Of a stretch of 64,000 nucleotides of DNA, positions 1-64,000 are shown piece after piece. How positions within the stretch are numbered: the first letter of the stretch is position 1; the number at the start of each line of letters is the position of its first letter. The position numbers and the translations under genes are program-made. Source of the DNA: Candidatus Paralachnospira caecorum (GTDB taxonomy: Bacteria; Bacillota; Clostridia; Lachnospirales; Lachnospiraceae); assembly GCA_904379015.1 (NCBI GenBank), contig CAJFHG010000012.1, positions 40 through 64,039 on the forward strand, written 5' to 3'. The notes beneath the pieces are model-generated. The model saw only the letters and a list, made by a program, of their open reading frames with translations, was not told the DNA's origin and ran no database searches.

Positions 1-1
1 T

Positions 2-196
2 GAGTTAATTCCTGCGGTAGACCATGCGGAAAAGCTGATACGCGATGCAAAAGACCAGCCAATCTTAAACGCGGCTATTGTGTCGGATGTGGATGTTATT
101 CTCACAGGCGATAAAGATTTTCTTAGCCTGGATATGGAGCATCCAAAGTGCATGACTGTGGCACAATTTCTTGAAAGCGAGGGTATAGAGGAATAA
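2..196 (+). CDS. PIN-family putative toxin, C-terminal part (gene starts before the window)
   Basis: Manual translation from base 2 gives ELIPAVDHAEKLIRDAKDQPILNAAIVSDVDVILTGDKDFLSLDMEHPKCMTVAQFLESEGIEE*. The RDxKD...ILTGDKDFL motif is typical of PIN toxins. Confidence 0.75.
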   Translation, partial: ELIPAVDHAEKLIRDAKDQPILNAAIVSDVDVILTGDKDFLSLDMEHPKCMTVAQFLESEGIEE

Positions 197-218
197 CCTC
201 TGCGCCTTTTCTTTTGGC

Positions 219-848
219 ATGGCAAGGGCCGGGAACCTATTTGAAGGTTCCCGGCCTATGGTTTTGTATAAAACGCAGCCCTATGATCATTTACATCCCA
301 GGATTGCAACGGTTGTTCCCAACTATGCGGAAGGTATTGGAAAGGCGGTGGATTATCTCGCTTTAAGAGGCCATAAGAGAATTGCGCTGATTCCGCCCAT
401 GCGTTATCCTATTGTTGGCCTGAAGGGGACCGATTTCAGGACAGTGGGATATGTGACTGCGATCCAGAGAAACGGAATTGTCCTTGATGAAGGTCTGATC
501 TGCAAGAATACAGAATCAGAGGAGACCATATGTCAGGAAGTATTTAATATGCTGATGACGGGGCAGGAACGTCCTACCGCGTTGATAGTAGTAAATGATT
601 ACCTGGCTTCCAGAATTATGAAATTCATCAAAAAGATGGGGCTGAGAATTCCAGAGGATATTTCCATAATCGGATCAGATAACAGCGATGTTGCCAGTGT
701 GACAACGCCGGAACTCACGACAATTGATTTTTCCAAAGAAGATCTGGCCAGAAATGTTGTACAGAGATTGATGGAGCTGATCAGAGGAAATGTGGGAATG
801 GAAGAAATTTTTCTGCCCACAAAGCTGATCATTCGGGAAAGTACATGA
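219..848 (+). pseudogene. LacI/GalR-family regulator, C-terminal ligand-binding domain only (no HTH)
   Basis: AVDYLALRGHKRIALI...PTALIVVNDYLA...GLRIPEDISIIGSD...PELTTID...LPTKLIIREST is the LacI periplasmic-fold domain. The N-terminal HTH is absent and the nominal start runs through a hairpin. Confidence 0.65.
227..256. terminator. 12-bp perfect hairpin downstream of the PIN gene
   Basis: GGCCGGGAACCT-atttga-AGGTTCCCGGCC; no clear U-tract. Confidence 0.45.
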
Positions 849-1131
849 AAGAGGATCTGTTGATAAGATTGGATCACTCCGGAACAGGATCAAGAATAAT
901 TTCCTGTTGAAAAATTTCGGAAGGCTGATACAATAGAACACATAGGTCCGACGGAGGAGCGCATACTTACTCTGTCGGACTCTTTTGTTTCATAGGAAGC
1001 TGTGTTCCCTATGAAACAAAAATGCTCCGCAGGATTCTATTTTGGGGCGGCGGCCGCGGCGGCAGGGCACGGCCGGCGGGCAATAAAGCAGAAAACAGGG
1101 GAAGAATGAGAAAGACGAGGAGTGTGATGAC

Positions 1132-1800
1132 ATGAATATTTTTGAGATTCTCGGGCCGGTGATGGTAGGGCCGTCCAGCTCTCATACGGCGGGAGCGGTG
1201 CGCATCGGTCTTATGACAAGAAAGCTGCTGGCAGAACGGCCGGTCAAAGCGGTGATCGGCATGTATGGTTCCTTTGAGGCGACCGGACGGGGACATGGGA
1301 CGGACCGGGCGCTGGTGGCGGGGCTTCTGGGGATGCATCCCGATGACATGCGGATACCGGACAGCTTTGCCTATGCCAGGGAGGCGGGACTGGAATTTGT
1401 CTTTGAGACAGCGGATCTCAGAGGCGCGCATCCCAATTCTGTGCTGATCGAGGCCATCGGGGAAAATGGAAGGGATCTGGCCGTGCAGGCATCGTCGCTG
1501 GGCGGCGGGCGGATCATGGTGAACCGTCTGGACGACATCGATGTGAACTGCACCTGTGAGATGCCGACGCTGATTGTCCATAATATGGACCAGCCGGGCC
1601 ATGTGGCGGAGGTCACCTCCATGCTTTCCCATAAATCGATCAATATTGCCAATATGTCCCTTTACCGGGACAGAAGAGGCGGCCGGGCCGTGATGGTGGT
1701 GGAGACAGACCAGCCCATTCCGGGAGAGTCCATCAAATGGCTGGAGCATCTGGAGGGCGTGCTCAAGGTGACATACATTAACGTGGGAGGGGAGGTTTAG
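1132..1800 (+). CDS. sdaAB: L-serine dehydratase, iron-sulfur-dependent, beta subunit
   Basis: IFEILGPVMVGPSSSHTAGAVRIG and GRGHGTDRALVAGLLG motifs; C-terminal ACT domain. Confidence 0.95.
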   Translation: MNIFEILGPVMVGPSSSHTAGAVRIGLMTRKLLAERPVKAVIGMYGSFEATGRGHGTDRALVAGLLGMHPDDMRIPDSFAYAREAGLEFVFETADLRGAHPNSVLIEAIGENGRDLAVQASSLGGGRIMVNRLDDIDVNCTCEMPTLIVHNMDQPGHVAEVTSMLSHKSINIANMSLYRDRRGGRAVMVVETDQPIPGESIKWLEHLEGVLKVTYINVGGEV

Positions 1801-1803
1801 ATT

Positions 1804-2664
1804 ATGGCGTTTGACAGTCTGGAATCGATTCTGGAGGTGTGCCGGGAGAAGCAGACGGCTTTCTGGGAGGCCGTGCTTCTGGATGACATGAATGAGAGAA
1901 ACGCGGGCAGGGAGGAATCCTGGGAACAGATGAAAAAAATCTGGAGCGCCATGAAGGAAGCGGCGGCAGGATACGATGGAAGTCTCCGTTCCAACAGCGG
2001 ACTGGTAGGCGGAGCCGGACAGCAGATGGAGGAATATGTCCGGAAAGGGGATACGCTGTGCGGCCCCTTCGTGGGTCAGGTGATCGCCGGCGCGCTCCAG
2101 ATGGGAGAGTCCAATGCCTGTATGAAGCGGATTGTGGCGGCGCCCACGGCCGGCGCCTGCGGCGTGCTGCCGGCCGTGCTCGTACCCTGCTTCCGGGAGC
2201 GGGGCGTGCCGGAGGAGACGATCCTGGAGGCGCTTTATACGGCGGCGGGGATCGGTCAGGTGATTGCCCTGCGGGCCAGCATCGCGGGCGCGTCCGGCGG
2301 ATGTCAGGCGGAAATCGGCACAGCCAGCGCCATGGCGGCCGGGGCGCTGGTCCATCTTCAGGGCGGAAACGGAGAGCAGATCATCCACGGGGCAGCCATG
2401 GCCCTGAAGAACCTGCTGGGCCTGGTATGCGATCCGGTAGCGGGGCTGGTGGAGGTTCCCTGTGTCAAACGGAATGTGGCAGGCGCCGTGATCGCCCTGT
2501 CAGCGGCGGATATGGCTCTGGCCGGGATCCGGAGCAGGATTCCGCCGGATCAGGTGATTGACGCCATGAAGGAAGTGGGCGATCTCATGGATGAAAGTCT
2601 GAAGGAGACCGGAAGAGGCGGACTGGCCGCCACCATAGAAGGAAAAGCGCTGGCCGGGTCGTGA
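1804..2664 (+). CDS. sdaAA: L-serine dehydratase, iron-sulfur-dependent, alpha subunit
   Basis: IVAAPTAGACGVLP, GGCQAEIG and GLVCDPVAGLVEVPCVKRN motifs; directly follows the beta subunit. Confidence 0.95.
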   Translation: MAFDSLESILEVCREKQTAFWEAVLLDDMNERNAGREESWEQMKKIWSAMKEAAAGYDGSLRSNSGLVGGAGQQMEEYVRKGDTLCGPFVGQVIAGALQMGESNACMKRIVAAPTAGACGVLPAVLVPCFRERGVPEETILEALYTAAGIGQVIALRASIAGASGGCQAEIGTASAMAAGALVHLQGGNGEQIIHGAAMALKNLLGLVCDPVAGLVEVPCVKRNVAGAVIALSAADMALAGIRSRIPPDQVIDAMKEVGDLMDESLKETGRGGLAATIEGKALAGS

Positions 2665-2679
2665 CGGGACGGATACAGA

Positions 2680-3573
2680 TCAGCCATTTCCGGAGAACAG
2701 CTCTTTCCGGAACAGGAAGAGACTGACCGCGAGGTGAACGATCATGCCGATGCCGAACATGTGGGCGGCAAACCAGATGGTCGGCCGTCCGGGCCGCGGC
2801 CTGCTGATGCGGCGGCGGCCCGGACGATCGGATCTGCGAAGATCAGACCGGCTGTCCACAGAACATAAACAGAAATCAGCACCGGCTTCCATTTTCGGAG
2901 GGCGGTTTTTGCCGTGTCTTCTGTCTGAGTGCGGAGAAGCTCGTTCATGGCGAGAAAGGGCACCAGGAAAAGCCCCCAGATGATGTTGTTGATCGCCCAG
3001 TAAGTTCCCTGTCCGGACACCTCGTTTACCATGCGGCAGACCATGACGGCGTAAATGAAATTATCCAGAAAAACCTGAAGACCGGAAAAGAATCCGATCC
3101 TGCCCCATTCCCGCGCGTAATGCCGGTCAAAGCAGGGCTTTCCGGGGAGGCTCTTTTTTCTGCGCAGCAGCACGCAGGCCATGCACAGGGACAGAGAGGC
3201 ATTGATGACAAGATTGCTGAGAGCGACTCCATTGACGCCGAAAACGGGGATCAGAACTGAGAAGGACAGCAGGCAGCCGGCTGTTTTCAGCAGGGAGGCA
3301 ATCCAGATGCAGGCAGATTCCCGGTTTGCTGCGAAATAGGCCAGAGCGATGGAGGAGAAGAAGCCCACGATGAAGGCGGCAGTTTCCAGCCGGAGATAAG
3401 TCAGGATTTCACCGCTTCAGGTCGAACCATTCCATATGTCCGGAAACGGAGAATCCGCTTGTGTCCGGAATCTGGGACAGCAGTCTCATTTTCACAATAT
3501 CAGCCAGAAATGGAATCAGCAGGAATATCACGAGTGCGAAGTAAGTCTGGCGGCAGGCCTTTTGTCTGAACAT
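2680..3573 (-). pseudogene. Degraded MATE-like membrane transporter (internal deletion and frameshifts)
   Basis: The minus strand has an RBS and ATG at 3573 (MFRQKACRQTYFALVIFLLIPFL...GHMEWFDLKR*) that stops early. A multi-TM fragment follows (3368-2742), then a frameshifted tail (...MIVHLAVSLFLFRKE, to 2680). Confidence 0.55.
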
Positions 3574-3803
3574 AACAGAGCATTCCTTTTTTTATGTTTC
3601 ATGTTTCTATGGGCAGTATACTATTTTTTCCCAGGTTCAGCAATCAGAAGAAGGAGCTTGATTAACGGTGTACCGTTAACTTTTGAAGGAGTATCATAAA
3701 CATGGGATGCCGTATTGACTTTCCGCCGGAAACCATCCATAATTTGGAATATCAGTACAGCTGCGGAAAAAAGAAAACAGGAAACAGGATCAAAGGACAC
3801 AGT

Positions 3804-5024
3804 ATGGATCGATCGGAACAGTTATTTCTGTCAGTGCTTGACAGTGTGATACACCATAAACCTCTGCCGGAAATCAGAGAAGTCTCAGACTGGGAGGGGG
3901 TGTTTGCCCTTGCCAGGCGTCATAATCTGCTGGCGCTGGTGTTTGAGGCCGCCGCGGAACTGCCGGAGACGGCGGAGCTGCCGGAATACGGAATCTGCCT
4001 GCAGGAGACCATGTCCACTGTGGCCTCTCAGGCCCAGAGGACAGCGGCATTTCTGGAATTATACCGCGCTTTTTCGGAAGCGGGGCTTGCTCCGCTGGTG
4101 ATGAAGGGGATCGTGTGCCGGGAGCTTTACGGAGAATACCGGGATCACCGGCCTTCCGGAGATGAGGATCTGCTGGTTGAAAAACAGGATTTTGAACGGG
4201 CCAGGGCAGTTCTGGAGGAACAGCGGTATGTGCCGGAGATGGAGTCGGTGACAGAGCGGCAGAAGGAAGATCTGCAGGAGGTGGGATTTTACGGCCCGGA
4301 TGCCGGGCTGTATATTGAGCTCCATCTGAATCCCATCGGACATGAGAATGAGTTTCGGGTTCAGCTGGAGGAATGCTTCCGGGATGTGTTCCGGAATTCC
4401 AGAGAATTAACGGTGGACGGTTTAACCATGCGCACTATGGGCCATGATGATCACTTCCTGTATCTGATCCTTCATGCGTTCAAGCATCTGGCGGGAGAGG
4501 GCTTTGGTATCCGGCAGGTGCTGGATGTTCTGCTTTATTATGAAAAATATGGCCGGGAAATAGACGGGGACAGGCTGGACGCCATGCTGGCCCGGACAGA
4601 GGCAAAGCGGTTTTTCGCGGATCTGGTGGAGATCGGGAACCGCTGTCTGGGATTTGATCTGGGGACGCGGGGAAGGACGAAATGCCCGGAGGAGCTTCTG
4701 GAAGAGCTGATGAGAAACGGCATTTTCGGGATGGATACCCAGGCCCAGAGAACGGCCGGGCAGATGATCGGCGCGGCCGTAGCGGCAGGGAAGCGGTCGG
4801 GTGCCGGAGGAACCTTTCTGCGCACGGTTTTTCCTTCCCGGAGACAGCTTCTGAACATGCATCCGGAGCTGGCGGAACGGCCGTGGCTGCTTCCGGTGCG
4901 CTGGGCGCAGCGGTGGGGCCGATTTATGGCGCACAGCAGACAGAACGACGGAAATCTGGCGAAGGAGAGCATGGAGATCGGAAAGAGAAGGATCCGGCTG
5001 CTGAAGAAATACGGAATTCTGTAG
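3804..5024 (+). CDS. Nucleotidyltransferase family protein (uncharacterised NTase type found near PqqD/lasso-type clusters)
   Basis: PLVMKGIVCRELY...RPSGDEDLLV...YIELH...YLILHAFKHL..GFGIRQVLD motifs; AAAGGA RBS before ATG 3804. Confidence 0.85.
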   Translation: MDRSEQLFLSVLDSVIHHKPLPEIREVSDWEGVFALARRHNLLALVFEAAAELPETAELPEYGICLQETMSTVASQAQRTAAFLELYRAFSEAGLAPLVMKGIVCRELYGEYRDHRPSGDEDLLVEKQDFERARAVLEEQRYVPEMESVTERQKEDLQEVGFYGPDAGLYIELHLNPIGHENEFRVQLEECFRDVFRNSRELTVDGLTMRTMGHDDHFLYLILHAFKHLAGEGFGIRQVLDVLLYYEKYGREIDGDRLDAMLARTEAKRFFADLVEIGNRCLGFDLGTRGRTKCPEELLEELMRNGIFGMDTQAQRTAGQMIGAAVAAGKRSGAGGTFLRTVFPSRRQLLNMHPELAERPWLLPVRWAQRWGRFMAHSRQNDGNLAKESMEIGKRRIRLLKKYGIL

Positions 5025-5061
5025 CGGGCGCGGCGGGATGGAAAAGAAAGGATGAGGATAA

Positions 5062-5613
5062 ATGGAACAGATCGGAAAAGCGCTGGACTGCCGTCTTCTT
5101 TCCACCAGAAGGATCGAGGACTGCCGCGGATGGTTTCAGGTCGCCTTCTGCGCGGATGATCTCAGAGCGATGGGAATGGATTTCGGGGCGGTCTGCCAGC
5201 TGAATCATTCCTTCACGGACCATGCGGGTGTCGTGCGCGGCCTCAATTATCAGGCCGCTCCCTTTGCGCAGGCAAAGATCATTCGCTGCGTCCGGGGATC
5301 CCTTTACAGCGTTGGCGCGGATATTGACAGAAATTCGGAACATTTTGGAAAGTGGTGCGGTTTTGTCCTGTCGGCCGGAGAGCATAACCTGATGTATGTG
5401 CCCCGGGGATATGCCCATGGCTTTATCTCTCTGGAGGATCACACGGAGCTGGAATACTTCACCGACAATCAGTATTCCTTTGAACATGCCAGGAGTGTTC
5501 GCTATGACGATCCTGACCTGGGGATTGACTGGACCCTGGGCGGGAAAATCCAGGTGCGCCGGGATATTTTATCTGAGAAAAACAGAAAAGCGCCCTGTCT
5601 CAGAGAACTCTGA
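5062..5613 (+). CDS. rfbC: dTDP-4-dehydrorhamnose 3,5-epimerase family (RmlC-like)
   Basis: DCRGWF...QLNHS...GVVRGL...QAKIIRCVRG...VPRGYAHGF...RYDDPDLGIDW...LSEK cupin motifs. Confidence 0.85.
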   Translation: MEQIGKALDCRLLSTRRIEDCRGWFQVAFCADDLRAMGMDFGAVCQLNHSFTDHAGVVRGLNYQAAPFAQAKIIRCVRGSLYSVGADIDRNSEHFGKWCGFVLSAGEHNLMYVPRGYAHGFISLEDHTELEYFTDNQYSFEHARSVRYDDPDLGIDWTLGGKIQVRRDILSEKNRKAPCLREL

Positions 5614-5658
5614 CAGACAGGGACGGACGGCATTCATCAGTTTTGCGGGGAACGATCA

Positions 5659-6021
5659 ATGGAAGAGGAGAACAGAATTGCCGCGGCGGAGCGGCTGGTC
5701 AAAGCGGCAGAGGATTATCTGAACGGAACCGGATACCGGACGGAGGAGCTTCTGGAGGAACTGCTCTGGGAGACGCTGGTCCTGTTTCAGGGCTGTTCTT
5801 TTTATACGGCAAAAAAGCTGGAATTCCAGTATACCATCAAAAGAAACGAAATGTTTGTCAGCCGGAAAAACAAGTCTATCACCAGGGCCACCGTCAATGT
5901 GGCGTTCCGGAAGCTTCTGGAGCTCGGATGCGCGGTGTCCGGTCCCAAAAAGCTGGGAACCTTCGGGGCCAGCTATGTGTACGCGGTATTTCTGGGGCTC
6001 GGACTGGTCCGGGCGGAATGA
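5659..6021 (+). CDS. Conserved hypothetical protein
   Basis: 120 aa ORF in operon-like spacing after rmlC; LWETLVLFQG..FYTAK.LEFQY...GPKKLGTFGASY looks protein-like. Confidence 0.6.
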   Translation: MEEENRIAAAERLVKAAEDYLNGTGYRTEELLEELLWETLVLFQGCSFYTAKKLEFQYTIKRNEMFVSRKNKSITRATVNVAFRKLLELGCAVSGPKKLGTFGASYVYAVFLGLGLVRAE

Positions 6022-6112
6022 CAGGATCTGGAAAAGTCCGGTGTGCCGGATAAAAACTGAAAAAGAAACTTCGAAAAAATGTGCGGTTTGAATTGTGGGG
6101 GATCCCGATACG

Positions 6113-6140
6113 AAAAAGAGGCGCAGCAGTCAGCTGCGCC
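6113..6140 (-). terminator. Intrinsic terminator of the adhesin gene
   Basis: GGCGCAGC-agtca-GCTGCGCC stem (6120-6140), followed on the minus strand by TCTTTTT. Confidence 0.6.
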
Positions 6141-6199
6141 CCGGCAATATAAAATATGCTGAAGACAGAGAAACAGGATTCGGGAGGCGGCAGGCGTAA

Positions 6200-6280
6200 G
6201 CCTGCCGTTTGCTTTGGCGGCGTTGCCGTTTGCTCCGATGGCATTACCGTTTACTTCGATGGTATCACCGTTTGTCCCGG
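6200..6280. repeat. Imperfect 21-bp tandem repeat x4
   Basis: The core CCGTTT recurs at 6205, 6226, 6247 and 6268 (exact 21-bp period). Confidence 0.7.
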
Positions 6281-9200
6281 CGGCGGGCCTTTCGCTCAGC
6301 AATTTCCGCCGCGGCCAGGATTCCCAGCGAAATAACGGCGGAAATCCCGCTGAAGAAGACAAGGGGAAGAAACTGCGTTCTGTCGCCTGTTTCTGGCGCC
6401 GTCAGTGAATCCGCGGAATCATCCGCTGCGGATGCTCCGGATTCTTCCGGATCTGTTTCGGCGGCGCTGCCCGGATCGTTTTCCGGAGCAGCCCCGGACG
6501 GTTCGCCGGGGGCCGCTGCGGAATTTTCGGAGCTTTCTTCTGGTGCGGTTCCGGATTCTTCCGGAGGCTGGCCGCCGCCTGACGGCGTTGTGGGAGTTTC
6601 CGGCCCGGAGGGGGTTTCCGGAGTCTCCGGTTCCGAGGGGGCCGTGTAACGGTTGCGGAAAACGGGAGCGCTGCCGCCTTCGTATTCCACAGACGCCAGA
6701 AGGTGCCCGCTCTGATCGTCCTTTACGGTGATGGCGATCCGATAGACATTCTGGTCGTAGGTGATCCCTTCTGCGCTGCCGGATTCTTCGGAAACGGTGT
6801 AGTAATACGTACCGGGCGCGTCGAAGGTGAGTGAAGGAAAGGGAATCGTTCCGCTTTCTGTGTTGACGGCCGCTGCCGCTTCCCGACCCTGTTCATCTCT
6901 TAACAGGAAGGAGAATTCACCGGCCTGCAGGCTGCGTCCCGTCAGCTCTTTTCCGGCGGTCAGGTACACGGTGGCCGGAGCGGGGCTGTAGGAGTTGCGG
7001 AATACCAGATCCCGCGCCGTCAGGTCGGCTGAGGCCTGGAGCGCGCCGCCCTGGTCGCTGACAGAAACGGTAATTTCATAGACCGTTTGATCGTACTGAT
7101 ATCCGGCCGTGCCCAGATCTTTTTCGTAGAGCCGGTACACATAAGTTCCGGCCTGACTGTACTGAATGGTCCCGAAGGAAAAGCTGCCCGCCATGTTCGC
7201 GGTTTCGGCAGAGGCGCCTGTCCCGCCCGGCATCGGCATGTCGCCTGTTGTGGAGGAGACTGCCTCCAGAACAAAGCGGAACTGTCCGTCCTTCATGGTT
7301 CCTCCGGTCAGTTCCTTGGTGCCGGAGATCACGTAGGAGGCCATGGAAGGGTGATACTGGTTTTCAAAGGCGATTGCTGCCGCCGGAGCGCCGTCCTTCG
7401 TATAAGAAACATCTGCCTGAAGCTGTCCGCCGGCATCTGTGACCTGAACCGTTATGACAAACACGCTGCTGTCGATGAGAATGCCGCCGGCGGAGGTGTT
7501 GTTTTCCCGCACCGTATACCGGTAGGTTCCGGCTTCTGTGTAGGTGACGGGGCCGTTCAGAAGCGGGATTCTGCCGTCCGCCGCATTCGTAAGGGCCTCG
7601 TTGGCTGCGACCGGGTCGGAGGCGGGATTACTCTGGTCAGGAATCAGGCTGAAGCTGAATTCTCCGCCCTGCATGGTGTAGCTGCTGCCGCTCTGGGCGG
7701 TCACAGTTTTCCGGGCCTCCAGGCCCGTTCCGAAGACGGAAACGGGAGCAGGCGTGTAGGCGTTGGTGAATTCCACCGCGGCGTCCTGCGTCGTGATGAT
7801 GCCGGAGGCGCTGCCGGCTCCCGGCGTTACAGCGCCGTTCACGGAAACGGAGCTGAGGGTGTAGCCCGGCGGCAGATTGATTTCTGTGACCGTATACCGG
7901 CTGTGGGCGGCGATATCCGGTATGGCAATGGTCTCTCCGCCACTCAGGGTAAATTCAACGGAGCCGGAACTGCTGAAGGAGAGGGTTTCCGGGCTTGTTT
8001 CCTGTCCGTTTTTCCGGACGGCGCTGACAGACTGACCTGCTTTGGAAGGCAGAGAAAGGGAAAAGGTGAAGGTCTGGTCCGGCGCAGTCAGCCCGCCGGC
8101 CGTTTCTGTCTTTTTCCCAATGGTCAGAGAATGGCTCAGGGCGTCCGCCTGAAGGAGCCCGTTATTCCCCAGATAGACCCGGAAGGCGCCGTTTCCGGCA
8201 TAGGTGGGATAATAACAGGACTGCGCGGTGCCGGTCGTGTTGGAGGTCTTGAGTTTTTCAAAGTCCCTTAAATTGCCCAGTCTCGGCGCGCCTGCCTGAA
8301 GCTCCAGCTGTCCGCCGGGACCGGTGGGAGCCGCGGCAGGCGTTCTGTCTGTCTCGTAAAAGATGGAACCCTTGCGGGACACGACTGCCGTTTCAGAAGC
8401 GGTGCCGTCATAAAACCGGATCTGGAAATAGTAGACCGTGTCCGGATCCAGCGCCCCGTCAGCCGGATGATTCAGGTGTTCGTCCAGGTACAGAGGCGTA
8501 TTTTCCTGGACATAGTAAAAGGGATTGGTGTGTGCCGGCGTGAAGGTCACAAAGGCGTCTCCCACCGTCGCTCCGCCGTCCTGTGATCCGCCGTATCCGG
8601 GGTCTGTATCCCCGCTGTAGCGGCCGCTGTAAAAATTGACCCGGCTGTCGGAGACGTTCGCGGCAAGATAGGACTCAGACAGCGCGGCGGTATTGGCCGT
8701 GCCGTCGCTGTTCAGAACCTGGTCCTGTGTTCCGACGCTGTAAATGACCCGGATCGGATAGGCTTCGCCGGCCGTGTGGTCTGCCGCGGTGCCGTCCGCG
8801 TTCAGCGTGATCTCATTGACCCGCATGGGGATCGCGGCTGCCGGAATTTTCACGGTGAGTTCCTGGGTTTTCTCCCGGGTCAGAGGATCGGTGACAGTTT
8901 TGACGGCGATTTCGATCAGCCCCGCGTCGATCTTGCCGTATACGGGACTGTCCACCTGTCCCTGGAAGGTATAAGAGACCGTGTCGCCGGAGGTCCGGAC
9001 ATCTTTCTGGGTAAATTCTGTTCCTCCGTAGATCAGTTCCCGGATATCTTTGATCTCCATGTATGCTCCGATATAATCGGTATAAGTGATGTATCCGTCG
9101 TGGAAGGCGTCGTTTCCGGTGACTTCAGTGGGCACCTGGGCCGCGGCCACGATTTCCGAGACAATTTCTGTGAATATGGTGTTCAGTTCATCAGAATCCT

Positions 9201-10656
9201 CCGCCGAATAATAGGCGTCCGGGTAATAGAGGGAGTCCGGATTGCGTTCTGTGTCGGCGATCAGGACCTGATAGTCCCGCTCATCTCCGTTGGAACCCAG
9301 CTTTCCCCGGACTGTGGGGGTATGGCCGCCGCTGTAGTCCTCCCATGCCCGGGCGATCTGCCGGACGGCCTCATGGCTGCTTGCCTGGGCCGTATCCAGG
9401 TGAGCTTCGGGATCCAGTACGAGTCCGGCCATTTCCGCCATGCCGTCGGTCTGGAGGGCGGTGCTGAATCCGATGGTATAGACGCTGGCAGCGTCCTGGC
9501 TGTCAGGAGTCCCGTAATAGTGGGCGGTGATCTCGTTTTTCATATAGGCGGCCGTCAGAAGGGCCATAAAGCCGTTGGCGCTGTGGGGATTGGAATTGTC
9601 CCCGCCGCCGATGGCTTCGCTGGAGACGCCCTCCCACCAGGAACCGCTGCTGGTGTCGTCCCCCCGCACGTCCGTGTCGTGGGTGATGGTGCCGTGCTGT
9701 CTGGCGCTTCCGCTGTCTGTCCAGCTGGCATCCGCGGCGGAGGCGAAGGTGGTGGGCGCGCCGTCTGACATCAGCACCACATTGGGAAGCCGGGTCACGG
9801 TGCCGCCCGCGGCGGTCCTGAATTCTGTGTCCTTTGCTTCGGACAGAATGCGCATGCCTTCGTAGAGTCCGGCCTGGATATTGGTTCCGCCGGCAGTCGA
9901 GACAGTCTTCTGATTGATGCTGCTGGTGATCTGCGCCTTTCCGTCGTCCTGTCCGGTCGTGCCGGAGAACTGGCTCATGGTGAGATAGGTTCCCGAGGTT
10001 CTGACATGCCCGGGAATGTCCTTTATTTCGGTCAGTTCCAGCAGCGTGTCAGAACTGCCGTTGAATACGGCAATGGCGATCCGGTTATGGGCGCTGCTTT
10101 TTGCCAGAACGTCGATGGAGCTGTTCAGGGCTTTTACCATGGCCTGGATCCGGGAATCGCTTCCGTCCTCCAGGGAAACTTTCTGAGAATCAACGCCCCA
10201 GCACATGCTTGCCGAGAGGTCGAGGATGAATACCACGTCCGCCGGCTGTCCGGAGATGACCTTCGTGGAAGTCGCGAAGGCGGAATAGGTGACCAGGAAA
10301 TCTTCGTTTTCCAGCTTCTGGATCTGAACAGAGTCTCCCGCGTCGCCGGTAAAGGTCAGATCTTCCGTGCTGACAGACTTGTCTGTCCAGACACGGCCTG
10401 AATAACGGGTGGAATCGGTATCTCCCAGCCCGGTTTTGTAAGAGCTGCGTGTATCGCTGTCGGCGGCGGCTGTCAGTCCGGCCGCCTGCGCCAGCAGGGG
10501 GGATGCTTCCCGGGGAAACGCCGTGAACGCCAGTGCTGCGGCCAGAAAAGCCGCCGCTGCGGCGCGGAGGGTTTTCCCGCAGAAAGACGAAGCTTTGCGG
10601 TGACGCAGAGCTTTTTTCGATTTCTGGTTTACAAACCTGTTTATAAAAACGTTCAT
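6265..10656 (-). CDS. Large sortase-anchored pilin/adhesin: vWA domain, CnaB/Spy0128(FctA)-like repeats, APETG sorting signal
   Basis: N-terminal signal peptide; MIDAS DVVFILDLSASM; three K(E/T)(L/V)T...F.F.L...GTY.Y...E repeats; Pro/Glu-rich linker; APETG plus TM helix plus basic tail RKARRRDKR. Confidence 0.85.
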   Translation of the reverse strand: MNVFINRFVNQKSKKALRHRKASSFCGKTLRAAAAAFLAAALAFTAFPREASPLLAQAAGLTAAADSDTRSSYKTGLGDTDSTRYSGRVWTDKSVSTEDLTFTGDAGDSVQIQKLENEDFLVTYSAFATSTKVISGQPADVVFILDLSASMCWGVDSQKVSLEDGSDSRIQAMVKALNSSIDVLAKSSAHNRIAIAVFNGSSDTLLELTEIKDIPGHVRTSGTYLTMSQFSGTTGQDDGKAQITSSINQKTVSTAGGTNIQAGLYEGMRILSEAKDTEFRTAAGGTVTRLPNVVLMSDGAPTTFASAADASWTDSGSARQHGTITHDTDVRGDDTSSGSWWEGVSSEAIGGGDNSNPHSANGFMALLTAAYMKNEITAHYYGTPDSQDAASVYTIGFSTALQTDGMAEMAGLVLDPEAHLDTAQASSHEAVRQIARAWEDYSGGHTPTVRGKLGSNGDERDYQVLIADTERNPDSLYYPDAYYSAEDSDELNTIFTEIVSEIVAAAQVPTEVTGNDAFHDGYITYTDYIGAYMEIKDIRELIYGGTEFTQKDVRTSGDTVSYTFQGQVDSPVYGKIDAGLIEIAVKTVTDPLTREKTQELTVKIPAAAIPMRVNEITLNADGTAADHTAGEAYPIRVIYSVGTQDQVLNSDGTANTAALSESYLAANVSDSRVNFYSGRYSGDTDPGYGGSQDGGATVGDAFVTFTPAHTNPFYYVQENTPLYLDEHLNHPADGALDPDTVYYFQIRFYDGTASETAVVSRKGSIFYETDRTPAAAPTGPGGQLELQAGAPRLGNLRDFEKLKTSNTTGTAQSCYYPTYAGNGAFRVYLGNNGLLQADALSHSLTIGKKTETAGGLTAPDQTFTFSLSLPSKAGQSVSAVRKNGQETSPETLSFSSSGSVEFTLSGGETIAIPDIAAHSRYTVTEINLPPGYTLSSVSVNGAVTPGAGSASGIITTQDAAVEFTNAYTPAPVSVFGTGLEARKTVTAQSGSSYTMQGGEFSFSLIPDQSNPASDPVAANEALTNAADGRIPLLNGPVTYTEAGTYRYTVRENNTSAGGILIDSSVFVITVQVTDAGGQLQADVSYTKDGAPAAAIAFENQYHPSMASYVISGTKELTGGTMKDGQFRFVLEAVSSTTGDMPMPGGTGASAETANMAGSFSFGTIQYSQAGTYVYRLYEKDLGTAGYQYDQTVYEITVSVSDQGGALQASADLTARDLVFRNSYSPAPATVYLTAGKELTGRSLQAGEFSFLLRDEQGREAAAAVNTESGTIPFPSLTFDAPGTYYYTVSEESGSAEGITYDQNVYRIAITVKDDQSGHLLASVEYEGGSAPVFRNRYTAPSEPETPETPSGPETPTTPSGGGQPPEESGTAPEESSENSAAAPGEPSGAAPENDPGSAAETDPEESGASAADDSADSLTAPETGDRTQFLPLVFFSGISAVISLGILAAAEIAERKARRRDKR

Positions 10657-11049
10657 AAAATCGCCGTCTCCTTTGCTTAGATTGTATGTTGGCCGGACAG
10701 GACCGGAAAATCATCTGGCTGTCCGGAAGTCTGCCTCATTATACTATGGATCGTTCTGCTTCTCCATGATCACTTTCTGCCAGCGCTCCCAGCGGCTGCC
10801 AGTCCTGCCGGCGCCCGGAACAGGCGGCGGGGAAAAGGGGTGCGGCCTGGAGGAAGCCTGAGCGGCAGAAATATGAGAAGAGAAAAAATAAGAATGAATC
10901 AGGAGGGGAAGGGGAAAGAAAGCGGGGATAAAAGCACGCGGGATGAGAGAACAGAACGAATAAGCCGGCGCGATATTATGGGAAAAATAATTAAAAAAGC
11001 GCTTTTTCCCGTAAATTTCCAGATATTTCCATAATATGGAAGGTCGAGG

Positions 11050-11079
11050 TTGACAGAACCATACGGGGGGGGGTAAAAT
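11050..11079 (+). promoter_or_regulatory. sigma70-type promoter with a G9 homopolymer in an 18-bp spacer
   Basis: TTGACA (11050-55), then GAACCATAC and GGGGGGGGG (11065-73), then TAAAAT (11074-79); about 110 bp upstream of the first PqqD gene. Confidence 0.75.
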
Positions 11080-11189
11080 GGGGTGAGACATTTGAGCCGG
11101 CGAAGTCCCGCAGGGGGCCGGTGAAGCTGTCTGAAGAGGGAAACTGTTAAATTTATCCCGGAAAATGTTGTAGAGACACAGTGATAAAA

Positions 11190-11948
11190 ATGGAAAAAGA
11201 GCAGAAGCAGAAACGGCGGCAGGAGCAGCAGATCATGCGGCAGGAGAGCCATGCGGCGGAAGAACAGATGGAACAGCACAGGTCCCGGAGCCAGGAGCCG
11301 GAAAAGGAACCGTATGTACCGGTGAGGGCCGGTGTTCTGAGCCAGGAAGAGGCGGCACGCGTAAAAGAAGTTCTGGCTGCTGAGGAAACTGCCGGGGAGG
11401 CTGCCGGAAACATTGCCGGCAAAGCAGATATCCAAAAAGAGAACGTCAAAAAAGCAAACACGGAAAAAGAAAACATCGAAAAAGAATATGCCGAAGAAGA
11501 AACTATCAGAAACGATATGGTAAAAGAAGATGCGGGGACGGGAGACGCGAAGGCGAAGGCCGCGGAGGCCGGTGCAGACCGGAAAATCCGGTATAAGCTG
11601 TCGGAAGGGCTGAAAATGCGCAAGGTGGCAGGACAGACCATGATTGTTCCCATCGGTTCGGCTGTCAGGACCATCGGCCAGACAGCGGTGCTCAATCCGG
11701 AGGCGGCGTTTCTGGTCAGCCAGATGAAAGAATGGTTCACGCCTGAGGAAGTTGTCAGGAAGGGACTGGAGGTGTATGACGCCGATGAGGATAAGCTCCG
11801 CTCCGATGTCATGGAGCTGGTGGAGATACTTTTCCGTTCAGGAATGCTGATTGAGGATACAGAGGATGGACGAGGTAAGAGAGGACGGGCGTCAGGAATT
11901 GTCCGGGTTCCCGCAGGGAAGGATTTACCCGGTCCAGGCAGCCTTTGA
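11190..11948 (+). CDS. PqqD-family RiPP recognition element with a long acidic/charged N-terminal extension (module 1)
   Basis: The C-terminal half YKLSEGLKMRKVAGQTMIVPIG...LNPEAAFLV...DVMELVEILFRSGML has the PqqD fold; the first ~130 aa are E/K/A-rich low complexity. Confidence 0.8.
   Translation: MEKEQKQKRRQEQQIMRQESHAAEEQMEQHRSRSQEPEKEPYVPVRAGVLSQEEAARVKEVLAAEETAGEAAGNIAGKADIQKENVKKANTEKENIEKEYAEEETIRNDMVKEDAGTGDAKAKAAEAGADRKIRYKLSEGLKMRKVAGQTMIVPIGSAVRTIGQTAVLNPEAAFLVSQMKEWFTPEEVVRKGLEVYDADEDKLRSDVMELVEILFRSGMLIEDTEDGRGKRGRASGIVRVPAGKDLPGPGSL
11433..11537 (+). repeat. Degenerate 15-bp coding repeat in the PqqD extension
   Basis: CAAAAAGAGAACGTC/AAAAAAGCAAACACG/GAAAAAGAAAACATC/GAAAAAGAATATGCC/GAAGAAGAAACTATC encodes QKENV KKANT EKENI EKEYA EEETI. 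Confidence 0.6.
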
Positions 11949-13035
11949 GCTGACGCCGAGATGCAATTTCAGATGTAAGATGTGCTACGTCAGGCTGGAC
12001 GGCAGCGCGGTCGGGCGCTATGGCAGGGAGCTGAGCGCGGAGGAATGGATCCGGATGGGCGAGGCGGCAGCGGAGGCGGGAACGCTGAGGCTGACGATTA
12101 CCGGCGGAGAACCGCTGGTCAGAGAGGATTTTCCTCAGATTTATCAGGAACTGACGGAAATGGGTTTTCTGATCACGCTTCAGACCAATCTGTCGCTGCT
12201 GGACGGCAGGGTAATGGATCTGATCGCGGACCGGCCTCCGGTTATGATCAAGTCGACACTGTACGGTGCTTCAGAAGAGACATATGAGCGTGTGTGCGGT
12301 GTAAAGAACGGCCTGGCCAGGGTCCGGCGCGGCATTGAAAATGTGCGGCAGGCAGGGATTCCGCTGACGCTGGTGTCCACGATCATAAAGGATAATCAGC
12401 CGGAGCTGGACGCCATTCACCGTCTGGCAGCGGAGTACGGTTATCCCCTGCAGCATACCCATAATGTGCTTGACAGCCGGAGAAATGAAAATGGAGACGC
12501 CGCGTCAAAGCTGAGGATCGAGTTTGGCAGCCTGTGTCCTGAGGAAAAGGCAAAGGTGGATCTGAAGATCCATAAACCCCAGGGGAATCCGCTGGAAATC
12601 TGCGGGAATTACCGCTTCGGCGGATACTGGATCTTGTGGGATGGCCAGATGAGCCTCTGCGCCCATATGAAAATGGAGAAGCGGTATGAGCCGCTGAGAG
12701 AGGCCGGGAAAGCCGCCGAGAAGACAGAAAACAGCGGACAGAATATCAACAAACAGGGTATCAGCAGACCGGATGTCAGCAGTTTTTGGACATCTGGAGA
12801 GTCAGAAGGGCAGGAAGCCGGCGGGAATGAAATCGAGCGCTGCTTTTACAGAATGAGAAAGGATCTGGAAGAACAGTATCGGAAAAGCGGCTGCGGAGAA
12901 TGTCAATATGGTCAATACTGTACGGCGTGTCCGGCAGTGTTATATACAAGAAAGATCAGTGTCGGGACAGAGCAGTGCAGGGCGCTGGCAAAAGAGCGAG
13001 TACAGGAAAAAAGAGATAGAGATCGGAAAAGATAG
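11866..13035 (+). CDS. Radical SAM/SPASM peptide maturase (module 1)
   Basis: ELTPRCNFRCKMCY (CxxxCxxC), ITGGEP, and SPASM cysteines C...WDGQMSLC...CGECQYGQYCTACP...C. Confidence 0.9.
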   Translation: MDEVREDGRQELSGFPQGRIYPVQAAFELTPRCNFRCKMCYVRLDGSAVGRYGRELSAEEWIRMGEAAAEAGTLRLTITGGEPLVREDFPQIYQELTEMGFLITLQTNLSLLDGRVMDLIADRPPVMIKSTLYGASEETYERVCGVKNGLARVRRGIENVRQAGIPLTLVSTIIKDNQPELDAIHRLAAEYGYPLQHTHNVLDSRRNENGDAASKLRIEFGSLCPEEKAKVDLKIHKPQGNPLEICGNYRFGGYWILWDGQMSLCAHMKMEKRYEPLREAGKAAEKTENSGQNINKQGISRPDVSSFWTSGESEGQEAGGNEIERCFYRMRKDLEEQYRKSGCGECQYGQYCTACPAVLYTRKISVGTEQCRALAKERVQEKRDRDRKR

Positions 13036-13114
13036 ATAAGAGAAGCAATAAGAAAAACAGGTAAAAAGAAAAAGTAAGATAAAGTCAGAGCGTGATGCTC
13101 GAGAGGAGGAAAAT

Positions 13115-13435
13115 ATGCCTACAGTAAGTGGAATTAGAAGAAAGCCTGCGTATGGAGGAGCAGAAATTTCTTTATTTAGTGTAAATAATTCTGTTAGTCA
13201 GTCAGGTACGTTTGGTTCAGCAGAAGGTATGGTGAGTTATCACTGGTCATTATCATGGGATGAGTCTGGCTTTTCAGGTGTCGTAGGTGATTGGTATGTA
13301 GGCCCTCCAAATTATAACGTAACAAAAGCAGGAGACTTGGAAGGCCTTTCTGATTTGCATTATGGAGCCATTGCTGAATATCGAGTTAATGCGAACCATA
13401 CTAATTGTACAACTTATGAACAAACAACACCATAG
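13115..13435 (+). CDS. Putative RiPP precursor peptide 1 (106 aa, G/S/aromatic-rich)
   Basis: Strong RBS (GAGGAGGA) before ATG; lies between rSAM and kinase; shares motifs with the peptide in module 2. Confidence 0.65.
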   Translation: MPTVSGIRRKPAYGGAEISLFSVNNSVSQSGTFGSAEGMVSYHWSLSWDESGFSGVVGDWYVGPPNYNVTKAGDLEGLSDLHYGAIAEYRVNANHTNCTTYEQTTP

Positions 13436-14165
13436 TAATCTTGCGAGCTTTTGTTTTCTGATTTGTTTGACAGTACCACTGGATTCTCGATGGAGACAAT
13501 TTAATTATATAACATCGGATAATAATGATTTGATATTTACTATTGAGGAATATTCGGACCAAGGATTGATCATAAGGGATGACAATGCTGTAGTTGCAAA
13601 GTGTAAGAGCAATGGGATAGAAAATGTACATATATTTGACGATGTAGTTTATCGCCTTTGCATGGAGGTCCTCATTACCAAACCCGTACTTCATTTTCAT
13701 AGTTCGTTTGTTATGTACATTGACCAGGCAATTCTTTTCACTGGCCCGTCCGGTATTGGAAAAACAACTCAGGCCGAGTTATGGCGGGATTACGAAGATG
13801 CGATTATTGTCAATGGTGACGTCACATTGATTCGGAAAATAGATGATGTGTGGCGTGCCTTTGGTGCTCCGATCCATGGATCCAGTCCGTACTGTGAGAA
13901 TATGGATGCTCCTATAGCAGCCATTATTGTTCTGAAACAGGCAGAAGAGAACCAATTGATTCGGCTGGATGCTTTTACGGCGCTTGGTGAATGTTTTCCG
14001 GAAATTTACAGGCCGGAAATGTCGGATGAAACCTACGAGATTTTATTGGATACGGTAGATGCATTATTTTCAGAGATTCCTGTATATCAACTGAGCTGCC
14101 GTCCGGACAGAGAGTCTGTTGAATTGGTAAAACAAACATTATTTGATCAGAATCCGGAGCTGTAA
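13416..14165 (+). CDS. HPr-kinase-like P-loop protein (module 1); exact start uncertain
   Basis: FHSS...ILFTGPSGIGKTTQAELW...VNGD...GAPIHGSS...YQLSCRPD. Confidence 0.8.
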   Translation: MNKQHHSNLASFCFLICLTVPLDSRWRQFNYITSDNNDLIFTIEEYSDQGLIIRDDNAVVAKCKSNGIENVHIFDDVVYRLCMEVLITKPVLHFHSSFVMYIDQAILFTGPSGIGKTTQAELWRDYEDAIIVNGDVTLIRKIDDVWRAFGAPIHGSSPYCENMDAPIAAIIVLKQAEENQLIRLDAFTALGECFPEIYRPEMSDETYEILLDTVDALFSEIPVYQLSCRPDRESVELVKQTLFDQNPEL

Positions 14166-14264
14166 AGCCGGATTATGGCAGGAGTAACCAAGAAATACTG
14201 CAGATATCACAGACGGGTTTGATGTTGAATTTTAAATCAAACCTTAAAAAGAATGAATAAATTT

Positions 14265-14300
14265 ATTTAATAAAGATATCGAAAGGTATCTTTATTAAAT
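14265..14300. promoter_or_regulatory. Perfect 14-bp inverted repeat upstream of the module 2 promoter
   Basis: ATTTAATAAAGATA-tcgaaagg-TATCTTTATTAAAT. Confidence 0.6.
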
Positions 14301-14368
14301 TACAGAAAAAAGTGTTAAAATATGCATAAATAATCAAGAGTAATTTATCAAATATGCACAAAAATGCA

Positions 14369-14397
14369 TTGACAAAAAATGGAAGTAAAGATATAGT
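14369..14397 (+). promoter_or_regulatory. sigma70-type promoter of module 2
   Basis: TTGACA (14369-74), 17-bp spacer, TATAGT (14392-97). Confidence 0.7.
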
Positions 14398-14467
14398 TAG
14401 AGTGAATTGCAGAGGAAATAACGGATATCTGTCTAAGAAATGGAAGCATTTAGATTGGAGGACGAAA

Positions 14468-14794
14468 ATGCGGCTGAAAGACAATCTGGTTTTGAGAAAA
14501 GTCGCAGGGCAGTTTGTCATTGTGCCTGTGGGAAAGCGGGTACAGGAAATTCCTAACACAGTGTATATTTCTTCTTCGGCAGCGTTTCTTTGGGATTACA
14601 TGAAGGAAAATGAATTTACCGAAGAAATTTTAACAGATAAAATCATGGAGCATTATACTGGTGTGACCAGAGAAACGGTTCAGGAGGATATCCGGCAGTT
14701 CCTGGATGTGCTCAGAAAAAATCGAATTCTGGAAAAAGAGCCGGGAGAGAGTGAACCGGAAGGTGGTACAGTGAGGGTGGTTATCCGAAAATGA
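14468..14794 (+). CDS. PqqD-family RiPP recognition element (module 2)
   Basis: MRLKDNLVLRKVAGQFVIVPVG...SAAFLWDYM...EDIRQFLDVLRKNRILE; GGAGG RBS; ATGA overlap with the rSAM gene. Confidence 0.85.
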   Translation: MRLKDNLVLRKVAGQFVIVPVGKRVQEIPNTVYISSSAAFLWDYMKENEFTEEILTDKIMEHYTGVTRETVQEDIRQFLDVLRKNRILEKEPGESEPEGGTVRVVIRK

Positions 14795-15867
14795 TGCCGG
14801 GCAGCTTTGACAGAAAAGACTGCAGCGGGATTCCTGAAGGAAATGAATTTTACAGGGTCATGGCGGAGGAGGCCAGAAAACATGCGATTCCGCTGTCTGG
14901 GACTTTTGAATTGACGCCGCGGTGCAATTTTAATTGTAAAATGTGTTATGTTCATCTGGCAGCAGACAGAATTCCGCTGTTTGGAAAAGAACTGACTGCG
15001 GCTGAATGGATCCGTGTGGCTGAGGAAGCCAGAGACGCGGGAATGCTGCAGCTTTGCATTACCGGAGGAGAACCGATTCTTCATCCGGAGTTTGAAACTA
15101 TATACAGAGAAATTTCCCAGATGGGATTTTTTATTACGCTGCAGACAAACGCATCTGTGTTATCAGATAATATTTTGTGTCTCCTGGAGGAATACCCGCC
15201 CCAGGATGCTAAAATAACCATATATGGATCTGATAATGAAATTTACAGGGCTGTGTGCGGTGTCGAAAACGGTTTTACAAGGACAGATCAGGGCATCCGA
15301 GACCTTCTTCAGCTGGAAATTCCAGTTATGTCGGTTACGACAGTGATCAAACAAAATAAAGATGACCTGGAAAATATATATCAATATACACAGAAACTAA
15401 AAATTCCGTGGATATATACATCGGGCGTAAAGCCTTCTGTTCGAGGGGCCGAAACAAATGCCAGAGAAGTGGCGATAGATGAAGAATCGGCGACAGATTA
15501 CAGAGAAGACGTAAGACAGATGATACAAAGACCTGCGATGAAGGATGAAAAGAAACCCTGTGAATATTGCAGAGGATATCGCATGAGTTTTTGGGTCAGC
15601 TGGGATGGGAATATGCGGTTCTGTTCGTTTATGAATGAGCCGGATATTTCTGTGATGGAGCATACATTTTCAGAAGCCTGGAAACGACTGGTTGAATATG
15701 AAGAAAGGCTTCAGTGGCCGGTTTCATGCAGAACGTGTGAAATCAGACATATATGCAGACGCTGCATTGGTATGTTGGCTGCGTTCAGCGGAAGCGCTGA
15801 CAGAGTAGATGAGGATTACTGTAAATATATACAGGCATATGTTGAACAAGAAAGAAGGAGAAAATAA
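14791..15867 (+). CDS. Radical SAM/SPASM peptide maturase (module 2)
   Basis: FELTPRCNFNCKMCY, ITGGEP, and SPASM C..C...WDGNMRFC...CRTCEIRHICRRC...C. Confidence 0.9.
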   Translation: MMPGSFDRKDCSGIPEGNEFYRVMAEEARKHAIPLSGTFELTPRCNFNCKMCYVHLAADRIPLFGKELTAAEWIRVAEEARDAGMLQLCITGGEPILHPEFETIYREISQMGFFITLQTNASVLSDNILCLLEEYPPQDAKITIYGSDNEIYRAVCGVENGFTRTDQGIRDLLQLEIPVMSVTTVIKQNKDDLENIYQYTQKLKIPWIYTSGVKPSVRGAETNAREVAIDEESATDYREDVRQMIQRPAMKDEKKPCEYCRGYRMSFWVSWDGNMRFCSFMNEPDISVMEHTFSEAWKRLVEYEERLQWPVSCRTCEIRHICRRCIGMLAAFSGSADRVDEDYCKYIQAYVEQERRRK

Positions 15868-15869
15868 AA

Positions 15870-16160
15870 ATGGAAGAAGGATATGTAAAGGTAAAAGCGG
15901 CAGCAGTGAGTCTTATGTCCGCAAATGTAAATGGATCTGATTTAGAAAATGGACAAACTACAGGAACATTGGGGATACATTGGGAAGTGTATGCTGATGG
16001 TAGAGGAGGAATTTCAGGGATTGATTGGCCGGATGAAAGTCTTTATGTATCTGGAAATCCTGGACGTACTAATCAGAATATCACAAACTATATTAACGAT
16101 TTGGTGTGGACATCTGAATGGGAGCAGTTTAGAGCGAAATATGGAAGTTGTGCTGTGTAA
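15870..16160 (+). CDS. Putative RiPP precursor peptide 2 (96 aa)
   Basis: Starts 2 bp after the rSAM stop with an AAGGAG RBS; its TAA overlaps the kinase ATG (TAATG); motif similarity to peptide 1. Confidence 0.7.
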   Translation: MEEGYVKVKAAAVSLMSANVNGSDLENGQTTGTLGIHWEVYADGRGGISGIDWPDESLYVSGNPGRTNQNITNYINDLVWTSEWEQFRAKYGSCAV

Positions 16161-16933
16161 TGTATCAATACAAGTTGATCGATGAATATTTATATATAGA
16201 TCATGAAGTGCCTTTTTTAGAAAAATATAATTCTTCTAGTAACATCGATATAGCAACTGATATATGTATCGAATTAATGGTGAATCCATTCATCTGTTAT
16301 GGTATCAATGTTATTACATGTGCAAAAGATGAACTTATTTTAAAGAATCGTGAAGGGATTCTGATGGTAAATAAACTTTATGGAAACGGCAGATTATATG
16401 CGGACAAAGAAGAGGATGCCTCTCCTTTGATTATGTTGTTTTTATATTCTCATCTCATTCCCAAGCAAACGCTTCTTTTCCACAGCTCTCTTGTTGATTT
16501 TTCGGGCTCCGGAATTATGTTTCTTGGACCCTCTGGTATAGGGAAGACAACCCAGGCGGAGCTTTGGAACAAATATCTTGGTGCGGATATTCTGAACGGC
16601 GATATGGTTTTTACCCGGAAGAACGAGGATGGATTTTATGGCTATGGTTCGCCATGGCATGGATCATCGCCATATTACAAGAATGCCAAGGTAAAACTGA
16701 AGGCGCTGGTTGTTCTGGAGCAGGCGGGGGAAAACACATTAAAGCGGCTGGAAGGGTTTGATGTTTTGCAGGGCATTATGGAACAGGTATTTCTTCCCCA
16801 CTGGTATCCGGAAGCTATGGATACTTGTCTGAATACGCTGGATCTGCTGCTTGAAGAGGTTCCGGTATATCATCTTGCCTGCAGGCCGGATGAAGATGCA
16901 GTTTTATTGTTGAAACAAGAACTTGGATTATAA
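16160..16933 (+). CDS. HPr-kinase-like P-loop protein (module 2)
   Basis: FHSS...IMFLGPSGIGKTTQAELW...LNGD...GSPWHGSS...YHLACRPD; clear paralog of 13416-14165. Confidence 0.85.
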   Translation: MYQYKLIDEYLYIDHEVPFLEKYNSSSNIDIATDICIELMVNPFICYGINVITCAKDELILKNREGILMVNKLYGNGRLYADKEEDASPLIMLFLYSHLIPKQTLLFHSSLVDFSGSGIMFLGPSGIGKTTQAELWNKYLGADILNGDMVFTRKNEDGFYGYGSPWHGSSPYYKNAKVKLKALVVLEQAGENTLKRLEGFDVLQGIMEQVFLPHWYPEAMDTCLNTLDLLLEEVPVYHLACRPDEDAVLLLKQELGL

Positions 16934-16945
16934 AATATTGAAATG

Positions 16946-17012
16946 ATTCCCGGCAGTTGTTTCCCAACTTTGCTGTTGTAAGTAAAGATGGAAAACAATG
17001 CCGGGAATTTTT
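16946..17012 (+). terminator. Long imperfect hairpin after module 2
   Basis: ATTCCCGGCA...TGCCGGGAAT arms (16946-55 and 16999-17008) followed by a T run. Confidence 0.5.
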
Positions 17013-17131
17013 GGATGCTGCAGGCCGCCCTGTATGTTTCGTTGACGTGGGAGAACGATTCATGGTAGGATAGAGGTATGACTGAGGGCAAATACATTTT
17101 TGTAGGAGAGATGAAGAAAGGCGGTAATTAT

Positions 17132-18040
17132 GTGGCCCAAAAAGATATCGCGGAGAAAATCCTCGAATCCTACAACGATGTATTTTCTGACATCGTAAAT
17201 GTTCTGCTGTTTGACGGAAGAGAAGTTGTGCCGGCTGATGAGCTTGAGGATCAGGCTCCCCGTGCATATTACAAGACAGATGGAAAAATACGAGAGATAG
17301 AAAGAGATGTGGCGAAGCGCTGGAAACAGGGAGGTATACGGATTGCCTGTGTGGGTCTGGAAAATCAGACCCGGGCAGATCCGGACATGCCTCTGCGTAT
17401 AATCGGATATGACGGTGCTGAGTACAGAGCGCAGCTGCTGGCGGATCGTATGGCTGGAAGCCGTTATCCTGTGGTCACGCTGGTCCTGTATTTCGGCTGT
17501 GAAAAGCATTGGGATCAGCCTCTTAGTCTGAAGGAACGACTGGAAATACCGCCCGAATGGGACCGTTTTGTGAATGACTATAGGATCAATTTGTTTGAAA
17601 TTGCTTATCTGGATGCAAATCAGGTTGAGCTGTTTCAGAGTGATTTTCGGATCGTTGCAGATTACTTTGTGCAGAAACGGGAGAAAGGTGATTACATCCC
17701 CAGTGAACGGGAAATCAGACATGTGCAGGAGACGCTGCAGCTGCTTAGCGTAATGTCAGGGGATTACCGATTTGAAGAGGCATATTATAGTAGTGAGGCG
17801 GAAGGAGGCCTGCGTAATATGTGTGACGTGCTGGATCGAGTGGAGTCAAAAGGAATTGAAAAAGGAATTGCAAAAGGAATTGAGAAAGGTCTTAGAGAAG
17901 GCAGGATGGAGGCCAAAAGGGAAATGGCTGTTTCATTGGCAGAAATGGGATTATCTGTGGAAAAAATCGCAGAAGCTGCCAGGGTAAGCACCGAGGTGGT
18001 GAGACAGTGGATTGCCTGCGGCGGTCATCCGGCGGGATAA
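17132..18040 (+). CDS. Rpn-family recombination-promoting nuclease / putative transposase (PD-(D/E)XK)
   Basis: QKDIAEKILESYNDVFSDIVN...ERDVAK...GLENQT..D..MPLR...YD...YPVVTLVLYFG; C-terminal EKGIAKGIEKG.REG repeats. Confidence 0.8.
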   Translation: MAQKDIAEKILESYNDVFSDIVNVLLFDGREVVPADELEDQAPRAYYKTDGKIREIERDVAKRWKQGGIRIACVGLENQTRADPDMPLRIIGYDGAEYRAQLLADRMAGSRYPVVTLVLYFGCEKHWDQPLSLKERLEIPPEWDRFVNDYRINLFEIAYLDANQVELFQSDFRIVADYFVQKREKGDYIPSEREIRHVQETLQLLSVMSGDYRFEEAYYSSEAEGGLRNMCDVLDRVESKGIEKGIAKGIEKGLREGRMEAKREMAVSLAEMGLSVEKIAEAARVSTEVVRQWIACGGHPAG

Positions 18041-18248
18041 GGAATTGCAGCATATACGGCAGCAGCCAATCAAAGCGCTGCACAGATATCGGTTTGGATT
18101 TGAGGTTATATGACAAAAATGCGGAAGAAGACCAGGAATGTCGATTTTCGCATTTTTTGTTTGCGCAAGCTGCTTTCCCCGGGCCCGGGGCATATTTCCG
18201 GACTGATTTCCAGATTTTCCGGATTTTCCGGAAAATTCCTGTCGGTTC

Positions 18249-18278
18249 TTGACGCACTGTAATTTCCTGCGCTACAAT
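18249..18278 (+). promoter_or_regulatory. Putative sigma70 promoter of the ABC transporter operon
   Basis: TTGACG, 18-bp spacer, TACAAT. Confidence 0.45.
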
Positions 18279-18343
18279 AAAGTCCGTAGCCGAAGCTGCT
18301 TTGGCAGCTCCGGCAGTGATCAACAACAGATGGGAGAAATACA

Positions 18344-20107
18344 GTGTTTCGGTTCGTGAGCCGCTTGTTTCAGAAATTATTTGCGAAAAACTGGGGGAAG
18401 ATCATTTCTTCCTGGATCTGGATCTACAGCTATGTGAAGCGGTACTGGCTGCAGATCGCGGTCTATACAGTCCTGGGCCTGTTCGGAACTGTGTTCGGGC
18501 TGGCCGGCAGCGTGGTGTCCAAAAACCTGATCGACGCGGTGACGGGCTTTAATTCGGATTCGATTGGCTGGGCCTTTGGGCTCTATGTGGGCCTGGGGGT
18601 CAGCCGCGTGTTCATCAACATTGTGACAGGCAAGATTTCTCTGCTGATCTCTACCAAGGTGGCCCATGAGATCCAGGCGGATGTCTTTGACCAGGTGATG
18701 TGCACGGACTGGGAGGCCATGTCCGATTATTCCACGGGAGATCTGCTGGTGCGGACTTCCGGTGATTCGGCGGTGATCTCCAACAGCGTCCTGAGCTTTA
18801 TTCCGAGCGCCGTTACGGCCATCGCCAATTTTATCGGGGCCTTTGCCATTGTCTGCTGGCATGATCCGCTCATGGCGGTGATCGCGCTGGCCGGAGCGCC
18901 GGTGACGGTGATCACTTCCCGGTACCGGCTGGAGAAAATGCAGCAGTTCCAGAGGGAAAATCAGGATCTGTACAGCAAGAAGATGAGCTTTGACCAGGAA
19001 ACATTCCAGAATACTCAGTCCATCAAGGCCTTCGGCCTGATCAGTCAGTTCTCGAAAAAGATGCGGGAGCTGCAGCAGGAGTCGCTGGCCCTTTCGCTGC
19101 GCCAGTACCGGTATCAGTCGGTCACGTCCATTCTGGTATCCCTCACCGGCCTGGCTGTCAGCTATTCCTGTTACGGGTTTGCCGTCTGGCGGCTGTGGCG
19201 GGGGGATATTTCCTACGGCACGATGACTCTGTTCGTGTCCATGGCCTCTTCCCTGACCGGCTCCTTCAGCTCGGTGGTCAGTCTGATCCCCACGGCGATC
19301 CGCTCCGCCACCAGCGCCGAGCGGATCATGGATATCATCACCCTTCCCCGGGAGTCCTATGAGGATCAGGAGAGGGCGGAACAAATCCGGGATATCGGGC
19401 GGAAAAAAGGCGCTTACGTTCATATGGAAAACGCGGGCTTTGCCTATAAGGACGGGCGCGATGTGTACAGACATGCCGATATGGAAGCGAATCCGGGCGA
19501 GATCGTGGCTCTGATCGGGCCCTCGGGCCAGGGCAAGACCACCACCCTCCGGTTGTTTCTGGGGCTTCTGCAGCTGAAGGAAGGCCGGATCCGGGTGGGA
19601 AATCCGGGCGGAGACGAGCTTTTCGTGTCCCCTTCGACCCGGTGCCTGTTCAGCTACGTTCCCCAGGGAAACACCATGTTTTCCGGAACGGTGGCGGATA
19701 ATCTGAGGATGGTGAAGCCGGAGGCCACGGACCAGGAGCTGAAGGAAGCGCTGGAGGCGGCCCATGCCTGGGAATTTGTGGGCCGTCTGGAAAAGGGCAT
19801 GGATACCAGGGTGGGAGAACGGGGACTGGGCTTTTCTGAAGGCCAGAACCAGCGGCTCTCCATTGCCAGAGCGCTCCTGGCGGACGCGCCGCTCCTGCTT
19901 CTGGACGAGGCGACCAGCGCCCTGGATGTGGCGACAGAACGGAAGGTGCTGCGCAGCATCATGAAAAAGGACCCCTACAGGACGATTGTGGTGACGGCCC
20001 ACCGGCCCAGCGTGTTTTCCATGTGCAGCAGAGTTTATAAGATACAGGACGGCGGGATAGAGGAAGTGGACGAGCAGGGAATCAGACAGTTCCTGGAAGC
20101 ATTCTAG
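18344..20107 (+). CDS. ABC exporter, fused permease/ATPase, no C39 peptidase domain
   Basis: Six-TM N-terminal half; GPSGQGKTT Walker A; FSEGQ signature; LLLLDEATSALD Walker B. Confidence 0.9.
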   Translation: MFRFVSRLFQKLFAKNWGKIISSWIWIYSYVKRYWLQIAVYTVLGLFGTVFGLAGSVVSKNLIDAVTGFNSDSIGWAFGLYVGLGVSRVFINIVTGKISLLISTKVAHEIQADVFDQVMCTDWEAMSDYSTGDLLVRTSGDSAVISNSVLSFIPSAVTAIANFIGAFAIVCWHDPLMAVIALAGAPVTVITSRYRLEKMQQFQRENQDLYSKKMSFDQETFQNTQSIKAFGLISQFSKKMRELQQESLALSLRQYRYQSVTSILVSLTGLAVSYSCYGFAVWRLWRGDISYGTMTLFVSMASSLTGSFSSVVSLIPTAIRSATSAERIMDIITLPRESYEDQERAEQIRDIGRKKGAYVHMENAGFAYKDGRDVYRHADMEANPGEIVALIGPSGQGKTTTLRLFLGLLQLKEGRIRVGNPGGDELFVSPSTRCLFSYVPQGNTMFSGTVADNLRMVKPEATDQELKEALEAAHAWEFVGRLEKGMDTRVGERGLGFSEGQNQRLSIARALLADAPLLLLDEATSALDVATERKVLRSIMKKDPYRTIVVTAHRPSVFSMCSRVYKIQDGGIEEVDEQGIRQFLEAF

Positions 20108-20292
20108 CCGGGCTTTCCGCGGCCGGAAGACGGACATAGGGCCGGGCCGCGGATGGACGGATCCATCGAAGAATCGATCGTCAGACAGAACCTGGGACAG
20201 AGATCAGGACAGACAGGAATGGACCGGATCAGACAGAGGCGGGCCAGACAGGGACCGGCCATACAGGGACAGACCAGAACAGGAGCGGATGA

Positions 20293-20907
20293 ATGGCAGG
20301 ATTTGCGGCGGGAATTTTGAATGATGTGTTGTTGTCTTTTTATCAGCAGTTCGGGGCGGCGCTTTTGACTGCTGTTCTTTTCATGTACGTGTATATGCAT
20401 GTGAAAAAATACGGCGGAAAAGAGACGGTGCGGGCGTGGTTTGCCGGTTTCCGGAGAGAGAAGGAATTCAGAAAAGTCTTTCTGCTGGCATTTTATACCA
20501 TGATGATCCTGTTCAAGACGCTTTTGTGCCGTTCCATCTGGGTCAATCCCCTTTCAGATGTACTTGGGACCTGGGGCCTGTATGACAGCAAGGGACAGCT
20601 TTATCTGGATAATATTGAAAATCTGATGCTGTTTGTGCCCTTTGCCGCGCTGTTTCTCTGGACGGCGGGAAAGCGCGTATTCGGAGAACGGAGGAGATCG
20701 CCGGGCAGAAGCCTGGCCTGGGCCGCCGGGATCAGCTTTTTCGTGTCCCTTGGGATCGAGCTGCTCCAGCTGTTTCTCAAGCTGGGCACTTTTCAGGTTT
20801 CCGACCTGTTTTTCAACACCCTGGGCGGGGCGGCCGGAGGGCTGCTTTACTGGGGGCTGCACCGGCTCCGCATGAGGCTGGGGCGGGGCGGCCGGAAAAT
20901 CAAATAA
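20293..20907 (+). CDS. VanZ-family membrane protein
   Basis: IENLMLFVPF...SLGIELLQLFLKLGTFQVSDLFFNTLGG. Confidence 0.85.
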   Translation: MAGFAAGILNDVLLSFYQQFGAALLTAVLFMYVYMHVKKYGGKETVRAWFAGFRREKEFRKVFLLAFYTMMILFKTLLCRSIWVNPLSDVLGTWGLYDSKGQLYLDNIENLMLFVPFAALFLWTAGKRVFGERRRSPGRSLAWAAGISFFVSLGIELLQLFLKLGTFQVSDLFFNTLGGAAGGLLYWGLHRLRMRLGRGGRKIK

Positions 20908-21220
20908 GAGAGACAGAAAGGCAGGTGAGGAGTTGCTCATCTGCTTTTTGGCGCTTATAATCGGAAAATGAGGAAATCTGCCGTGATCTGCCGTCTGCTC
21001 CGCGGAAATCTGACAGAGACAGATGCGGAACGGACGGGGAAAAATGTGATAATTGAAAATTTTAGGAAAAGATTGTAAAAAAATACAATCTTTTCTGTTC
21101 TGCAAGGGTTTTCTTATTTACCGGTTTATGGTAAAATGTGCACCGAATAGTTTCATGACAAGGGTCTGGTCCGGAACCGGTCCGGACCGGCAGATTGAGA
21201 TAAGGAGTACGATACAGAGA

Positions 21221-22048
21221 ATGAAGTTTGTGAAGGCATTGGTGATCATCGCTTTTGTCGCGGCTGTCGGTGTGTTTTCACTGGCTCAGTTCCGGGAATG
21301 GAGAGGCAGGGATACTTCGGTCCCGGAAATCACCAGCGACAGAGAGGTGCTGGAGGTAACCTGCGATTATACGGAGGAGCAGCTCCTGGAGGGGCTGCAG
21401 GCCTATGATGAAAAGGACGGGGATCTGACCGGCGAGATTCTGGTGGGGGATATCTCCCGTTTTATAGAAAAAGGTGTCTGCAATGTAACCTATGTGGTAT
21501 TTGACTCATCCAACCAGCCGGCGTCCCTTGTCAGGCAGATCCGGCTCACCGACTATCATTCGCCCCGGTTCGCGCTGTCAGAGCCCCTGGTTTTTGAGGC
21601 CGGTACGGGCAGCTATACGGATACCGTCAGCAAAATATCGGCGTCGGATCTGCTGGACGGGGATCTGACCCAGTGGATCCATCAGACGGATACAGACGTC
21701 AACTATCAGATCGCGGGAACCTACCATATGACCATGGAGGTGACCAACAGCTTCGGGGACACGGCTTCGGTGGCGTTTCCGGTCCATGTGGTCCAGGAGA
21801 ATCCTGAGGGGCTGGATATCCGGCTGACCGCGCCGATTCTTTATGTCAGCCAGGGAGAGGCGGTGGATCCCGCGCAGTGGCTCGAGGGCGTTTACGACAG
21901 TGAGGGAGAGGCACTGGGAACTGAGATCGTGACCACCACCTCGGATCTTGACGTGCAGACGCCGGGCTGTTATGAGATCGCCTATTACGCAGACGACGGA
22001 GCGGGACATACCGGTGAAAACTGGCTTACCGTGGTAGTACAGGGATAA
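21221..22048 (+). CDS. Membrane-anchored protein with tandem bacterial Ig-like (DUF5011-type) domains
   Basis: N-terminal TM; three repeats of P....A.D..DGDLT...G.Y.(V/M)TY.V.D patterns. Confidence 0.7.
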   Translation: MKFVKALVIIAFVAAVGVFSLAQFREWRGRDTSVPEITSDREVLEVTCDYTEEQLLEGLQAYDEKDGDLTGEILVGDISRFIEKGVCNVTYVVFDSSNQPASLVRQIRLTDYHSPRFALSEPLVFEAGTGSYTDTVSKISASDLLDGDLTQWIHQTDTDVNYQIAGTYHMTMEVTNSFGDTASVAFPVHVVQENPEGLDIRLTAPILYVSQGEAVDPAQWLEGVYDSEGEALGTEIVTTTSDLDVQTPGCYEIAYYADDGAGHTGENWLTVVVQG

Positions 22049-22060
22049 AGGAGGCCAATC

Positions 22061-23437
22061 ATGGATCGGCAGGCAGTACATTTGGATGAGATCAGTCTCA
22101 GAGGCGCCGTAAAAGAGCTTTTGAGAAATTTCTGGATGATTCTTCTGACGGCGGCCGCGGTATGGCTGGGCGCCACGGGAGTCGGGAAACTGGTTTATTC
22201 GCCGCAGTATACGTCGTCAGCCACGCTGGCGGTGACGGAGAGAGGCGGGGGAAGCAGCTATTCCTCCCTCCTTCAGATGACAGAGATGGCGGCGGTATTC
22301 AGCGAAGTATTTGAGAGCGATGAGCTGAAGGCGACCATTTCCACGGATCTGGGAGAAAGAATGGAGGGAACGCTGTCCTGCAGCCAGATCGAGGAGACGA
22401 ACCTGATCGTCCTGAACGCGTCGGCGTCTACTCCCAGACAGGCTTATCAGTATATCCACTCGGCGCTGGAGCATTACGAGAGCGTTTCGGAGTATGTGTT
22501 CTCCAATGCCTCTCTGCAGACAGTCCAGGAGCCTTCCGTGCCGGAAAGCCCTTCCAACAGTTCCCGCCTGATCCGTCTGCGGAATCTTCTGACGGCTGCG
22601 GGGGCCGTGGGGATCTGTGCGGTGATCCTGCTGTTTTATCTGTTCCGGTTTACAGTCAAAACCCCCGAAGGCGCGGCGCGCCAGCTGGACGGAACGGTTC
22701 AGGGGATCATTCCTTATGAAAAACGGGGCAGGAAGAAAAAGAGAAAAACAAAAGAAGCGCCGCTTCTCACCTCGCCGCTGGTCAGCATGGATTATTCTGA
22801 AGCTCTGCGGCGGATGGAGGCCAGAGTGGAACGGCATATGCGGAGAAAAAAGCAGAAGGTGCTCCTGATCGTCAGTGTCGGCGAGAATGAAGGAAAATCT
22901 ACTGTGGCGGCCAATATTGCCCTGGCCATGGCGGAGAAGCATAAAAAAGTGCTGCTGCTGGAAGGGGATCTGAGAAAACCGGCTCAGCATAAGGTGTTTG
23001 ATGAGCTTTCGGTCGGACGGATTTCCTTTTCTGAGGTGCTGGCGGGAAAAGCCGGCTGGAGAGAGGCGGCAGTGAGAAATGCCAAAAACGGCGTGAGAGA
23101 GCTGTTTCAGTTCCAGCCGGTCGCGGAACCCTCCAGGATCCTGGATCTTTCCCTTCTGAAGCGCCTGCTGGAGGAAATGAAGCAGGAGATGGATTATATC
23201 ATTGTCGATACGCCGCCTACGGCGGTGGCCGCCGACGCGGAACTCTGGATGCAGGTCTGCGATACGGCGCTTCTGGTGGTCCGGGAGGACTGGTCTGATG
23301 TGCGCGCGGTCAACGATACGGTTGATCTGATCTGGCAGAGCAGCGGCGATTTTGCTGGATTTGTGCTGAACGCGTTCCGGGGGAAGACGGTCCGGAATCA
23401 GTACGGATACGGTGAATATGCAGGACATGAGCGGTGA
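22061..23437 (+). CDS. Wzz/Wzc-like polysaccharide co-polymerase fused to a BY-kinase domain (copy 1)
   Basis: DEISL..., two TMs, VSVGENEGKST Walker A, LLLEGDLRKP, IIVDTPP, short YGYGEY tail. Confidence 0.85.
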   Translation: MDRQAVHLDEISLRGAVKELLRNFWMILLTAAAVWLGATGVGKLVYSPQYTSSATLAVTERGGGSSYSSLLQMTEMAAVFSEVFESDELKATISTDLGERMEGTLSCSQIEETNLIVLNASASTPRQAYQYIHSALEHYESVSEYVFSNASLQTVQEPSVPESPSNSSRLIRLRNLLTAAGAVGICAVILLFYLFRFTVKTPEGAARQLDGTVQGIIPYEKRGRKKKRKTKEAPLLTSPLVSMDYSEALRRMEARVERHMRRKKQKVLLIVSVGENEGKSTVAANIALAMAEKHKKVLLLEGDLRKPAQHKVFDELSVGRISFSEVLAGKAGWREAAVRNAKNGVRELFQFQPVAEPSRILDLSLLKRLLEEMKQEMDYIIVDTPPTAVAADAELWMQVCDTALLVVREDWSDVRAVNDTVDLIWQSSGDFAGFVLNAFRGKTVRNQYGYGEYAGHER

Positions 23438-23464
23438 CGGCACGCAGGAAGCCGGGAGAGGAGA

Positions 23465-25042
23465 TTGGTCAACATGGAATACCGGAAAATGGAAGGCACT
23501 GTGCTGACAGAACCGGATGATGATGAGATTGAAATAGATCTGGGGGCCCTCTGGCGGGATTTCAGGCGGGTCTTCAGGCGATGGTGGTGGCTGGTGGTCG
23601 TTCTCGCCCTGGCGGCGGCGACGGCCTTTTACGGCTATCAGTATATGAATTACGAACCCATGTATGAAAGCAGCGCGACTTTTACGGTGGGAACAGGCGA
23701 TGAGGACAGCGGAAGTTATGGATTCTATTATTCGCAGACGACGGCGGACCAGCTGTCAAAATCCTTCCCATACGTGCTGGAGAGCAATTATTTCAGGAGC
23801 GTCCTTCTGGACGCGATGGATGCCGACAGCCTGAACGGCACGATCACCGCGGAGACCGTGGAGGGCTCCAACGTGGTCACCATGCGGGTGCGCAGCAGCA
23901 GGGCCGAGGACGCCAAGGCGATCCTGGACGCGGCACTGGAGGTTTATCCGGAAGCGGCCAGATTTGTCCTGGGGACGATCCAGTTCCATATGATCAGCGA
24001 ACCCCAGCTTCCCGCGGCGCCTTATAATATCCTGAGCCTGAGACGGCTCCTGGTGCTGGGAGGCGGCGCCGGAGCGGCTGCGGGGCTGCTGATCCTGATC
24101 GTGATGGCCTTTCTGCGCAGGACGGTGAGAACGCCGGAGGAAATGCAGAAGATCACCAGTATGAAATGCCTGGCGGCGGTGCCCCAGGTCCGGCAGAAGG
24201 CCAGGAAGAACAGGAAGGAAGAGCGGCTTTCTGTTCTGAACAAGCGGATGCCCTATGATTTCAGGGAAAGCATTCAGGCCCTTCAGATCCGCGCCGATTC
24301 CGCCATGAAAAAGAACGGGAAAAAGGTGCTCATGGTCACCAGCAGCATGGCCGGGGAGGGAAAGTCCACGGTGGCTCTGAATCTGGCGGAAATGCTGGCC
24401 TCCAGGGGGAACCGGGTGCTGTTGATCGACGCGGATCTGCGCAGGCAGGAGGACGCGAAGACGCTGGGCTGCGGAGACGGAACCGGACTTCAGGATCTGT
24501 TCAGCGGGACCCGCGGAGGCAGAGGACGGATCCGCTATCTGAAGGAAAACGGATTCTATTTCATCGGCAGCAGCCGTCCCCAGAAAAACCCGGCCGGAGC
24601 GCTCAGCCATCCGGGCTTCCCGGAATTCCTGGAAAAAATGAAGGGGAAAATGGATTACATCATCCTGGATACTCCGCCCTGCAGCATGTTCCAGGACGCG
24701 GTGATCCTGGCCGAATATGCGGATTCCATCCTTTATGTGGTGAAATATGATTTTGTTTCCCGGAAAAAGCTGGTGGAAAGCCTTTCCTTCCTGGAAGAGA
24801 GCCGGTCGCTGTTTCTGGGCTACGTATTCAGCGCCTATCCTCAGACAGCGGGAGACTACGGCTACGGCAGGTACGGCTATGGAAAGTATGGCTACGGAAG
24901 ATACGGATACAGCCGGTATGGATATGGCCGGTATGGGTCCGGGAAAGAGGGCTATGAGCGGCGGAGCCGCCGGAACGCCGGCGATGGGGACAGCCGGGAG
25001 GAAGCGGATATCCTGACCGGAGAAGACGGAGGCTTCGAGTAG
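23465..25042 (+). CDS. Wzz/Wzc-like polysaccharide co-polymerase fused to a BY-kinase domain (copy 2)
   Basis: EIEIDL..., TSSMAGEGKST, LLIDADLRR, IILDTPP, very long C-terminal Tyr cluster. Confidence 0.85.
   Translation: MVNMEYRKMEGTVLTEPDDDEIEIDLGALWRDFRRVFRRWWWLVVVLALAAATAFYGYQYMNYEPMYESSATFTVGTGDEDSGSYGFYYSQTTADQLSKSFPYVLESNYFRSVLLDAMDADSLNGTITAETVEGSNVVTMRVRSSRAEDAKAILDAALEVYPEAARFVLGTIQFHMISEPQLPAAPYNILSLRRLLVLGGGAGAAAGLLILIVMAFLRRTVRTPEEMQKITSMKCLAAVPQVRQKARKNRKEERLSVLNKRMPYDFRESIQALQIRADSAMKKNGKKVLMVTSSMAGEGKSTVALNLAEMLASRGNRVLLIDADLRRQEDAKTLGCGDGTGLQDLFSGTRGGRGRIRYLKENGFYFIGSSRPQKNPAGALSHPGFPEFLEKMKGKMDYIILDTPPCSMFQDAVILAEYADSILYVVKYDFVSRKKLVESLSFLEESRSLFLGYVFSAYPQTAGDYGYGRYGYGKYGYGRYGYSRYGYGRYGSGKEGYERRSRRNAGDGDSREEADILTGEDGGFE
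24853..24960 (+). repeat. Coding pentapeptide repeat (R/K)YGY(G/S) forming the tyrosine cluster
   Basis: DYGYG RYGYG KYGYG RYGYS RYGYG RYGSG KEGYE; 12 Tyr. Confidence 0.85.
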
Positions 25043-25069
25043 ACAGACCATCGCCCGCCGGGTCCTGCC

Positions 25070-25098
25070 TTGACAGAAATTTTGAGGCGTACTATAAT
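25070..25098 (+). promoter_or_regulatory. Consensus sigma70 promoter
   Basis: TTGACA (25070-75), 17-bp spacer, TATAAT (25093-98). Confidence 0.8.
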
Positions 25099-25200
25099 TA
25101 AGAAGAAATAAGTGGCACTTTTTGTAATAACTGTGTTGTTGCGAAAGTGCCATTTCTTTTCATAAAAGAATCGTCTGTGCGAAAACGAAAGGAAAGAGTC

Positions 25201-26106
25201 ATGAGATGGAATTTTAAACAGGTCACAGCAGATGATGTGAAGATCCTTCCGGCTTATTTTAAGCTGCGTCCCAACAGGACATGCGACAGTGTGTTCCTGG
25301 ACAGCTTTCTGTGGAAGGATTACTATCATGTGGAGTACTGTGTCTGTGACGGAAAAGCGGTAGAGTGGAAAATGCAGGTGAACGGAGAACACTTTGCGGC
25401 TATTCCTCTGTGCAGGGCAGAGGATCTGGAGTTTTATTTTTTCGATACAAAGAAATATTTCAATGAGGTTCTGGGGATCAGGCTTAAGATTTATCTGGCA
25501 GATGAAAACGCGGTGGAGCTGCTGGATCTGGATCCCGCTGAATTTGCCGTGGAGGAGCAGCCCGACGCGGCGGATTATCTGTATGACGGCGAGGCGCTGA
25601 GGACTCTGGCAGGAAAGAAGTATCACAAAAAGAAGAACCATGTGAACGCGTTCATGCGGGAGTATGAAGGGCGCTATGAATACCGGACGCTGAACTGTTC
25701 CAACCGGAATGATATGTGGAAATTCCTGGACCGGTGGAGGACCATGAAGGGCGCCCATGTGGAAGGAACGCTGGACCCGGAGGTGGAAGGAATCCACAGC
25801 ATTCTGAACCAGTGCCAGGATCTGGGCGTGCGGATGGGCGGCGTCTATGTGGACGGGCAGATGGAAGCCTTTTCCATGGGAAGCTACAATGAGGCGGAAG
25901 ATATGGCGATCATCCATATCGAAAAGGCCAATCCGGACATCCGGGGCATGTATGCCTTTATCAACCAGCAGTTTCTGATCCATGAATTTCCCCATGTGTC
26001 TCTGGTGAACAGGGAGGACGACGTGGGGCTGCCGGGACTGAGAAAGGCGAAGCAGTCCTATCATCCCGTCGGGTTTGCCAGAAAATTTCAGATCAGGGAA
26101 TTGTAA
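25201..26106 (+). CDS. DUF2156 / phosphatidylglycerol lysyltransferase-domain protein
   Basis: DYLYD...L.GKKYHKKKNHVNAF...HIEKAN...G.YAFINQQF...VNREDDVGLPGLRKAKQSYHP. Confidence 0.85.
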   Translation: MRWNFKQVTADDVKILPAYFKLRPNRTCDSVFLDSFLWKDYYHVEYCVCDGKAVEWKMQVNGEHFAAIPLCRAEDLEFYFFDTKKYFNEVLGIRLKIYLADENAVELLDLDPAEFAVEEQPDAADYLYDGEALRTLAGKKYHKKKNHVNAFMREYEGRYEYRTLNCSNRNDMWKFLDRWRTMKGAHVEGTLDPEVEGIHSILNQCQDLGVRMGGVYVDGQMEAFSMGSYNEAEDMAIIHIEKANPDIRGMYAFINQQFLIHEFPHVSLVNREDDVGLPGLRKAKQSYHPVGFARKFQIREL

Positions 26107-26108
26107 AT

Positions 26109-27287
26109 ATGGAAAGAGAACAACAGACGCGCCTGCTGGATGAACAGGGAAAAAAGGACGCGAGAGGGCTTTGGGAGGAAATTTTTCAGGAAGATACAAA
26201 AATGTTTCTGGATTATTATGACCGGTGGAAGCTGCCGGAAAACGAGTGCTTCGGCATTTACGGAGAGGACGGAAGGCTGGATTCCATGGTGCAGCTCAAT
26301 CCTTACCGGCTGCGGGTGAAGGGGCGGGAGGCAGAGAGCCGTTATATCATCGCGGTCGCCACCCGTCCGGAGCGCAGGCAGAAAGGACTCATGCGGCGGC
26401 TTCTGAAGGAAAGTCTGGAGTATATGAGGAGGAAGGCGATGCCCTTCGCCTTTCTGATGCCGGCCAGCGACGCCATTTACCGGCCCTTTGACTTCCGGTA
26501 TTTCTATACGATGAATACCGGGGTGATCGGTCGGGAAGAACCCAGGGGAACGCTCCGGGCGGCAGAGGCTTCCCCGGCCGGAGCGGAAGTCCGGGCCCGG
26601 GCCGCTTCCCGGCAGGATATTCCGGAGCTGATCCGGTTTTATGAGGAGACGGCCGGAGCCATGTATGATTGCTGTACCGTGCGGGATGTCCATTATTTTG
26701 AGATGCTGTTCGCCGAGCTGGAGAGCGAAAAGGGAGGCATGCTTCTTATATATGAGGGCAGACGGATCGCGGGCTGCCTGTCTTTCTGGGGGCTGGAAGA
26801 GCCGGAGATCAGAGAACTTCTGTGCAGGCCGGAGGACAGGGAAATGGTGCTGGAAGCAGTTTCCGGCTTCTTTGGCGGAAGGATCCGCGCGGAGGGCGCT
26901 TCTGTTCCGCTGGATGAACGGAAACCGGTCATTATGGGCAGGATCGCGGACGCGGAGGCCTTTCTCCGGCTGTTCGGCGCGGACAGGCCCATGACGGTCC
27001 GGCTGAGCCTGACGGATCCGTTCCTGGAAGAAAACACGGGAATCTGGATGTGGCATCTGTCCCCCGGCGGAAGCGCCGTGAGACGGGCAGGACGCGGTGA
27101 AGACGGGGAGCTTCGCGCGGAGACGGACGCGGCCGGCCTGTTCCAGTGGCTTTCCGGAGCGGTGTCTCCGGGAGACCTGATGGAGGCCGGGCTGCTGAAG
27201 GCAGAGGCTGCCGGGACCGGGACAGCGCGTGGGATTCTTTCGGCAGTGCGGGTGTGCCGCGCTCCCTGGCTCAATGAGATCGTGTAG
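26109..27287 (+). CDS. Eis-like GNAT acetyltransferase with C-terminal SCP2-like domain
   Basis: IIAVATRPERRQKGLMRRLL...FLMPA...IYRPFDF. Confidence 0.8.
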   Translation: MEREQQTRLLDEQGKKDARGLWEEIFQEDTKMFLDYYDRWKLPENECFGIYGEDGRLDSMVQLNPYRLRVKGREAESRYIIAVATRPERRQKGLMRRLLKESLEYMRRKAMPFAFLMPASDAIYRPFDFRYFYTMNTGVIGREEPRGTLRAAEASPAGAEVRARAASRQDIPELIRFYEETAGAMYDCCTVRDVHYFEMLFAELESEKGGMLLIYEGRRIAGCLSFWGLEEPEIRELLCRPEDREMVLEAVSGFFGGRIRAEGASVPLDERKPVIMGRIADAEAFLRLFGADRPMTVRLSLTDPFLEENTGIWMWHLSPGGSAVRRAGRGEDGELRAETDAAGLFQWLSGAVSPGDLMEAGLLKAEAAGTGTARGILSAVRVCRAPWLNEIV

Positions 27288-27325
27288 AAGAGAACGCGGG
27301 GGATCATGCAAAGGAGGAGATGCAT

Positions 27326-28048
27326 ATGAGCGGGAAAGAAAAACTGATGGAATGGGTGCAGAACAGTGACAATATTGTGTTTTTCGGCGGAGCGGGCGTG
27401 TCCACGGAGAGCAATATTCCGGATTTCCGGAGCGTGGACGGCCTGTATCATCAGCAGTATGATGTGCCTCCGGAGACCATTCTGAGCCATACCTATTACA
27501 GGCGTCACACAAAGGAATTTTTCCGGTTTTATAAAAACAAGATGATCTTCCCGGAGGCGAAGCCCAACGCGGCCCATCTGGCGCTGGCGAAGCTGGAGGA
27601 ACAGGGAAAGCTCCGGGCCGTGATCACCCAGAATATCGACGGGCTTCATCAGATGGCGGGCAGCAGGGAAGTCCTGGAGCTCCATGGTTCGGTTCACCGC
27701 AATTACTGTGAAAACTGCGGAAAATTCTATGACGCGGACTATATTCTCAGGGCGAAGGAAATTCCCTTCTGTGAATGCGGCGGGGTCGTGAAGCCGGATG
27801 TGGTCCTCTACGAGGAAGGATTGGATTACGGCACTCTGCAGAAGGCGACGCGGTATATTTCAGAGGCAGAGGTGCTGATCATCGGAGGCACGTCCCTGAC
27901 GGTCTATCCGGCCGCCGGGCTGATCGATTATTACAGGGGAAACAAGCTGGTGCTGATCAATCAGAGCGCCACCCCCATGGACGGACGGGCGGATCTGATC
28001 ATCACGGAACCCATCGGGGAGACCCTTTCCGTGTTTCTGCAGGAATAG
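27326..28048 (+). CDS. cobB: NAD-dependent protein deacylase (Sir2 family)
   Basis: GGAGVSTESNIPDFR, TQNIDGLH, ELHGS, KPDVVLYEE, GGTSLTVYPAA. Confidence 0.92.
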   Translation: MSGKEKLMEWVQNSDNIVFFGGAGVSTESNIPDFRSVDGLYHQQYDVPPETILSHTYYRRHTKEFFRFYKNKMIFPEAKPNAAHLALAKLEEQGKLRAVITQNIDGLHQMAGSREVLELHGSVHRNYCENCGKFYDADYILRAKEIPFCECGGVVKPDVVLYEEGLDYGTLQKATRYISEAEVLIIGGTSLTVYPAAGLIDYYRGNKLVLINQSATPMDGRADLIITEPIGETLSVFLQE

Positions 28049-28105
28049 TCAAAGAGCCTCTGTCCTGTCCCGGACCGGGACCGGCAGAGGGAACAGGAGG
28101 CAGGT

Positions 28106-28309
28106 ATGGATTTTCAAATTGGAGATATGGTAAAACTGAAAAAACCTCATCCCTGCGGGAGCAGCGAGTGGGAAGTGATCCGCGTCGGCATGGATTTTAA
28201 ACTGAAATGCGCGGGATGCGGACATCTGATCATGGTTCCCAGGAAACTGGTGGAAAAGAACTGCCGGGGCGTCCGCCGTCCGGACAGCGGAGACGGAACA
28301 GACAGATGA
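28106..28309 (+). CDS. DUF951 family protein
   Basis: GDMVKLKKPHPCGSSEWEVIRVGMDFKLKCAGCGH. Confidence 0.85.
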   Translation: MDFQIGDMVKLKKPHPCGSSEWEVIRVGMDFKLKCAGCGHLIMVPRKLVEKNCRGVRRPDSGDGTDR

Positions 28310-28329
28310 GAGAAATGGCGAAAAAAAGC

Positions 28330-28358
28330 TTGCAAACCCTGCCGAAACATGGTAGAAT
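28330..28358 (+). promoter_or_regulatory. Promoter of rpsF-ssb-rpsR
   Basis: TTGCAA, 17-bp spacer, (TG)TAGAAT. Confidence 0.6.
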
Positions 28359-28379
28359 CAATGTCTGTGACAGTAAAAC

Positions 28380-28437
28380 CTGTTTCCTTGCTCCCCGATG
28401 AAAAAGCAGGGGGCCAGAGACCAAAAGGAGGTAAAAC
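28380..28437 (+). promoter_or_regulatory. Putative S6:S18 autoregulatory leader
   Basis: TCCTTGCTC...GAGACCAAAAGGAGG. The TCCTT can pair with the AAGGA Shine-Dalgarno, consistent with rpsF leaders in Firmicutes. Confidence 0.4.
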
Positions 28438-28440
28438 AGC

Positions 28441-28728
28441 ATGAACAAATATGAATTAGCACTTGTGCTGAGTGCGAAGCTGGAAGAGGAAGAAAGAGCG
28501 GCCGCGCTGGAAAAGGCCAAATCTTACATTACCCGTTTCGGCGGCACCATCACAAATGTGGATGAGTGGGGCAAGAAGAGACTTGCTTACGAAATCCAGA
28601 AGATGAAAGAAGGATTTTATTATTTCATCCAGTTCGAGTCTGATTCTGACTGCCCGAACGAAGTGGAAAGCCATGTTCGTATTATGGAGCCTGTGATCAG
28701 ATATCTGTGCGTGAAGCAGGAAGCGTAA
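28441..28728 (+). CDS. rpsF: 30S ribosomal protein S6
   Basis: MNKYEL...VDEWGKKRLAYEI...IRYL. Confidence 0.97.
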   Translation: MNKYELALVLSAKLEEEERAAALEKAKSYITRFGGTITNVDEWGKKRLAYEIQKMKEGFYYFIQFESDSDCPNEVESHVRIMEPVIRYLCVKQEA

Positions 28729-28749
28729 AGAGGGAAAAGAGGAGATTGC

Positions 28750-29205
28750 ATGAATAAGGTTATACTCATGGGAAGACTGACCAGAGATCCCGATATCCGG
28801 TATTCGCAGGGCGGCATGGCAGTTGCCAGGTACACCCTCGCGGTTGACAGAAGATTCAGCAGGAGCAATGAGAATGGAAACGACCAGACTGCTGATTTCA
28901 TTTCCTGCGTCGCCTTCGGAAGGAGCGCTGAGTTCGCTGAAAAATATCTGCACCAGGGCATCAAGATCGCGGTGACCGGCAGGATTCAGACCGGCAGTTA
29001 CACAAACAGAGACGGACAGAAGGTTTATACCACAGACGTTGTAGTGGAGGATCAGGAATTCGCGGAAAGCAAGAACGCGTCATCTCAGAATGCAGGCGCG
29101 TCCTCCTATCGTCCGGAATCCAGACCCCAGCCCTCCAGCGCGGTGGACGATGGTTTTATGAACATTCCCGATGGAGTAGAAGATGAGGGTCTCCCGTTTA
29201 ATTAG
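28750..29205 (+). CDS. ssb: Single-stranded DNA-binding protein
   Basis: MNKVILMGRLTRDP...TADFISCVAFG...DEGLPFN tail. Confidence 0.97.
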   Translation: MNKVILMGRLTRDPDIRYSQGGMAVARYTLAVDRRFSRSNENGNDQTADFISCVAFGRSAEFAEKYLHQGIKIAVTGRIQTGSYTNRDGQKVYTTDVVVEDQEFAESKNASSQNAGASSYRPESRPQPSSAVDDGFMNIPDGVEDEGLPFN

Positions 29206-29233
29206 ATGATATTCGGATAAGGAGGTTTTAACT

Positions 29234-29497
29234 ATGGCTTACACAAAAGGCGACAGAGCGGATTCTCCCATGAAGAGGAGAGGCGGACGCAGAAGAAAGA
29301 AAGTCTGCGTGTTCTGTGGAGATAAAAACGGCGTAATTGATTACAAGGACGTTGCGAAGTTAAAGAGATACGTATCTGAGAGAGGAAAGATCCTTCCCAG
29401 AAGGATCACCGGCAACTGCGCGAAGCATCAGCGGGCGCTGACCGTTGCCATCAAGAGAGCAAGACATCTTGCCCTTATGCCTTACACAATGGAATAA
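29234..29497 (+). CDS. rpsR: 30S ribosomal protein S18
   Basis: RRKKVCVFC...IDYKD...[18 protein letters not shown]. Confidence 0.97.
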
Positions 29498-29510
29498 GAT
29501 CAGAGATCAG

Positions 29511-29554
29511 AAAAGCACAGGGCTTCCTGCCAGAGGAGGTTCCTGTGCTTTTTC
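29511..29554. terminator. Likely bidirectional terminator after rpsR
   Basis: AAAAGCACAGG...CCTGTGCTTTT. Confidence 0.65.
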
Positions 29555-29610
29555 ATTTCATGAGAAGCTCTGTTTCCTGTTCAGTCAGAACGCTCCGACG
29601 GCAGAAGATT

Positions 29611-30252
29611 CTACTGATCCCCGGAGATCATGTCGATCCCCTGCTGAAGGGTTTCTCTGTCGATGGCGCCCGCGGCGCGGGCGACAGCGTTGCCGTCGGC
29701 GTCGATAAAGTAAGTGGAGGGAAGAGAATATACGCTGTAGGCGACAGCCGCGCTGTAATCGGTATCATAATAGACCGGGAAGGAAAATCCCTGTTCCTCC
29801 ACATAGCTTCTGGCCGTTTCGAGGGTCTCCCGGGAACCGTCGGTCATGTTGACCATCAGGAAATGGATGTCTTCGCCCAGCTCGGCATAGGCCGCGTTGA
29901 AATCGGGCATTTCGCTCTTGCAGGGACCGCACCAGCTCGCCCAGAAATTCACGACCACCGGCTTTCCGCGGAAGTCTGACAGGCTGACCTGGTTCCCTTC
30001 TCCGTCGGTGACGGTGAAATCGGGGGCGGGAGAGGGGGTCTGAGCGCTTTCGGTGTCTTCTGTTGCTTCTGCTGTCCCTTCTCCGTTTTCTCCGGCCGCG
30101 CTTTCCTGGCTGGCAGAAGAGACGGTTTCGTTTTGAGCGGAAAGCCGGTCGGGGGCGTTTCCGGCGCTCAGGCGGGAGTAAAGAAAGTAAGCTCCGCCCA
30201 GAAGGGCGATCAATAGGATCACGAGGATCACAAGTACGGTGTTTTTTTTCAT
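29611..30252 (-). CDS. TlpA-like thiol-disulfide oxidoreductase, membrane anchored
   Basis: APDFT...NFWASWCGPCKSEMP (CxxC) after a TM helix and an acidic linker. Confidence 0.9.
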   Translation of the reverse strand: MKKNTVLVILVILLIALLGGAYFLYSRLSAGNAPDRLSAQNETVSSASQESAAGENGEGTAEATEDTESAQTPSPAPDFTVTDGEGNQVSLSDFRGKPVVVNFWASWCGPCKSEMPDFNAAYAELGEDIHFLMVNMTDGSRETLETARSYVEEQGFSFPVYYDTDYSAAVAYSVYSLPSTYFIDADGNAVARAAGAIDRETLQQGIDMISGDQ

Positions 30253-30265
30253 GATGTCTCCTTTA

Positions 30266-30928
30266 TCAGCTTAACAGGGTGATCAGGCGGCCCAGCGTGC
30301 CGGTGGCCATCAGGATGCCCACCAGGACCAGCAGGGAGCCGCATACCAGATTGATGATCCGGTAATGGCGCTTGATCCAGCCGAAGGCTGACTTCAGCCG
30401 GTCGATCAGGACAGCGCTGAGCAGGAAGGGAATGCCGAGTCCCAGGGAATATACGAAGAGCATCAGCATGCCCTCCGCCGCGTGGCCCTGCTGGGAAGCC
30501 AGCACCAGGGCGGAGCCGAGGAACGCGCCCACGCAGGGCGTCCAGCTCACGGAAAAGACAATGCCGAACAGCATGGCAGAGAAAAATCCCGGGTTCCGGA
30601 TTTCCATGGAACGGCTGGCGCCGCGGAACAGATGGAACCGGAATACGCCAAGAAAATTCAGCCCGAACACGATCACGATGATGCCGGAAATGAGGTTGAC
30701 GGCTGTCTGGTGGCTTTTCAGAAAGCTTCCCACGGTCCCCGCCAGAGCGCCCATGGCCACGAACAGGATGGTGAAGCCGAGCACAAAGCCGAGCGCGGCC
30801 CGCAGGGTCCTGCCGGTGTTCCGTTCCCCTCCGCCCGCGAAGTAGGAAATATAGATGGGAAGCATGGGCAGCAGACAGGGAGAGATAAATGTGATGATTC
30901 CTTCCAGGAATGAAATAAAATACTGCAT
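30266..30928 (-). CDS. ccdA: Cytochrome c biogenesis CcdA/DsbD membrane protein
   Basis: FLEGIITFISPCLLPMLP...SWTPCVGAFLG...YSLGLGIPF. Confidence 0.9.
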   Translation of the reverse strand: MQYFISFLEGIITFISPCLLPMLPIYISYFAGGGERNTGRTLRAALGFVLGFTILFVAMGALAGTVGSFLKSHQTAVNLISGIIVIVFGLNFLGVFRFHLFRGASRSMEIRNPGFFSAMLFGIVFSVSWTPCVGAFLGSALVLASQQGHAAEGMLMLFVYSLGLGIPFLLSAVLIDRLKSAFGWIKRHYRIINLVCGSLLVLVGILMATGTLGRLITLLS

Positions 30929-31210
30929 AAATACTCCTTTTTGTTTTACTATACAGAATTTGCCTTCTGCTGGCAAGCCTGTTTCTGTATTTTGCAGAAT
31001 AAGATTTCTTCAGAAGAAACAGTGGCGCAGGGAAAATTCCTGTTGAATTTATTAAAAAAGATTGATAAAAATAAAACAGCTAAGAAAAAGGAAAAATTAC
31101 TGGAAAAAATATTAAGAAAGTGTTAAAATAGAATAAAAATTTGCTGATGATAATTTCCGGCGCCGGGGGATTATTCAGGCTGAAAAAAGTAAAGGAACAA
31201 GGAGGAAACC

Positions 31211-32698
31211 ATGGCAACATTTTTAATTGGACTTGTGATTCTGATCGTCGGCGGGTTTCTGTACGGTACGTTTGTGGAGCGCGTCTTCAAACCGGACGAC
31301 AGAAAAACGCCTGCTGTAAGGCTGGAGGACGGGGTAGATTATGTCCCTATGAAGAAATTCAAAAACGCGCTGATCAATCTGCTGAATATCGCGGGAACCG
31401 GCCCGATCTTCGGACCGATCCAGGGTATTCTGTTCGGGCCCATCGCGTTCATCACCATTCCCATCGGATGTGTGATCAGCGGCGCGACCCATGACTATCT
31501 GAGCGGCATGATGTCTCTGCGTCAGGACGGCGCTCAGATGCCGCGCATTATCAGAAAGTTCCTTGGAACCGGAACCTATCAGGTGTATAACATTTTCCTC
31601 TGCTTCCTGATGCTCCTGGTAGGCGCGGTGTTCACCTACACGCCCGGTGACCTGTTCGCGGGACAGATTGTCGGCATTCAGGGCATCAATGTGTGGACCT
31701 GGGTGATCTACGCGGTGATCCTCCTGTATTATCTGGCAGCGACTCTGTTTCCCATCGACAAGATCATCGGAAGAGTTTATCCGATCTTCGGCGCGATCCT
31801 GCTGCTGTCCGCGGTAGGTGTATTCTTCGGGATCTTTATCCAGGGCTATCAGCTGGACAATATCGATTTCAGCAACGGATTCCAGGGGATCTTCAACCTG
31901 TATCCTTATTTTGAAGGCGTATCCGGTGCGACGGCAAAGGGCACTCCCTTTATTCCGGTATTCTTTGTGACGGTGGCCTGCGGCATTACGTCCGGCTTCC
32001 ATTCGACCCAGTGTACGCTGATCGCCCGTTCCGTGACCCATGAGAAAGAAGGAAAGTTCACCTTCTACGGCATGATGATCCTGGAAGGACTGATCGCCAT
32101 GATCTGGGCGGCGGCGGCCATGGGCCTTTACAACGCGGGTTCCACCAGCGGCGCGACCGCGGCGGTGGGCGAGGTGGCAAAGGGACTGCTCGGCCCGGTG
32201 GGCGGCATTATCGCCATCCTCGGTGTTATCGTGCTTCCGATCACCTCGGGAGACACGGCGCTCCGTTCCTGTCGTCTGATGATCGCGGAGTATCTGCATA
32301 TTGACCAGAAGAAAAAGAGAAACCGTGTCCTGGTGACTCTGGGAATCTTTGTTCCGGTGATCTTCATTCTGGTATTCGCGAAGCTGAACGCGCAGGGTTT
32401 CAATATCCTGTGGAGATATTTCGCGTGGAGCAACCAGACCATCGCGGTGTTTGCCTTCGCGGCGATCACTGTTTATCTGAAGGCGAAGAAAAACACAGGG
32501 AAATGGGTGCATCTGATCGCCCTGCTTCCCGGAAGCTTCTATCTGTTTATTATTTCGTCCTTCATCTGCAGTCAGTCCATAGGCTTCAATCTGCCCCTGC
32601 TGGTATCCTACATAATCGCCGCTGTTCTGACGGTTCTGTATCTTGTGGGCATTGAGGCGCTTGGAAATAAATACGCGGGAAAACATACAGAAGAGTAA
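31211..32698 (+). CDS. cstA: Carbon starvation protein A family transporter
   Basis: TPAVRLEDGVDYVPM...LLNIAGTGPIFG...TVACGITSGFHSTQ...ITSGDTALRS. Confidence 0.9.
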   Translation: MATFLIGLVILIVGGFLYGTFVERVFKPDDRKTPAVRLEDGVDYVPMKKFKNALINLLNIAGTGPIFGPIQGILFGPIAFITIPIGCVISGATHDYLSGMMSLRQDGAQMPRIIRKFLGTGTYQVYNIFLCFLMLLVGAVFTYTPGDLFAGQIVGIQGINVWTWVIYAVILLYYLAATLFPIDKIIGRVYPIFGAILLLSAVGVFFGIFIQGYQLDNIDFSNGFQGIFNLYPYFEGVSGATAKGTPFIPVFFVTVACGITSGFHSTQCTLIARSVTHEKEGKFTFYGMMILEGLIAMIWAAAAMGLYNAGSTSGATAAVGEVAKGLLGPVGGIIAILGVIVLPITSGDTALRSCRLMIAEYLHIDQKKKRNRVLVTLGIFVPVIFILVFAKLNAQGFNILWRYFAWSNQTIAVFAFAAITVYLKAKKNTGKWVHLIALLPGSFYLFIISSFICSQSIGFNLPLLVSYIIAAVLTVLYLVGIEALGNKYAGKHTEE

Positions 32699-32720
32699 TC
32701 TGAAAAATTGTGTTAAGATA

Positions 32721-32761
32721 AAAGGCATGGGGGCAGCAGGCGTCTGTTCCCGTGCCTTTTG
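32721..32761 (+). terminator. Terminator after cstA
   Basis: AAAAGGCATGGG...CCCGTGCCTTTT. Confidence 0.6.
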
Positions 32762-32825
32762 CGTGGAGTGAGCCCGGAGGGGCGTCCGCCGTGCCTGCAC
32801 AGGCAGGTATCCGGCGGAAATCAGT

Positions 32826-33761
32826 ATGAACGAGGAGGGCCTGATTGATTTGCTGGATTTTCTGAGAGAGGAAGGGATTGAAAAGACGCTGCTTGACAGG
32901 GTGGAAGCGTTTCGGAAGGCGCATCCGCCGGCGGCGGGAACAGAGGACCGCGTTCCGGTGCCGGGATACCGGTATTACGGCAGGGAAGTCTGGAGGAAGG
33001 CGCTGACCGCCATTCTCTGCGGCGAAAATATTCTCCTGACAGGGCCGAAGGCCACAGGAAAAAACGTGCTGGCCTCCAATCTTGCGGCGGTTTTCGGGAG
33101 GCCGGCCTGGGACATTTCTCTGTATCTTAACACGGACGCGGCCGCGCTGATCGGGACGGATACATTTCGGGACGGGCAGGTGACATACCGGGAGGGTCCG
33201 GTGACCCGGTGTGCCAGACTGGGCGGCTTCGGCATCCTGGACGAGATCAATATGGCAAAAAACGAGTCCCTGGCGGTGCTCCACGCGGCCCTTGATTTCC
33301 GGAGGGTGATCGATGTGCCCGGGTATGACAGGATCATGCTGGACGGTGCCTGCCGTTTTATCGGGACGATGAATTACGGATACGCCGGGACCAGAGAGCT
33401 GAATGAGGCGCTGGTCTCCCGGTTCGTGGTGATCCAGGTGCCGGAGATTTCGGCGGAGAATCTGAAAAAGCTGCTGAAGAAAGAATTCCCGGCGCTGAAG
33501 GAGAGCTGGGCCGGGCAGTTCGCCCAGCTGTTCGAGGAACTGCAGAAAAAGTGCGCCGGAGCGGAAATTTCTTCCAGGGCGCTGGATCTGCGGGGACTGC
33601 TGGCGGCCATCGGTCTGATCGAGGGCGGTCTGAGCACAGGAGAGGCCCTGGAACTGGGAATCGTGAACAAAACCTTTGATGTTTATGAGCGGGAGCTGGT
33701 GCGGGATGTGATCCGGGCCAGAATTTCGCAGAATGCGGACAGAAGGAAGCTGTTTGGGTAA
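32826..33761 (+). CDS. MoxR/NorQ-type AAA+ ATPase
   Basis: LLTGPKATGKN, GILDEINMA, IGTMNYGYAGTRELNEALVSRF. Confidence 0.85.
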   Translation: MNEEGLIDLLDFLREEGIEKTLLDRVEAFRKAHPPAAGTEDRVPVPGYRYYGREVWRKALTAILCGENILLTGPKATGKNVLASNLAAVFGRPAWDISLYLNTDAAALIGTDTFRDGQVTYREGPVTRCARLGGFGILDEINMAKNESLAVLHAALDFRRVIDVPGYDRIMLDGACRFIGTMNYGYAGTRELNEALVSRFVVIQVPEISAENLKKLLKKEFPALKESWAGQFAQLFEELQKKCAGAEISSRALDLRGLLAAIGLIEGGLSTGEALELGIVNKTFDVYERELVRDVIRARISQNADRRKLFG

Positions 33762-33794
33762 GCTGTTCGGGTAAAGCAGGCGGAAGGAAGCAGA

Positions 33795-35570
33795 ATGGAA
33801 AAGGGAGCAGGATCTGCCGCGGCGTATGAGGAATACGAGAGGCGCAGAGCGGAAAATATCATATGGAATGCGGCGGGACGCTATGATTTCCGTCCCGGAT
33901 ACGAGGCCTTTGACGAAAATGGAAGGGCAGATCTCTATTTCAATACGGTCATCGGAGCCGCCTACAGGCATTATGATTTTGACAAGCTGGACCGGCTGTT
34001 TCAGTCACTGCGGTGGGAGCCGGACGGAGAATTTTACGAAAATCTGCTGTGGCTGGGACTTGAGAACGGCGTCTACGAAAAAGAACGGCCTGCCCGTCCG
34101 GTGTTTCAGGAGCTGCGCCGGGCATATGCGGCCAGGGCGGAGGAGCAGGCAGGGGCGGCGCCGGACCAGGATCTGTTCGAGACGCTGAGAACCGCGCACT
34201 TCAGGCGCGCCCTTGGAAAAGAGGGGAAGGAGAGCAGGCGGGAATCCAGACTGCTGGACGCGCTGGAATTTGACGGAGAGATGGATACAGACGCGGTCAT
34301 AGAGCGGATGCGCCGGCTTCTGCTGGAGTTTTTCTGGACTTCTCCCGGTTATGAGGAGGAAGGGAAGAAAAAGGTCCGGCGCCGCCTTCCGCGCTTCCCG
34401 GGACGGAAGAAGTTTTCTGTGAGGCTGAGTCTCAGGCGGGTGCGCCCTATGGAGGCCGATGAGGGGAATCCGGTCCGGAACGGGGACGGAAAAGCGGGAG
34501 AAGGCGCTTCGGCCCTTCAGATGCTGTTTCACCGGGAACTCAGGGAAGCACAGGTGAAAGCGTTTGTGGAGGACTGTTTCGGCAAATCTATCTACAGTCC
34601 GGAAACAGTCCGGGAGATCGAGAACCGTCTGTGCACCGGAACGCATAGAGGATGTTTCCTTCATTTTACCAGAGGAGAGCTGCCCGGGGCCCAGGCGGCG
34701 GACCGGGCGGCGCAGGTTCAGAGGGAGCAGGTGCTCAGACAGAGAAAGAAAAACCGGGCATATTACATGGAACACCTGGCAGAAAACCGGATGAGCATCG
34801 GCAGGCTGACCGCGAAGCTGAAAAATTCTATGCTGCTGTATATGGAGTATGATCAGATCCGGGGCAGGTCCGGATCCCTGCAGAGCGACCGGGCCTGGCG
34901 TCTGGAATGTCTGTCGGACGGACGTGTTTTCATCAGAAATGAGCAGGATGAGATCGGAAATCTGACGGTGGACATTCTGCTGGACGCTTCCGCTTCCCAG
35001 AAGGAATGCCAGGAGCAGGTGGCGGCGCAGGCCTATATCATAGCAGAGAGTCTGACCCGCTGCGGCATTCCGGTGAAGGTGTACGCCTTTTCCAGCGTCA
35101 GCGGCTGTACCGTTCTGCATCTGTTCCGGGATTATGGGGAACCGGAAAAAAATGAGGCGGTCTTTGATTATACAGCGGCCGGATGGAACCGGGATGGTCT
35201 CGCACTGAGGGCGGCGGGAGACTGGATTGCGGCGGAGGCAAAGCGGGGAGGAAGGACGGGAGGAGCGGCATACAGGCTCCTGATCGTTCTTTCCGATGCC
35301 AGTCCCTGTGATGATCAGAGGATCGCGCCGGAAAAGGGAGGATTCGGTTATCGTGGATACGAGGGGGAACGGGCCGTTCAGGACGCGTGCGGGGAAGCCG
35401 GCCGCATCAGAAGGATGGGCGTGCGGGTGATGTGTGTGTTTACCGGTACCGGGAGAGATCTGCCGGCAGCCAGGAAAATCTATGGAAATGAGGTGGTCCA
35501 GATCCGGTCCGCGGACAGATTCGCGGACCGGGTCGGGGAAATGATCCTGAGTCAGATCGGCAGCCTGTAA
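33795..35570 (+). CDS. NorD/CobT-like vWA-domain partner protein
   Basis: ILLDASASQ, GWNRDG and IVLSDASPCD MIDAS elements; adjacent to the MoxR ATPase. Confidence 0.75.
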   Translation: MEKGAGSAAAYEEYERRRAENIIWNAAGRYDFRPGYEAFDENGRADLYFNTVIGAAYRHYDFDKLDRLFQSLRWEPDGEFYENLLWLGLENGVYEKERPARPVFQELRRAYAARAEEQAGAAPDQDLFETLRTAHFRRALGKEGKESRRESRLLDALEFDGEMDTDAVIERMRRLLLEFFWTSPGYEEEGKKKVRRRLPRFPGRKKFSVRLSLRRVRPMEADEGNPVRNGDGKAGEGASALQMLFHRELREAQVKAFVEDCFGKSIYSPETVREIENRLCTGTHRGCFLHFTRGELPGAQAADRAAQVQREQVLRQRKKNRAYYMEHLAENRMSIGRLTAKLKNSMLLYMEYDQIRGRSGSLQSDRAWRLECLSDGRVFIRNEQDEIGNLTVDILLDASASQKECQEQVAAQAYIIAESLTRCGIPVKVYAFSSVSGCTVLHLFRDYGEPEKNEAVFDYTAAGWNRDGLALRAAGDWIAAEAKRGGRTGGAAYRLLIVLSDASPCDDQRIAPEKGGFGYRGYEGERAVQDACGEAGRIRRMGVRVMCVFTGTGRDLPAARKIYGNEVVQIRSADRFADRVGEMILSQIGSL

Positions 35571-35585
35571 AGGCTGCGGTCTGTT

Positions 35586-35978
35586 TTACAGGATCTGGCA
35601 GAATTCGAGCTGCTCTCCGGTGGGGCTTGCAATCTTGAAATAGCGCACGCCATTTTCCCAGAAGGAGGGAATTTCTTCGATGCCGTCGGTGGTAATGGTA
35701 TAGCCCTGATCCACACAGTACTGATAATCGGCCTCAATGTCGGAGGAATCAAAGCAGTAGTGATCGATCTTTCCGGCGGCCTCCGGTCCCAGCGGAGGGT
35801 TGGCCTGATACATTTCGTAAACGATATCCCGGTTTTTCAGGAATTTTACGGGAGAACCGTCGTTTCCCTTAAAATCTCCGATCACTTCAAAGCCGAGTAC
35901 ATCTTCATACCATTTGGCGTCCTTTTCCACGTCATTGGTGGCAAGTCCGATATGTCCGTGTTTTCTGTTTTTGATCAT
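35586..35978 (-). CDS. VOC/glyoxalase family protein
   Basis: HGHIGLATND...WYEDVLGF...IDHYCF...PTGEQLEFCQ; GGGAGG RBS. Confidence 0.85.
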   Translation of the reverse strand: MIKNRKHGHIGLATNDVEKDAKWYEDVLGFEVIGDFKGNDGSPVKFLKNRDIVYEMYQANPPLGPEAAGKIDHYCFDSSDIEADYQYCVDQGYTITTDGIEEIPSFWENGVRYFKIASPTGEQLEFCQIL

Positions 35979-36097
35979 GATGAACCTCCCTTGTTGATTG
36001 GTGTAAATAAAGCAGCGGTACGCCGGGTACCCTCTGCCTTTTATTATACTGCCGGCGTTTCCGTAAATCAACGGCGGCTTTTGGAAAGGATAAAACA

Positions 36098-36709
36098 ATG
36101 AAAAAAATCAAAATATGCGGAATTACCTGCGAGCGGGAAGCGGAATATCTGAATGAAGCCGGTGTGGATTTTGCCGGGATGATCCAGTTTGTGGAAAAGA
36201 GCAGAAGGAATATTCCTCTGGAGCGGGCCGTTTTGATCATGAAGCGGCTGGATCCGTCCATTCTGCCGGTGGCTGTGACGGTCTGCCCGGAAAAAGAGCA
36301 GCTGCGCAGGATTGAAGAGGCCGGATTTGGCGCGGTGCAGATCCATGGCTCTATTCCGGAAATGCTTCTGGACGGGATCAGGATCCCGGTGATCAAAGCG
36401 TTTAATGTGGGGGATCTGTCTGACTACGGACGGTTCTGCGGTGATGACCGTATCGCCGGATTTATTTTTGACGCGCAGACGCCGGGCAGCGGAAAAACCT
36501 TTGACTGGTCATTGCTGGGAAAAATTCCTGCGGGAGAAAAGCCGGCTCTCATTGCAGGCGGCATCGGGCCGGACAATGCGGTGGAGGCGCTGACCGTCAC
36601 CGGCCTGGCGGGAGTGGATGTAAGCTCCGGCGCGGAGGGCAGCGACGGTCTGAAGAGCCGCGAAAAGATACTGGCCCTGGTGCGGAATGTGCGGGCTATG
36701 GAAAAGTGA
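36098..36709 (+). CDS. trpF: Phosphoribosylanthranilate isomerase
   Basis: IKICGIT...AVQIHG...FIFDA..PGSGKTFDW...IAGGIGPDN...GVDVSSGAE. Confidence 0.88.
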   Translation: MKKIKICGITCEREAEYLNEAGVDFAGMIQFVEKSRRNIPLERAVLIMKRLDPSILPVAVTVCPEKEQLRRIEEAGFGAVQIHGSIPEMLLDGIRIPVIKAFNVGDLSDYGRFCGDDRIAGFIFDAQTPGSGKTFDWSLLGKIPAGEKPALIAGGIGPDNAVEALTVTGLAGVDVSSGAEGSDGLKSREKILALVRNVRAMEK

Positions 36710-36763
36710 ATCCCTGCCGGGGCGGCGCGGTCTGTCATGAGCGCGCAGAGCGCCAGCATTCTA

Positions 36764-37840
36764 TTATTTTGAATATGCTTTCAGCTTTCTCACGACTTCG
36801 TCTCCGACCTGTGAGGTGGACGCGCTTCCGCCCAGATCGGGGGTGAGGTATTGTTTTTCTACCAGGATTTCTTCAATGATATCAATGAAGCGTCTGGCCC
36901 ATACCCCGTGGCCGAAGAAGTCCAGCATCTGGCTGGCGGACCAGACGGCGGCCAGAGGGTTGGCCTTTCCCTGTCCGGCAATGTCCGGAGCGGAGCCATG
37001 AATGGGCTCGAACATGGACGGGAAATTCCGTTCCGGATTCAGGTTGGCGCCGGCGGCCAGTCCCATGCCACCGGAGATGGCGGCTCCCAGATCGGTCAGG
37101 ATATCCCCGAAGAGATTGGAGGTGACCACGATCTGGAACCGCTTCGGATCCTTGACCATGAACATGCTGGCGGCGTCCACCAGGTAGGAATGGGTCTCCA
37201 CATCGGGATATTCTTTTCCCACTTCCTCGAAGATCTGGTCCCAGAACACCATGGAATAGTTGAGGGCGTTGCCCTTGCTGATGCTGGTCAGGGTTTTCTT
37301 CTGTGCCCGTGCCAGCTCGTAGGCATATCGGATGATCCGCTCACAGCCGAAGCGGGAAAAGACGCCGTTCTGGATCACAACCTCTCTGGGCGTGCCCGGG
37401 TAGAGCCAGCTGCCGCTTCCCGCGTATTCCCCCTCGCTGTTTTCCCGGACAAAGAGCATGTCGATATCCTCTCTGGCCACATCTTTTAAGGGGCACGGCG
37501 CGCCCTTTAGGAGCCGGACAGGCCGCAGGTTCACATACTGGTCAAACTGCTTGCGGATGATCAGCAGAAGATCCCAGAGGGAAATATGGTCGGGAACGCC
37601 GGGGGCGCCTACTGCACCCAGATAAATGGCGTCGAAGGCTTTCAGCTGCGAGATGCCGTCTTCTGCCATCATCCGGCCGTTTTTCAGATAATATTCACAT
37701 CCCCAGGGAAAATAGGTGAATTCAAAGGCGAAGCTTCCGTCGGCGCTGGCTGCCTGCTCGAGGGCGCGCACGCCTTCGGCGATCACCTCAGGACCGATGC
37801 CGTCGCCGGCAATGACTGCGATTTTATGGATTGTTTTCAT
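36764..37840 (-). CDS. Tartrate/D-malate dehydrogenase (decarboxylating), isocitrate/isopropylmalate dehydrogenase family
   Basis: IAVIAGDGIGPEV...FDQYVNLRP...RENSEGEY...NLFGDILTDL...FEPIHGSAPDIAG. Confidence 0.85.
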   Translation of the reverse strand: MKTIHKIAVIAGDGIGPEVIAEGVRALEQAASADGSFAFEFTYFPWGCEYYLKNGRMMAEDGISQLKAFDAIYLGAVGAPGVPDHISLWDLLLIIRKQFDQYVNLRPVRLLKGAPCPLKDVAREDIDMLFVRENSEGEYAGSGSWLYPGTPREVVIQNGVFSRFGCERIIRYAYELARAQKKTLTSISKGNALNYSMVFWDQIFEEVGKEYPDVETHSYLVDAASMFMVKDPKRFQIVVTSNLFGDILTDLGAAISGGMGLAAGANLNPERNFPSMFEPIHGSAPDIAGQGKANPLAAVWSASQMLDFFGHGVWARRFIDIIEEILVEKQYLTPDLGGSASTSQVGDEVVRKLKAYSK

Positions 37841-38069
37841 GACAGATTCCTCCCGGAACAGTTTTCTTTTCAGTATAACGCAGCCGGGCGGGAATGGCAA
37901 TGCCGGTTTCCATAAGAGAAAAACAGTGCTATAATGGACATGGATTTTCTGAAGATGGGGCTGGGATGAGCAGTATGAAAACGCGTTCGGGCAGGGCGGC
38001 GGGGCCATGGGGGGCACTGCGGCAGCTGCCGCGGGAAAGTGACGGCTGAACGGAGAAAGAGTTGACAGA

Positions 38070-39065
38070 ATGCGGAAAAAGAAAAGAATCAAGAAGATAC
38101 TGATCATTTTGGCAGTCCTTTTTATCATACTTTATGTGGCGGTCTGCAATATTCTGGTCAGCGCGGCTCTGGTCCCTTCCTTTATGGAGCGGCTGGAAGC
38201 CTTTCAGAGTCTGACAGAGCAGGGACTGGAAGCCCAGGTCCACACGGATGATATTCAGCAGAACAGGACTGAGTCGCTGTCGGAGACGGAAGAATGGGTC
38301 CAGTCGGCGGATTCGGAGGAGCTGTCTGTCACCAGTGAGGACGGCTACCGGCTGGTGGCCAGGGCTTTTTATCAGAAGGATGAAAATGGGGAGCAGAGCC
38401 ATAAATGGGTGCTCCTGCTTCACGGGTACACGGGCTGGAAGGAGGAAATGTATCCCATCGGCTGCCGGTACGCCGCACAGGGATATCAGGTGCTGGTCCC
38501 GGATCTGCGCTGCAGCGGAGAGAGCGAGGGGGATTTCATCGGTATGGGATGGACGGACCGGCTCGATAATATGCTGTGGCTGAATATGATCCTGGAAAAG
38601 GATCCGGAGGCGGAGATCGTCATTCACGGACAGTCCATGGGCGCGGCGTGTGCGCTGATGATGTCCGGAGAAGAGCTGCCGGACAATGTAAAGGCCATTG
38701 TTTCGGACAGCGCCTATACAGATGTGTACAGCATGTTCAAAAAGCAGATGAGAGACTGGTTTCATCTGCCGGCTTTTCCGATCCTCCAGGGAGCCGGGAT
38801 GATGCTCATGCTGAGAGGCGGATACAACATCTGGGAAGCTTCTGCCCTTGAAGCGGTGAAGAAGACGGATCTTCCCGTGCTGATCATTCACGGAACGGAG
38901 GATGCCTTTGTGCCGGTTTCCATGGCGCAGGAGCTGTATGACGCCGTGCCCGGGGAAAAGGAGCTGCTCCTGGTGGAGGGAGCCGGACATGTGCAGGCCC
39001 AGGACAAGGATCCGGATACTTATTATGGGACAGTTTTCTCGTTCCTGGAACAGTATGGATTTTAG
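38070..39065 (+). CDS. Membrane-anchored alpha/beta hydrolase
   Basis: N-terminal TM; HGY; GQSMG nucleophile; HGTED; GAGH. Confidence 0.88.
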   Translation: MRKKKRIKKILIILAVLFIILYVAVCNILVSAALVPSFMERLEAFQSLTEQGLEAQVHTDDIQQNRTESLSETEEWVQSADSEELSVTSEDGYRLVARAFYQKDENGEQSHKWVLLLHGYTGWKEEMYPIGCRYAAQGYQVLVPDLRCSGESEGDFIGMGWTDRLDNMLWLNMILEKDPEAEIVIHGQSMGAACALMMSGEELPDNVKAIVSDSAYTDVYSMFKKQMRDWFHLPAFPILQGAGMMLMLRGGYNIWEASALEAVKKTDLPVLIIHGTEDAFVPVSMAQELYDAVPGEKELLLVEGAGHVQAQDKDPDTYYGTVFSFLEQYGF

Positions 39066-39128
39066 CACGGATTTTCAAGAGAACACAGATGTCCGTTCAT
39101 GCGGACAGCATAAAGCGGGGAAAAGGCA

Positions 39129-39482
39129 ATGGATTTTTACAGGCGGGCGCAGGAAGTGTGCAGGAGGATCCCGCGCGGGAAGGTGGCGACCTATGGACAG
39201 ATCGCCCTTCTGTGCGGCGCTCCGAAGTGCGCGAGGCAGGCCGGGTATTTTCTGGGACACAGAAGCGGAGAGGATATTCCGGCCCACCGGGTCGTGAACG
39301 CCAGAGGTTATCTGAGCGGCGCGGCGGCTTTCAGCCATCCGGACCTGCAGCGGCTTCTCCTGGAAGAAGAAGGGGTTCCGGTCAGTCCGGAAAAGACGGT
39401 GGATCTGAAACGATACAAATGGAACAATACGATGGAGGAAGCGCTTTCGCTTCTGGAATTTTTTGAGCGGAACGGTATTTGA
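39129..39482 (+). CDS. MGMT-family alkyltransferase-like protein (Atl/YbaZ type)
   Basis: IPRGKVATYGQIA...PAHRVV; the PCHR cysteine is replaced by Ala. Confidence 0.85.
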   Translation: MDFYRRAQEVCRRIPRGKVATYGQIALLCGAPKCARQAGYFLGHRSGEDIPAHRVVNARGYLSGAAAFSHPDLQRLLLEEEGVPVSPEKTVDLKRYKWNNTMEEALSLLEFFERNGI

Positions 39483-40333
39483 GGGACAGGATGATCAAAC
39501 GGGCACTGAAGGATTTTGATATCAGACAGATTGCTGCGTCAGGACAGTGTTTCCGCATGGAGGAGAAGGAAGACGCGGTCCGGGTAATTGCCGGAAATCG
39601 GTATCTGGAGATCCGGGAGACCGGGGAATGCTCCGGAGACGGAAAACAGGAAAAGATCTTCGCGTTTTCCTGTTCTGATGAAGAGTACGACGGGTTCTGG
39701 AGGGAATATTTCGACCTGGATTATGATTATGGCAGAGTCAAAGCGGGGATCCTGCCGGAGGACCGGTATCTGAGAGCGGCTGCCGTTCACGGCGGCGGGA
39801 TCCGCATCCTGCGGCAGGATCTCTGGGAGACGCTGGTCAGCTTTCTGATTTCCCAGCAGAATCATATTCCCAGGATCCGCAGGTGTATCCGGCTGCTGTG
39901 CGAAGCCTGCGGGGAGCGGAAAGAAACGGAAGACGGAACGGTCTTTTATGGATTTCCGTCTCCGGAGAACGTGGCGGCCCTGTCCCTGGAGGAACTGCAA
40001 GGCTGCAATCTGGGGTATCGTGCCAAATATGTCAAAAAAACAGCGGAGGATGCGGCGGCCGGACGGCTTTGTCTGGAGAAGATCGGCGGGATGGGCTATG
40101 AGGAGGCCCGTGAAGCACTGAAGAAGTGCTTCGGCGTGGGAGATAAAGTGGCGGACTGTGTCTGCCTGTTTGCGCTTCATCATATGGAGGCCTTTCCTGT
40201 GGATACCCATATCCGGCAGGTACTGGAGCGGGAATATCCCCGGGGATTTCCCTTCGCGCAGTATAAGGAGACTGCCGGGATCCTTCAGCAGTATATGTTT
40301 TATTATGAGCTGACAGGGCCGGAAGGTGCTTGA
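39479..40333 (+). CDS. 8-oxoguanine DNA glycosylase (OGG1-like, HhH-GPD)
   Basis: SGQCFR...GIRILRQD.WE...GYRAKY...GVGDKVADCV.LF...FPVDTH. Confidence 0.88.
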   Translation: MRDRMIKRALKDFDIRQIAASGQCFRMEEKEDAVRVIAGNRYLEIRETGECSGDGKQEKIFAFSCSDEEYDGFWREYFDLDYDYGRVKAGILPEDRYLRAAAVHGGGIRILRQDLWETLVSFLISQQNHIPRIRRCIRLLCEACGERKETEDGTVFYGFPSPENVAALSLEELQGCNLGYRAKYVKKTAEDAAAGRLCLEKIGGMGYEEAREALKKCFGVGDKVADCVCLFALHHMEAFPVDTHIRQVLEREYPRGFPFAQYKETAGILQQYMFYYELTGPEGA

Positions 40334-40359
40334 CAGAAGCGCGGAGACTGTGCTACGAT
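40330..40359 (+). promoter_or_regulatory. Promoter of the ABC-F leader
   Basis: TTGACA, 18-bp spacer containing TG, TACGAT. Confidence 0.6.
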
Positions 40360-40435
40360 AAATGAGCTTTCAGGACAGCTGGAAGCAGACAGTTTGTCAG
40401 AAGGATCCCTCCGGATCCATGAGCAGAAGAAAAGA

Positions 40436-40658
40436 AGGGAGATGAAAGGATGAAGATGAATTCCTGCAGATAATCGATGGATGGTGCGTGGCCGACGCGC
40501 TCCGGCGCGGGATCCTGCGTTGCGGGATTGTTTGCCATGCTTGCAGGAAACGCTTCTTCCTTTCATGGTTCGTATATCATTTGCGGCGCTGTTGTGGCAG
40601 TCAGCCTGCGCGCCGCAGAATCAGTCAAAAAGGATGCAGGGATTCCTGCATCCTTTTT
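40436..40658 (+). promoter_or_regulatory. uORF-dependent transcription attenuator upstream of the ABC-F gene
   Basis: uORFs MKG* (40442-53) and MKMNSCR* (40450-73). TTCCTGCA (40461-68) and the terminator 3' arm TTCCTGCA (40643-50) are both complementary to TGCAGGAA (40542-49). A 14-bp terminator stem spans 40627-58. Confidence 0.75.
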
Positions 40659-40696
40659 GCGCACCTCCAGAACTATAAAATCAAGAATGGAGGCGG

Positions 40697-42304
40697 ATGA
40701 ATATGACACAGATTCGTGCGGAACATGTAACATTTTATTATGGCGGAAGCCATCAGGAAATTTTCAGGGATATGTCCTTTACCATCGATACGGACTGGAA
40801 GCTGGGACTGGTCGGACGGAACGGAAGAGGCAAGACCACGCTCCTGAAGCTGCTGATGGGCCTGGAGGAATACGAAGGGCGCATCGTTTCGCCGGAGGGC
40901 TTCCTGTATTTTCCTTTCCGGACAGAGACCGTTCCCGGCGAGATGACTTATGAGACGGCGGAACGGATCTTCCCGGAGCATGAGCACTGGATGCTCTGCA
41001 GAGAGCTGGGACTTCTGGATATGGATCCGGAGGTGCTTTACCGGCCGTTTGAGACCCTGAGCCAGGGGGAGCGGACCAGAGTGCTTCTGGCACTTTTGTT
41101 TTTGAAGGAGGACCATTTTCTTCTGATCGATGAGCCCACAAATCATCTGGACGAAGCGGGAAGAGCGTGTGTGAGCCGTTACCTGGGAAGGAAGAAGGGG
41201 TTTATCCTTGTATCCCATGACCGGAGTTTCCTGGATGGCTGCATTGACCATGTGATGGCAATCAACCGTCAGGGGATCCAGGTGGTGCAGGGGAATTTTT
41301 CCAGCTGGTGGGAAGACAAAAGGAGGCAGGATCTCTGGGAGCTTGAGGAAAATGAACGTCTGAAAAAGGAAATCGGACGCCTCTCGGAGGCTGCCAGGCG
41401 CGCGGAGCGCTGGTCGGAGAAAACAGAGAAAACAAAGACGGGCACGCGGATCGGCGGTCTGAAGCCGGATCGGGGCGCCATCGGGCACAAGGCGGCCAAA
41501 ATGATGAAACGGGCCAAGAGTACGGAGCGGAGAATGGAAAACGCAGTGAAAGAGAAATCGGCGCTCCTGAAAAATGTGGAGACAGCACAGCAGCTGAAGC
41601 TGTTTTCGCTGAAGCATGATAAAGAAGTGCTGGTGCGGTTCCGGGATGTATCGCTGGCCTATGGAGAACGGGAGGTCTGCCGGAATGTGAGCTTTACACT
41701 GACCGGAGAGGACCGGCTGGCGCTGGCGGGGGGAAACGGATGCGGCAAATCTACGGTCCTGAAGGCGATCCTTCTGGAGGCGGAACGGAGGGGCGGCTGC
41801 TGCGTGGGCCGGCCGCGTTCTGCGCCGGAAAATGGAGAGGCAGAGCAGCGGGCGCAGCTGAGGGTCACCGGCGGCGTCATTGAGCTGGCTCCGGCGCTGA
41901 AGATTTCCGTGGTTCCGCAGGATTCCTCTTTCCTGAGGGGCAGTCTTGACAATTATATCGAGGAGACCGGGGCGGACCCGACACTCTTTAAAATGCTTCT
42001 GCGGAAGCTGGATTTTTCCAGAGAACATTTTGAGAAGCCCATGGAGGAGTACAGCGAAGGGCAGCGGAAAAAGGTGCTTCTGGCCGGAAGCCTGGCGGCG
42101 CGCGCCCACCTGTATCTCTGGGATGAGCCGCTGAACTATATTGATGTGTTTTCCAGAGTGCAGCTGGAGGAGCTCCTGGCAGGAACCCGGCTTCCGCTGC
42201 TGTATGTGGAGCATGATAAAATCTTTGTGGAGAAAACGGCAAGTCTTGTATATCCGCTGGATTTTCAGTATAATGATAAAAAAGTAAACGTACAAGTGAG
42301 GTAA
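40697..42304 (+). CDS. Lsa-like ABC-F ribosomal protection protein
   Basis: IDTDWKLGLVGRNGRGKTT...LSQGE...LIDEPTNHLD; two ABC domains, no TM; LYLWDEP second Walker B; interdomain linker. Confidence 0.85.
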   Translation: MNMTQIRAEHVTFYYGGSHQEIFRDMSFTIDTDWKLGLVGRNGRGKTTLLKLLMGLEEYEGRIVSPEGFLYFPFRTETVPGEMTYETAERIFPEHEHWMLCRELGLLDMDPEVLYRPFETLSQGERTRVLLALLFLKEDHFLLIDEPTNHLDEAGRACVSRYLGRKKGFILVSHDRSFLDGCIDHVMAINRQGIQVVQGNFSSWWEDKRRQDLWELEENERLKKEIGRLSEAARRAERWSEKTEKTKTGTRIGGLKPDRGAIGHKAAKMMKRAKSTERRMENAVKEKSALLKNVETAQQLKLFSLKHDKEVLVRFRDVSLAYGEREVCRNVSFTLTGEDRLALAGGNGCGKSTVLKAILLEAERRGGCCVGRPRSAPENGEAEQRAQLRVTGGVIELAPALKISVVPQDSSFLRGSLDNYIEETGADPTLFKMLLRKLDFSREHFEKPMEEYSEGQRKKVLLAGSLAARAHLYLWDEPLNYIDVFSRVQLEELLAGTRLPLLYVEHDKIFVEKTASLVYPLDFQYNDKKVNVQVR

Positions 42305-42307
42305 CAA

Positions 42308-43807
42308 ATGATGACAGGTCAGTTATTAGAGCGGGGAGCGGGGATCCTGCTGCCTGTTACCAGTCTTCCTTCCCCGTATGGGATCGGGACCTTCGGAAAG
42401 GCCGCCTATGAGTTTGTGGATTTTCTGAGGGCAGCGGGGCAGAAATACTGGCAGGTGCTGCCCCTTGGGCCGACCAGCTACGGGGACAGCCCTTACCAGT
42501 CCTTTTCCGCCTACGCGGGCAATCCTTATTTTATCGATCTGGAGATCCTTGTGGAGGAAGGACTGCTGGAAAAAGAATATCTTGATCAGTTTTCCTGGGG
42601 CGGAGATGAAACGTCCGTTTCCTATGAGACGATCTATCAGAATCGCTTCCAGGTACTGCGCACGGCTTTCCGGAGCAGCGCCCATCAGGAGGCACCGGAC
42701 TTCCGTATATTTGAGCGGGAGAATGCGTACTGGCTTGGGGATTACTGCCTGTATATGGCATGTAAGGAACATTTTGGGAATGTGAGCTGGCTGGAATGGG
42801 ACGAGGATATCCGTTTCCGGCGTCCGGAGGCAGTGAAAAAGTATGAAGCCCTCCTGGAGGAGGAGATCGCGTTCTGGGCGTTCTGTCAGTATGAGTTTTT
42901 TGAGCAGTGGGACCGGCTCAGGGATTACGCGGCAAAGCAGGGGATCCGGATCATCGGGGATATTCCCATTTATGCCGCCCTGGACAGCGCGGATGTGTGG
43001 ACACATCCGAAGCTGTTTCTTCTGGATGAAAAGCTGGTGCCCAAATTCATCGCGGGCGTGCCGCCGGACGCGTTCAGCGCCACCGGGCAGCTCTGGGGCA
43101 ATCCGCTTTATGACTGGGATGCTATGGAAGAGGAGGATTTTGAATGGTGGCGGCAGCGGATCCTGGCCTCCGGCCGGCTTTATGACGCTCTGCGCATCGA
43201 CCATTTTATCGGAATCACCAGGTATTATGCAGTGCCCTGGGGGGCGAAGGACAGTGTGAACGGCATTTACAGGCCGGGGCCGGGCAAGAAGCTGACCGAC
43301 GTGATCAATGAGGCGGCGGGGTCCATGCGCATCATCGCGGAGGATCTGGGGATCGTGACACCGGAGGTGCGGAAGCTTCTGAACGATAACGGGTATCCTG
43401 GAATGAAGGTCATCGCCTTTGGATTTGACGGAGATCCGGCCAACGAACATCTGCCCCATAATTATACCACCGCCAACTGTGTGGCCTACGGCGGCACTCA
43501 CGACAACGAGACATTGGCGGGACTGTTCTGCGACAAATCAGATGAGGTGCTGAGCTATCTGTTTGATCTGATCGGGATCCGGGAGCGGTCTGAGATCGTG
43601 GAGGGGCTGTTCCGGCAGGTGTATGGCAGTATTGCCGCTGTGGCCATTTTTCAGGCGCAGGATGTGCTGAAGCTGGACAATTCCGCCAGAATGAATTTTC
43701 CTTCCACTCTGGGCGGCAACTGGGAATGGCGTCTCAGAAAGGGGCAACTCGGTGAAAAGGAGGCTGGCTGGCTCCGCTGGCTGGCGCATGTTTACAACCG
43801 CAGCTGA
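42308..43807 (+). CDS. malQ: 4-alpha-glucanotransferase (amylomaltase, GH77)
   Basis: GILLPVTSLPS...WQVLPLGPT..GDSPY...GDIPIY...RIDHF...IAEDLG...THDN...MNFP. Confidence 0.95.
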   Translation: MMTGQLLERGAGILLPVTSLPSPYGIGTFGKAAYEFVDFLRAAGQKYWQVLPLGPTSYGDSPYQSFSAYAGNPYFIDLEILVEEGLLEKEYLDQFSWGGDETSVSYETIYQNRFQVLRTAFRSSAHQEAPDFRIFERENAYWLGDYCLYMACKEHFGNVSWLEWDEDIRFRRPEAVKKYEALLEEEIAFWAFCQYEFFEQWDRLRDYAAKQGIRIIGDIPIYAALDSADVWTHPKLFLLDEKLVPKFIAGVPPDAFSATGQLWGNPLYDWDAMEEEDFEWWRQRILASGRLYDALRIDHFIGITRYYAVPWGAKDSVNGIYRPGPGKKLTDVINEAAGSMRIIAEDLGIVTPEVRKLLNDNGYPGMKVIAFGFDGDPANEHLPHNYTTANCVAYGGTHDNETLAGLFCDKSDEVLSYLFDLIGIRERSEIVEGLFRQVYGSIAAVAIFQAQDVLKLDNSARMNFPSTLGGNWEWRLRKGQLGEKEAGWLRWLAHVYNRS

Positions 43808-43823
43808 CAAAGGAGGAGTGCGT

Positions 43824-44537
43824 ATGGCCAGATCGACAAATCAGAAACTGAAGATTTTGTATATTATCCGGCTGCTTGCCGGAACGGATGAGGCCCATGT
43901 GGCGACCATGGCAGATATTCTGGAGGAGCTGAAAAGCCGCGGGATCTCGGCGGAGAGAAAAAGCATCTATGATGATATCGCCGCGCTCCGCTCCTTTGGG
44001 CTGGATATCGTGAACCGGCGGGAACGCCCGGCCGGATATTATCTGAGAGACAAGGCGAGTCTGTCTGCTGTCGGAATGGCGCCTGCGGCGGAGGACAGTG
44101 AAAGGAGCGGTCCGGCCGGAGAAACGGAATCCGCCGGTGAGGAGGGCGCGGCTGGAGGAAGCAGCCCGGCGGAAGCTGATCAGGATCATCATGGAACCGG
44201 AGGACCGGAAGAAACAGGGGAGCATGGAACCCCGGGAGAAACCGGAATAACCCTTCCGTTTCTCACAGGGAAGACGAAGGTGGAGCTGTCCTGCAGAGAA
44301 GAAGTGGCGGACAGGATCCTGCACCAGCTGGAGGGCAACGCGTCCGTCAGAGGCAAGGGCGGAAAAAAGAACAGTCCGGAAGCAGTATCTCTGAAATGTA
44401 AAGTAGAGCCGGACGAAACATTCTACGGCTGGCTGGCAGGATTTGGCTGCCAGGTAAAGATTCAGGCTCCTTCGCAGGTGATCCGGGAGTACCGCAGATA
44501 CCTGAAGGAAATCAGGAACATGTACAAAGATGAGTAG
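43824..44537 (+). CDS. WYL-family-like transcriptional regulator: wHTH plus WCX, central WYL region replaced by low complexity sequence
   Basis: QKLKILYI...TDEAH...AERKSIYDDI..L..FG.DI N-terminus; FYGWLAGFG..VKIQAP C-terminus; ~75 aa A/E/G-rich middle. Confidence 0.65.
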   Translation: MARSTNQKLKILYIIRLLAGTDEAHVATMADILEELKSRGISAERKSIYDDIAALRSFGLDIVNRRERPAGYYLRDKASLSAVGMAPAAEDSERSGPAGETESAGEEGAAGGSSPAEADQDHHGTGGPEETGEHGTPGETGITLPFLTGKTKVELSCREEVADRILHQLEGNASVRGKGGKKNSPEAVSLKCKVEPDETFYGWLAGFGCQVKIQAPSQVIREYRRYLKEIRNMYKDE

Positions 44538-44657
44538 GCAGAATAAGAAAAGCAGCAGAGAGGCAGATCAGGACGGCAGCCCCGGAAGGGGCTGCCGTTT
44601 AAGGATGAATTCAGTATATCAGAATACCGCCAGCCTGTCCAGGCAGAAAATCCAGGC

Positions 44658-45434
44658 TCAGGGCTCAGCCAGGATCAGTTCAATGCCCATTTCCCGGATA
44701 CCCGTTTTGTATTCCTGGGACAGATTGGTGTCTGATACGATGGTGCTGACCTGATCCAGAGGATAGCCGATGGAAAAGGCATTGGTGCCGAATTTTTCGC
44801 TCTGTGCCACCAGTATGGTCTGGTTGGCATGTTTCATCATAGCTTCCCGGATGCCGAAATCATCGATTCCATAATCTGACACGCCGAACTCAAAGGTAAT
44901 TCCGCCGGCGCCAATTACTGTTTTGTCAACGAATACGCTTCGTATTGTTTTCAGCGCCATGTCACCATACATATTTTTTTCGTTTGTATCCAGCTTTCCG
45001 CCCAGAACATAGATGTCAAAGTTGGTATCACTCAGCTCGTTGATCACAGCCAGGGAATTGGTCAGTACTGTCAGATAATGCAGCCGCTTCAGATGGCGGG
45101 CAACCTGCAGTACAGTGGTCCCGGCTGCCAGGAGAATGGTTTCGCCGTCATGGATCAGATCTGCCGCCGCTTTGCCGATGGCTGTCCGTTCGGCCAGTCC
45201 GCGGCTTCCGTCTTCGGTGCGGGGAATGGTGTAATCGGTCTTTCCGGGGGGTTTGACCAGGACTGCGCCCCCATAAATGCGTTTTACCAGATTCTTGTCC
45301 TGGAGCGTTTCCAGATCCCGTCTGGCGGTTTCATTGGATACGCCGAATTTGGATACAATATCGGTCATTTTGATAATGCCGCCGCTTTGTTTCAGCATTT
45401 CGATTATAATATCCTGCCGTTCTTGAGCCAACAT
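44658..45434 (-). CDS. DeoR/GlpR-family transcriptional regulator
   Basis: MLAQERQDII...FGVSNETARRDLETL...IYGGA...IGKAAA.LI.DGETI...VLTNSL. Confidence 0.92.
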   Translation of the reverse strand: MLAQERQDIIIEMLKQSGGIIKMTDIVSKFGVSNETARRDLETLQDKNLVKRIYGGAVLVKPPGKTDYTIPRTEDGSRGLAERTAIGKAAADLIHDGETILLAAGTTVLQVARHLKRLHYLTVLTNSLAVINELSDTNFDIYVLGGKLDTNEKNMYGDMALKTIRSVFVDKTVIGAGGITFEFGVSDYGIDDFGIREAMMKHANQTILVAQSEKFGTNAFSIGYPLDQVSTIVSDTNLSQEYKTGIREMGIELILAEP

Positions 45435-45586
45435 TCTGTTTGCCCTCCTGTTCCATATCTAAAAAAATTATAAGGGATTCCGAAATAAAAAGCAAGTTGG
45501 CAAAATAAATTTGAAGGAAAATGAGGAGAAATACAACTTCTTACAGGAAGAAACACACAAAAAACAAAACAAAAACCAAATAAAGG

Positions 45587-45615
45587 TTGACAAAATATGA
45601 AAATAAAATTATGAT
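45587..45615 (+). promoter_or_regulatory. Distal sigma70 promoter of the catabolic operon
   Basis: TTGACA, 17-bp spacer, TATGAT. Confidence 0.6.
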
Positions 45616-45772
45616 AAATACAATGAAAATCAAATAAAAGCGCTGGAAAAATCAGGGGATACAGTGCAGAAGCCAAAATCAAAGGAGATAAGTCCAAAAT
45701 AAAATGCTTATCTCCTTCTTTTTTTGGCGATAAGGGAAGAGAATTTTCTTCTATCTGATTTGTTATCTGGAA

Positions 45773-45875
45773 ATGTGGATGAACGAGTGAAAAACCACAT
45801 AATATTGAATCAAAACCACATTTAAATGTTGACATATACACATAAAACTGATATGATATCACTATCATTCCACAT
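45773..45875 (+). promoter_or_regulatory. Proximal promoter with repeated CCACAT boxes (candidate DeoR operator)
   Basis: TTGACA (45829-34), 17-bp spacer, TG-TATGAT (45852-57). AAAACCACAT at 45791 and 45812 (21-bp period); CCACAT at 45870; inverted ATGTGG at 45773. Confidence 0.6.
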
Positions 45876-45915
45876 TATTTGGGAAGAAATACAAAAAGGA
45901 TGGAGGTTGTTACAC

Positions 45916-47007
45916 ATGAGCGCAACAAAACTGTTTTCCCCCGGGCCGGTTATGGTGAAGGACAATGTCCGCAGATCGCTCCTGCACTATGATATTTGTC
46001 ACAGGAGCGGCGAATTTGAAGAGATGTTTGTTGATACACAGAAAAAAATCCTGAAACTTTTTAATGCGGATGATTCTTATTACAGTGTGATTGTATCCGG
46101 TTCCGGAACAGCGGCCAATGAAACAGTATTATCTTCTGTTTTTCGGGAAGGCGAAGGTGTGATGCTGATCCGGAACGGCATGTTCGGTGAGCGGCTTCTT
46201 GAGATTATTCATAAATACAACATTCCCCTTGTGGATTGCCCCTTTGACTGGGCGGAATATCCTGACCTGAAGATCATTGAACAGAAAATAGCGGAAAACC
46301 CGCGGATTAAAGTGGTGGCCATGGTATTTCATGAGACCTGTACCGGCATGATCAATCCGGTGGGGGAGGTCGGAGCGCTCTGCCGGAAATATGGAAAGCT
46401 TCTGTCGGTGGACTGCGTATCTGCCGCGGGAGGACAGAACATCGACGTGGTATCCAATCATATTGATATCGCCACTTCTGTGGGCGGCAAATGTGTGGGC
46501 GCATTTCCGGGGTCTGCATATGTATGCGCCAGAAAAGATCTGCTGGAAGGTCTGACGGCGGATCAGTGCAGAAATGTATATCTGAGCCTGTACAAACATT
46601 ATCAGAGTGCGGTCACGACTCATCAGACTCCCAATACGCCGAATGTTAATTTGTTCTGGCCGCTGAACCAGGCTTTGACCAATATTCTGGAGGATGAAAC
46701 ACTGGAGGGACGGATTTCCAGATATGAGCGCTGTGCCTCCATTATCCGCGAAGGAGTTGTGAAGCTGGGATGCCGCCTGCTTCTGGATGAACATATGTCG
46801 AGCACGGTGACAAGTGTGTTTCTGCCTGAGCATGTGGAAGTGCATCAGTTCCTGAAGGATATGGAGGACAGGGGATACACCTTCTATATCGGAAAGGGAG
46901 ATTATGCGAAGCAGGGGATGATCCAGATCGCCAATATGGGAGAGATCTATGAGCAGGACTGCCGCAATATGCTGGAGGTTTTCGGGCTTGTACTCAATCA
47001 GGATTGA
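45916..47007 (+). CDS. Class V PLP aminotransferase (PhnW/2-aminoethylphosphonate transaminase-like)
   Basis: LFSPGPV...DICHR...SGSGTAANE...HETCTG.INP...VDCVS...GGKC (PLP Lys)...TPNTP. Confidence 0.8.
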   Translation: MSATKLFSPGPVMVKDNVRRSLLHYDICHRSGEFEEMFVDTQKKILKLFNADDSYYSVIVSGSGTAANETVLSSVFREGEGVMLIRNGMFGERLLEIIHKYNIPLVDCPFDWAEYPDLKIIEQKIAENPRIKVVAMVFHETCTGMINPVGEVGALCRKYGKLLSVDCVSAAGGQNIDVVSNHIDIATSVGGKCVGAFPGSAYVCARKDLLEGLTADQCRNVYLSLYKHYQSAVTTHQTPNTPNVNLFWPLNQALTNILEDETLEGRISRYERCASIIREGVVKLGCRLLLDEHMSSTVTSVFLPEHVEVHQFLKDMEDRGYTFYIGKGDYAKQGMIQIANMGEIYEQDCRNMLEVFGLVLNQD

Positions 47008-47065
47008 TGGCGGTGAGCCATGATCATAGCAATGGCAGTGATGACTGAAAAAGGAGGTAGAGCGT

Positions 47066-48634
47066 ATGAAAAGAAAACTGGCGCTGATGTTGGTGCTGAT
47101 GATGCTGGTGACACTGTTTGGCGGGTGCGGAGGAAATGAGGAATCTGATGACGGCACTCAGGCCAGCCAGGGGGCAGAAGGGGGAGGTTCGGATTCTGAT
47201 ACACTGGTGATTCTTTCGTCAGGCGCCTTTCAGGGAGCCTGGGATCCCACAGGAAATACGATTCTTTCCAACAAACATCTGGAATGGAATGTGTTTGACC
47301 GGGCGATCCACAAGGATGCGGACGGGAATTATATTCCCGGCGTGTGCGAGAGCTGGGAGTATCAGGAGGACGGTTATACACTGCGTCTGAAGGTGAGAGA
47401 AGGCGTGAAATTCCATGACGGCAGCGATCTGACGGCAGAAGATGTGGCGGCGACCGTTGAGTGGACGACCCGTCCGGAATCAGCAAGAGTAAGCGACTGG
47501 GGATGTCAGTTCCAGGCAAATGTGATTGACGAGTATACCGTTGATATCTGGCCGGAAACAGAAACACCGGTGGCCAATCTGATCGATATGCTTGCGGCGG
47601 ACGCGATTCTGTCGGCGGATGACATTGAAAACGGCACACTGGATACAACCATGAACGGATGCGGCCCTTATAAATTCGTAAAATATGAAAATGAATGCTG
47701 CTATCTGGAAGCATTTGAGGATTACTGGGATACGGAAAACGCGGCTAAGATGCAGTACTGTGAATACCGGTATGTGTCGGAGCCGGCCACCCGTCTCGCG
47801 GCGCTGCAGACAGGAGAAGCGCATCTGATCGAACGTGTGGATATTGAACAGGTTGCTCAGATCGAAGCGGACGATTCCATTGATTATACAACGGTAGATG
47901 TGGACGAGCAGAAATATATGATCTTCAAATGTACTCAGGACGTGATGCAGGAAGAACTGGTTCGTCAGGCTATCAGCTATGCCATCGACCGGGAGACCAT
48001 TGTCAATGACATTATGGGAGGATATGCGGTTCTGGCAGATTCCTATGTGTCTCATGTGAACAATATGTATGCTCCTGCGGAGGGTATGCCGACCTATGAT
48101 CCGGAACGGGCGGCCGAGCTTCTGGCGGAAGCCGGTTATCCGGGCGGTGAAGGCCTGCCGACGATCACTTATGTCACATCGACAGGGTTCTATCCGAAAA
48201 CAAGAGAGTATGCGGAATACATCGTTTCCAATTTAAATGATATCGGCATTGATGTGGAGCTGACAGTGATGGAATCAGCAGCCTGGGAGACAGCGCTGTA
48301 TGAAGAAGATTCCTGCATGATGATTGACACTGGCTGGATGAATGTGGGCGGCGATGCCAATTTCATTCTCGGTTCTCATTACAGAAGCCCGGGACGGTGC
48401 AATTTCTCCAGCTATCCTGAGATTGACGCGGTTCTTGACAAAGAAAGCTCGCTGACAGATCCGGCAGAACGGCTGGAATGCATTCAGAATGAACTGTATC
48501 CGCTTCTGGTGGAAACCAATACCAATATGCCGCTGTTTGATTCTGTGCTGATCTATGGATATGTGAACAATCTGGAAGGACTGGAGATTCTTTCCACTTC
48601 CAATATTAATTTCGCGCAGCTGTCTTTGAACTGA
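47066..48634 (+). CDS. Opp/Dpp-family ABC substrate-binding lipoprotein
   Basis: Lipobox FGGC; LKVREGVKFHDG.DLTAEDV; GCGPYK; VRQAISYAIDRE. Confidence 0.9.
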   Translation: MKRKLALMLVLMMLVTLFGGCGGNEESDDGTQASQGAEGGGSDSDTLVILSSGAFQGAWDPTGNTILSNKHLEWNVFDRAIHKDADGNYIPGVCESWEYQEDGYTLRLKVREGVKFHDGSDLTAEDVAATVEWTTRPESARVSDWGCQFQANVIDEYTVDIWPETETPVANLIDMLAADAILSADDIENGTLDTTMNGCGPYKFVKYENECCYLEAFEDYWDTENAAKMQYCEYRYVSEPATRLAALQTGEAHLIERVDIEQVAQIEADDSIDYTTVDVDEQKYMIFKCTQDVMQEELVRQAISYAIDRETIVNDIMGGYAVLADSYVSHVNNMYAPAEGMPTYDPERAAELLAEAGYPGGEGLPTITYVTSTGFYPKTREYAEYIVSNLNDIGIDVELTVMESAAWETALYEEDSCMMIDTGWMNVGGDANFILGSHYRSPGRCNFSSYPEIDAVLDKESSLTDPAERLECIQNELYPLLVETNTNMPLFDSVLIYGYVNNLEGLEILSTSNINFAQLSLN

Positions 48635-48768
48635 TCACTTGATCAACCTGAATGGCATTATGATTGCCCGGTATATGCCTGTACCGGGCAATTTGCTAAA
48701 ACAGGGGAAGTTTTTTGCAGGTTCCCGGAGTCTTCCGGGCAATCTTAACAGAAAGGAAGTCAGAGCCT

Positions 48769-49698
48769 ATGCTCACAACGATTATAAAGCGGCTTTTGCA
48801 GGGACTTCTGGTTATCGTGATTGTGATGGTCGTGACCTTTGTTCTGCTCAGGCTGATTCCAGGCGATCCGGCCCGGACCATGGCGGGCAGTGCCGGACAG
48901 GAAGTCATTGATTCCATACGTGAGGAAATGGGGCTGAATGATCCCATTCCCATACAGTTTGTAAACTACATAAAAAATATTTTCAGGGGAGATCTCGGAT
49001 ACTCTTATTTCAACAGATCTGATGTGGCAAGCGTGATCGCCGGATCTTATAAAGCAACTCTGGTGATGTTCGCGCTGGCGCTCCCGTCGGCTATTATATT
49101 GGGACTGATACTGGGGATATTGGCAGCCGTATTTCAAAATAAATGGCCGGATAAGCTGATCAGCTCTCTTTCAGTCCTGTTTCAGTCGATGCCCAATTAC
49201 TGGGTCGCGATCATGCTGATCCAGATCGTTTCGGTACGGTTTAATCTCCTTCCCTCCACCGGATATTCCGGGGTCAAAAGCGCCATTCTGCCGGCGATCG
49301 TGCTGGGACTTCCTGTAACAGGAACGTTCGCGCGGAATGTGAGGGTCAATATGCTGGGCAGTATGCAGCAGAATTTCGCGAAGGCGGCCAGGGCCAGAGG
49401 CGTTCCCCGGTTTAAGGTGCTGATCGGGTATTCTTTCCGGAATATTCTGGTGCCTTTTCTGACCCTTGTCGGTTCTCAGCTGGGATTTATGGTAGGAAAC
49501 TGTCTGCTGATTGAAAATATTTTCGGATATCCGGGAATCGGACTTCAGACACTGAATGCGATCCTGCGCAGAGACTATTATCTGGTACAGGGACTGGTGG
49601 TTATGTTTTCCATTATTTTCATATTGATCAATACCCTGATCGACATTTCCTATCTGTATCTGGATCCCCGTATCCGCAAAGCACAGGGAGGGTTGTGA
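48769..49698 (+). CDS. Opp/Dpp ABC permease (B-type)
   Basis: RLIPGDPA...GDLGYS...AKAARARG...IENIFGYPGIG. Confidence 0.9.
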   Translation: MLTTIIKRLLQGLLVIVIVMVVTFVLLRLIPGDPARTMAGSAGQEVIDSIREEMGLNDPIPIQFVNYIKNIFRGDLGYSYFNRSDVASVIAGSYKATLVMFALALPSAIILGLILGILAAVFQNKWPDKLISSLSVLFQSMPNYWVAIMLIQIVSVRFNLLPSTGYSGVKSAILPAIVLGLPVTGTFARNVRVNMLGSMQQNFAKAARARGVPRFKVLIGYSFRNILVPFLTLVGSQLGFMVGNCLLIENIFGYPGIGLQTLNAILRRDYYLVQGLVVMFSIIFILINTLIDISYLYLDPRIRKAQGGL

Positions 49699-49699
49699 T

Positions 49700-50551
49700 A
49701 TGGCAGAAAAAATGAAACGGTTCGGAAAATTCTGCAGAAAAAATCCGTCTTTTGCGATCGGATTGGTCATTATGGTGATCATTCTGATCCTCGCTGTTTT
49801 CGCGGAATGGATCGCGCCCAATGATCCCTATCTGAATAATCCCAAGATCAGTTTAATGAAGCCGTTTACGGACTGGCAGTATCCTCTGGGTACAGATTAT
49901 ATCGGAAGGTGCCTGCTGTCCCGCATGATCTATGGGATCCGCACTTCCATGATCATCTGCCTGACGGCGGTGGCGGGCGCGGTGCTCCTGGGAGTAGGAG
50001 TGGGTATCATATCCGGCATGTCCTGTCCGGGAAAGACAGACAGCGTGCTGATGCGGATCGTAGATGTGCAGATGGGATATCCCTTTATTGTTCTTGTGAT
50101 TATTCTGATCTCCCTGTTTGGACAGTCGATTCCCAGTCTGGCGCTGGTGCTGGCACTGTCATTCTGGGCTCCTTATGCCAGAAACATCAGAGGGTCTGTC
50201 ATGATCCAGAAGGATGCCGATTACATTGCGGCAGCCAGACTGATGGGAGCGGGAAAAGGGAGGATTGCCACAAAGTATATCGGACGGGAAGTGATTCCGG
50301 GAATCATTCCTGTGGTGCCGATGGATCTTTCCAGTGCGATCATCATTGAATCGCTGCTCAGCTATATGGGACTGGGGGTCCAGCCACCGATCATCTCTCT
50401 GGGAAGCGTCATGGGCGACGGAAAAAATTATATTTCGACCAACTGGTGGATCACGGCAATGCCCGGATTTCTGATCGTTATTATGACAATCGCGCTGACA
50501 CTGATGGGAGATGTGCTGCACAGACAGTTCGATCCCAAGCTGAGGAACTGA
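49700..50551 (+). CDS. Opp/Dpp ABC permease (C-type)
   Basis: PLGTDYIGRCLLSR...YIAAARLMGA...ESLLSYMGLG. Confidence 0.9.
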   Translation: MAEKMKRFGKFCRKNPSFAIGLVIMVIILILAVFAEWIAPNDPYLNNPKISLMKPFTDWQYPLGTDYIGRCLLSRMIYGIRTSMIICLTAVAGAVLLGVGVGIISGMSCPGKTDSVLMRIVDVQMGYPFIVLVIILISLFGQSIPSLALVLALSFWAPYARNIRGSVMIQKDADYIAAARLMGAGKGRIATKYIGREVIPGIIPVVPMDLSSAIIIESLLSYMGLGVQPPIISLGSVMGDGKNYISTNWWITAMPGFLIVIMTIALTLMGDVLHRQFDPKLRN

Positions 50552-50567
50552 CGGAGGGAGGCATATT

Positions 50568-51602
50568 ATGGAGAAACTCAATCGTGCCGCGGAAGAGGAA
50601 ATGCTTCTGGAGGTGAGAGATCTGCACACTTATTTCCATATGCCTGGGGGTACAGTCATAAAGGCAGTGGAAGGTGTGAATTTTACCCTGAAAAAGGGGA
50701 AGGTCCTGGGGATCATCGGAGAGTCCGGTTCAGGAAAAAGTGTTACCTCCCGCGCGATCATGCAGATCGTGGACAAGCCGGGAAAGATCGAGAGCGGAGA
50801 GGTGATCTTCAAAGGAGAGGATCTGCTGAAGAAGAGCGGAAAAGAGATGGAGGCGCTGCGGGGATCCCAGATTTCTCTGATCTTTCAGGATCCGAATACT
50901 TCATTTAATCCTTATATGACCATCGGAAAACAGCTGGAGCAGGCTTTCCGTGTCCACAATAAAAAAGCCGGAAAGGAAGAGTGCCGTCAGGCGGTAAAAG
51001 ACGCGCTGAAGCTGGTGGGTCTGAACAACTGGGAGGAAATCATAAAATGCTATCCCTGTCAGTTTTCGGCCGGCTTCCGGCAGAGGATTTTCATTGCCAT
51101 GGCGATGATCTTCAAGCCGGATCTTCTGATCGCGGATGAACCGACGACCAGCCTGGGCATTACCATTCAGGCGGAAATCATTCAGGCGCTGGATGAGATC
51201 CGGAAACAGGTGGGCAATTCTGTGATCATCATTACCCATGATTTTGGTGTGGTATCCCAGTTCGCCGATGATATTTTTGTCATGTACGCGGGCAGATGCG
51301 TGGAATATTCGCCGAAAAAGGCGCTTCTGATCGAGCCGCGCCATCCGTATACGGTGGGGCTTCTGCGGTCCGTACCGCTCCTGGAAGCAAGAAAGACAAA
51401 AAGGCTGAAATCCATTCCGAGTTTTCCTCCGGATATGGCGAATCCGCCGGAGGGATGTCCTTTTGCGGAACGGTGTGAATGGGCGCAGGAAAAATGTTTC
51501 AGGGAGGCTCCGGAACTCCGCTCTGTGGGAGATGGGCGTCTGGCGGCCTGCCATTATCCGCTGATGGATTACAAGACGGCTGATGACACGCGTTTGGAAT
51601 GA
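50568..51602 (+). CDS. Opp/Dpp ABC ATPase (D-type)
   Basis: GESGSGKS, FSAGFRQR, LIADEPTT, C-terminal GCPFAERC. Confidence 0.9.
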   Translation: MEKLNRAAEEEMLLEVRDLHTYFHMPGGTVIKAVEGVNFTLKKGKVLGIIGESGSGKSVTSRAIMQIVDKPGKIESGEVIFKGEDLLKKSGKEMEALRGSQISLIFQDPNTSFNPYMTIGKQLEQAFRVHNKKAGKEECRQAVKDALKLVGLNNWEEIIKCYPCQFSAGFRQRIFIAMAMIFKPDLLIADEPTTSLGITIQAEIIQALDEIRKQVGNSVIIITHDFGVVSQFADDIFVMYAGRCVEYSPKKALLIEPRHPYTVGLLRSVPLLEARKTKRLKSIPSFPPDMANPPEGCPFAERCEWAQEKCFREAPELRSVGDGRLAACHYPLMDYKTADDTRLE

Positions 51603-51613
51603 GGTGAATAATC

Positions 51614-52606
51614 ATGGCAGAACCAATTCTTAAAGTTGTGAATCTGAAAAAGCATTATCCGATCCGCCGGGGAATGTTCAACAAACAGGTTGGAAACCGG
51701 CTGGTAGTGGATGGCGTGGACATTCAGATCAATCCCGGAGAGACGGTTGCGCTGGTGGGAGAGTCCGGATGCGGGAAAACAGTTCTTCTGCGGGTGCTCC
51801 TTGGCATTGAAGAGGCCACAGAAGGGGAGATCTATTATTATGGAAAGGATATCACAAAGCTCAGCAAACAGGAAAAGAAAGAGATGCGCAAAAAGGTCCA
51901 GATGATCTTTCAGGATTCCATGTCCGCGCTTCATCCCAGATTTTCCATCATGGAGTCGCTGGCGGAACCGCTGATCCTGAACGGTATGAAGGATAAGGAA
52001 CAGATTGAGAAAATTGTCGTGGAAACTCTGGAGAAAGTGGGGCTGGACGCGAAATACCGGTTCAGAAATCCGGAATCCCTGAGCGGCGGTCAAAGGCAGC
52101 GGGTGGTGATCGCGAGGGCCCTGGTGGAACGGCCGGAGCTGATCCTGGCTGACGAACCCATTTCTGCTCTGGATGTGTCTCTGCAGGCCCAGGTGCTGAA
52201 TCTTTTAATGGATCTGCGGGATGAGTATAAACTGTCCATGCTTTTTGTGGCTCATGATCTGGCTGTGGTGCGCCAGATCGCAGATTATATCGTGATCATG
52301 TACGCGGGACATACGCTGGAGGCAGCGCCGGCGGCGGAAATTTACAGCAATGCCTGCCATCCTTATACGCAGGTGCTTCTGGAATCGGCCCCCAGTATTT
52401 CAAAGGGAATCCGGGATGAAGAATTCCGTCTGAACCTGAAAATCGGAGACACGCCGGATCCGGCTCATCTTCCTTCCGGGTGCGTATTCCATACCCGCTG
52501 TGTTTATGCCGATGAAAACTGCTGCAGGAAGGTGCCGGAGCGGCACAAAATTTCACCGGGGCATTATGCCTGCTGCGACAAATATATGGAAATAGGAAGG
52601 TCATAA
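51614..52606 (+). CDS. Opp/Dpp ABC ATPase (F-type)
   Basis: GESGCGKT, LSGGQRQR, LADEPISALD, HPYTQ..GCVFHTRC. Confidence 0.9.
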   Translation: MAEPILKVVNLKKHYPIRRGMFNKQVGNRLVVDGVDIQINPGETVALVGESGCGKTVLLRVLLGIEEATEGEIYYYGKDITKLSKQEKKEMRKKVQMIFQDSMSALHPRFSIMESLAEPLILNGMKDKEQIEKIVVETLEKVGLDAKYRFRNPESLSGGQRQRVVIARALVERPELILADEPISALDVSLQAQVLNLLMDLRDEYKLSMLFVAHDLAVVRQIADYIVIMYAGHTLEAAPAAEIYSNACHPYTQVLLESAPSISKGIRDEEFRLNLKIGDTPDPAHLPSGCVFHTRCVYADENCCRKVPERHKISPGHYACCDKYMEIGRS

Positions 52607-52633
52607 GCAGAGCCGCAAAAGGAGGTGGGAAGT

Positions 52634-54097
52634 GTGAGAAGGGAATATGTGATCGCCTACGACCTTGGGACAAGCGGAGTAAAGGCAGTTCTGACGGATC
52701 TGAAAGGACATTTCATTGACGCGGCTACGGAAGAGTATTCGCTGGTCACGCCGAAGGCCGGATGGGCAGAGCAGGATCCGGAAGTCTACTGGCGGCAGGT
52801 GGGAAAGGTAACCAGGAAGGTGCTGGAGAAGTCGGGGTACCGGCCGGAGGATGCCTGCGGAATCGCTTTCGGGACACAGTGGAAAGGGATCATTCCGGTC
52901 GATGCGGATGGAACGGTTCTGCATCACAGCATAATCTGGCTGGACGCCAGAGCAGGGAAACAGGCGGAAGCTCTGAACCGATACTTCGGGAAAGAACTCT
53001 TCTGCGCGGCGGATTACTGGCCGAAGGTCATGTGGTTCAGAGAAAACTGCCCCGATCTTTATGAAAGGGCAGTGACGATTTTTGAGGCCAATTCGTTTCT
53101 CAAATGGAAAGCGACGGGGAAAGCGGCTGTGGATGTGACCAATCATTTTACCCGTTCCTTTGATCAGGAATTACAGAGGTTTTATGACGCGTATCTGGAG
53201 GCGGCGGGACTGGACGCGGAAAAATTTCCTCCGCTGGTGAAGCCTGAAGATCTGGTGGGGCATGTTACGGAGAGGGCGGCCCGTGAAATGGGGCTGGTGC
53301 CGGGGATTCCTGTATTTGGCGGATGCGGAGATATTCCGGCTATCACGATCGGATCGGGAAGCACAGACCTTGGGCAGATGCATGCTTATTTTGGATCATC
53401 GGGGTGGCTGGGCCTGGTAAAACGGCATTCGTCAGAAGATCTTTATATTTCGCCTTTTGATGAGAAGCGGGATATTGCCCTGTTTGCCATGCAGTCGATC
53501 GGTCTGTCTCTCAACTGGACAGTGAGCCAGATGTATCGCAGAGAACAGGAGGAAATGGGCGGAGAGGTATTTTCTTATTTGAATCAGGAGCTTCTGCAGA
53601 TCCCGCCGGGAAGTGAAGGGGTTCTGGCAACGCCCTGGTTTTTCGGAGAAAGACCGCCTCATTTATCACCGTCTGCCCGGGGAAATTTTCTGAATTTGAA
53701 CTCCTGCCATGACCGCAGGCATATGGTGCGGGCACTGATGGAGGGAGTCTGCTATACGCTGCGGATGAATGTAGAGGATTACTGGAAGGAATCAGGCACG
53801 CGGCCGGACCGTATCCACGCGGTGGGAGGCGGTTCCCTCAGCGACGTATGGATGCAGGCGCTGGCAGATATTCTGGATATTCCTGTCAGCGTGCCGGGGA
53901 GTCCGCGCCATGCCGGAGCCATCGGGACTGCTTACTGCGCGCTGATCGGGCTGGGATGCTGTGAGAACTTCAGGGAGGCTGCAGGGCAGATTGAGATCGA
54001 GCGGAGTTTTGAACCGCGTCCGGGAGCGGTAAAAATTTATCATGACGCATATCAAGTGTTCAGCGGCTTGTATGAGCTTTTGGAGCCGCTTTATTAA
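52634..54097 (+). CDS. FGGY-family carbohydrate kinase (xylulokinase-like)
   Basis: IAYDLGTSGVKAV, WAEQDP, IIWLDAR, GSSGW, EGV.Y, VGGGS.SDVW.Q. Confidence 0.88.
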   Translation: MRREYVIAYDLGTSGVKAVLTDLKGHFIDAATEEYSLVTPKAGWAEQDPEVYWRQVGKVTRKVLEKSGYRPEDACGIAFGTQWKGIIPVDADGTVLHHSIIWLDARAGKQAEALNRYFGKELFCAADYWPKVMWFRENCPDLYERAVTIFEANSFLKWKATGKAAVDVTNHFTRSFDQELQRFYDAYLEAAGLDAEKFPPLVKPEDLVGHVTERAAREMGLVPGIPVFGGCGDIPAITIGSGSTDLGQMHAYFGSSGWLGLVKRHSSEDLYISPFDEKRDIALFAMQSIGLSLNWTVSQMYRREQEEMGGEVFSYLNQELLQIPPGSEGVLATPWFFGERPPHLSPSARGNFLNLNSCHDRRHMVRALMEGVCYTLRMNVEDYWKESGTRPDRIHAVGGGSLSDVWMQALADILDIPVSVPGSPRHAGAIGTAYCALIGLGCCENFREAAGQIEIERSFEPRPGAVKIYHDAYQVFSGLYELLEPLY

Positions 54098-54117
54098 AAG
54101 TCAGGGGGTATAAAGCA

Positions 54118-55668
54118 GTGAAGGCGCCAGGTACAATCAGAAAGGGTTCAGAAAATGAAATCAGGTATCGCATTCTTGTCTGTGAATTTCACCAGGAGAC
54201 CAACACGTTTAATCCGCTGAACAGCGGAATCGAGCAGTTTGAAGCGATCCGTTATCTGAAAGATGAAGCGTTTTTTGATGTGTGCAGGGAACTGCCCTGC
54301 GCAGTTCATGGAATGATCGATGCGATAGAAGAGGAAGGGTGCACTGCGGTGCCCACGATCGATCTGTGTGCCCAGTCCTGCGGGCGGGTCCGGGACGACG
54401 TGTTTGAACTGCTGCTGCGGAGTATGGAGGATTATATACAGGCAGCGGGAGAGTTTGATGCCGTGTTTGCCTCACTTCACGGAGCGACCTCAACAGAGAG
54501 TCAAGATGACGCCTGCGGTGTCTTTGTGGAAAAACTGCGCGCGCTGATCGGGGAGGAAAAGGTGATAGCAGCGTCTTTTGACCTGCACGCGAATATTACA
54601 GAAAGGATGCTGAAGAATGCGGATATCATCTGCGGTTATCAGACATATCCTCATGTGGATTTTTATGAGACGGGATATCGGGCGGCAAAGCTTGGGCTCA
54701 GAAAGCTGCGGAAAGAACCGGCAGCGGTGGCCTCTACTCTGATTCCCATGATGGTGCCGCCGGTGGGCTATACATCGCTTCTTCCGCCTTTTAAGGATGT
54801 GATCGATTATGGGAAATCTCTGGTGGAAGAAGGAAAGCTGCTGGATTTTACACTGTTTCAGGTACAGCCATGGCTGGATATCAGCGAGATCGCGAGCTGC
54901 ATCATTGCCATTGGAACAGAGGAAGAACAGGCGGAGCAATATGCGCTGGAACTGGGAAAACGTCTGTTTGAAAACCGGGAAGGGTACTGGCCGGAGCTTA
55001 CGACCATTGACGCGGTCATAGACAGGGCTGAAATGCCGGAATCCCAGAAGCCGGTCATCCTGGTGGATTCAGCCGATTCTCCCAACGGAGGAGCCGTCGG
55101 GGACAGCATTGCGGCGGCCATGCGTATTTATGAGCGGAAATCGAAGATCAGGGCAGGGATGTTTGTAAAGGATCCGGAAGTAGTCCGGCAGGCTTTTGAA
55201 GTCGGTGTCGGAGGAACGGCCCGGTTTTCCATAGGAGCCAAATTTACGCCCGGAATGCCGGGACCGCTGGTGGCGGATGCCCGCGTCAGATCGCTCCATG
55301 ACGGGGTATTCTGTCAGGAGGGACCGGCAGGCAGAGGAATCTGCAATAATATTGGCCGGACGGCGGTGATTTCTGTGGGCAATATGGACATTATGGTCTG
55401 CGAAGAGCCGGCATCGTCTGGAGATCCTCAGCTTCTGCGTCATTTCGGAATTGAACCCAGCATGTATGACATGATCGTGGTAAAGGCCAATACTTCTTAT
55501 CGTGTGCCCTACAGCCATTTTGCCACAGAATTTTATGAGACCGATACGCCTGGCGCGGGCGCTGCCAATCTGAAGCGGTTTGACTGGAAGCATATACCGG
55601 AGAGTATGTATCCCTTTGATGAGCTGGAAGGCTATGAAGTAGAGCCGGCCAGGATACGCCGGAGGTGA
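54118..55668 (+). CDS. M81-family (MlrC-like) metallo-amidohydrolase
   Basis: HQETNTF, SLHGA, SFDLHANIT, YQTYPHVD, VDSADSPNGG, VVKA motifs. Confidence 0.85.
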   Translation: MKAPGTIRKGSENEIRYRILVCEFHQETNTFNPLNSGIEQFEAIRYLKDEAFFDVCRELPCAVHGMIDAIEEEGCTAVPTIDLCAQSCGRVRDDVFELLLRSMEDYIQAAGEFDAVFASLHGATSTESQDDACGVFVEKLRALIGEEKVIAASFDLHANITERMLKNADIICGYQTYPHVDFYETGYRAAKLGLRKLRKEPAAVASTLIPMMVPPVGYTSLLPPFKDVIDYGKSLVEEGKLLDFTLFQVQPWLDISEIASCIIAIGTEEEQAEQYALELGKRLFENREGYWPELTTIDAVIDRAEMPESQKPVILVDSADSPNGGAVGDSIAAAMRIYERKSKIRAGMFVKDPEVVRQAFEVGVGGTARFSIGAKFTPGMPGPLVADARVRSLHDGVFCQEGPAGRGICNNIGRTAVISVGNMDIMVCEEPASSGDPQLLRHFGIEPSMYDMIVVKANTSYRVPYSHFATEFYETDTPGAGAANLKRFDWKHIPESMYPFDELEGYEVEPARIRRR

Positions 55669-55677
55669 GGGGAAATC

Positions 55678-57099
55678 ATGGATGACAGGAGCAGGAGTAT
55701 GCAGTATTTCCGGGAGCACAGAAAAGAAATATTGACAGATCTGGACAGCCTCGTCAGAATTCCCAGTGTGGCGGCTGATTCCGGAGTGCCGGGTATGCCC
55801 TACGGCAGGGAAGCCAGGATGGTTCTTGCTGAGGCGGAAAAAATCGCCGGCAGGCTGGGGTTTTTTACGGTCATCCACGATGATGCGTGCCTGACGGCAG
55901 AACCTGCAGCGGGGAGAGATGCAAAGCTGTGCCTTCTGGCCCATCTTGATGTGGTGGAGGCGGGAGAAGGATGGACGAAGCCGCCTTATGAACTGACCGA
56001 GGAGAACGGAAAAATATTTGGCCGGGGAATCGTGGATAACAAAGGCCCTGCGGTGATGCTGCTTCATGCCATGAAAGCGGCAATGGAAATTTGTCCGGAC
56101 CTGCCGTACAGCCCCAGGATCTGGCTCGGAACCGCGGAGGAAATCGGAAGTCCCGATCTGAAGATTTATCAGAAGAAAACAAAACTGCCTCCGCTCTGCC
56201 TGACACCGGACAGTCTGGAACCGGTCGTGATCGGGGAGTGCGCGAAGCACAGGCCGGAATTTTATGTCCGCTGGAAACAGAACAGTACGGTTCCGAGCGT
56301 ATCTGCTCTGGAAGGAGGACGGGTGCGCAATGCGGTTCCCGGTTTTGCCCGGGCCCGGGTTGACGGAATCGATCAGAAAATCGCAGAGGATGCGGCAGCG
56401 CAGGCACAGAGACAGTACGGAGCGGGCTTTACTGTCGAGAAAACGGCGGACGGGGAAGGCGTCGATATCCGGACGGTCGGACGCGGAGCCCATATCGGGT
56501 GGCCGGAGAAGGGCGTCAATGCGCAGACTGCGCTGATTGGAATGCTGGCCCGGCTTCCGCTGGCGGACTGTCCTCAGACAAGGGCTGTGCAGGCGCTTGA
56601 CAGGCTTTTTCCTCATGGTGATCTGACTGGAAGAAGGCTGGGGCTTGATCTTCATGATGACACCGGGCGCGGCAGCAGCGTAAATTTCACCGTCTGTCAT
56701 ATGACAGAAACAGAAATCCGGTGTAAGCTGGATGCGCGGGGACCGCTGAACGCTTCGCCGGCAAATTTTCAGAAGATAATCGACCATGCGCTGGAAGCGG
56801 CAGGATTTCAGGTCGTTCCGTCCGAGATGGAGCCGGCCCATTATACGCATGAGACTGTTCCCCTGGTGCAGACAGTTAAAAAGGTTTATGAACAGTATCT
56901 TGGATGTCCGGTAACGTGCCGGACCAGTCTTGGCGCCAGTTATGCTTATTATATTGCCGGAGCAGTTTCCACAGGCCCGGCTTTTCCCGGCACAGATACC
57001 AGGCTTCACAGGACAGACGAGTTCATGTATATTTCAGATCTGATGCGTCTTGGCGAGATTTATACAGAACTCATCTTAAAACTGTGTGACCGGGACTGA
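55678..57099 (+). CDS. M20-family (PepV/Sapep-like) dipeptidase/amidohydrolase
   Basis: LVRIPSV, AHLDVV, GRGIVDNKGP, AEEIGS, LHRTDE. Confidence 0.85.
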   Translation: MDDRSRSMQYFREHRKEILTDLDSLVRIPSVAADSGVPGMPYGREARMVLAEAEKIAGRLGFFTVIHDDACLTAEPAAGRDAKLCLLAHLDVVEAGEGWTKPPYELTEENGKIFGRGIVDNKGPAVMLLHAMKAAMEICPDLPYSPRIWLGTAEEIGSPDLKIYQKKTKLPPLCLTPDSLEPVVIGECAKHRPEFYVRWKQNSTVPSVSALEGGRVRNAVPGFARARVDGIDQKIAEDAAAQAQRQYGAGFTVEKTADGEGVDIRTVGRGAHIGWPEKGVNAQTALIGMLARLPLADCPQTRAVQALDRLFPHGDLTGRRLGLDLHDDTGRGSSVNFTVCHMTETEIRCKLDARGPLNASPANFQKIIDHALEAAGFQVVPSEMEPAHYTHETVPLVQTVKKVYEQYLGCPVTCRTSLGASYAYYIAGAVSTGPAFPGTDTRLHRTDEFMYISDLMRLGEIYTELILKLCDRD

Positions 57100-57181
57100 A
57101 AGGCAGGTTGGAAAATGGAACCGTTTATGGTAGAATAAAAGAAATGCCGGAATCAGACAGGCAGAGAGGAGATGGCAGACG

Positions 57182-57472
57182 ATGAGAAAGAAAACATATC
57201 GTTTTACAGCAGCATGGCTGTGCCTGCTCCTGCTTTTCTGTTTTGGCGCGGCGGCCTGCAGCAGCAGGGAAAAATCGGCGCTGATCGAGGGGGATTATAC
57301 AGAAATTGATATGGAAAATGAGGGCGTCACGGAGCTGTATACAGAGGAAAATACGGAACCTCTGACAGAGGAGCATACAGAAGAGCCGGAAGACGCATCT
57401 GATTTGTCCGGGAAAGAGGAAAGCACCGGTCTGCCGGAGGATTTTACCATGTGGAGCGAAGACGCGGAATGA
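57182..57472 (+). CDS. Small acidic lipoprotein, hypothetical
   Basis: Basic N-terminus, hydrophobic stretch, AAAC lipobox, Glu-rich body; GGAG RBS. Confidence 0.6.
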   Translation: MRKKTYRFTAAWLCLLLLFCFGAAACSSREKSALIEGDYTEIDMENEGVTELYTEENTEPLTEEHTEEPEDASDLSGKEESTGLPEDFTMWSEDAE

Positions 57473-57529
57473 CAGGGGAGAAAAACGGAAAAGCAGAATT
57501 CAGATTCTGAGGAGAACGAACGGAATAAT

Positions 57530-57578
57530 GGGCGTGTCGCATGCGGGAGGCATTCTCCTGTGTGACACGCTCTTTTTT
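57530..57578 (+). terminator. Probable intrinsic terminator
   Basis: GCGTGTCGCA...TGTGACACGC followed by TCTTTTTT. Confidence 0.5.
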
Positions 57579-57809
57579 CGCCGGAAATATTCTGATTTGT
57601 GGGATTGATCCGGCTGGTCCGTGTGCAAAAGTCCTGGACTTTGAAAAACGATTCTGATAGTATTAACTACATATTGTACAGATCGGGACATTTTCGGACG
57701 ATGCGCGGCCGGCTCGCGGGAAGGCAGGTCTGCGCAGGACAGACAGGGGCCGCGCGGTGCCGGACAAAAGGCGTTCTGACGGGACTGATAAAAGGGAGAG
57801 AAGTATGAC

Positions 57810-59321
57810 ATGTATGAGATTATGAGTTCGGATGAGGCAATCCGCCTGATCCGGGATGGAGATTGTATCTGCGTAAATTCATTTGTCGGCATCGAGAATC
57901 CGGTGGAGCTGCATGAGGCCATTTACCGGAGGTATCAGAGGATGCAGTCTCCGAGGCATCTGACGGTGATTTCCAGCGCCGGGTTCGGCGTGTGGGATGA
58001 GGAGCGCAATGCGGAAGGCTATATTCGGGAAGGCGCGGTGGACCGGCTGATCTGCGGTCATTTCGGAGCGATGCTGAGTACGAAAAAGCTGGTGCTGGAG
58101 GATCGGTTCGAGGCGTATAATCTGCCGCTGGGCTGTATTTCCCACGCGATCCGCGCCCAGGCCGGTGGGCTTCCGGGAGCCCTTTCCAAGGTGGGACTGG
58201 ACATTTTTGTGGATCCCAGGCGGGAAGGACCCGGCATCAACCGGATTTCCATAGACGATTCCCTGGTCAGGTATGTGGAGGTGGACGGGGAAGAATTCCT
58301 CTACTATAAGCTTCCGAAGATCACGGTGGCGCTGATCAAGGGGACCGCGGCGGACCGAAAGGGAAATATTTCCTTTGATGATATGTTCATGTCGGGGGAT
58401 GCCCTGTCCATCTGTCAGGCCGTCAAGGCAAACCACGGCAAGGTGATCGTACAGGTGGACCGGCTGGTCAACACTCCGTCCCGCCCCAGAAACGCGATCA
58501 TTCCCGGCTGTCTTGTGGATGCGATCGTGGTGGCGGAACCGGAGGAGCGGAATGAAGCCTACGCGGCTTTGACCGGCAGTTTTGAGATCCCTTATGAGGA
58601 CTGGAGCATGTGGAATGAGAAGATTGACACGGCTTCCGCGAGACAGTCCAAAAACAGCGCCGTGGGCAATATCATCGGCCGGAGAGCGGCAAAGGAGCTG
58701 CGGGTGGATGATATCGTCAACATTGGGATCGGAATTCCGGAGGTGGTTTCCAGACACGCGCGGAAAAACGGAATGCTGGACATGGTCACGCTTACGGTTG
58801 AATCCGGAGGAATCGGAGGATTCCCGGTTTCCGGGGAAGCCTTCGGCGCGATGATCGGCGCTTCTTCTGTTTATGATATGGCTAATCAGTTCGACCTTTA
58901 CGACAACGGCGGTCTGGATATCTGCTTTATGGGGGCGCTGGAGGTCGACAAAGAGGGAAATGTGAATGCTCACCGGGGGACGGGAGCCTTTGCCGGGATC
59001 GGAGGTTTTGCCAATATTACGGCAAAGACGCCGACGGTCGTTTTCTGTATGACATTCAACACGAAAGGGCTGGAGGTTTCACAGAAAAAAGGGGTTGTGA
59101 CGATCCATCAGGAGGGAACAGTCCCGAAATTTGTGGATCAGGTGAGAAGCGTCAGCTTTTCGGCGAAGCGGGCCATCGCGAACGGGCAGAAGGTGCTTTA
59201 TGTGACGGAGCGCTGCGTGTTCCGGCTGACGCCGAAGGGACTGAAGCTGATTGAGGTATATCCGGGTGTGGACATGGAAAAGGATATTCTGGCCCGGCTT
59301 CCCTTTGAAGTGGAGCTGTAA
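57810..59321 (+). CDS. Acyl-CoA:acetate/propionate CoA-transferase (fused, YdiF/Pct-like)
   Basis: ICGHFG, YNLPLG, GTAADRKGNIS, VNIGIGIPE, TVESGGIGG (catalytic Glu), GGFANIT, YVTERCVF. Confidence 0.88.
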   Translation: MYEIMSSDEAIRLIRDGDCICVNSFVGIENPVELHEAIYRRYQRMQSPRHLTVISSAGFGVWDEERNAEGYIREGAVDRLICGHFGAMLSTKKLVLEDRFEAYNLPLGCISHAIRAQAGGLPGALSKVGLDIFVDPRREGPGINRISIDDSLVRYVEVDGEEFLYYKLPKITVALIKGTAADRKGNISFDDMFMSGDALSICQAVKANHGKVIVQVDRLVNTPSRPRNAIIPGCLVDAIVVAEPEERNEAYAALTGSFEIPYEDWSMWNEKIDTASARQSKNSAVGNIIGRRAAKELRVDDIVNIGIGIPEVVSRHARKNGMLDMVTLTVESGGIGGFPVSGEAFGAMIGASSVYDMANQFDLYDNGGLDICFMGALEVDKEGNVNAHRGTGAFAGIGGFANITAKTPTVVFCMTFNTKGLEVSQKKGVVTIHQEGTVPKFVDQVRSVSFSAKRAIANGQKVLYVTERCVFRLTPKGLKLIEVYPGVDMEKDILARLPFEVEL

Positions 59322-59415
59322 GGCCGGAGAGATCCTGGAGAGCCAGAAGCGTTTTCCTTGAATACACTTTTTGCGTCCTGCATAAGATGTAAAAAAGTGT
59401 ATGGGGAGAATATCC

Positions 59416-59547
59416 TTGAAAGATTATATAGAGGAAAGGGCAGTTGAAATTGCGAACTATATCATCGAGGAAAACGCCACAGTCAGACAGACGGCAAAGC
59501 AGTTTGGAATCAGCAAGAGCACAGTACATATAGAAGTAATAATATAG
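59416..59547 (+). pseudogene. spoIIID: 5' half of sporulation regulator SpoIIID, truncated after KSTVH
   Basis: GGGGAG RBS and TTG start; translation MKDYIEERAVEIANYIIEENATVRQTAKQFGISKSTVH-IEVII*. Intact SpoIIID continues KD(V/L)TERL to ~85-90 aa. The ORF is below the size cutoff of the supplied track. Confidence 0.85.
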
Positions 59548-59582
59548 AACGGTTTGTATGGATGGTGAGATAAAGAAATAAT

Positions 59583-59607
59583 GCCGGTCAGTAGACCGGC
59601 TATTTTT
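59583..59607 (+). terminator. Intrinsic terminator just inside the junction
   Basis: GCCGGTC-agta-GACCGGC followed by TATTTTT. Confidence 0.6.
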
Positions 59608-59731
59608 GTAAAAAGAAAACTTGCTAAATTAGAGATAATATTAAATAATAGAAATTAGAAACTGTCAGACCTTATGGCAGGAGAAATTGTGACTGAATAT
59701 TAGATGATTGGGAATCAAAAGGAAAAGAACG

Positions 59732-60091
59732 ATGTCTGAATGGAAGAATGTTACGGATACTTTTTCAGAGGCGCAAAGACGTTATAACGGTAAATATCTG
59801 GAAATTGATGAAGTGTATGATGATGTGGTTGAAGTCAGTGTGTTTTCAGCGTTGGATGAGCCATATGAAATATATTTCAATTATGATATATTTTTTGGAA
59901 TTGTATATGCTGAAATAGAAAATGTTTATGAAATCCGAGATGAAATGAAGCGGGAGCTGCAGGCAGAATACGAAAAGCATAAAAACGTAACAGATGAATT
60001 TATAAATATGTTTTCTGAAAAATATGGTGTAAGTATGCCGGGAGATATTTTTTCTAATTTTGATCTTTCAACATTTTTTAGTGGAATATAG
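59732..60091 (+). CDS. Hypothetical acidic protein
   Basis: AT-rich ORF with an AAGGA RBS; no recognised motif. Confidence 0.55.
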   Translation: MSEWKNVTDTFSEAQRRYNGKYLEIDEVYDDVVEVSVFSALDEPYEIYFNYDIFFGIVYAEIENVYEIRDEMKRELQAEYEKHKNVTDEFINMFSEKYGVSMPGDIFSNFDLSTFFSGI

Positions 60092-60153
60092 CACAAAGGT
60101 TGAGAGCTGAAGCAGATGGGAAGCAGAATGAAATAAACGGAGGATTTTTAATT

Positions 60154-62118
60154 ATGATTACAACTGAAGAAGCTGAAAGAATAGACGGAGAATTTGCGGA
60201 AGCATTTGCTATAGAGACTGTCAGTACCAGACAGGCTGCCGATAAAATGTATGACGCGTGGCAGAACCTGTATTCTATAATGGAGCGGGAAAATAATTAC
60301 TCGGATAAACTGGGGAGCGCTATCCTGGACTGGCAGATTGGGAACTGGGCGAATGACGTTACTATGGCGCTTCATAATGCCGGATTATATAAAGAGTGTA
60401 TTGAAGTAAACAGGCAGATACTTAAAATTTCATGGAGTCATGACAAAGATTTGTTTTATGAAAATGCCAGGAGAGATATTGCAGACGAATACAGTGACAG
60501 AGGGGATGTACGAACGTGCTTGCGGCTGTATGAAGAATATCTGAATGATGATCCCCAATGGGGATGGGGATGGATCGGGTATTTCCGGCAGTTAAATGAC
60601 CATGATGATATCAGATATGAGCAGGTTCTAAATGAACTGTATGAGAAAGTAAGATCAGGTGTGGAGTTCCGTGATAAGGAGGATCTGTATCGGGAACTTG
60701 GCGATGAATATAATACGTTGGGTAATCAGGAACGGGCAGATTTCTTTTATGGTCTGGAAGACAACGAGGAAGCGATAAGACAGAAAAATATGCTTGCGAA
60801 TACAGTTTCTACGAGTGAAACAGAGAAAGCAATCGCAAGGATTACATACAGAAGTCAGAGATTCCCAAAAGAAGCATTCCGGGTGATAACAGAGAATGAA
60901 GAAACGGCAAAACCGTATCTGAGAGAAGCGCTGGAAAAAGCGATACGGGAAAAAACGGATCTGGACAGTGACTATCAGCTGCATTTTTATGCATTGTTTC
61001 TGTTGGGGCAGTTTCAGGACAAAGAAGCATTTCCCCAAATTACAGAACTTGTATCCCTCCCGCCGGAGGTTGTCGACTATCTGATCGGAGATGCTGTTAC
61101 ATCAGGATTGTCAGATATCCTGTACAATACATACGATGGAGATCTGAATCAGTTAAAACAGATGATTGCGGATATAAAAATCGATGAGTATGTCAGGGCG
61201 GATGTGCTGGATGTAATGGGACAGCTGTATCTGGATGGGAAAATCCCGGAAACAGACTGGAAAAGTTTTCTCTCACAGAAAATTCACGGGGCACAGGGAT
61301 ATGATCACATTTATAACAGAATAGCAGATCTGATCTGCAGATGTCATTTTGTCGATATGCTTCCGGAGATCCGCTATATGTTTGATCATGATCTGATGGA
61401 CGAGGGATATCTGGGAAAATATGATTCGTGCGTGGATCTTATGTTTGAATACAGTGAGGAAGAAGAGCCGTTTTGTGCGAAATCCATGGACGCTGCTGAA
61501 TGCCTTAAGTCGTGGGCAATGTTTACAGACAGCAATACGAAAAATCCGGATATGAGTGAGAAAGACCTGGAAAAAATGTTCAGGGCAATGGAAATAGCCG
61601 TGAATCCTCCGATCCGGAAAAAGAAAATCGGGAGAAATGATCCCTGCCCCTGTGGAAGCGGAAAGAAGTACAAATTCTGTTGTATGAATAAGCCAAAAGA
61701 GCCTCTTGATGAGATTGAAACGCCTGAAGAACGGCGCAGATGGCTGGAAAGATATCCGGTTGTGGGCGATGAGCGGAAACCGGAAAGGGTATATCTGGAT
61801 GATTATTATGACAGGGAAAGCATTGAAACAGATAAAATCCTGTATCTTGGCTTGATGCACCGCCCGGGGCTGATCTGGAATCGGGATGAGCAAAAAGAAA
61901 ACCGCCGTACAAAAGAATATCTCTATCTGGCATTTCAGAGGACAGTTGAAATGGCGAACCGAGAAAGAGTGACATCACTGGCAGAGTTTGATAAAAAGCA
62001 CAGTATCCATTACCGGTGCGAAGAGTGGATTAACAGATTTTTAGAACTGTTGAAAGATGCCGGTGATCAGGCGATGTATAAAGAAGTTAATAATTGGACA
62101 AAAACGATGAAGAAGTAA
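60154..62118 (+). CDS. DUF1186-like helical protein with SEC-C zinc-binding motif
   Basis: YALFLLGQF.DKEAFP...GDAVT...EYVR central domain; KKIGRNDPCPCGSGKKYKFCC. Confidence 0.8.
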   Translation: MITTEEAERIDGEFAEAFAIETVSTRQAADKMYDAWQNLYSIMERENNYSDKLGSAILDWQIGNWANDVTMALHNAGLYKECIEVNRQILKISWSHDKDLFYENARRDIADEYSDRGDVRTCLRLYEEYLNDDPQWGWGWIGYFRQLNDHDDIRYEQVLNELYEKVRSGVEFRDKEDLYRELGDEYNTLGNQERADFFYGLEDNEEAIRQKNMLANTVSTSETEKAIARITYRSQRFPKEAFRVITENEETAKPYLREALEKAIREKTDLDSDYQLHFYALFLLGQFQDKEAFPQITELVSLPPEVVDYLIGDAVTSGLSDILYNTYDGDLNQLKQMIADIKIDEYVRADVLDVMGQLYLDGKIPETDWKSFLSQKIHGAQGYDHIYNRIADLICRCHFVDMLPEIRYMFDHDLMDEGYLGKYDSCVDLMFEYSEEEEPFCAKSMDAAECLKSWAMFTDSNTKNPDMSEKDLEKMFRAMEIAVNPPIRKKKIGRNDPCPCGSGKKYKFCCMNKPKEPLDEIETPEERRRWLERYPVVGDERKPERVYLDDYYDRESIETDKILYLGLMHRPGLIWNRDEQKENRRTKEYLYLAFQRTVEMANRERVTSLAEFDKKHSIHYRCEEWINRFLELLKDAGDQAMYKEVNNWTKTMKK

Positions 62119-62132
62119 GGCGGTGGAAAGAG

Positions 62133-63296
62133 ATGTATCTTCAATGCACAAAAAAGATGCTCGATAAAATGGATATGCAAAGAATGGAAATGATTCCGGC
62201 GGGTGCGTGTGATGACGGGGCAGACGGATTCTATTCATGGCATGTAAATTATATTACGATCAATCGGCGGAAAGCAATCGTGTGTATGAATAATCTGACG
62301 AGGTATCCGATCGTCCTGTACCGTCCCAAAGCAAAGGATATCACACGACTGGGAGAACGGATAAAAGAAGGGATCCGGGAAGCATTTCGGGAGGAAGGAA
62401 TAGCAGAGAGCATTACTGAGGACTATCTGCGAAATTGCGGCAGTGTGATATACTCCAAAACAGCGGGGAGAAGTCTTGTGGCAAGTTTAAACAAGACATG
62501 CGAGACAGTGGGGTATTATATGGATCTCCTGGATGAAGAATCTGTGATACAGAAAAGGATCAGTCTGTCGCTGGGACACTATCTCGTAAAGGTTGGAGAG
62601 AAGTATGAGTATCCTTCGGAGAAATTATTTCAGAGGCTTTGCCTGATGGAAGGAATGCCGGAAGAAAACTGGGAACAGGTACTTCAGATTGAGAATTATC
62701 AGTTGAAAATAAAGCTGATGATTGACGGGTATGATATCTGGCGCCGTATTCTGATTCCGTCCAGATGCACATTCAAACAGCTTCACCGGGTTATACAGGA
62801 AACTTTCGGCTGGTTTGATTATCATCTCCATGAGTTTACTGTACTAGACGAAACGTATATTCCGGAAGAGCATACCCCATTATATGCATGGCCGATAAAA
62901 ATCAGGATTGTCGATGGAGAAGACCCGGAAGCGGAAGAGTATCTGGAACCGGATCAGTATGAAGTGAAATACGATAACCGAACAAGTCTGAGAGAAATTT
63001 TCAGTGATATGGAACGATGTCTCTATACATATGATTTTGGAGATAACTGGGAACATGAGATTCTGCTGGAAAAAGTGATAAAGGACAGCCATAACCGTTT
63101 TCCGGTCCTGCTGGAACGTGAAGGAGAAAGACCGCCGGAAGATGTAGGGGGACCGACTGGATTCAAGGAGTATCTACGTGTCATTTCTGATCCTGAATCT
63201 CCGGAATATGAGTCCATGGCTGCATGGTCGGAAATAACAAAAGCAAAAAAGAGAACCGTAGAGGAGATCAACCGAAGTCTGCGGTATTATCACTGA
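62133..63296 (+). CDS. Plasmid pRiA4b ORF-3 family protein with an N-terminal extra domain
   Basis: IWRRILIP...TFKQLHRVIQ..FGW.DYHLHEF...YTYDFGDNWEH...PPEDVGG..G. Confidence 0.85.
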   Translation: MYLQCTKKMLDKMDMQRMEMIPAGACDDGADGFYSWHVNYITINRRKAIVCMNNLTRYPIVLYRPKAKDITRLGERIKEGIREAFREEGIAESITEDYLRNCGSVIYSKTAGRSLVASLNKTCETVGYYMDLLDEESVIQKRISLSLGHYLVKVGEKYEYPSEKLFQRLCLMEGMPEENWEQVLQIENYQLKIKLMIDGYDIWRRILIPSRCTFKQLHRVIQETFGWFDYHLHEFTVLDETYIPEEHTPLYAWPIKIRIVDGEDPEAEEYLEPDQYEVKYDNRTSLREIFSDMERCLYTYDFGDNWEHEILLEKVIKDSHNRFPVLLEREGERPPEDVGGPTGFKEYLRVISDPESPEYESMAAWSEITKAKKRTVEEINRSLRYYH

Positions 63297-63358
63297 GACG
63301 AGGATAGAGATCACGGAAAAATCTTGAAAAATAGATGTATGAGGAAAAGGAGAATAAC

Positions 63359-63868
63359 ATGATTGCACCGAGGAAGATAAAATTTGAAGCGAAGAAAAAA
63401 AGAGATGAAAATTATGAATTTCGCATTTTCTTAAAAGGGAATGCAGATGATAAGGAACTGGATGAGCAGTTCCACAGACTGCATAGAGAGCTCTTTGCCG
63501 GATATGACTGCAGCCGATGCAGAAACTGCTGCAAGATGTATCGCGGGAGTATTCCGGAAGAAGATCTTGCACGGGATGCAGAGCATATGAGGCTTACAAA
63601 TGAGCAGTTTATTGAAAGATATCTGGGAAAAAAGGATGGAGAAAACAGATACCAGACAAAAAACATTCCTTGTGATTTCCTCGGTGAGGATGGAAACTGC
63701 CGATTGGGCGACTGCAGGCCGGAAAGCTGTAAGAAATATCCATATACGGATCAGCCGGACAGATGGGCGAGCCTTTACAGTGTGCTGGATGTGATCGAAG
63801 TTTGTCCGGTTGCATTCGAAATCTACGAGAGACTGAAAAAAGAATATGGGTGGAGATACAGGAGATGA
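63359..63868 (+). CDS. YkgJ-family Fe-S/zinc-chelating cysteine cluster protein
   Basis: CSRCRNCC...PCDFL...C...RPESCKKYP. Confidence 0.8.
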   Translation: MIAPRKIKFEAKKKRDENYEFRIFLKGNADDKELDEQFHRLHRELFAGYDCSRCRNCCKMYRGSIPEEDLARDAEHMRLTNEQFIERYLGKKDGENRYQTKNIPCDFLGEDGNCRLGDCRPESCKKYPYTDQPDRWASLYSVLDVIEVCPVAFEIYERLKKEYGWRYRR

Positions 63869-63935
63869 CCTTTCCTCGCAAGGAAAGAATGAGATAATCT
63901 TTTTATAAATACAACAAAGGTGTTGAAGGATAATC

Positions 63936-64000
63936 ATGTATGCAAAACAGCCTAAAAAACTTTTGATCTTGAATATCCTGGATATTCTGCGTAAATATAC
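63936..64000 (+). CDS. N-terminus of a probable WYL-domain transcriptional regulator (runs off the window)
   Basis: MYAKQPKKLLILNILDILRKY, similar in style to the N-terminus of 43824-44537; GAAGGA RBS. Confidence 0.55.
   Translation, partial: MYAKQPKKLLILNILDILRKY

Follow-up and report, generated by a model that had tools for sequence, protein, structure and literature searches.

Operon organization and regulation

The genome of this gut Lachnospiraceae bacterium contains a ten-gene operon under repressor control at positions 44658-57099 of the analyzed stretch of DNA (64 kb in full, hereafter the window; Table 1). Pfam and NCBIfam confirm the gene families across this region and thereby the gene content listed in an earlier sequence-only reading, with all genes present, closely packed and divergent from deoR, and with a complete Opp/Dpp importer. 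The solute-binding protein gene is preceded by 58 nt and followed by 80 nt of intergenic sequence, all later genes are separated by 1-20 nt (9 nt between the M81 and M20 genes), and a scan of the operon for internal terminators yielded no convincing candidate, which fits a single operon transcribed divergently from deoR.

Table 1. Genes and regulatory features of the operon, in window coordinates.
Feature	Position	Strand	Evidence
DeoR-family repressor	44658..45434	-	HTH_DeoR 142.9 bits, DeoRC 56.6 bits (Pfam)
Operon promoter and candidate DeoR operator	45773..45876	+	Promoter scan and repeats
Class V PLP enzyme	45916..47007	+	Aminotran_5, 73 bits; PhnW-like yet distinct family
Family-5 (Opp/Dpp cluster) solute-binding lipoprotein	47066..48634	+	SBP_bac_5, 258.6 bits
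Opp-type permease 1	48715-49698	+	BPD_transp_1, with BPD_transp_1_N/OppC_N across the two permeases
Opp-type permease 2	49700-50551	+	BPD_transp_1, with BPD_transp_1_N/OppC_N across the two permeases
Opp-type ATPase 1	50568-51602	+	ABC_tran and oligo_HPY
Opp-type ATPase 2	51614-52606	+	ABC_tran and oligo_HPY
FGGY kinase (FGGY_A, unassigned subfamily)	52625..54097	+	FGGY_N 142 bits, FGGY_C 107 bits
M81 (MlrC-family) Zn-hydrolase, predicted amidase	54118..55668	+	DUF1485 238.5 bits, MlrC_C 138.3 bits
M20 Sapep/PepV-type dipeptidase	55678..57099	+	TIGR01887, 264 versus cut-off 208

The closest NCBIfam models to the DeoR regulator are SrlR, AgaR and GlpR, each matched below its cut-off, and orthologs with 45-76% identity adjoin the PLP enzyme gene in ~16 loci. 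The promoter scan identified TTGACA-17-TATGAT with TG at positions 45829-45857 (11/12 matches), flanked by AACCACAT/ATGTGG repeats. Exact AACCACAT occurs four times in the window, with two copies, 21 bp apart, directly preceding the -35 box; degenerate and inverted versions of the repeat are also present. ACCACA-type repeats also surround the -35 box in four other loci (L055, L025, L071 and L030), and we infer that the repeats constitute a candidate DeoR operator. The previously listed aminotransferase start at 45826 was rejected because this open reading frame begins within its own promoter; the corrected start is the ATG at 45916, which follows a GGAGG motif.

The PLP enzyme

The PLP enzyme shares the class V fold and the conserved PLP lysine (Lys192 within SVGGKC) and Asp with PhnW (1M32, 9KK8), its best-scoring family and structure. 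However, it scores below the cut-offs of both PhnW models (274 versus 360.8 and 211 versus 400.8), and its obligate neighbor is a kinase instead of a PhnX partner. In alignments, Gln337 sits opposite the Arg of 1M32, 6PD1, 9KK8 and 2DR1, and Gln replaces the anion-binding Arg340 of PhnW in all 67 readable members of the family, which spans four phyla at 60-86% identity. This replacement implies a substrate that is neither an alpha-amino acid nor 2-aminoethylphosphonate (AEP). The enzyme might also be something other than a transaminase, as a keto-acid co-substrate would have to be bound without the conserved Arg.

The reported absence of PhnX holds for the entire 95.7%-complete genome, in which the top match reaches 40 bits against a cut-off of 220 bits. 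A true AEP transaminase working with a phnX encoded elsewhere had been named as the finding that would overturn the earlier interpretation; the genome contains no phnX and the PLP enzyme lacks Arg340. Genuine AEP catabolism with the PLP enzyme as PhnW, which its top family and structure matches would suggest, therefore has next to no probability, also considering both sub-threshold PhnW scores and the failure of the NPP-type gene of relatives to match the PhnA model.

Importer and hydrolases

All five components of the Opp/Dpp-type importer are encoded. The solute-binding protein has a lipoprotein signal (lipobox LFGGC), and its orthologs are 48-83% identical in seven genome loci and 57-70% identical in two metagenome contigs (L111 and L112). 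Both permeases are co-conserved with it, and ATPase orthologs are 63-87% identical. The closest solved structures to the solute-binding protein, all with low scores, are 5U4O, GsiB/YliB and the agrocinopine-binding AccA. The agrocinopine acc operon of Agrobacterium encodes AccR (DeoR family), the Opp-like AccABCDE, AccF and AccG, and thus likewise combines a DeoR-type repressor with an Opp-type importer for a non-peptide sugar conjugate and subsequent intracellular hydrolases. Its substrate is, however, a sugar phosphodiester, which is processed by a phosphodiesterase and a phosphatase, and it lacks a kinase, an M81 hydrolase and a PLP enzyme.

The M81 protein retains all five Zn-site residues of MlrC with identical spacing (E27, H121, D155, H157 and H179), and its AlphaFold model (pLDDT 87) has TM-scores of 0.88 to 3IUU and 0.80 to MlrC, indicating the same fold as MlrC (7YLQ), which hydrolyzes an amide adjoining an anionic group. 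Unlike mlrC, its gene lies among kinase and glycerol-3-phosphate (G3P)-type genes and not with mlrABD; assignment as a microcystinase was rejected (149 bits versus a cut-off of 999). The sequence-only reading took the M81 family to include a de-N-acetylase of chitin oxidation, which is incorrect, as the enzyme in question, OngB, is a D-aminoacylase-type amidohydrolase (PMC12017989).

The closest structures to the M20 protein are PepV (1LFW) and Sapep (3KHX). Its gene is missing from all 80 genome loci and from both carriers of the same genus, and recurs only in metagenome contigs L111 and L112, with 53% identity and unchanged gene order. Judged from this distribution, M20 is an accessory of an Opp-type sub-variant outside the conserved core.

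Co-conservation across genomes

DeoR, the PLP enzyme, FGGY_A and M81 occur together in ~16 of the 80 related genome loci, in Bacillota and Chloroflexota, accompanied by an Opp-type (seven loci), UgpB-like/CUT1 sugar-type ABC or MFS importer. The combination recurs across phyla and is more than chance. Non-co-conservation would have spoken against the earlier interpretation; the genes proved to be co-conserved, also alongside non-peptide importers. The proposal of one functional unit was correct insofar as the genes form a co-conserved, catabolic, non-phosphonate system, but has to be restricted with regard to the M20 dipeptidase, which belongs to one sub-variant only. The Opp-type importer, the peptidase-family M81, the PepV-type dipeptidase and the precedent of MlrC as a peptide-cleaving M81 enzyme (PMC12474180) could also indicate a plain oligopeptide uptake and peptidase operon, in which the kinase and aminotransferase genes would simply be neighbors. 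This is very improbable, since kinase, M81, PLP enzyme and DeoR persist with MFS or sugar-type ABC importers and without M20, spacings of 9-20 nt join the genes into one transcript, and DeoR effectors are normally sugar phosphates.

FGGY_A is encoded directly 5' of M81 in the operon and in ~20 other loci, including loci where the PLP enzyme is absent. In ~55 of the 80 loci, the PLP enzyme gene instead adjoins a glycerol kinase (GlpK) paralog; in this context the regulator belongs to the AraC family and the permease to the APC family, and the PLP enzymes are 60-83% identical to the copy in the operon. EutH-family (ethanolamine-type) permeases (459-468 bits) are found beside the kinase paralog or the PLP enzyme in L155, L156, L157 and L017. 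In the PLP enzyme tree the two contexts are intermixed, forcing at least five switches, and Oscillibacter valericigenes and one Lachnospiraceae MAG contain both modules, which implies one reaction common to both contexts.

All 59 GlpK paralogs adjoining the PLP enzyme carry Gly at the glycerol-binding Arg83 and D/N at Thr80, and retain E84, W103, Y135, D245 and F270. In contrast, ordinary GlpKs retain the NQRET motif, both in the 24 control loci with a readable motif and in the source genome's own copy. An acidified pocket lacking Arg83 would be expected for a cationic amine substrate, not for a ketose. The suggested order of transamination followed by phosphorylation of a ketose is thus less likely than kinase, amidase and PLP enzyme acting in succession.

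A distinct FngA'BC subfamily pairs with the Gly83 kinase (L155 and L156) and, separately, with M81 (six genomes). The FngABC prototype oxidizes G3P to dihydroxyacetone phosphate (DHAP) (PMC13689815). No strict charge-changing signature was found in FngA' relative to canonical FngA, and FngA' may simply oxidize G3P. M81 is also encoded in FngA'BC operons lacking both kinase and importer, an arrangement for which an imported amide conjugate does not account. In some lineages, the neighborhood includes glycerol dehydrogenase and a gap-pgk-tpi operon.

Proposed pathway and alternatives

All pathway steps were inferred from comparative genomics, and the substrate is a deduction. Tentatively, and with somewhat less than even confidence, we propose that the operon is repressed by DeoR and serves to break down a small, amide-linked amino-alcohol conjugate, the product of which would enter glycolysis. 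The amine would most likely be 2-amino-1,3-propanediol (serinol, 2-amino-glycerol) or its 1-amino isomer. Among the substrates proposed earlier, an N-acylated amino-polyol thus best fits the evidence; a glycated (Amadori) peptide would present a secondary amine unusable by a transaminase, and a C3 amino-alcohol is more probable than an amino sugar.

The N-acyl or peptidyl amino-glycerol would be taken up by the Opp-type ABC system, and its acyl part is probably peptidyl or aminoacyl in the source organism, given the dipeptidase attached to the operon. FGGY_A would then phosphorylate a primary hydroxyl while the compound is still acylated and neutral, the resulting phosphate ester being the likely DeoR effector. 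Subsequently, M81 would cut the amide to yield amino-alcohol phosphate and an acid, the latter of which could be split by M20, and the PLP enzyme would convert the amino-alcohol phosphate to DHAP. In the second, commoner module, the free amine would enter via the APC or EutH-type permease and be phosphorylated by the Arg83-less kinase, and the PLP enzyme of the final step could be replaced by the FngABC paralog. This module employs paralogs of GlpK and FngABC (Pyrococcus furiosus PF2004-2007; PMC13689815), with DHAP likewise as the proposed end product, but differs in the loss of Arg83 and gain of acidic residues in the kinase, in amino-alcohol or amino-acid type permeases replacing GlpF, and in the interchangeability of flavoprotein and PLP enzyme.

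The same logic could apply to a larger amine, a C4-C6 amino-polyol or amino sugar converted to a pentulose or hexulose phosphate, which would restrict the C3 assignment to the GlpK-paralog module. This possibility arises because the operon's own kinase is xylulokinase-like instead of glycerol kinase-like: FGGY_A is closest to xylulokinase, gluconokinase and AI-2 kinase models, below every equivalog cut-off (XylB 279 versus 380), and shares only 24% identity with the GlpK paralog (pocket motif TQWKG versus NQGET). DeoR is closest to SrlR and AgaR, and some FGGY_A/M81-type loci contain sugar-type ABC or MFS importers and xylose isomerase-like TIM-barrel genes. We nevertheless consider a larger amine unlikely. 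Identities of up to 83% between PLP enzymes of the two contexts, and their interleaved positions in the tree, point to one substrate. Moreover, the FngA' subfamily with which both M81 and the Gly83 kinase pair derives from a C3 (G3P) enzyme, and the operon conserves no additional sugar-phosphate enzymes.

Kinase and phospho-lyase pairs are known for ethanolamine, aminopropanol and hydroxylysine (EC 4.2.3.2 and AGXT2L1/2 enzymes). By analogy, a 1,2-amino-alcohol phosphate formed in the kinase step could lose both ammonia and phosphate by elimination on the PLP enzyme, e.g., serinol phosphate giving hydroxyacetone, Pi and NH3. Its missing keto-acid/anion-binding Arg, its strict pairing with a kinase, and GldA (glycerol/1,2-propanediol dehydrogenase, which reduces hydroxyacetone) adjoining in four loci are in line with such a reaction. 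It is quite unlikely, however, since known phospho-lyases belong to class III and none to class V, the PLP enzyme is replaceable by a G3P dehydrogenase-type flavoprotein that retains the phosphate, glycolytic genes adjoin the PLP enzyme in some lineages, and ATP would be wasted.

We give little credence to an envelope-derived glycerol ester or phosphodiester as the conjugate, such as aminoacyl-glycerol(-phosphate) from teichoic acids or aminoacyl-phosphatidylglycerol, from which M81 would free glycerol(-phosphate), with the PLP enzyme acting on the freed amino compound and not the C3 backbone. M81 within G3P oxidoreductase-type operons, and NPP-type phosphodiesterases and UgpB-like binding proteins in several loci, would agree with such a source. 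It nevertheless fails to explain the second module, in which a single molecule imported by the permease has to serve both the Gly83 kinase and the PLP enzyme, and conflicts with the lack of the carboxylate-binding Arg that amino acids require.

Relation to known systems

GlcNAc and GalNAc utilization proceeds via NagE/NagK, NagA and NagB, or through the aga regulon with its DeoR-family repressor AgaR. The proposed pathway would follow the same sequence: the substrate is imported and phosphorylated, a metal-dependent enzyme then de-N-acylates the phosphorylated compound, and loss of the amine gives a central keto-sugar phosphate. It also resembles aga in its DeoR-family control. In contrast, FGGY would take the place of ROK/PTS, M81 that of the NagA amidohydrolase and a class V PLP enzyme that of the NagB/AgaS deaminases, and the backbone is probably acyclic C3 and not a hexosamine.

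Serinol phosphate is reportedly made from DHAP through transamination, according to the laboratory studying the Campylobacter jejuni capsule. To our knowledge, no catabolic counterpart of this serinol-amide branch has been described. In the capsule, glucuronic acid is amidated with serinol, and the amide is formed in vitro from (S)-serinol phosphate and ATP, after which Cj1435 removes the phosphate (PMC13276843, PMC12409886). Serinol phosphate and an acid-serinol amide are likewise proposed here, also in a gut bacterium, whereas the C. jejuni branch (amidoligase, then Cj1435 phosphatase) is biosynthetic, runs in the opposite direction and uses enzymes unrelated to those of the operon. It speaks against the proposal that we know of no natural product in which serinol carries a peptidyl or aminoacyl group at a size suited to Opp, nor of documented serinol abundance in the gut beyond N-acyl lipids. 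Gut bacteria produce N-acyl serinols, a possible source of substrate (PMC13012048). Full-text literature searches retrieved no description of such a pathway or gene combination, in agreement with the sequence-only reading. Recurrent neighbors that fall outside the proposed scheme are an NPP-type phosphodiesterase, HisJ-type phosphatases and a LarA homolog.

Gene content and regulation of the operon

ORF listing combined with Pfam and NCBIfam searches recovered all genes named by the sequence-only reading, i.e., a DeoR regulator, a class V PLP enzyme, an Opp/Dpp importer, an FGGY kinase and two hydrolases of the M81 and M20 families. The regulator contains both the HTH_DeoR and the DeoRC domain and thus belongs to the DeoR-family repressors, and the importer is a complete Opp/Dpp-type system consisting of a family 5 solute-binding protein (SBP), two permeases and two ATPases with an oligo_HPY tail. 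Gaps of 58 and 80 nt flank the SBP gene, and the genes from there on are separated by 1-20 nt. No internal terminator of any credibility emerged from a consensus scan of the operon, and an Rfam scan of the operon region returned no match. The gene of the PLP enzyme had been recognized correctly but not its start, as the ORF originally listed opens within its own promoter and the true ATG follows a GGAGG motif.

AACCACA-type repeats are clustered at the -35 box in the window, within positions 45773-45876, and in several orthologous promoters, and represent a candidate DeoR operator. The motif AACCACAT showed no window-wide enrichment, its clustering being local only. A second near-consensus promoter precedes, by ~70 nt, a stable hairpin that ends in a U-run (-32 kcal/mol, z = -3.8). 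This element could encode a small RNA of ~110 nt or represent a relic terminator; it had no Rfam match and no counterpart was seen in the corresponding spacers of two other loci (L055 and L012). Furthermore, a small ORF just 3' of the M20 gene encodes an acidic tail and a signal resembling that of lipoproteins (…LLFCFGAAAC), and is followed by a possible terminator.

Coordinates of the operon features in the window and of related genes in other genomes (L numbers denote loci or contigs from other genomes)
Feature	Location	Strand	Remark
DeoR regulator	44658-45434	minus	divergent from nine plus-strand genes
Second near-consensus promoter	45587-45615	plus	TTGACA-17-TATGAT; between deoR and operon promoter
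Hairpin with U-run	~45672-45728		
Possible small RNA or relic terminator	45587-45735	plus	
Operon promoter	45829-45857	plus	TTGACA-17-TATGAT
PLP enzyme	45916-47007	plus	
SBP	47066-48634	plus	
FGGY kinase (FGGY_A)	52625-54097	plus	
M81 hydrolase	54118-55668	plus	
M20 dipeptidase	55678-57099	plus	
Small ORF	57183-57473	plus	just 3' of the M20 gene
Possible terminator	near 57530-57585		downstream of the small ORF
Gly83 kinases	L007-L086 (e.g. L073:4448-5947); L155:9346-10839; L156:9079-10575		
M81-ending DeoR-FngA'B'C' operons	L110:4996-10503; L091:3169-11524; L119-L122		
NPP-type phosphodiesterase	L034:8601-9926; L027:6242-7573; L035:3511-4824; L071:1667-3049; L091:7221-8519		
LarA-family gene	L111:8448-9716; L118 (G033:C51)		
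Group II PLP decarboxylase	L034:4375-5835		Sphaerochaetaceae MAG
HisC-like aminotransferase and HisJ-family PHP phosphatases	L039:11184-12296; L036:7978-8874; L074:11219-12043		

The PLP enzyme and its genomic contexts

The PLP enzyme matches Aminotran_5 (PF00266, 73 bits) and contains the invariant Schiff-base lysine K192 (SVGGKC) and pyridine-N aspartate D166 of class V PLP enzymes. Its best model matches are PhnW, yet it remains under both cut-offs (TIGR03301, 274.2 vs 360.8; TIGR02326, 210.9 vs 400.8). Gln337 is positioned opposite an arginine conserved in the PhnW structures and a Pyrococcus class V enzyme (1M32, 6PD1, 9KK8 and 2DR1), which corresponds to Arg340 in PhnW (1M32 numbering), and glutamine occupies this site in 67/67 family members with a readable motif. 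Work by Chen et al. in 2002 reportedly assigned Arg340 a role in phosphonate binding. The genome (2.59 Mb, 95.7% complete) lacks PhnX altogether, the best match reaching 40.5 bits against a cut-off of 220, so that the absence of a phosphonatase noted by the sequence-only reading extends to the whole genome, and the true 2-aminoethylphosphonate (AEP) transaminase with a distant phnX that it had considered finds no counterpart here. Together, the missing PhnX and the replacement of Arg340 by Gln337 led to rejection of a phosphonate route. An enzyme without the carboxylate/phosphonate-binding arginine would fit a substrate lacking an alpha-anion. As keto-acid binding without this arginine is hard to account for, with no evident binding mode, a phospho-lyase reaction instead of transamination is a live rival.

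The best 80 of 140 PLP-enzyme loci in the genome collection, derived from Bacillota, Chloroflexota, Spirochaetota and Synergistota, were assigned to contexts by tblastn searches with the window proteins and by clustering all locus ORFs against one another. The PLP enzyme family is tight (60-86% identity). Among these best 80 loci, the type A context (~16 loci including the window) combines DeoR, the PLP enzyme, an FGGY kinase (39-65% identical) and M81 (39-80%), which bears out the co-conservation on which the sequence-only reading depended. The importer is variable, being Opp-type in seven loci and a UgpB-like/CUT1 ABC system or MFS carrier elsewhere. Type B (~55 of the best 80 loci) consists of an APC permease, a small membrane protein, an AraC regulator, a glycerol-kinase paralogue and the PLP enzyme. 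In a maximum-likelihood tree of the PLP enzyme, both contexts are interleaved, and well-supported branches require five or more switches between them. Both modules occur together in Oscillibacter valericigenes and in a Lachnospiraceae MAG. It is therefore almost certain that the PLP enzyme catalyses the same reaction in types A and B. Strain Sjm18-20 of O. valericigenes, which encodes a type B orthologue, Anaerotignum neopropionicum DSM 3847 and Megasphaera hominis NSJ-59 are cultured carriers of these genes. The operon is an accessory and not a core feature of the genus and class, with M81 present in 3/17 genomes of the genus and 11/401 of the class, and the PLP enzyme in 7/399 of the class.

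The M20 protein belongs to the Sapep/PepV subfamily (TIGR01887, 264 bits vs a cut-off of 208) and scores below the PepV equivalog (255 vs 435). Its gene is missing from all of the best 80 of 140 loci and from both same-genus carriers, but two metagenome contigs (L111 and L112) encode a 53% identical protein in the gene order SBP, permease, permease, ATPase, ATPase, FGGY, M81, (LarA), M20; the M20 gene is therefore an accessory of an Opp-type sub-variant. The SBP carries a lipoprotein signal and reaches no equivalog model; the structures most similar to it are of proteins that bind glutathione, agrocinopine or nickel complexes.

Clues to the substrate

The type B kinase shares ~50-60% identity with genuine glycerol kinases and exceeds the GlpK cut-off. 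In all 59 copies (59/59), glycine replaces the glycerol-binding Arg83 and Asp or Asn replaces Thr80, whereas Glu84, Trp103, Tyr135, Asp245 and Phe270 are retained. The NQRET motif is kept by the GlpK of the genome itself and by 24 of the other top-scoring GlpK loci of the class with a readable motif. The pocket of the type B kinase is C3-sized but more acidic, which suggests a cationic analogue of glycerol as substrate. The Gly83 kinases pass the GlpK cut-off and are never found beside GlpF; these GlpK-annotated proteins are probably mis-annotated amino-alcohol kinases. An EutH-family (ethanolamine-transporter) permease (459-468 bits) adjoins the Gly83 kinase or the PLP enzyme in four genomes, and the type B APC permease shows weak likeness to ethanolamine permease. 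A route from ethanolamine via phosphoethanolamine to phosphoglycolaldehyde was rejected, as phosphoglycolaldehyde does not belong to central metabolism and the C3 pocket of the kinase is retained.

Two genomes have a flavoprotein trio of the FngABC type (DAO+BFD, Pyr_redox_2, DUF1667) behind the Gly83 kinase, in place of the PLP enzyme. Pyrococcus FngABC is an electron-bifurcating oxidoreductase converting glycerol-3-phosphate to dihydroxyacetone phosphate (DHAP) (PMC13689815). The FngA' copies form a distinct subfamily with 75-85% mutual identity in most members (58% for L156) and only 35-42% identity to FngA adjoining canonical GlpKs; no convincing residue signature, and in particular no strict charge-changing one, separates FngA' from FngA. 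Six Clostridia genomes of several families encode FngA', DeoR and M81 in one operon with M81 as the last gene, and one FngA'/M81 operon additionally contains FGGY_A and an NPP-type phosphodiesterase. The presence of M81 in FngA'BC operons that lack both kinase and importer is a weak point of the proposed model. A glycerol dehydrogenase and a gap-pgk-tpi-eno operon adjoin in some lineages, providing weak supporting context.

Since two upstream modules (Gly83 kinase; FGGY_A with M81) combine with two downstream enzymes (PLP enzyme; FngA'BC), the most economical reading of these gene arrangements is a common hub metabolite that would be an amino analogue of glycerol-3-phosphate. We favour the phosphate of serinol (2-amino-1,3-propanediol), because C2 transamination and C2 oxidation of the glycerol-3-phosphate dehydrogenase type would both yield DHAP. 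The FGGY_A kinase is a member of the FGGY family (FGGY_N, 142 bits; FGGY_C, 107 bits), in which the Asp of GGCGD aligns to the catalytic Asp of GlpK. As FGGY_A is xylulokinase-like, the type A substrate might alternatively be a larger amino-polyol; the kinase scores below the cut-off for xylulokinase XylB (TIGR01312, 279 vs 380 bits).

Several other substrates were considered and rejected or judged less likely. The glycated peptide offered as an example by the sequence-only reading fails on chemistry, as the amine of Amadori compounds is secondary; genes of the FrlB/FrlD type are also missing. Beta-alanine, pantothenate and carnosine, suggested by the PepV link, are at odds with a PLP enzyme lacking the carboxylate arginine and leave the kinase partner unaccounted for. 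A free L-serine kinase with a PSAT-like route is less likely, as Glu84 is retained next to where the carboxylate would lie and the arginine for it is absent, and the enzymes of the D-cysteinolate pathway are unrelated.

M81 and the proposed pathway

M81 contains both domains of the M81/MlrC family (DUF1485, 238.5 bits; MlrC_C, 138.3 bits). Its putative Zn-site residues E27, H121, D155, H157 and H179 are invariant in 25 homologues and spaced identically to E56, H150, D184, H186 and H208 of MlrC (PMC12474180). The predicted model (pLDDT 87) aligns to 3IUU and MlrC (7YLQ) with TM scores of 0.88 and 0.80, respectively, and Foldseek returned M81 structures only, with no informative remote fold. By its domains, Zn-site residues and model, M81 is thus a genuine member of the family and is predicted to be catalytically intact. 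It is not the microcystinase MlrC proper (149 bits vs the NF041767 cut-off of 999; no mlr genes in the operon). The sequence-only reading was mistaken in attributing to this family the de-N-acetylase of chitin oxidation, OngB, which is a D-aminoacylase-type amidohydrolase (PMC12017989).

We class the window operon as a substrate-specific catabolic operon and tentatively propose the following mechanism, which as a whole we consider possible but somewhat short of probable. An amide conjugate would be imported by the Opp-type system, and the FGGY kinase would phosphorylate a free primary hydroxyl group on the N-acyl compound, which is neutral. This step would explain both the use of a kinase other than the amine-adapted Gly83 kinase and the control by a sugar-phosphate-type DeoR repressor. 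M81 would then hydrolyse the amide beside the newly made anionic group, in analogy to MlrC, which cleaves an amide at a D-Glu residue; the D-Glu of microcystin keeps a free alpha-carboxylate at this amide. The M20 enzyme would split the freed acid part if this is a dipeptide, and the PLP enzyme would yield DHAP.

The Campylobacter jejuni capsule is the biosynthetic mirror image of this proposed chemistry. Its serinol phosphate is reportedly derived from DHAP via transamination. Glucuronic acid of the capsule is amidated with serinol, the amide being formed from (S)-serinol phosphate and ATP, and the phosphate is removed after amidation by Cj1435 (PMC13276843, PMC12409886). In addition, N-acyl serinols are made by gut bacteria (PMC13012048). 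Like the window operon, the Nag/Aga amino-sugar pathways comprise a kinase, a de-N-acylase, a deaminating enzyme and a DeoR-type regulator, and the agrocinopine acc operon combines a DeoR-type repressor, an Opp-like importer of a non-peptide conjugate and hydrolases; the window operon differs from both in the enzyme family used at each catalytic step. A full-text literature search turned up no description of the gene set, in line with the sequence-only reading's suspicion that the combination was new, and likewise none of serinol catabolism or of an M81 function beyond MlrC.

Wider implications

Read jointly, these data raise the prospect, in our estimate an unlikely one, that a complete but hitherto undescribed 'amino-glycerol' branch of central metabolism, mirroring the glycerol pathway, exists in anaerobes from at least four phyla. 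A serinol kinase may then have arisen from GlpK through loss of Arg83, and a serinol-phosphate:DHAP aminotransferase from the PhnW/AGT lineage through loss of the anion-binding arginine, with an FngABC-derived deaminating, possibly electron-bifurcating, dehydrogenase as a possible alternative at the same step. Feeder modules (FGGY_A, M81 and variable importers) may salvage serinol amides, such as capsule/O-antigen uronamides or breakdown products of host-active N-acyl serinol lipids, and the window operon would be a peptide-conjugate feeder. Current annotations list the PLP enzymes as '2-aminoethylphosphonate transaminase', the kinases as 'glycerol kinase GlpK' and the hydrolases as 'M81 metallopeptidase'; Arg340Gln and Arg83Gly provide clean diagnostic substitutions for the PLP enzymes and kinases, respectively. 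If the mechanism proposed for the window operon is right, it would provide the first physiological role for non-microcystin M81 enzymes and a new FGGY specificity, and would show how gut and rumen anaerobes use amino-alcohols besides ethanolamine. N-acyl serinols are gut lipids with activity on the host, and a microbial serinol sink could bear on host signalling.

Additional neighbouring genes

Genes for a cytoplasmic phosphodiesterase of the NPP type (PF01663, with no NCBIfam model) are repeatedly found beside kinase, M81 and PLP-enzyme genes, which hints at phosphodiester-linked substrates in some variants. Like the LarA, HisC-like and HisJ-type neighbours described below, this recurrent gene is not accounted for by the proposed model. 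In two unrelated loci, FGGY and M81 are followed by a gene of the LarA family of nickel-pincer 2-hydroxyacid racemases/epimerases, which hints at a 2-hydroxy acid among the acids that M81 can release. A group II PLP decarboxylase is encoded upstream of the Gly83 kinase, phosphodiesterase and PLP-enzyme genes in one MAG, where the amine may be made in situ from an amino acid. Furthermore, a HisC-like aminotransferase and HisJ-family PHP phosphatases, families acting on amino-alcohol phosphates, adjoin the PLP enzyme in distant taxa, which could reflect coincidence or the same chemistry.

Follow-up and report, generated by a model that had tools for sequence, protein, structure and literature searches.

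The 5' half of spoIIID in the window

The window is a stretch of 64,000 nt, positions 40-64039 of contig C12 in a 55-contig, 2.59-Mb draft genome that is 95.7% complete. It carries the 5' half of spoIIID on the forward strand (59416..59529), codons 1-38 from a TTG start to His38, as placed by Pfam PF12116, TIGR02844 and alignment with a congener. The break point falls inside the HTH recognition helix. The truncated ORF starts at TTG 59416 behind the SD sequence GGGGAG (59403-08), reads MKDYIEERAVEIANYIIEENATVRQTAKQFGISKSTVH followed by the residues IEVII, and stops at 59545-47. It matches positions 1-40 of the 82 in Pfam SpoIIID (PF12116, E 1.8e-18), in agreement with a preliminary description of this DNA that had taken the short ORF for a SpoIIID N-terminus broken at the HTH. 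Positions 1-40 of the 80 in TIGR02844 are matched as well; the score of 61.5 bits lies under the cut-off of 111.5, as expected, because this is half a protein. Against the intact spoIIID of a same-genus genome (G129), the half aligns ungapped with 74% nucleotide identity. A minus-strand ORF at 59152-59529 (125 aa) overlaps both the spoIIID half and the preceding gene and was treated as spurious.

Upstream lies a promoter of sigmaE-type layout (59360..59388, forward strand), made up of GAATACA (59360-66), a 14-nt spacer and CATAAGAT (59381-88). It is spanned by a perfect 11-bp inverted repeat, ATACACTTTTT and AAAAAGTGTAT (59362-72 and 59392-402), which may act as an operator of the promoter. 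The preliminary description had named both this repeat, which is exact, and the sigmaE-like -10 inside it. Relatives have a palindrome, CAyTGTAAAAACArTG, just past the -10 in place of the 11-bp repeat. The promoter layout recurs as xATAxx-N14-GCATAcAtTGTAAAAA upstream of spoIIID in at least 20 related genomes, and the C. difficile spoIIID promoter is reported as sigmaE-type (PMC5025042). From these short consensus matches we infer that the window promoter is read by sigmaE; the -10 CATAGTA would also be compatible with the forespore sigmaG-type CATxxTA.

The truncated ORF is followed by an intrinsic terminator on the forward strand (59583..59610), as had been described. It consists of GCCGGTC-AGTA-GACCGGC (stem 59583-59600) and TATTTTTGT, with the T-run reaching to about 59610. 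Two terminator-like sites were found against 0.2 expected in shuffles, and the terminator at 59583-59610 is kept in the element copies of two other hosts. GC content in 300-nt windows is 53-56% upstream, 32-36% across 59400-60300 and 41-46% deeper in the element. The fall reported earlier is genuine, but the upstream level is not the approximately 62% then given.

The 3' half and the rejoined gene

A genome-wide SpoIIID profile search gave exactly two matches: the half in the window and a second one on contig C29 (C29:35181-35339, minus strand). The latter covers codons 39-84 (SpoIIID profile positions 27-80) and reads KDVTDRL...ERHIRGG...LGK up to its stop codon (KDVTDRLAQINPALASQARIVLDVNKSERHIRGGMATKEKYLHLGK in full). 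An intact second spoIIID was looked for, and no further SpoIIID match, either complete or fragmentary, appears in the assembly at E values up to 10. At the end of C29, beside the 3' half, lies an ORF for a large serine recombinase (LSR), open to the contig end and present with its last 162 codons. They close with ...KIEVDKDGNVDIYLKLLGDLGLDETVLIEDGSAENKTVQNHQDRT (HQDRT and stop), and the LSR stop codon overlaps the start of the spoIIID 3' half. The preliminary description had expected the missing half to lie next to such a recombinase; it does, but on another contig of the same genome. The ends of C12 and C29 share no overlaps of 15 nt or more.

Joined in silico at the pentamer ACATA, the halves form an uninterrupted 84-aa SpoIIID. 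It scores 133.9 bits on TIGR02844 over positions 1-79 of 80 (equivalog cut-off 111.5) and agrees with the intact 84-aa protein of G129 at 68 of 84 residues, the genes giving an ungapped alignment of 247 nt. The C29 half is followed by a membrane protein and then mbl (99% amino acid identity), in the order seen in the congener. spoIIID is thus split here at its native locus, with mbl downstream as in Bacillus and a sigmaE-type promoter, probably sigmaE-dependent, upstream.

A 55-contig draft with about 4% of the genome unseen leaves some room for a different account, in which the halves are a duplicated remnant or an artefact of binning or assembly and a normal spoIIID lies elsewhere. Such an artefact would have to produce two matches and no others, as complementary halves that join without a gap, and would have to do so repeatedly: the same split architecture occurs in dozens of independent assemblies, closed genomes included. 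We consider this account extremely improbable.

Attachment sites and element boundary

The junctions in the window (attL) and on C29 (attR) share the core ACATA (59526..59530 in the window, no strand), and the crossover dinucleotide lies within it. attL is GTACATATAGAAG and attR is GCACATAAAGATG. The core falls inside the earlier-named CAGTACATA and recurs in other elements of the spoIIID-splitting family. The predicted attB junction joins ...GCACAGTACATA of the window to AAGATGTAACAGATCG of C29, and the predicted attP junction joins ...CAAGACCGCACATA of C29 to TAGAAGTAATAATATAG of the window.

Compared with the copies in two other hosts, nucleotide identity is 69-76% on the host side (111 nt) and 90% over the first 100 nt of the element, and the element boundary therefore lies at 59530/59531. 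This identity step, together with differing flanking genes, indicates horizontal transfer between hosts. We also considered whether the 5' half travels with the element, and rejected this for the present case: the half is 69-76% identical between hosts, versus 90-93% for the element. Since the 3' half stands beside an LSR and no other SpoIIID match exists in the assembly, 59530/59531 is the attL junction. It is near certain that the window junction is attL of a serine-recombinase island splitting spoIIID, as the preliminary description had proposed.

Positions 59531..59565 (no strand; TAGAAGTAATAATATAGAACGGTTTGTATGGATGG) form the P' arm of the element's attP, and their first 17 nt also encode the junk tail IEVII and stop of the truncated SpoIIID. 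The arm was placed by alignment with attP sites from IMG/VR. There, contigs classed as viral carry more distant LSR relatives (62-77% identity), followed by a contiguous near-palindromic attP, for example AGAACGTTCTGATTAGTGACTCCTGTACATACAGGAGTAACAAAATAGAACGG, in place of spoIIID. The predicted attP aligns ungapped with four of these contigs, at 18-23 of 34 nt in the left arm and 26 of 34 in the right arm; window 59531-59565 is therefore the P' arm. The motif AGAACG lies 5 nt farther from the core in attP than in attB, and a spacing difference of this kind is the known geometry of serine integrases. A scan of IMG/VR with the P'-arm pattern of the present element gave no match. One metagenome scan with a pattern for its attB, attP, attL and attR found no attP; the pattern matched only three attB sites, all from other species, and a single foreign attL.

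The recombinase and its C-terminal tail

The C-terminus of the LSR on C29 (162 aa) is 72-76% identical to the C-termini of the complete LSRs that stand at attR of split spoIIID in two other genomes (G039 and G157). These contain Resolvase, Recombinase and Zn_ribbon_recom domains and the motif AAYCRVST. The 162-aa fragment itself, which is without the first approximately 370 aa of the protein, has no Pfam match. A recombinase of the DUF4368/TnpX type was rejected, as the LSRs of the spoIIID-splitting family gave no match to such a domain. Another LSR in the genome, at C28:34840-36486, is about 23% identical (E 0.01), stands beside an rlmD-like gene and is unrelated.

The recombinase ORF crosses attP. 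In the integrated form on C29 it stops at ACA-TAA, because the conserved His-Lys codons of spoIIID (CAT AAR) always create a stop at this point. In the excised circle the ORF is predicted to regain its last 15 codons (59526..59573, forward strand), which read T followed by YRSNNIERFVWMVR, with the stop codon at 59571-73. About 16 of 25 informative attL/attP sequences likewise keep the frame open and end 15 codons past the junction, with the motif IER(F/L)xWxIx before the stop. Two further loci (L138 and L141) have a 12-nt in-frame insertion that gives a 19-codon tail with the W-x-I-E end kept. At the sequence level, the preserved frame and end of the tail look like coding constraint. As attP lies inside the recombinase gene, integration removes this conserved 15-aa C-terminal tail. 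The terminator at 59583-59610 is explained in the same way, since in the circle it would be the recombinase gene's own terminator.

With only the last 162 LSR codons in the assembly, and the unrelated LSR on C28 as the only other Recombinase-domain match in the genome, one might suppose a dead element copy, in which the recombinase is truly truncated or lost and spoIIID is permanently broken in the present strain. However, the LSR fragment is open to the very end of C29, and the other element end also lies at a contig end. This looks like an assembly break rather than a deletion. The att arms and gene halves are intact on both sides, and a dead copy is very unlikely.

The element and its cargo

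The left 4.5 kb of the element occupy the right end of the window (59531..64000, forward strand), as judged by composition and by identity to a 21-kb element, and the element continues for 175 nt past the window to the end of C12. What is assembled here are the element ends, 4.7 kb on C12 and 0.46 kb on C29. The 21-kb relative is a complete element of about that length inside its host's spoIIID (GCA_002160985.1, NFLQ01000011.1), 92.9% identical over 4805 nt; its interior has no counterpart in the present assembly.

All cargo genes in the window are on the forward strand. The first ORF (59732..60091; 119 aa from ATG, or 127 aa from TTG 59708) has the same position in two other element loci (L022 and L023) and no match in Pfam, NCBIfam or PADLOC. 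A 672-aa protein follows (60100..62118) with DUF1186, a SEC-C motif and TPR-like repeats (PF06685, 7.9e-31; PF02810, 1.7e-8); its SEC-C part is weakly matched by PADLOC PDC-S12. The next gene (62094..63296) encodes a 400-aa protein with DUF6933 and PRiA4_ORF3 (Pfam 1.2e-44 and 1.5e-48) that resembles the candidate defence family PDC-S63 (PADLOC 6.5e-15). A 177-aa protein with a CxxCxxCC zinc/iron-chelating domain (63335..63868; PF03692, 8.4e-8) is 100% identical in two other hosts by exact-protein look-up. Last comes the start of a putative WYL-domain regulator (63936..64000), which leaves the window and C12; its 366-aa homologue in L022 matches Pfam WYL/WCX and PADLOC WYL (1.8e-30).

The gene order of the 21-kb relative begins with the 127-aa ORF, DUF1186/SEC-C, DUF6933/PRiA4, CxxCxxCC, the WYL regulator and an FtsX/ABC/C39 export set. 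It goes on with NikA/MobC, a 415-aa gene with no family match, RepA_N, a small ORF and a nucleotidyltransferase, and ends with AbiLi, AbiLii, a dGTPase and the 525-aa recombinase. Defence assignments of element genes are backed by PADLOC. Among the called genes of the complete relative there are no phage structural or lysis genes. By its sequence, the element belongs with integrative mobilisable islands that carry defence cargo and spread horizontally, not with degenerate prophages. The earlier term 'skin-like' is apt in that the element splits a sporulation gene, but does not extend to the degenerate prophage.

Three hosts share this left end, each with different flanking genes, and the spoIIID site of a same-genus congener is empty. 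The empty site and the near-identity of the element across the three hosts mark the insertion as recent, and a recent insertion means that the intact halves say little on selection.

An ordinary mobile insertion with no developmental role is the principal rival to programmed excision. The conserved sequence of spoIIID would then simply be a reliable attB, the carrier would be asporogenous or would sporulate only after rare chance loss, and excision would serve transfer. The family is clearly mobile, with RepA_N, NikA/MobC and a relaxase-like gene in a relative. An element 93% identical in three different hosts, the empty site of the congener and the contiguous attP forms in virome contigs fit such an insertion as well, and so does the one metagenome scan, which showed no excision junction for the present element. 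Many Lachnospiraceae are poor sporulators or have lost sporulation.

Distribution of split spoIIID

We searched 201 Lachnospiraceae genomes with the SpoIIID profile. SpoIIID is present in 123 of them, and 20 of the 123 have split copies only (16%, about one in six). The 5' halves cover profile positions 1-40 to 1-44 and the 3' halves begin at position 34; the elements in the split spoIIID of relatives measure 3.5-25 kb. Tandem spoIIID 5' halves were seen in one genome (G096), a hint that the 5' half might travel with the element there.

A scan of species genomes, using an alignment of four spoIIID-adjacent recombinases as the query, found 530 LSR relatives. Among the best 80 of these (77-98% identity), 72 are directly followed by HKD...ERHIRGG, the spoIIID 3' half. 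Carriers include the cultured Schaedlerella arabinosiphila DSM 106076, several Blautia, Mordavella massiliensis An582 and Agathobaculum butyriciproducens DSM 100391. For an ordinary insertion, a split-only spoIIID in 16% of the spoIIID-bearing species representatives is a high figure, as the lesion would be lethal to sporulation.

Regulatory layout in relatives

The regulatory layout was read in relatives only; the present assembly is without the 5' part of the LSR gene and the small-ORF region. In relatives, the LSR promoter is of near-consensus sigmaA type (TTTACA, 16 or 17 nt, TATAAT). Directly past its -10 lies a copy of the attB right half-site, AAAGATGTAACAGAACG. Of 77 LSR upstream sequences, 61 carry the copy with at most three mismatches, placed at -39 to -46 relative to the start codon; the sequences are mutually related, so that the figure stands for one conserved feature and not for 61 independent events; the shuffle control gave 4 of 1540. 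A second TAACAGAAAGG copy overlaps the ribosome-binding site of the LSR. The GTAACAGAACG sites in this promoter are candidate binding sites, and the half-site motif, on its sequence, could be an operator for the recombinase itself. The motif also fits the C. difficile SpoIIID box, KRTAACARK (PMC5025042).

A small ORF with the motif KLNYRFHNPN..A.YILKV.IEAN..KVE occurs in all 8 viral relatives, at 22 genome loci (counted within 3-kb flanks) and in the 21-kb relative. A minimal element of 2 kb contains just two genes, this ORF and the recombinase. It has no match in Pfam or NCBIfam, and tblastn for a homologue in the present assembly gave chance-level matches only. Upstream of the ORF stands GACTATT or GGATATT, then exactly 14 nt, then CATAG..ATGGACAAAGA, which is the layout of the host spoIIID promoters. 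The ORF is a candidate recombination directionality factor. A conserved small ORF that has a promoter layout of the host spoIIID type, not a sigmaA promoter, argues against an ordinary insertion.

Proposed excision in the mother cell

We think it fairly likely that excision of the island in the mother cell rebuilds spoIIID, and carriers probably need to cut it out to finish a spore. The LSR almost certainly inserted a mobilisable island between spoIIID codons 38 and 39. In the proposed mechanism, sigmaE-RNA polymerase starting from the spoIIID promoter in the integrated state would give a useless 43-aa product and halt at the terminator (59583-59610). The recombinase would be made constitutively from its sigmaA-type promoter, and the small protein (KLNYRFHNPN..YILKV.IEAN..KVE), made from a sigmaE-like promoter in the mother cell, would be its directionality factor. 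Together, recombinase and factor would act on attL and attR, so that the island would leave as a circle and spoIIID would be whole again. In the forespore the island would stay in place and so be inherited. Because the target is spoIIID itself, the trigger for excision cannot depend on SpoIIID.

The mother-cell regulator that serves as target is spoIIID; that it is specific to the mother cell is known from B. subtilis and C. difficile (PMC517825, PMC5025042), not from the present organism. The host has a full-length SpoIVA (643 bits) and a Spo0A (345 bits). Its sigK-like gene is uninterrupted and scores 296 bits, slightly short of the cut-off (298.65). These intact genes speak against an ordinary insertion. 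All tested elements in mother-cell genes (skin, SPbeta, vfbin, vrin, gin and skinCd) are excised in sporulation (PMC6957869, PMC5595907, PMC5025042), a further point against it. An insertion with no developmental role strikes us as rather unlikely, and excision in the mother cell is the reading that we prefer.

A wider joint reading is offered tentatively, as possible but doubtful as a whole. A portable two-gene cassette, consisting of a spoIIID-specific serine recombinase and a small sigmaE-driven directionality factor, may make spoIIID a checkpoint that depends on excision in a large fraction of gut Lachnospiraceae. It would have three controls not described for skin-type elements. The trigger would be independent of SpoIIID. 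The position of attP in the LSR gene would give 'integrated' and 'excised' enzyme forms that differ by the 15-aa tail. Through the attB half-site or SpoIIID box in its promoter, the LSR could repress itself or be shut off once SpoIIID is rebuilt. With this cassette, defence islands and mobilisable elements would be passed on vertically in spores at no cost.

If excision is developmental, it amounts to a DNA-rearrangement checkpoint one step earlier than sigK, and it applies to about one in six of the sampled spoIIID-bearing species of Lachnospiraceae, the dominant transmissible gut spore-formers. Annotation pipelines will score split genomes as without spoIIID, and hence as non-sporulating. 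The islands carry anti-phage systems between species. For studies of specificity and directionality, their recombinases offer a large natural set that shares one conserved target of 40-50 bp.

Comparison with known systems

Reviews of intervening elements list sigK, spoVFB/spoIVFB, spoVR, spsM and gerE as interrupted genes (PMC6957869, PMC5595907). For split spoIIID, our literature search turned up no work on the junctions, the recombinase, how widely the split occurs or whether the element is excised. Galperin et al. (2022; doi 10.1101/2022.02.25.481979) mention, in a single sentence and in Table S3, a 'skin-like element' that interrupts this gene in Ruminiclostridium cellulolyticum. Set side by side from that description, the two cases have the same split target gene; the report differs in treating a single genome of another order, without junctions, recombinase family, distribution or mechanism. 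The spoIIID island likely joins the known class of intervening elements in sporulation genes, with some new control features. SpoIIID, which spore-formers require, acts mid-cascade in the mother cell, and in the textbook case of skin it is needed to switch the recombinase on. With spoIIID itself split, a different control logic is therefore forced.

The skin element in sigK of Bacillus subtilis, with the recombinase SpoIVCA (Stragier 1989; Kunkel 1990), also has its LSR gene at one end, inside the gene of a mother-cell regulator. It is kept by the germ line, as proposed for the spoIIID island. It differs in being a defective prophage rather than a mobilisable island, and transcription of spoIVCA needs sigmaE and SpoIIID, whereas the relatives of the spoIIID element have a sigmaA-like LSR promoter. 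The gin element in gerE of Bacillus cereus ATCC 10987 (Abe et al. 2017, PMC5595907) is likewise non-phage, with a serine recombinase and a small directionality factor (here a candidate), and it too interrupts the gene of a small mother-cell HTH regulator. The two differ in target gene, in host class and in their recombinases, and gin is a single case, as against about 16% of the sampled spoIIID-bearing Lachnospiraceae species.

Clostridial elements of the Tn4451/Tn5397 type (LSRs TnpX and TndX) resemble the spoIIID element in being non-phage, mobilisable or conjugative, and moved by an LSR via a circular intermediate. TnpX and TndX are not known to use a directionality factor and have short GA-centred targets. 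The spoIIID-element LSRs differ in having no DUF4368 match and in being specific for one gene. An attachment site inside a recombinase gene is known from the Myxococcus phage Mx8, which has a tyrosine integrase: attP lies within the 3' end of intP, and integration alters the C-terminus. Mx8 belongs to another recombinase superfamily and another host, and the spoIIID LSR differs in losing a conserved 15-aa tail.

The skinCd element in sigK of Clostridioides difficile (LSR CD1231, RDF CD1234; Serrano et al. 2016, PMC5025042) also splits a mother-cell regulator, in an arrangement where excision would rebuild the gene. Experiments have shown that it combines a constitutive, sigmaA-driven LSR with a sigmaE-driven 72-aa RDF (PMC5025042). 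The LSR promoters are alike in being of sigmaA type, TTTAAA/TATAAT in skinCd and TTTACA/TATAAT in relatives of the spoIIID element, and in both systems a small acidic or basic ORF that belongs to no database family stands behind a sigmaE-type promoter. The spoIIID element family differs in moving horizontally, with replication, mobilisation and defence genes, and is known from sequence. Its target also differs, as spoIIID acts upstream of sigK. Finally, CD1234 of skinCd needs SpoIIID, which is impossible for an element that splits spoIIID.

Recombinase gene and its control

The open reading frame of the island's large serine recombinase crosses attP, the joined site of the excised circle (window 59526-59573 with C29:35311-35796, C29 being the contig that carries the spoIIID 3' half). 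Integration removes a conserved 15-aa tail, YRSNNIERFVWMVR*, from the recombinase. In relatives, in-frame 12-nt indels leave the W-x-I-E end of the tail in place. In the excised circle, the terminator at window 59583-59610 would serve the recombinase gene itself.

The recombinase promoter is missing from this genome's assembly (G000) and was read from relatives (L029-L108, in the region about 40 nt 5' of the recombinase start, e.g. L073 2950-2975), where it is TTTACA-17-TATAAT. This promoter is followed by AAAGATGTAACAGAACG, which repeats the attB right half-site, in 61 of 77 sequences, compared with 4 of 1540 shuffles, and a second TAACAGAAAGG lies at the recombinase ribosome-binding site in these loci. 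The motif could be a recombinase operator or a SpoIIID box (KRTAACARK).

Within this family, host spoIIID promoters carry a conserved palindrome, CAyTGTAAAAACArTG, that straddles -10/+1 immediately 5' of spoIIID (L003-L014, L021 and others). The 11-bp inverted repeat at window 59362-59402 is positioned differently from this palindrome. Such a repeat may be an operator, either for SpoIIID itself or for some other regulator.

Cargo and related elements

Cargo in the 60100-63868 region of the window includes a DUF6933/PRiA4 protein (PDC-S63-like) and a DUF1186/SEC-C protein; a WYL regulator also begins in the window. The element's complete 21-kb relative encodes AbiLi/AbiLii, a dGTPase and a PDC-S09-like nucleotidyltransferase (L024 4845-8553). 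Together, this cargo looks like a defence island.

In G079, spoIIID contains a 3.5-kb element (L016 2089-5341) whose only genes are those for a 509-aa large serine recombinase, which shares 47% identity with the main clade, and for a permease of the xanthine/uracil family; the small ORF, the candidate directionality factor, was not seen in it. The minimal element at L035 432-3180 comprises attL, a 78-aa small ORF and a recombinase whose frame extends to 684 aa. No spoIIID 3' half was found after this recombinase, and the right junction may be degenerate.

Outside the window, G000 encodes an unrelated second large serine recombinase of 549 aa, located where contig C28 ends (34840-36486, minus strand). 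It adjoins an rlmD-like RNA methyltransferase gene at that gene's 3' end and is probably part of another integrated element running off the contig.

Unusual spoIIID loci

The closed genome G096 has two differing spoIIID 5' halves in tandem, 5.8 kb apart (L018 2001-2165 and 7843-8007), then a 25-kb element and a lone 3' half (L019 15094-15249). This arrangement looks as if insertions had stacked up or a 5' half had been captured. G033 has a divergent full-length SpoIIID paralogue immediately upstream of its split spoIIID (L020 19024-19320 and 18733-18873, minus strand). Since phages are known to encode SpoIIID homologues (PMC5027557), this paralogue may belong to another element.
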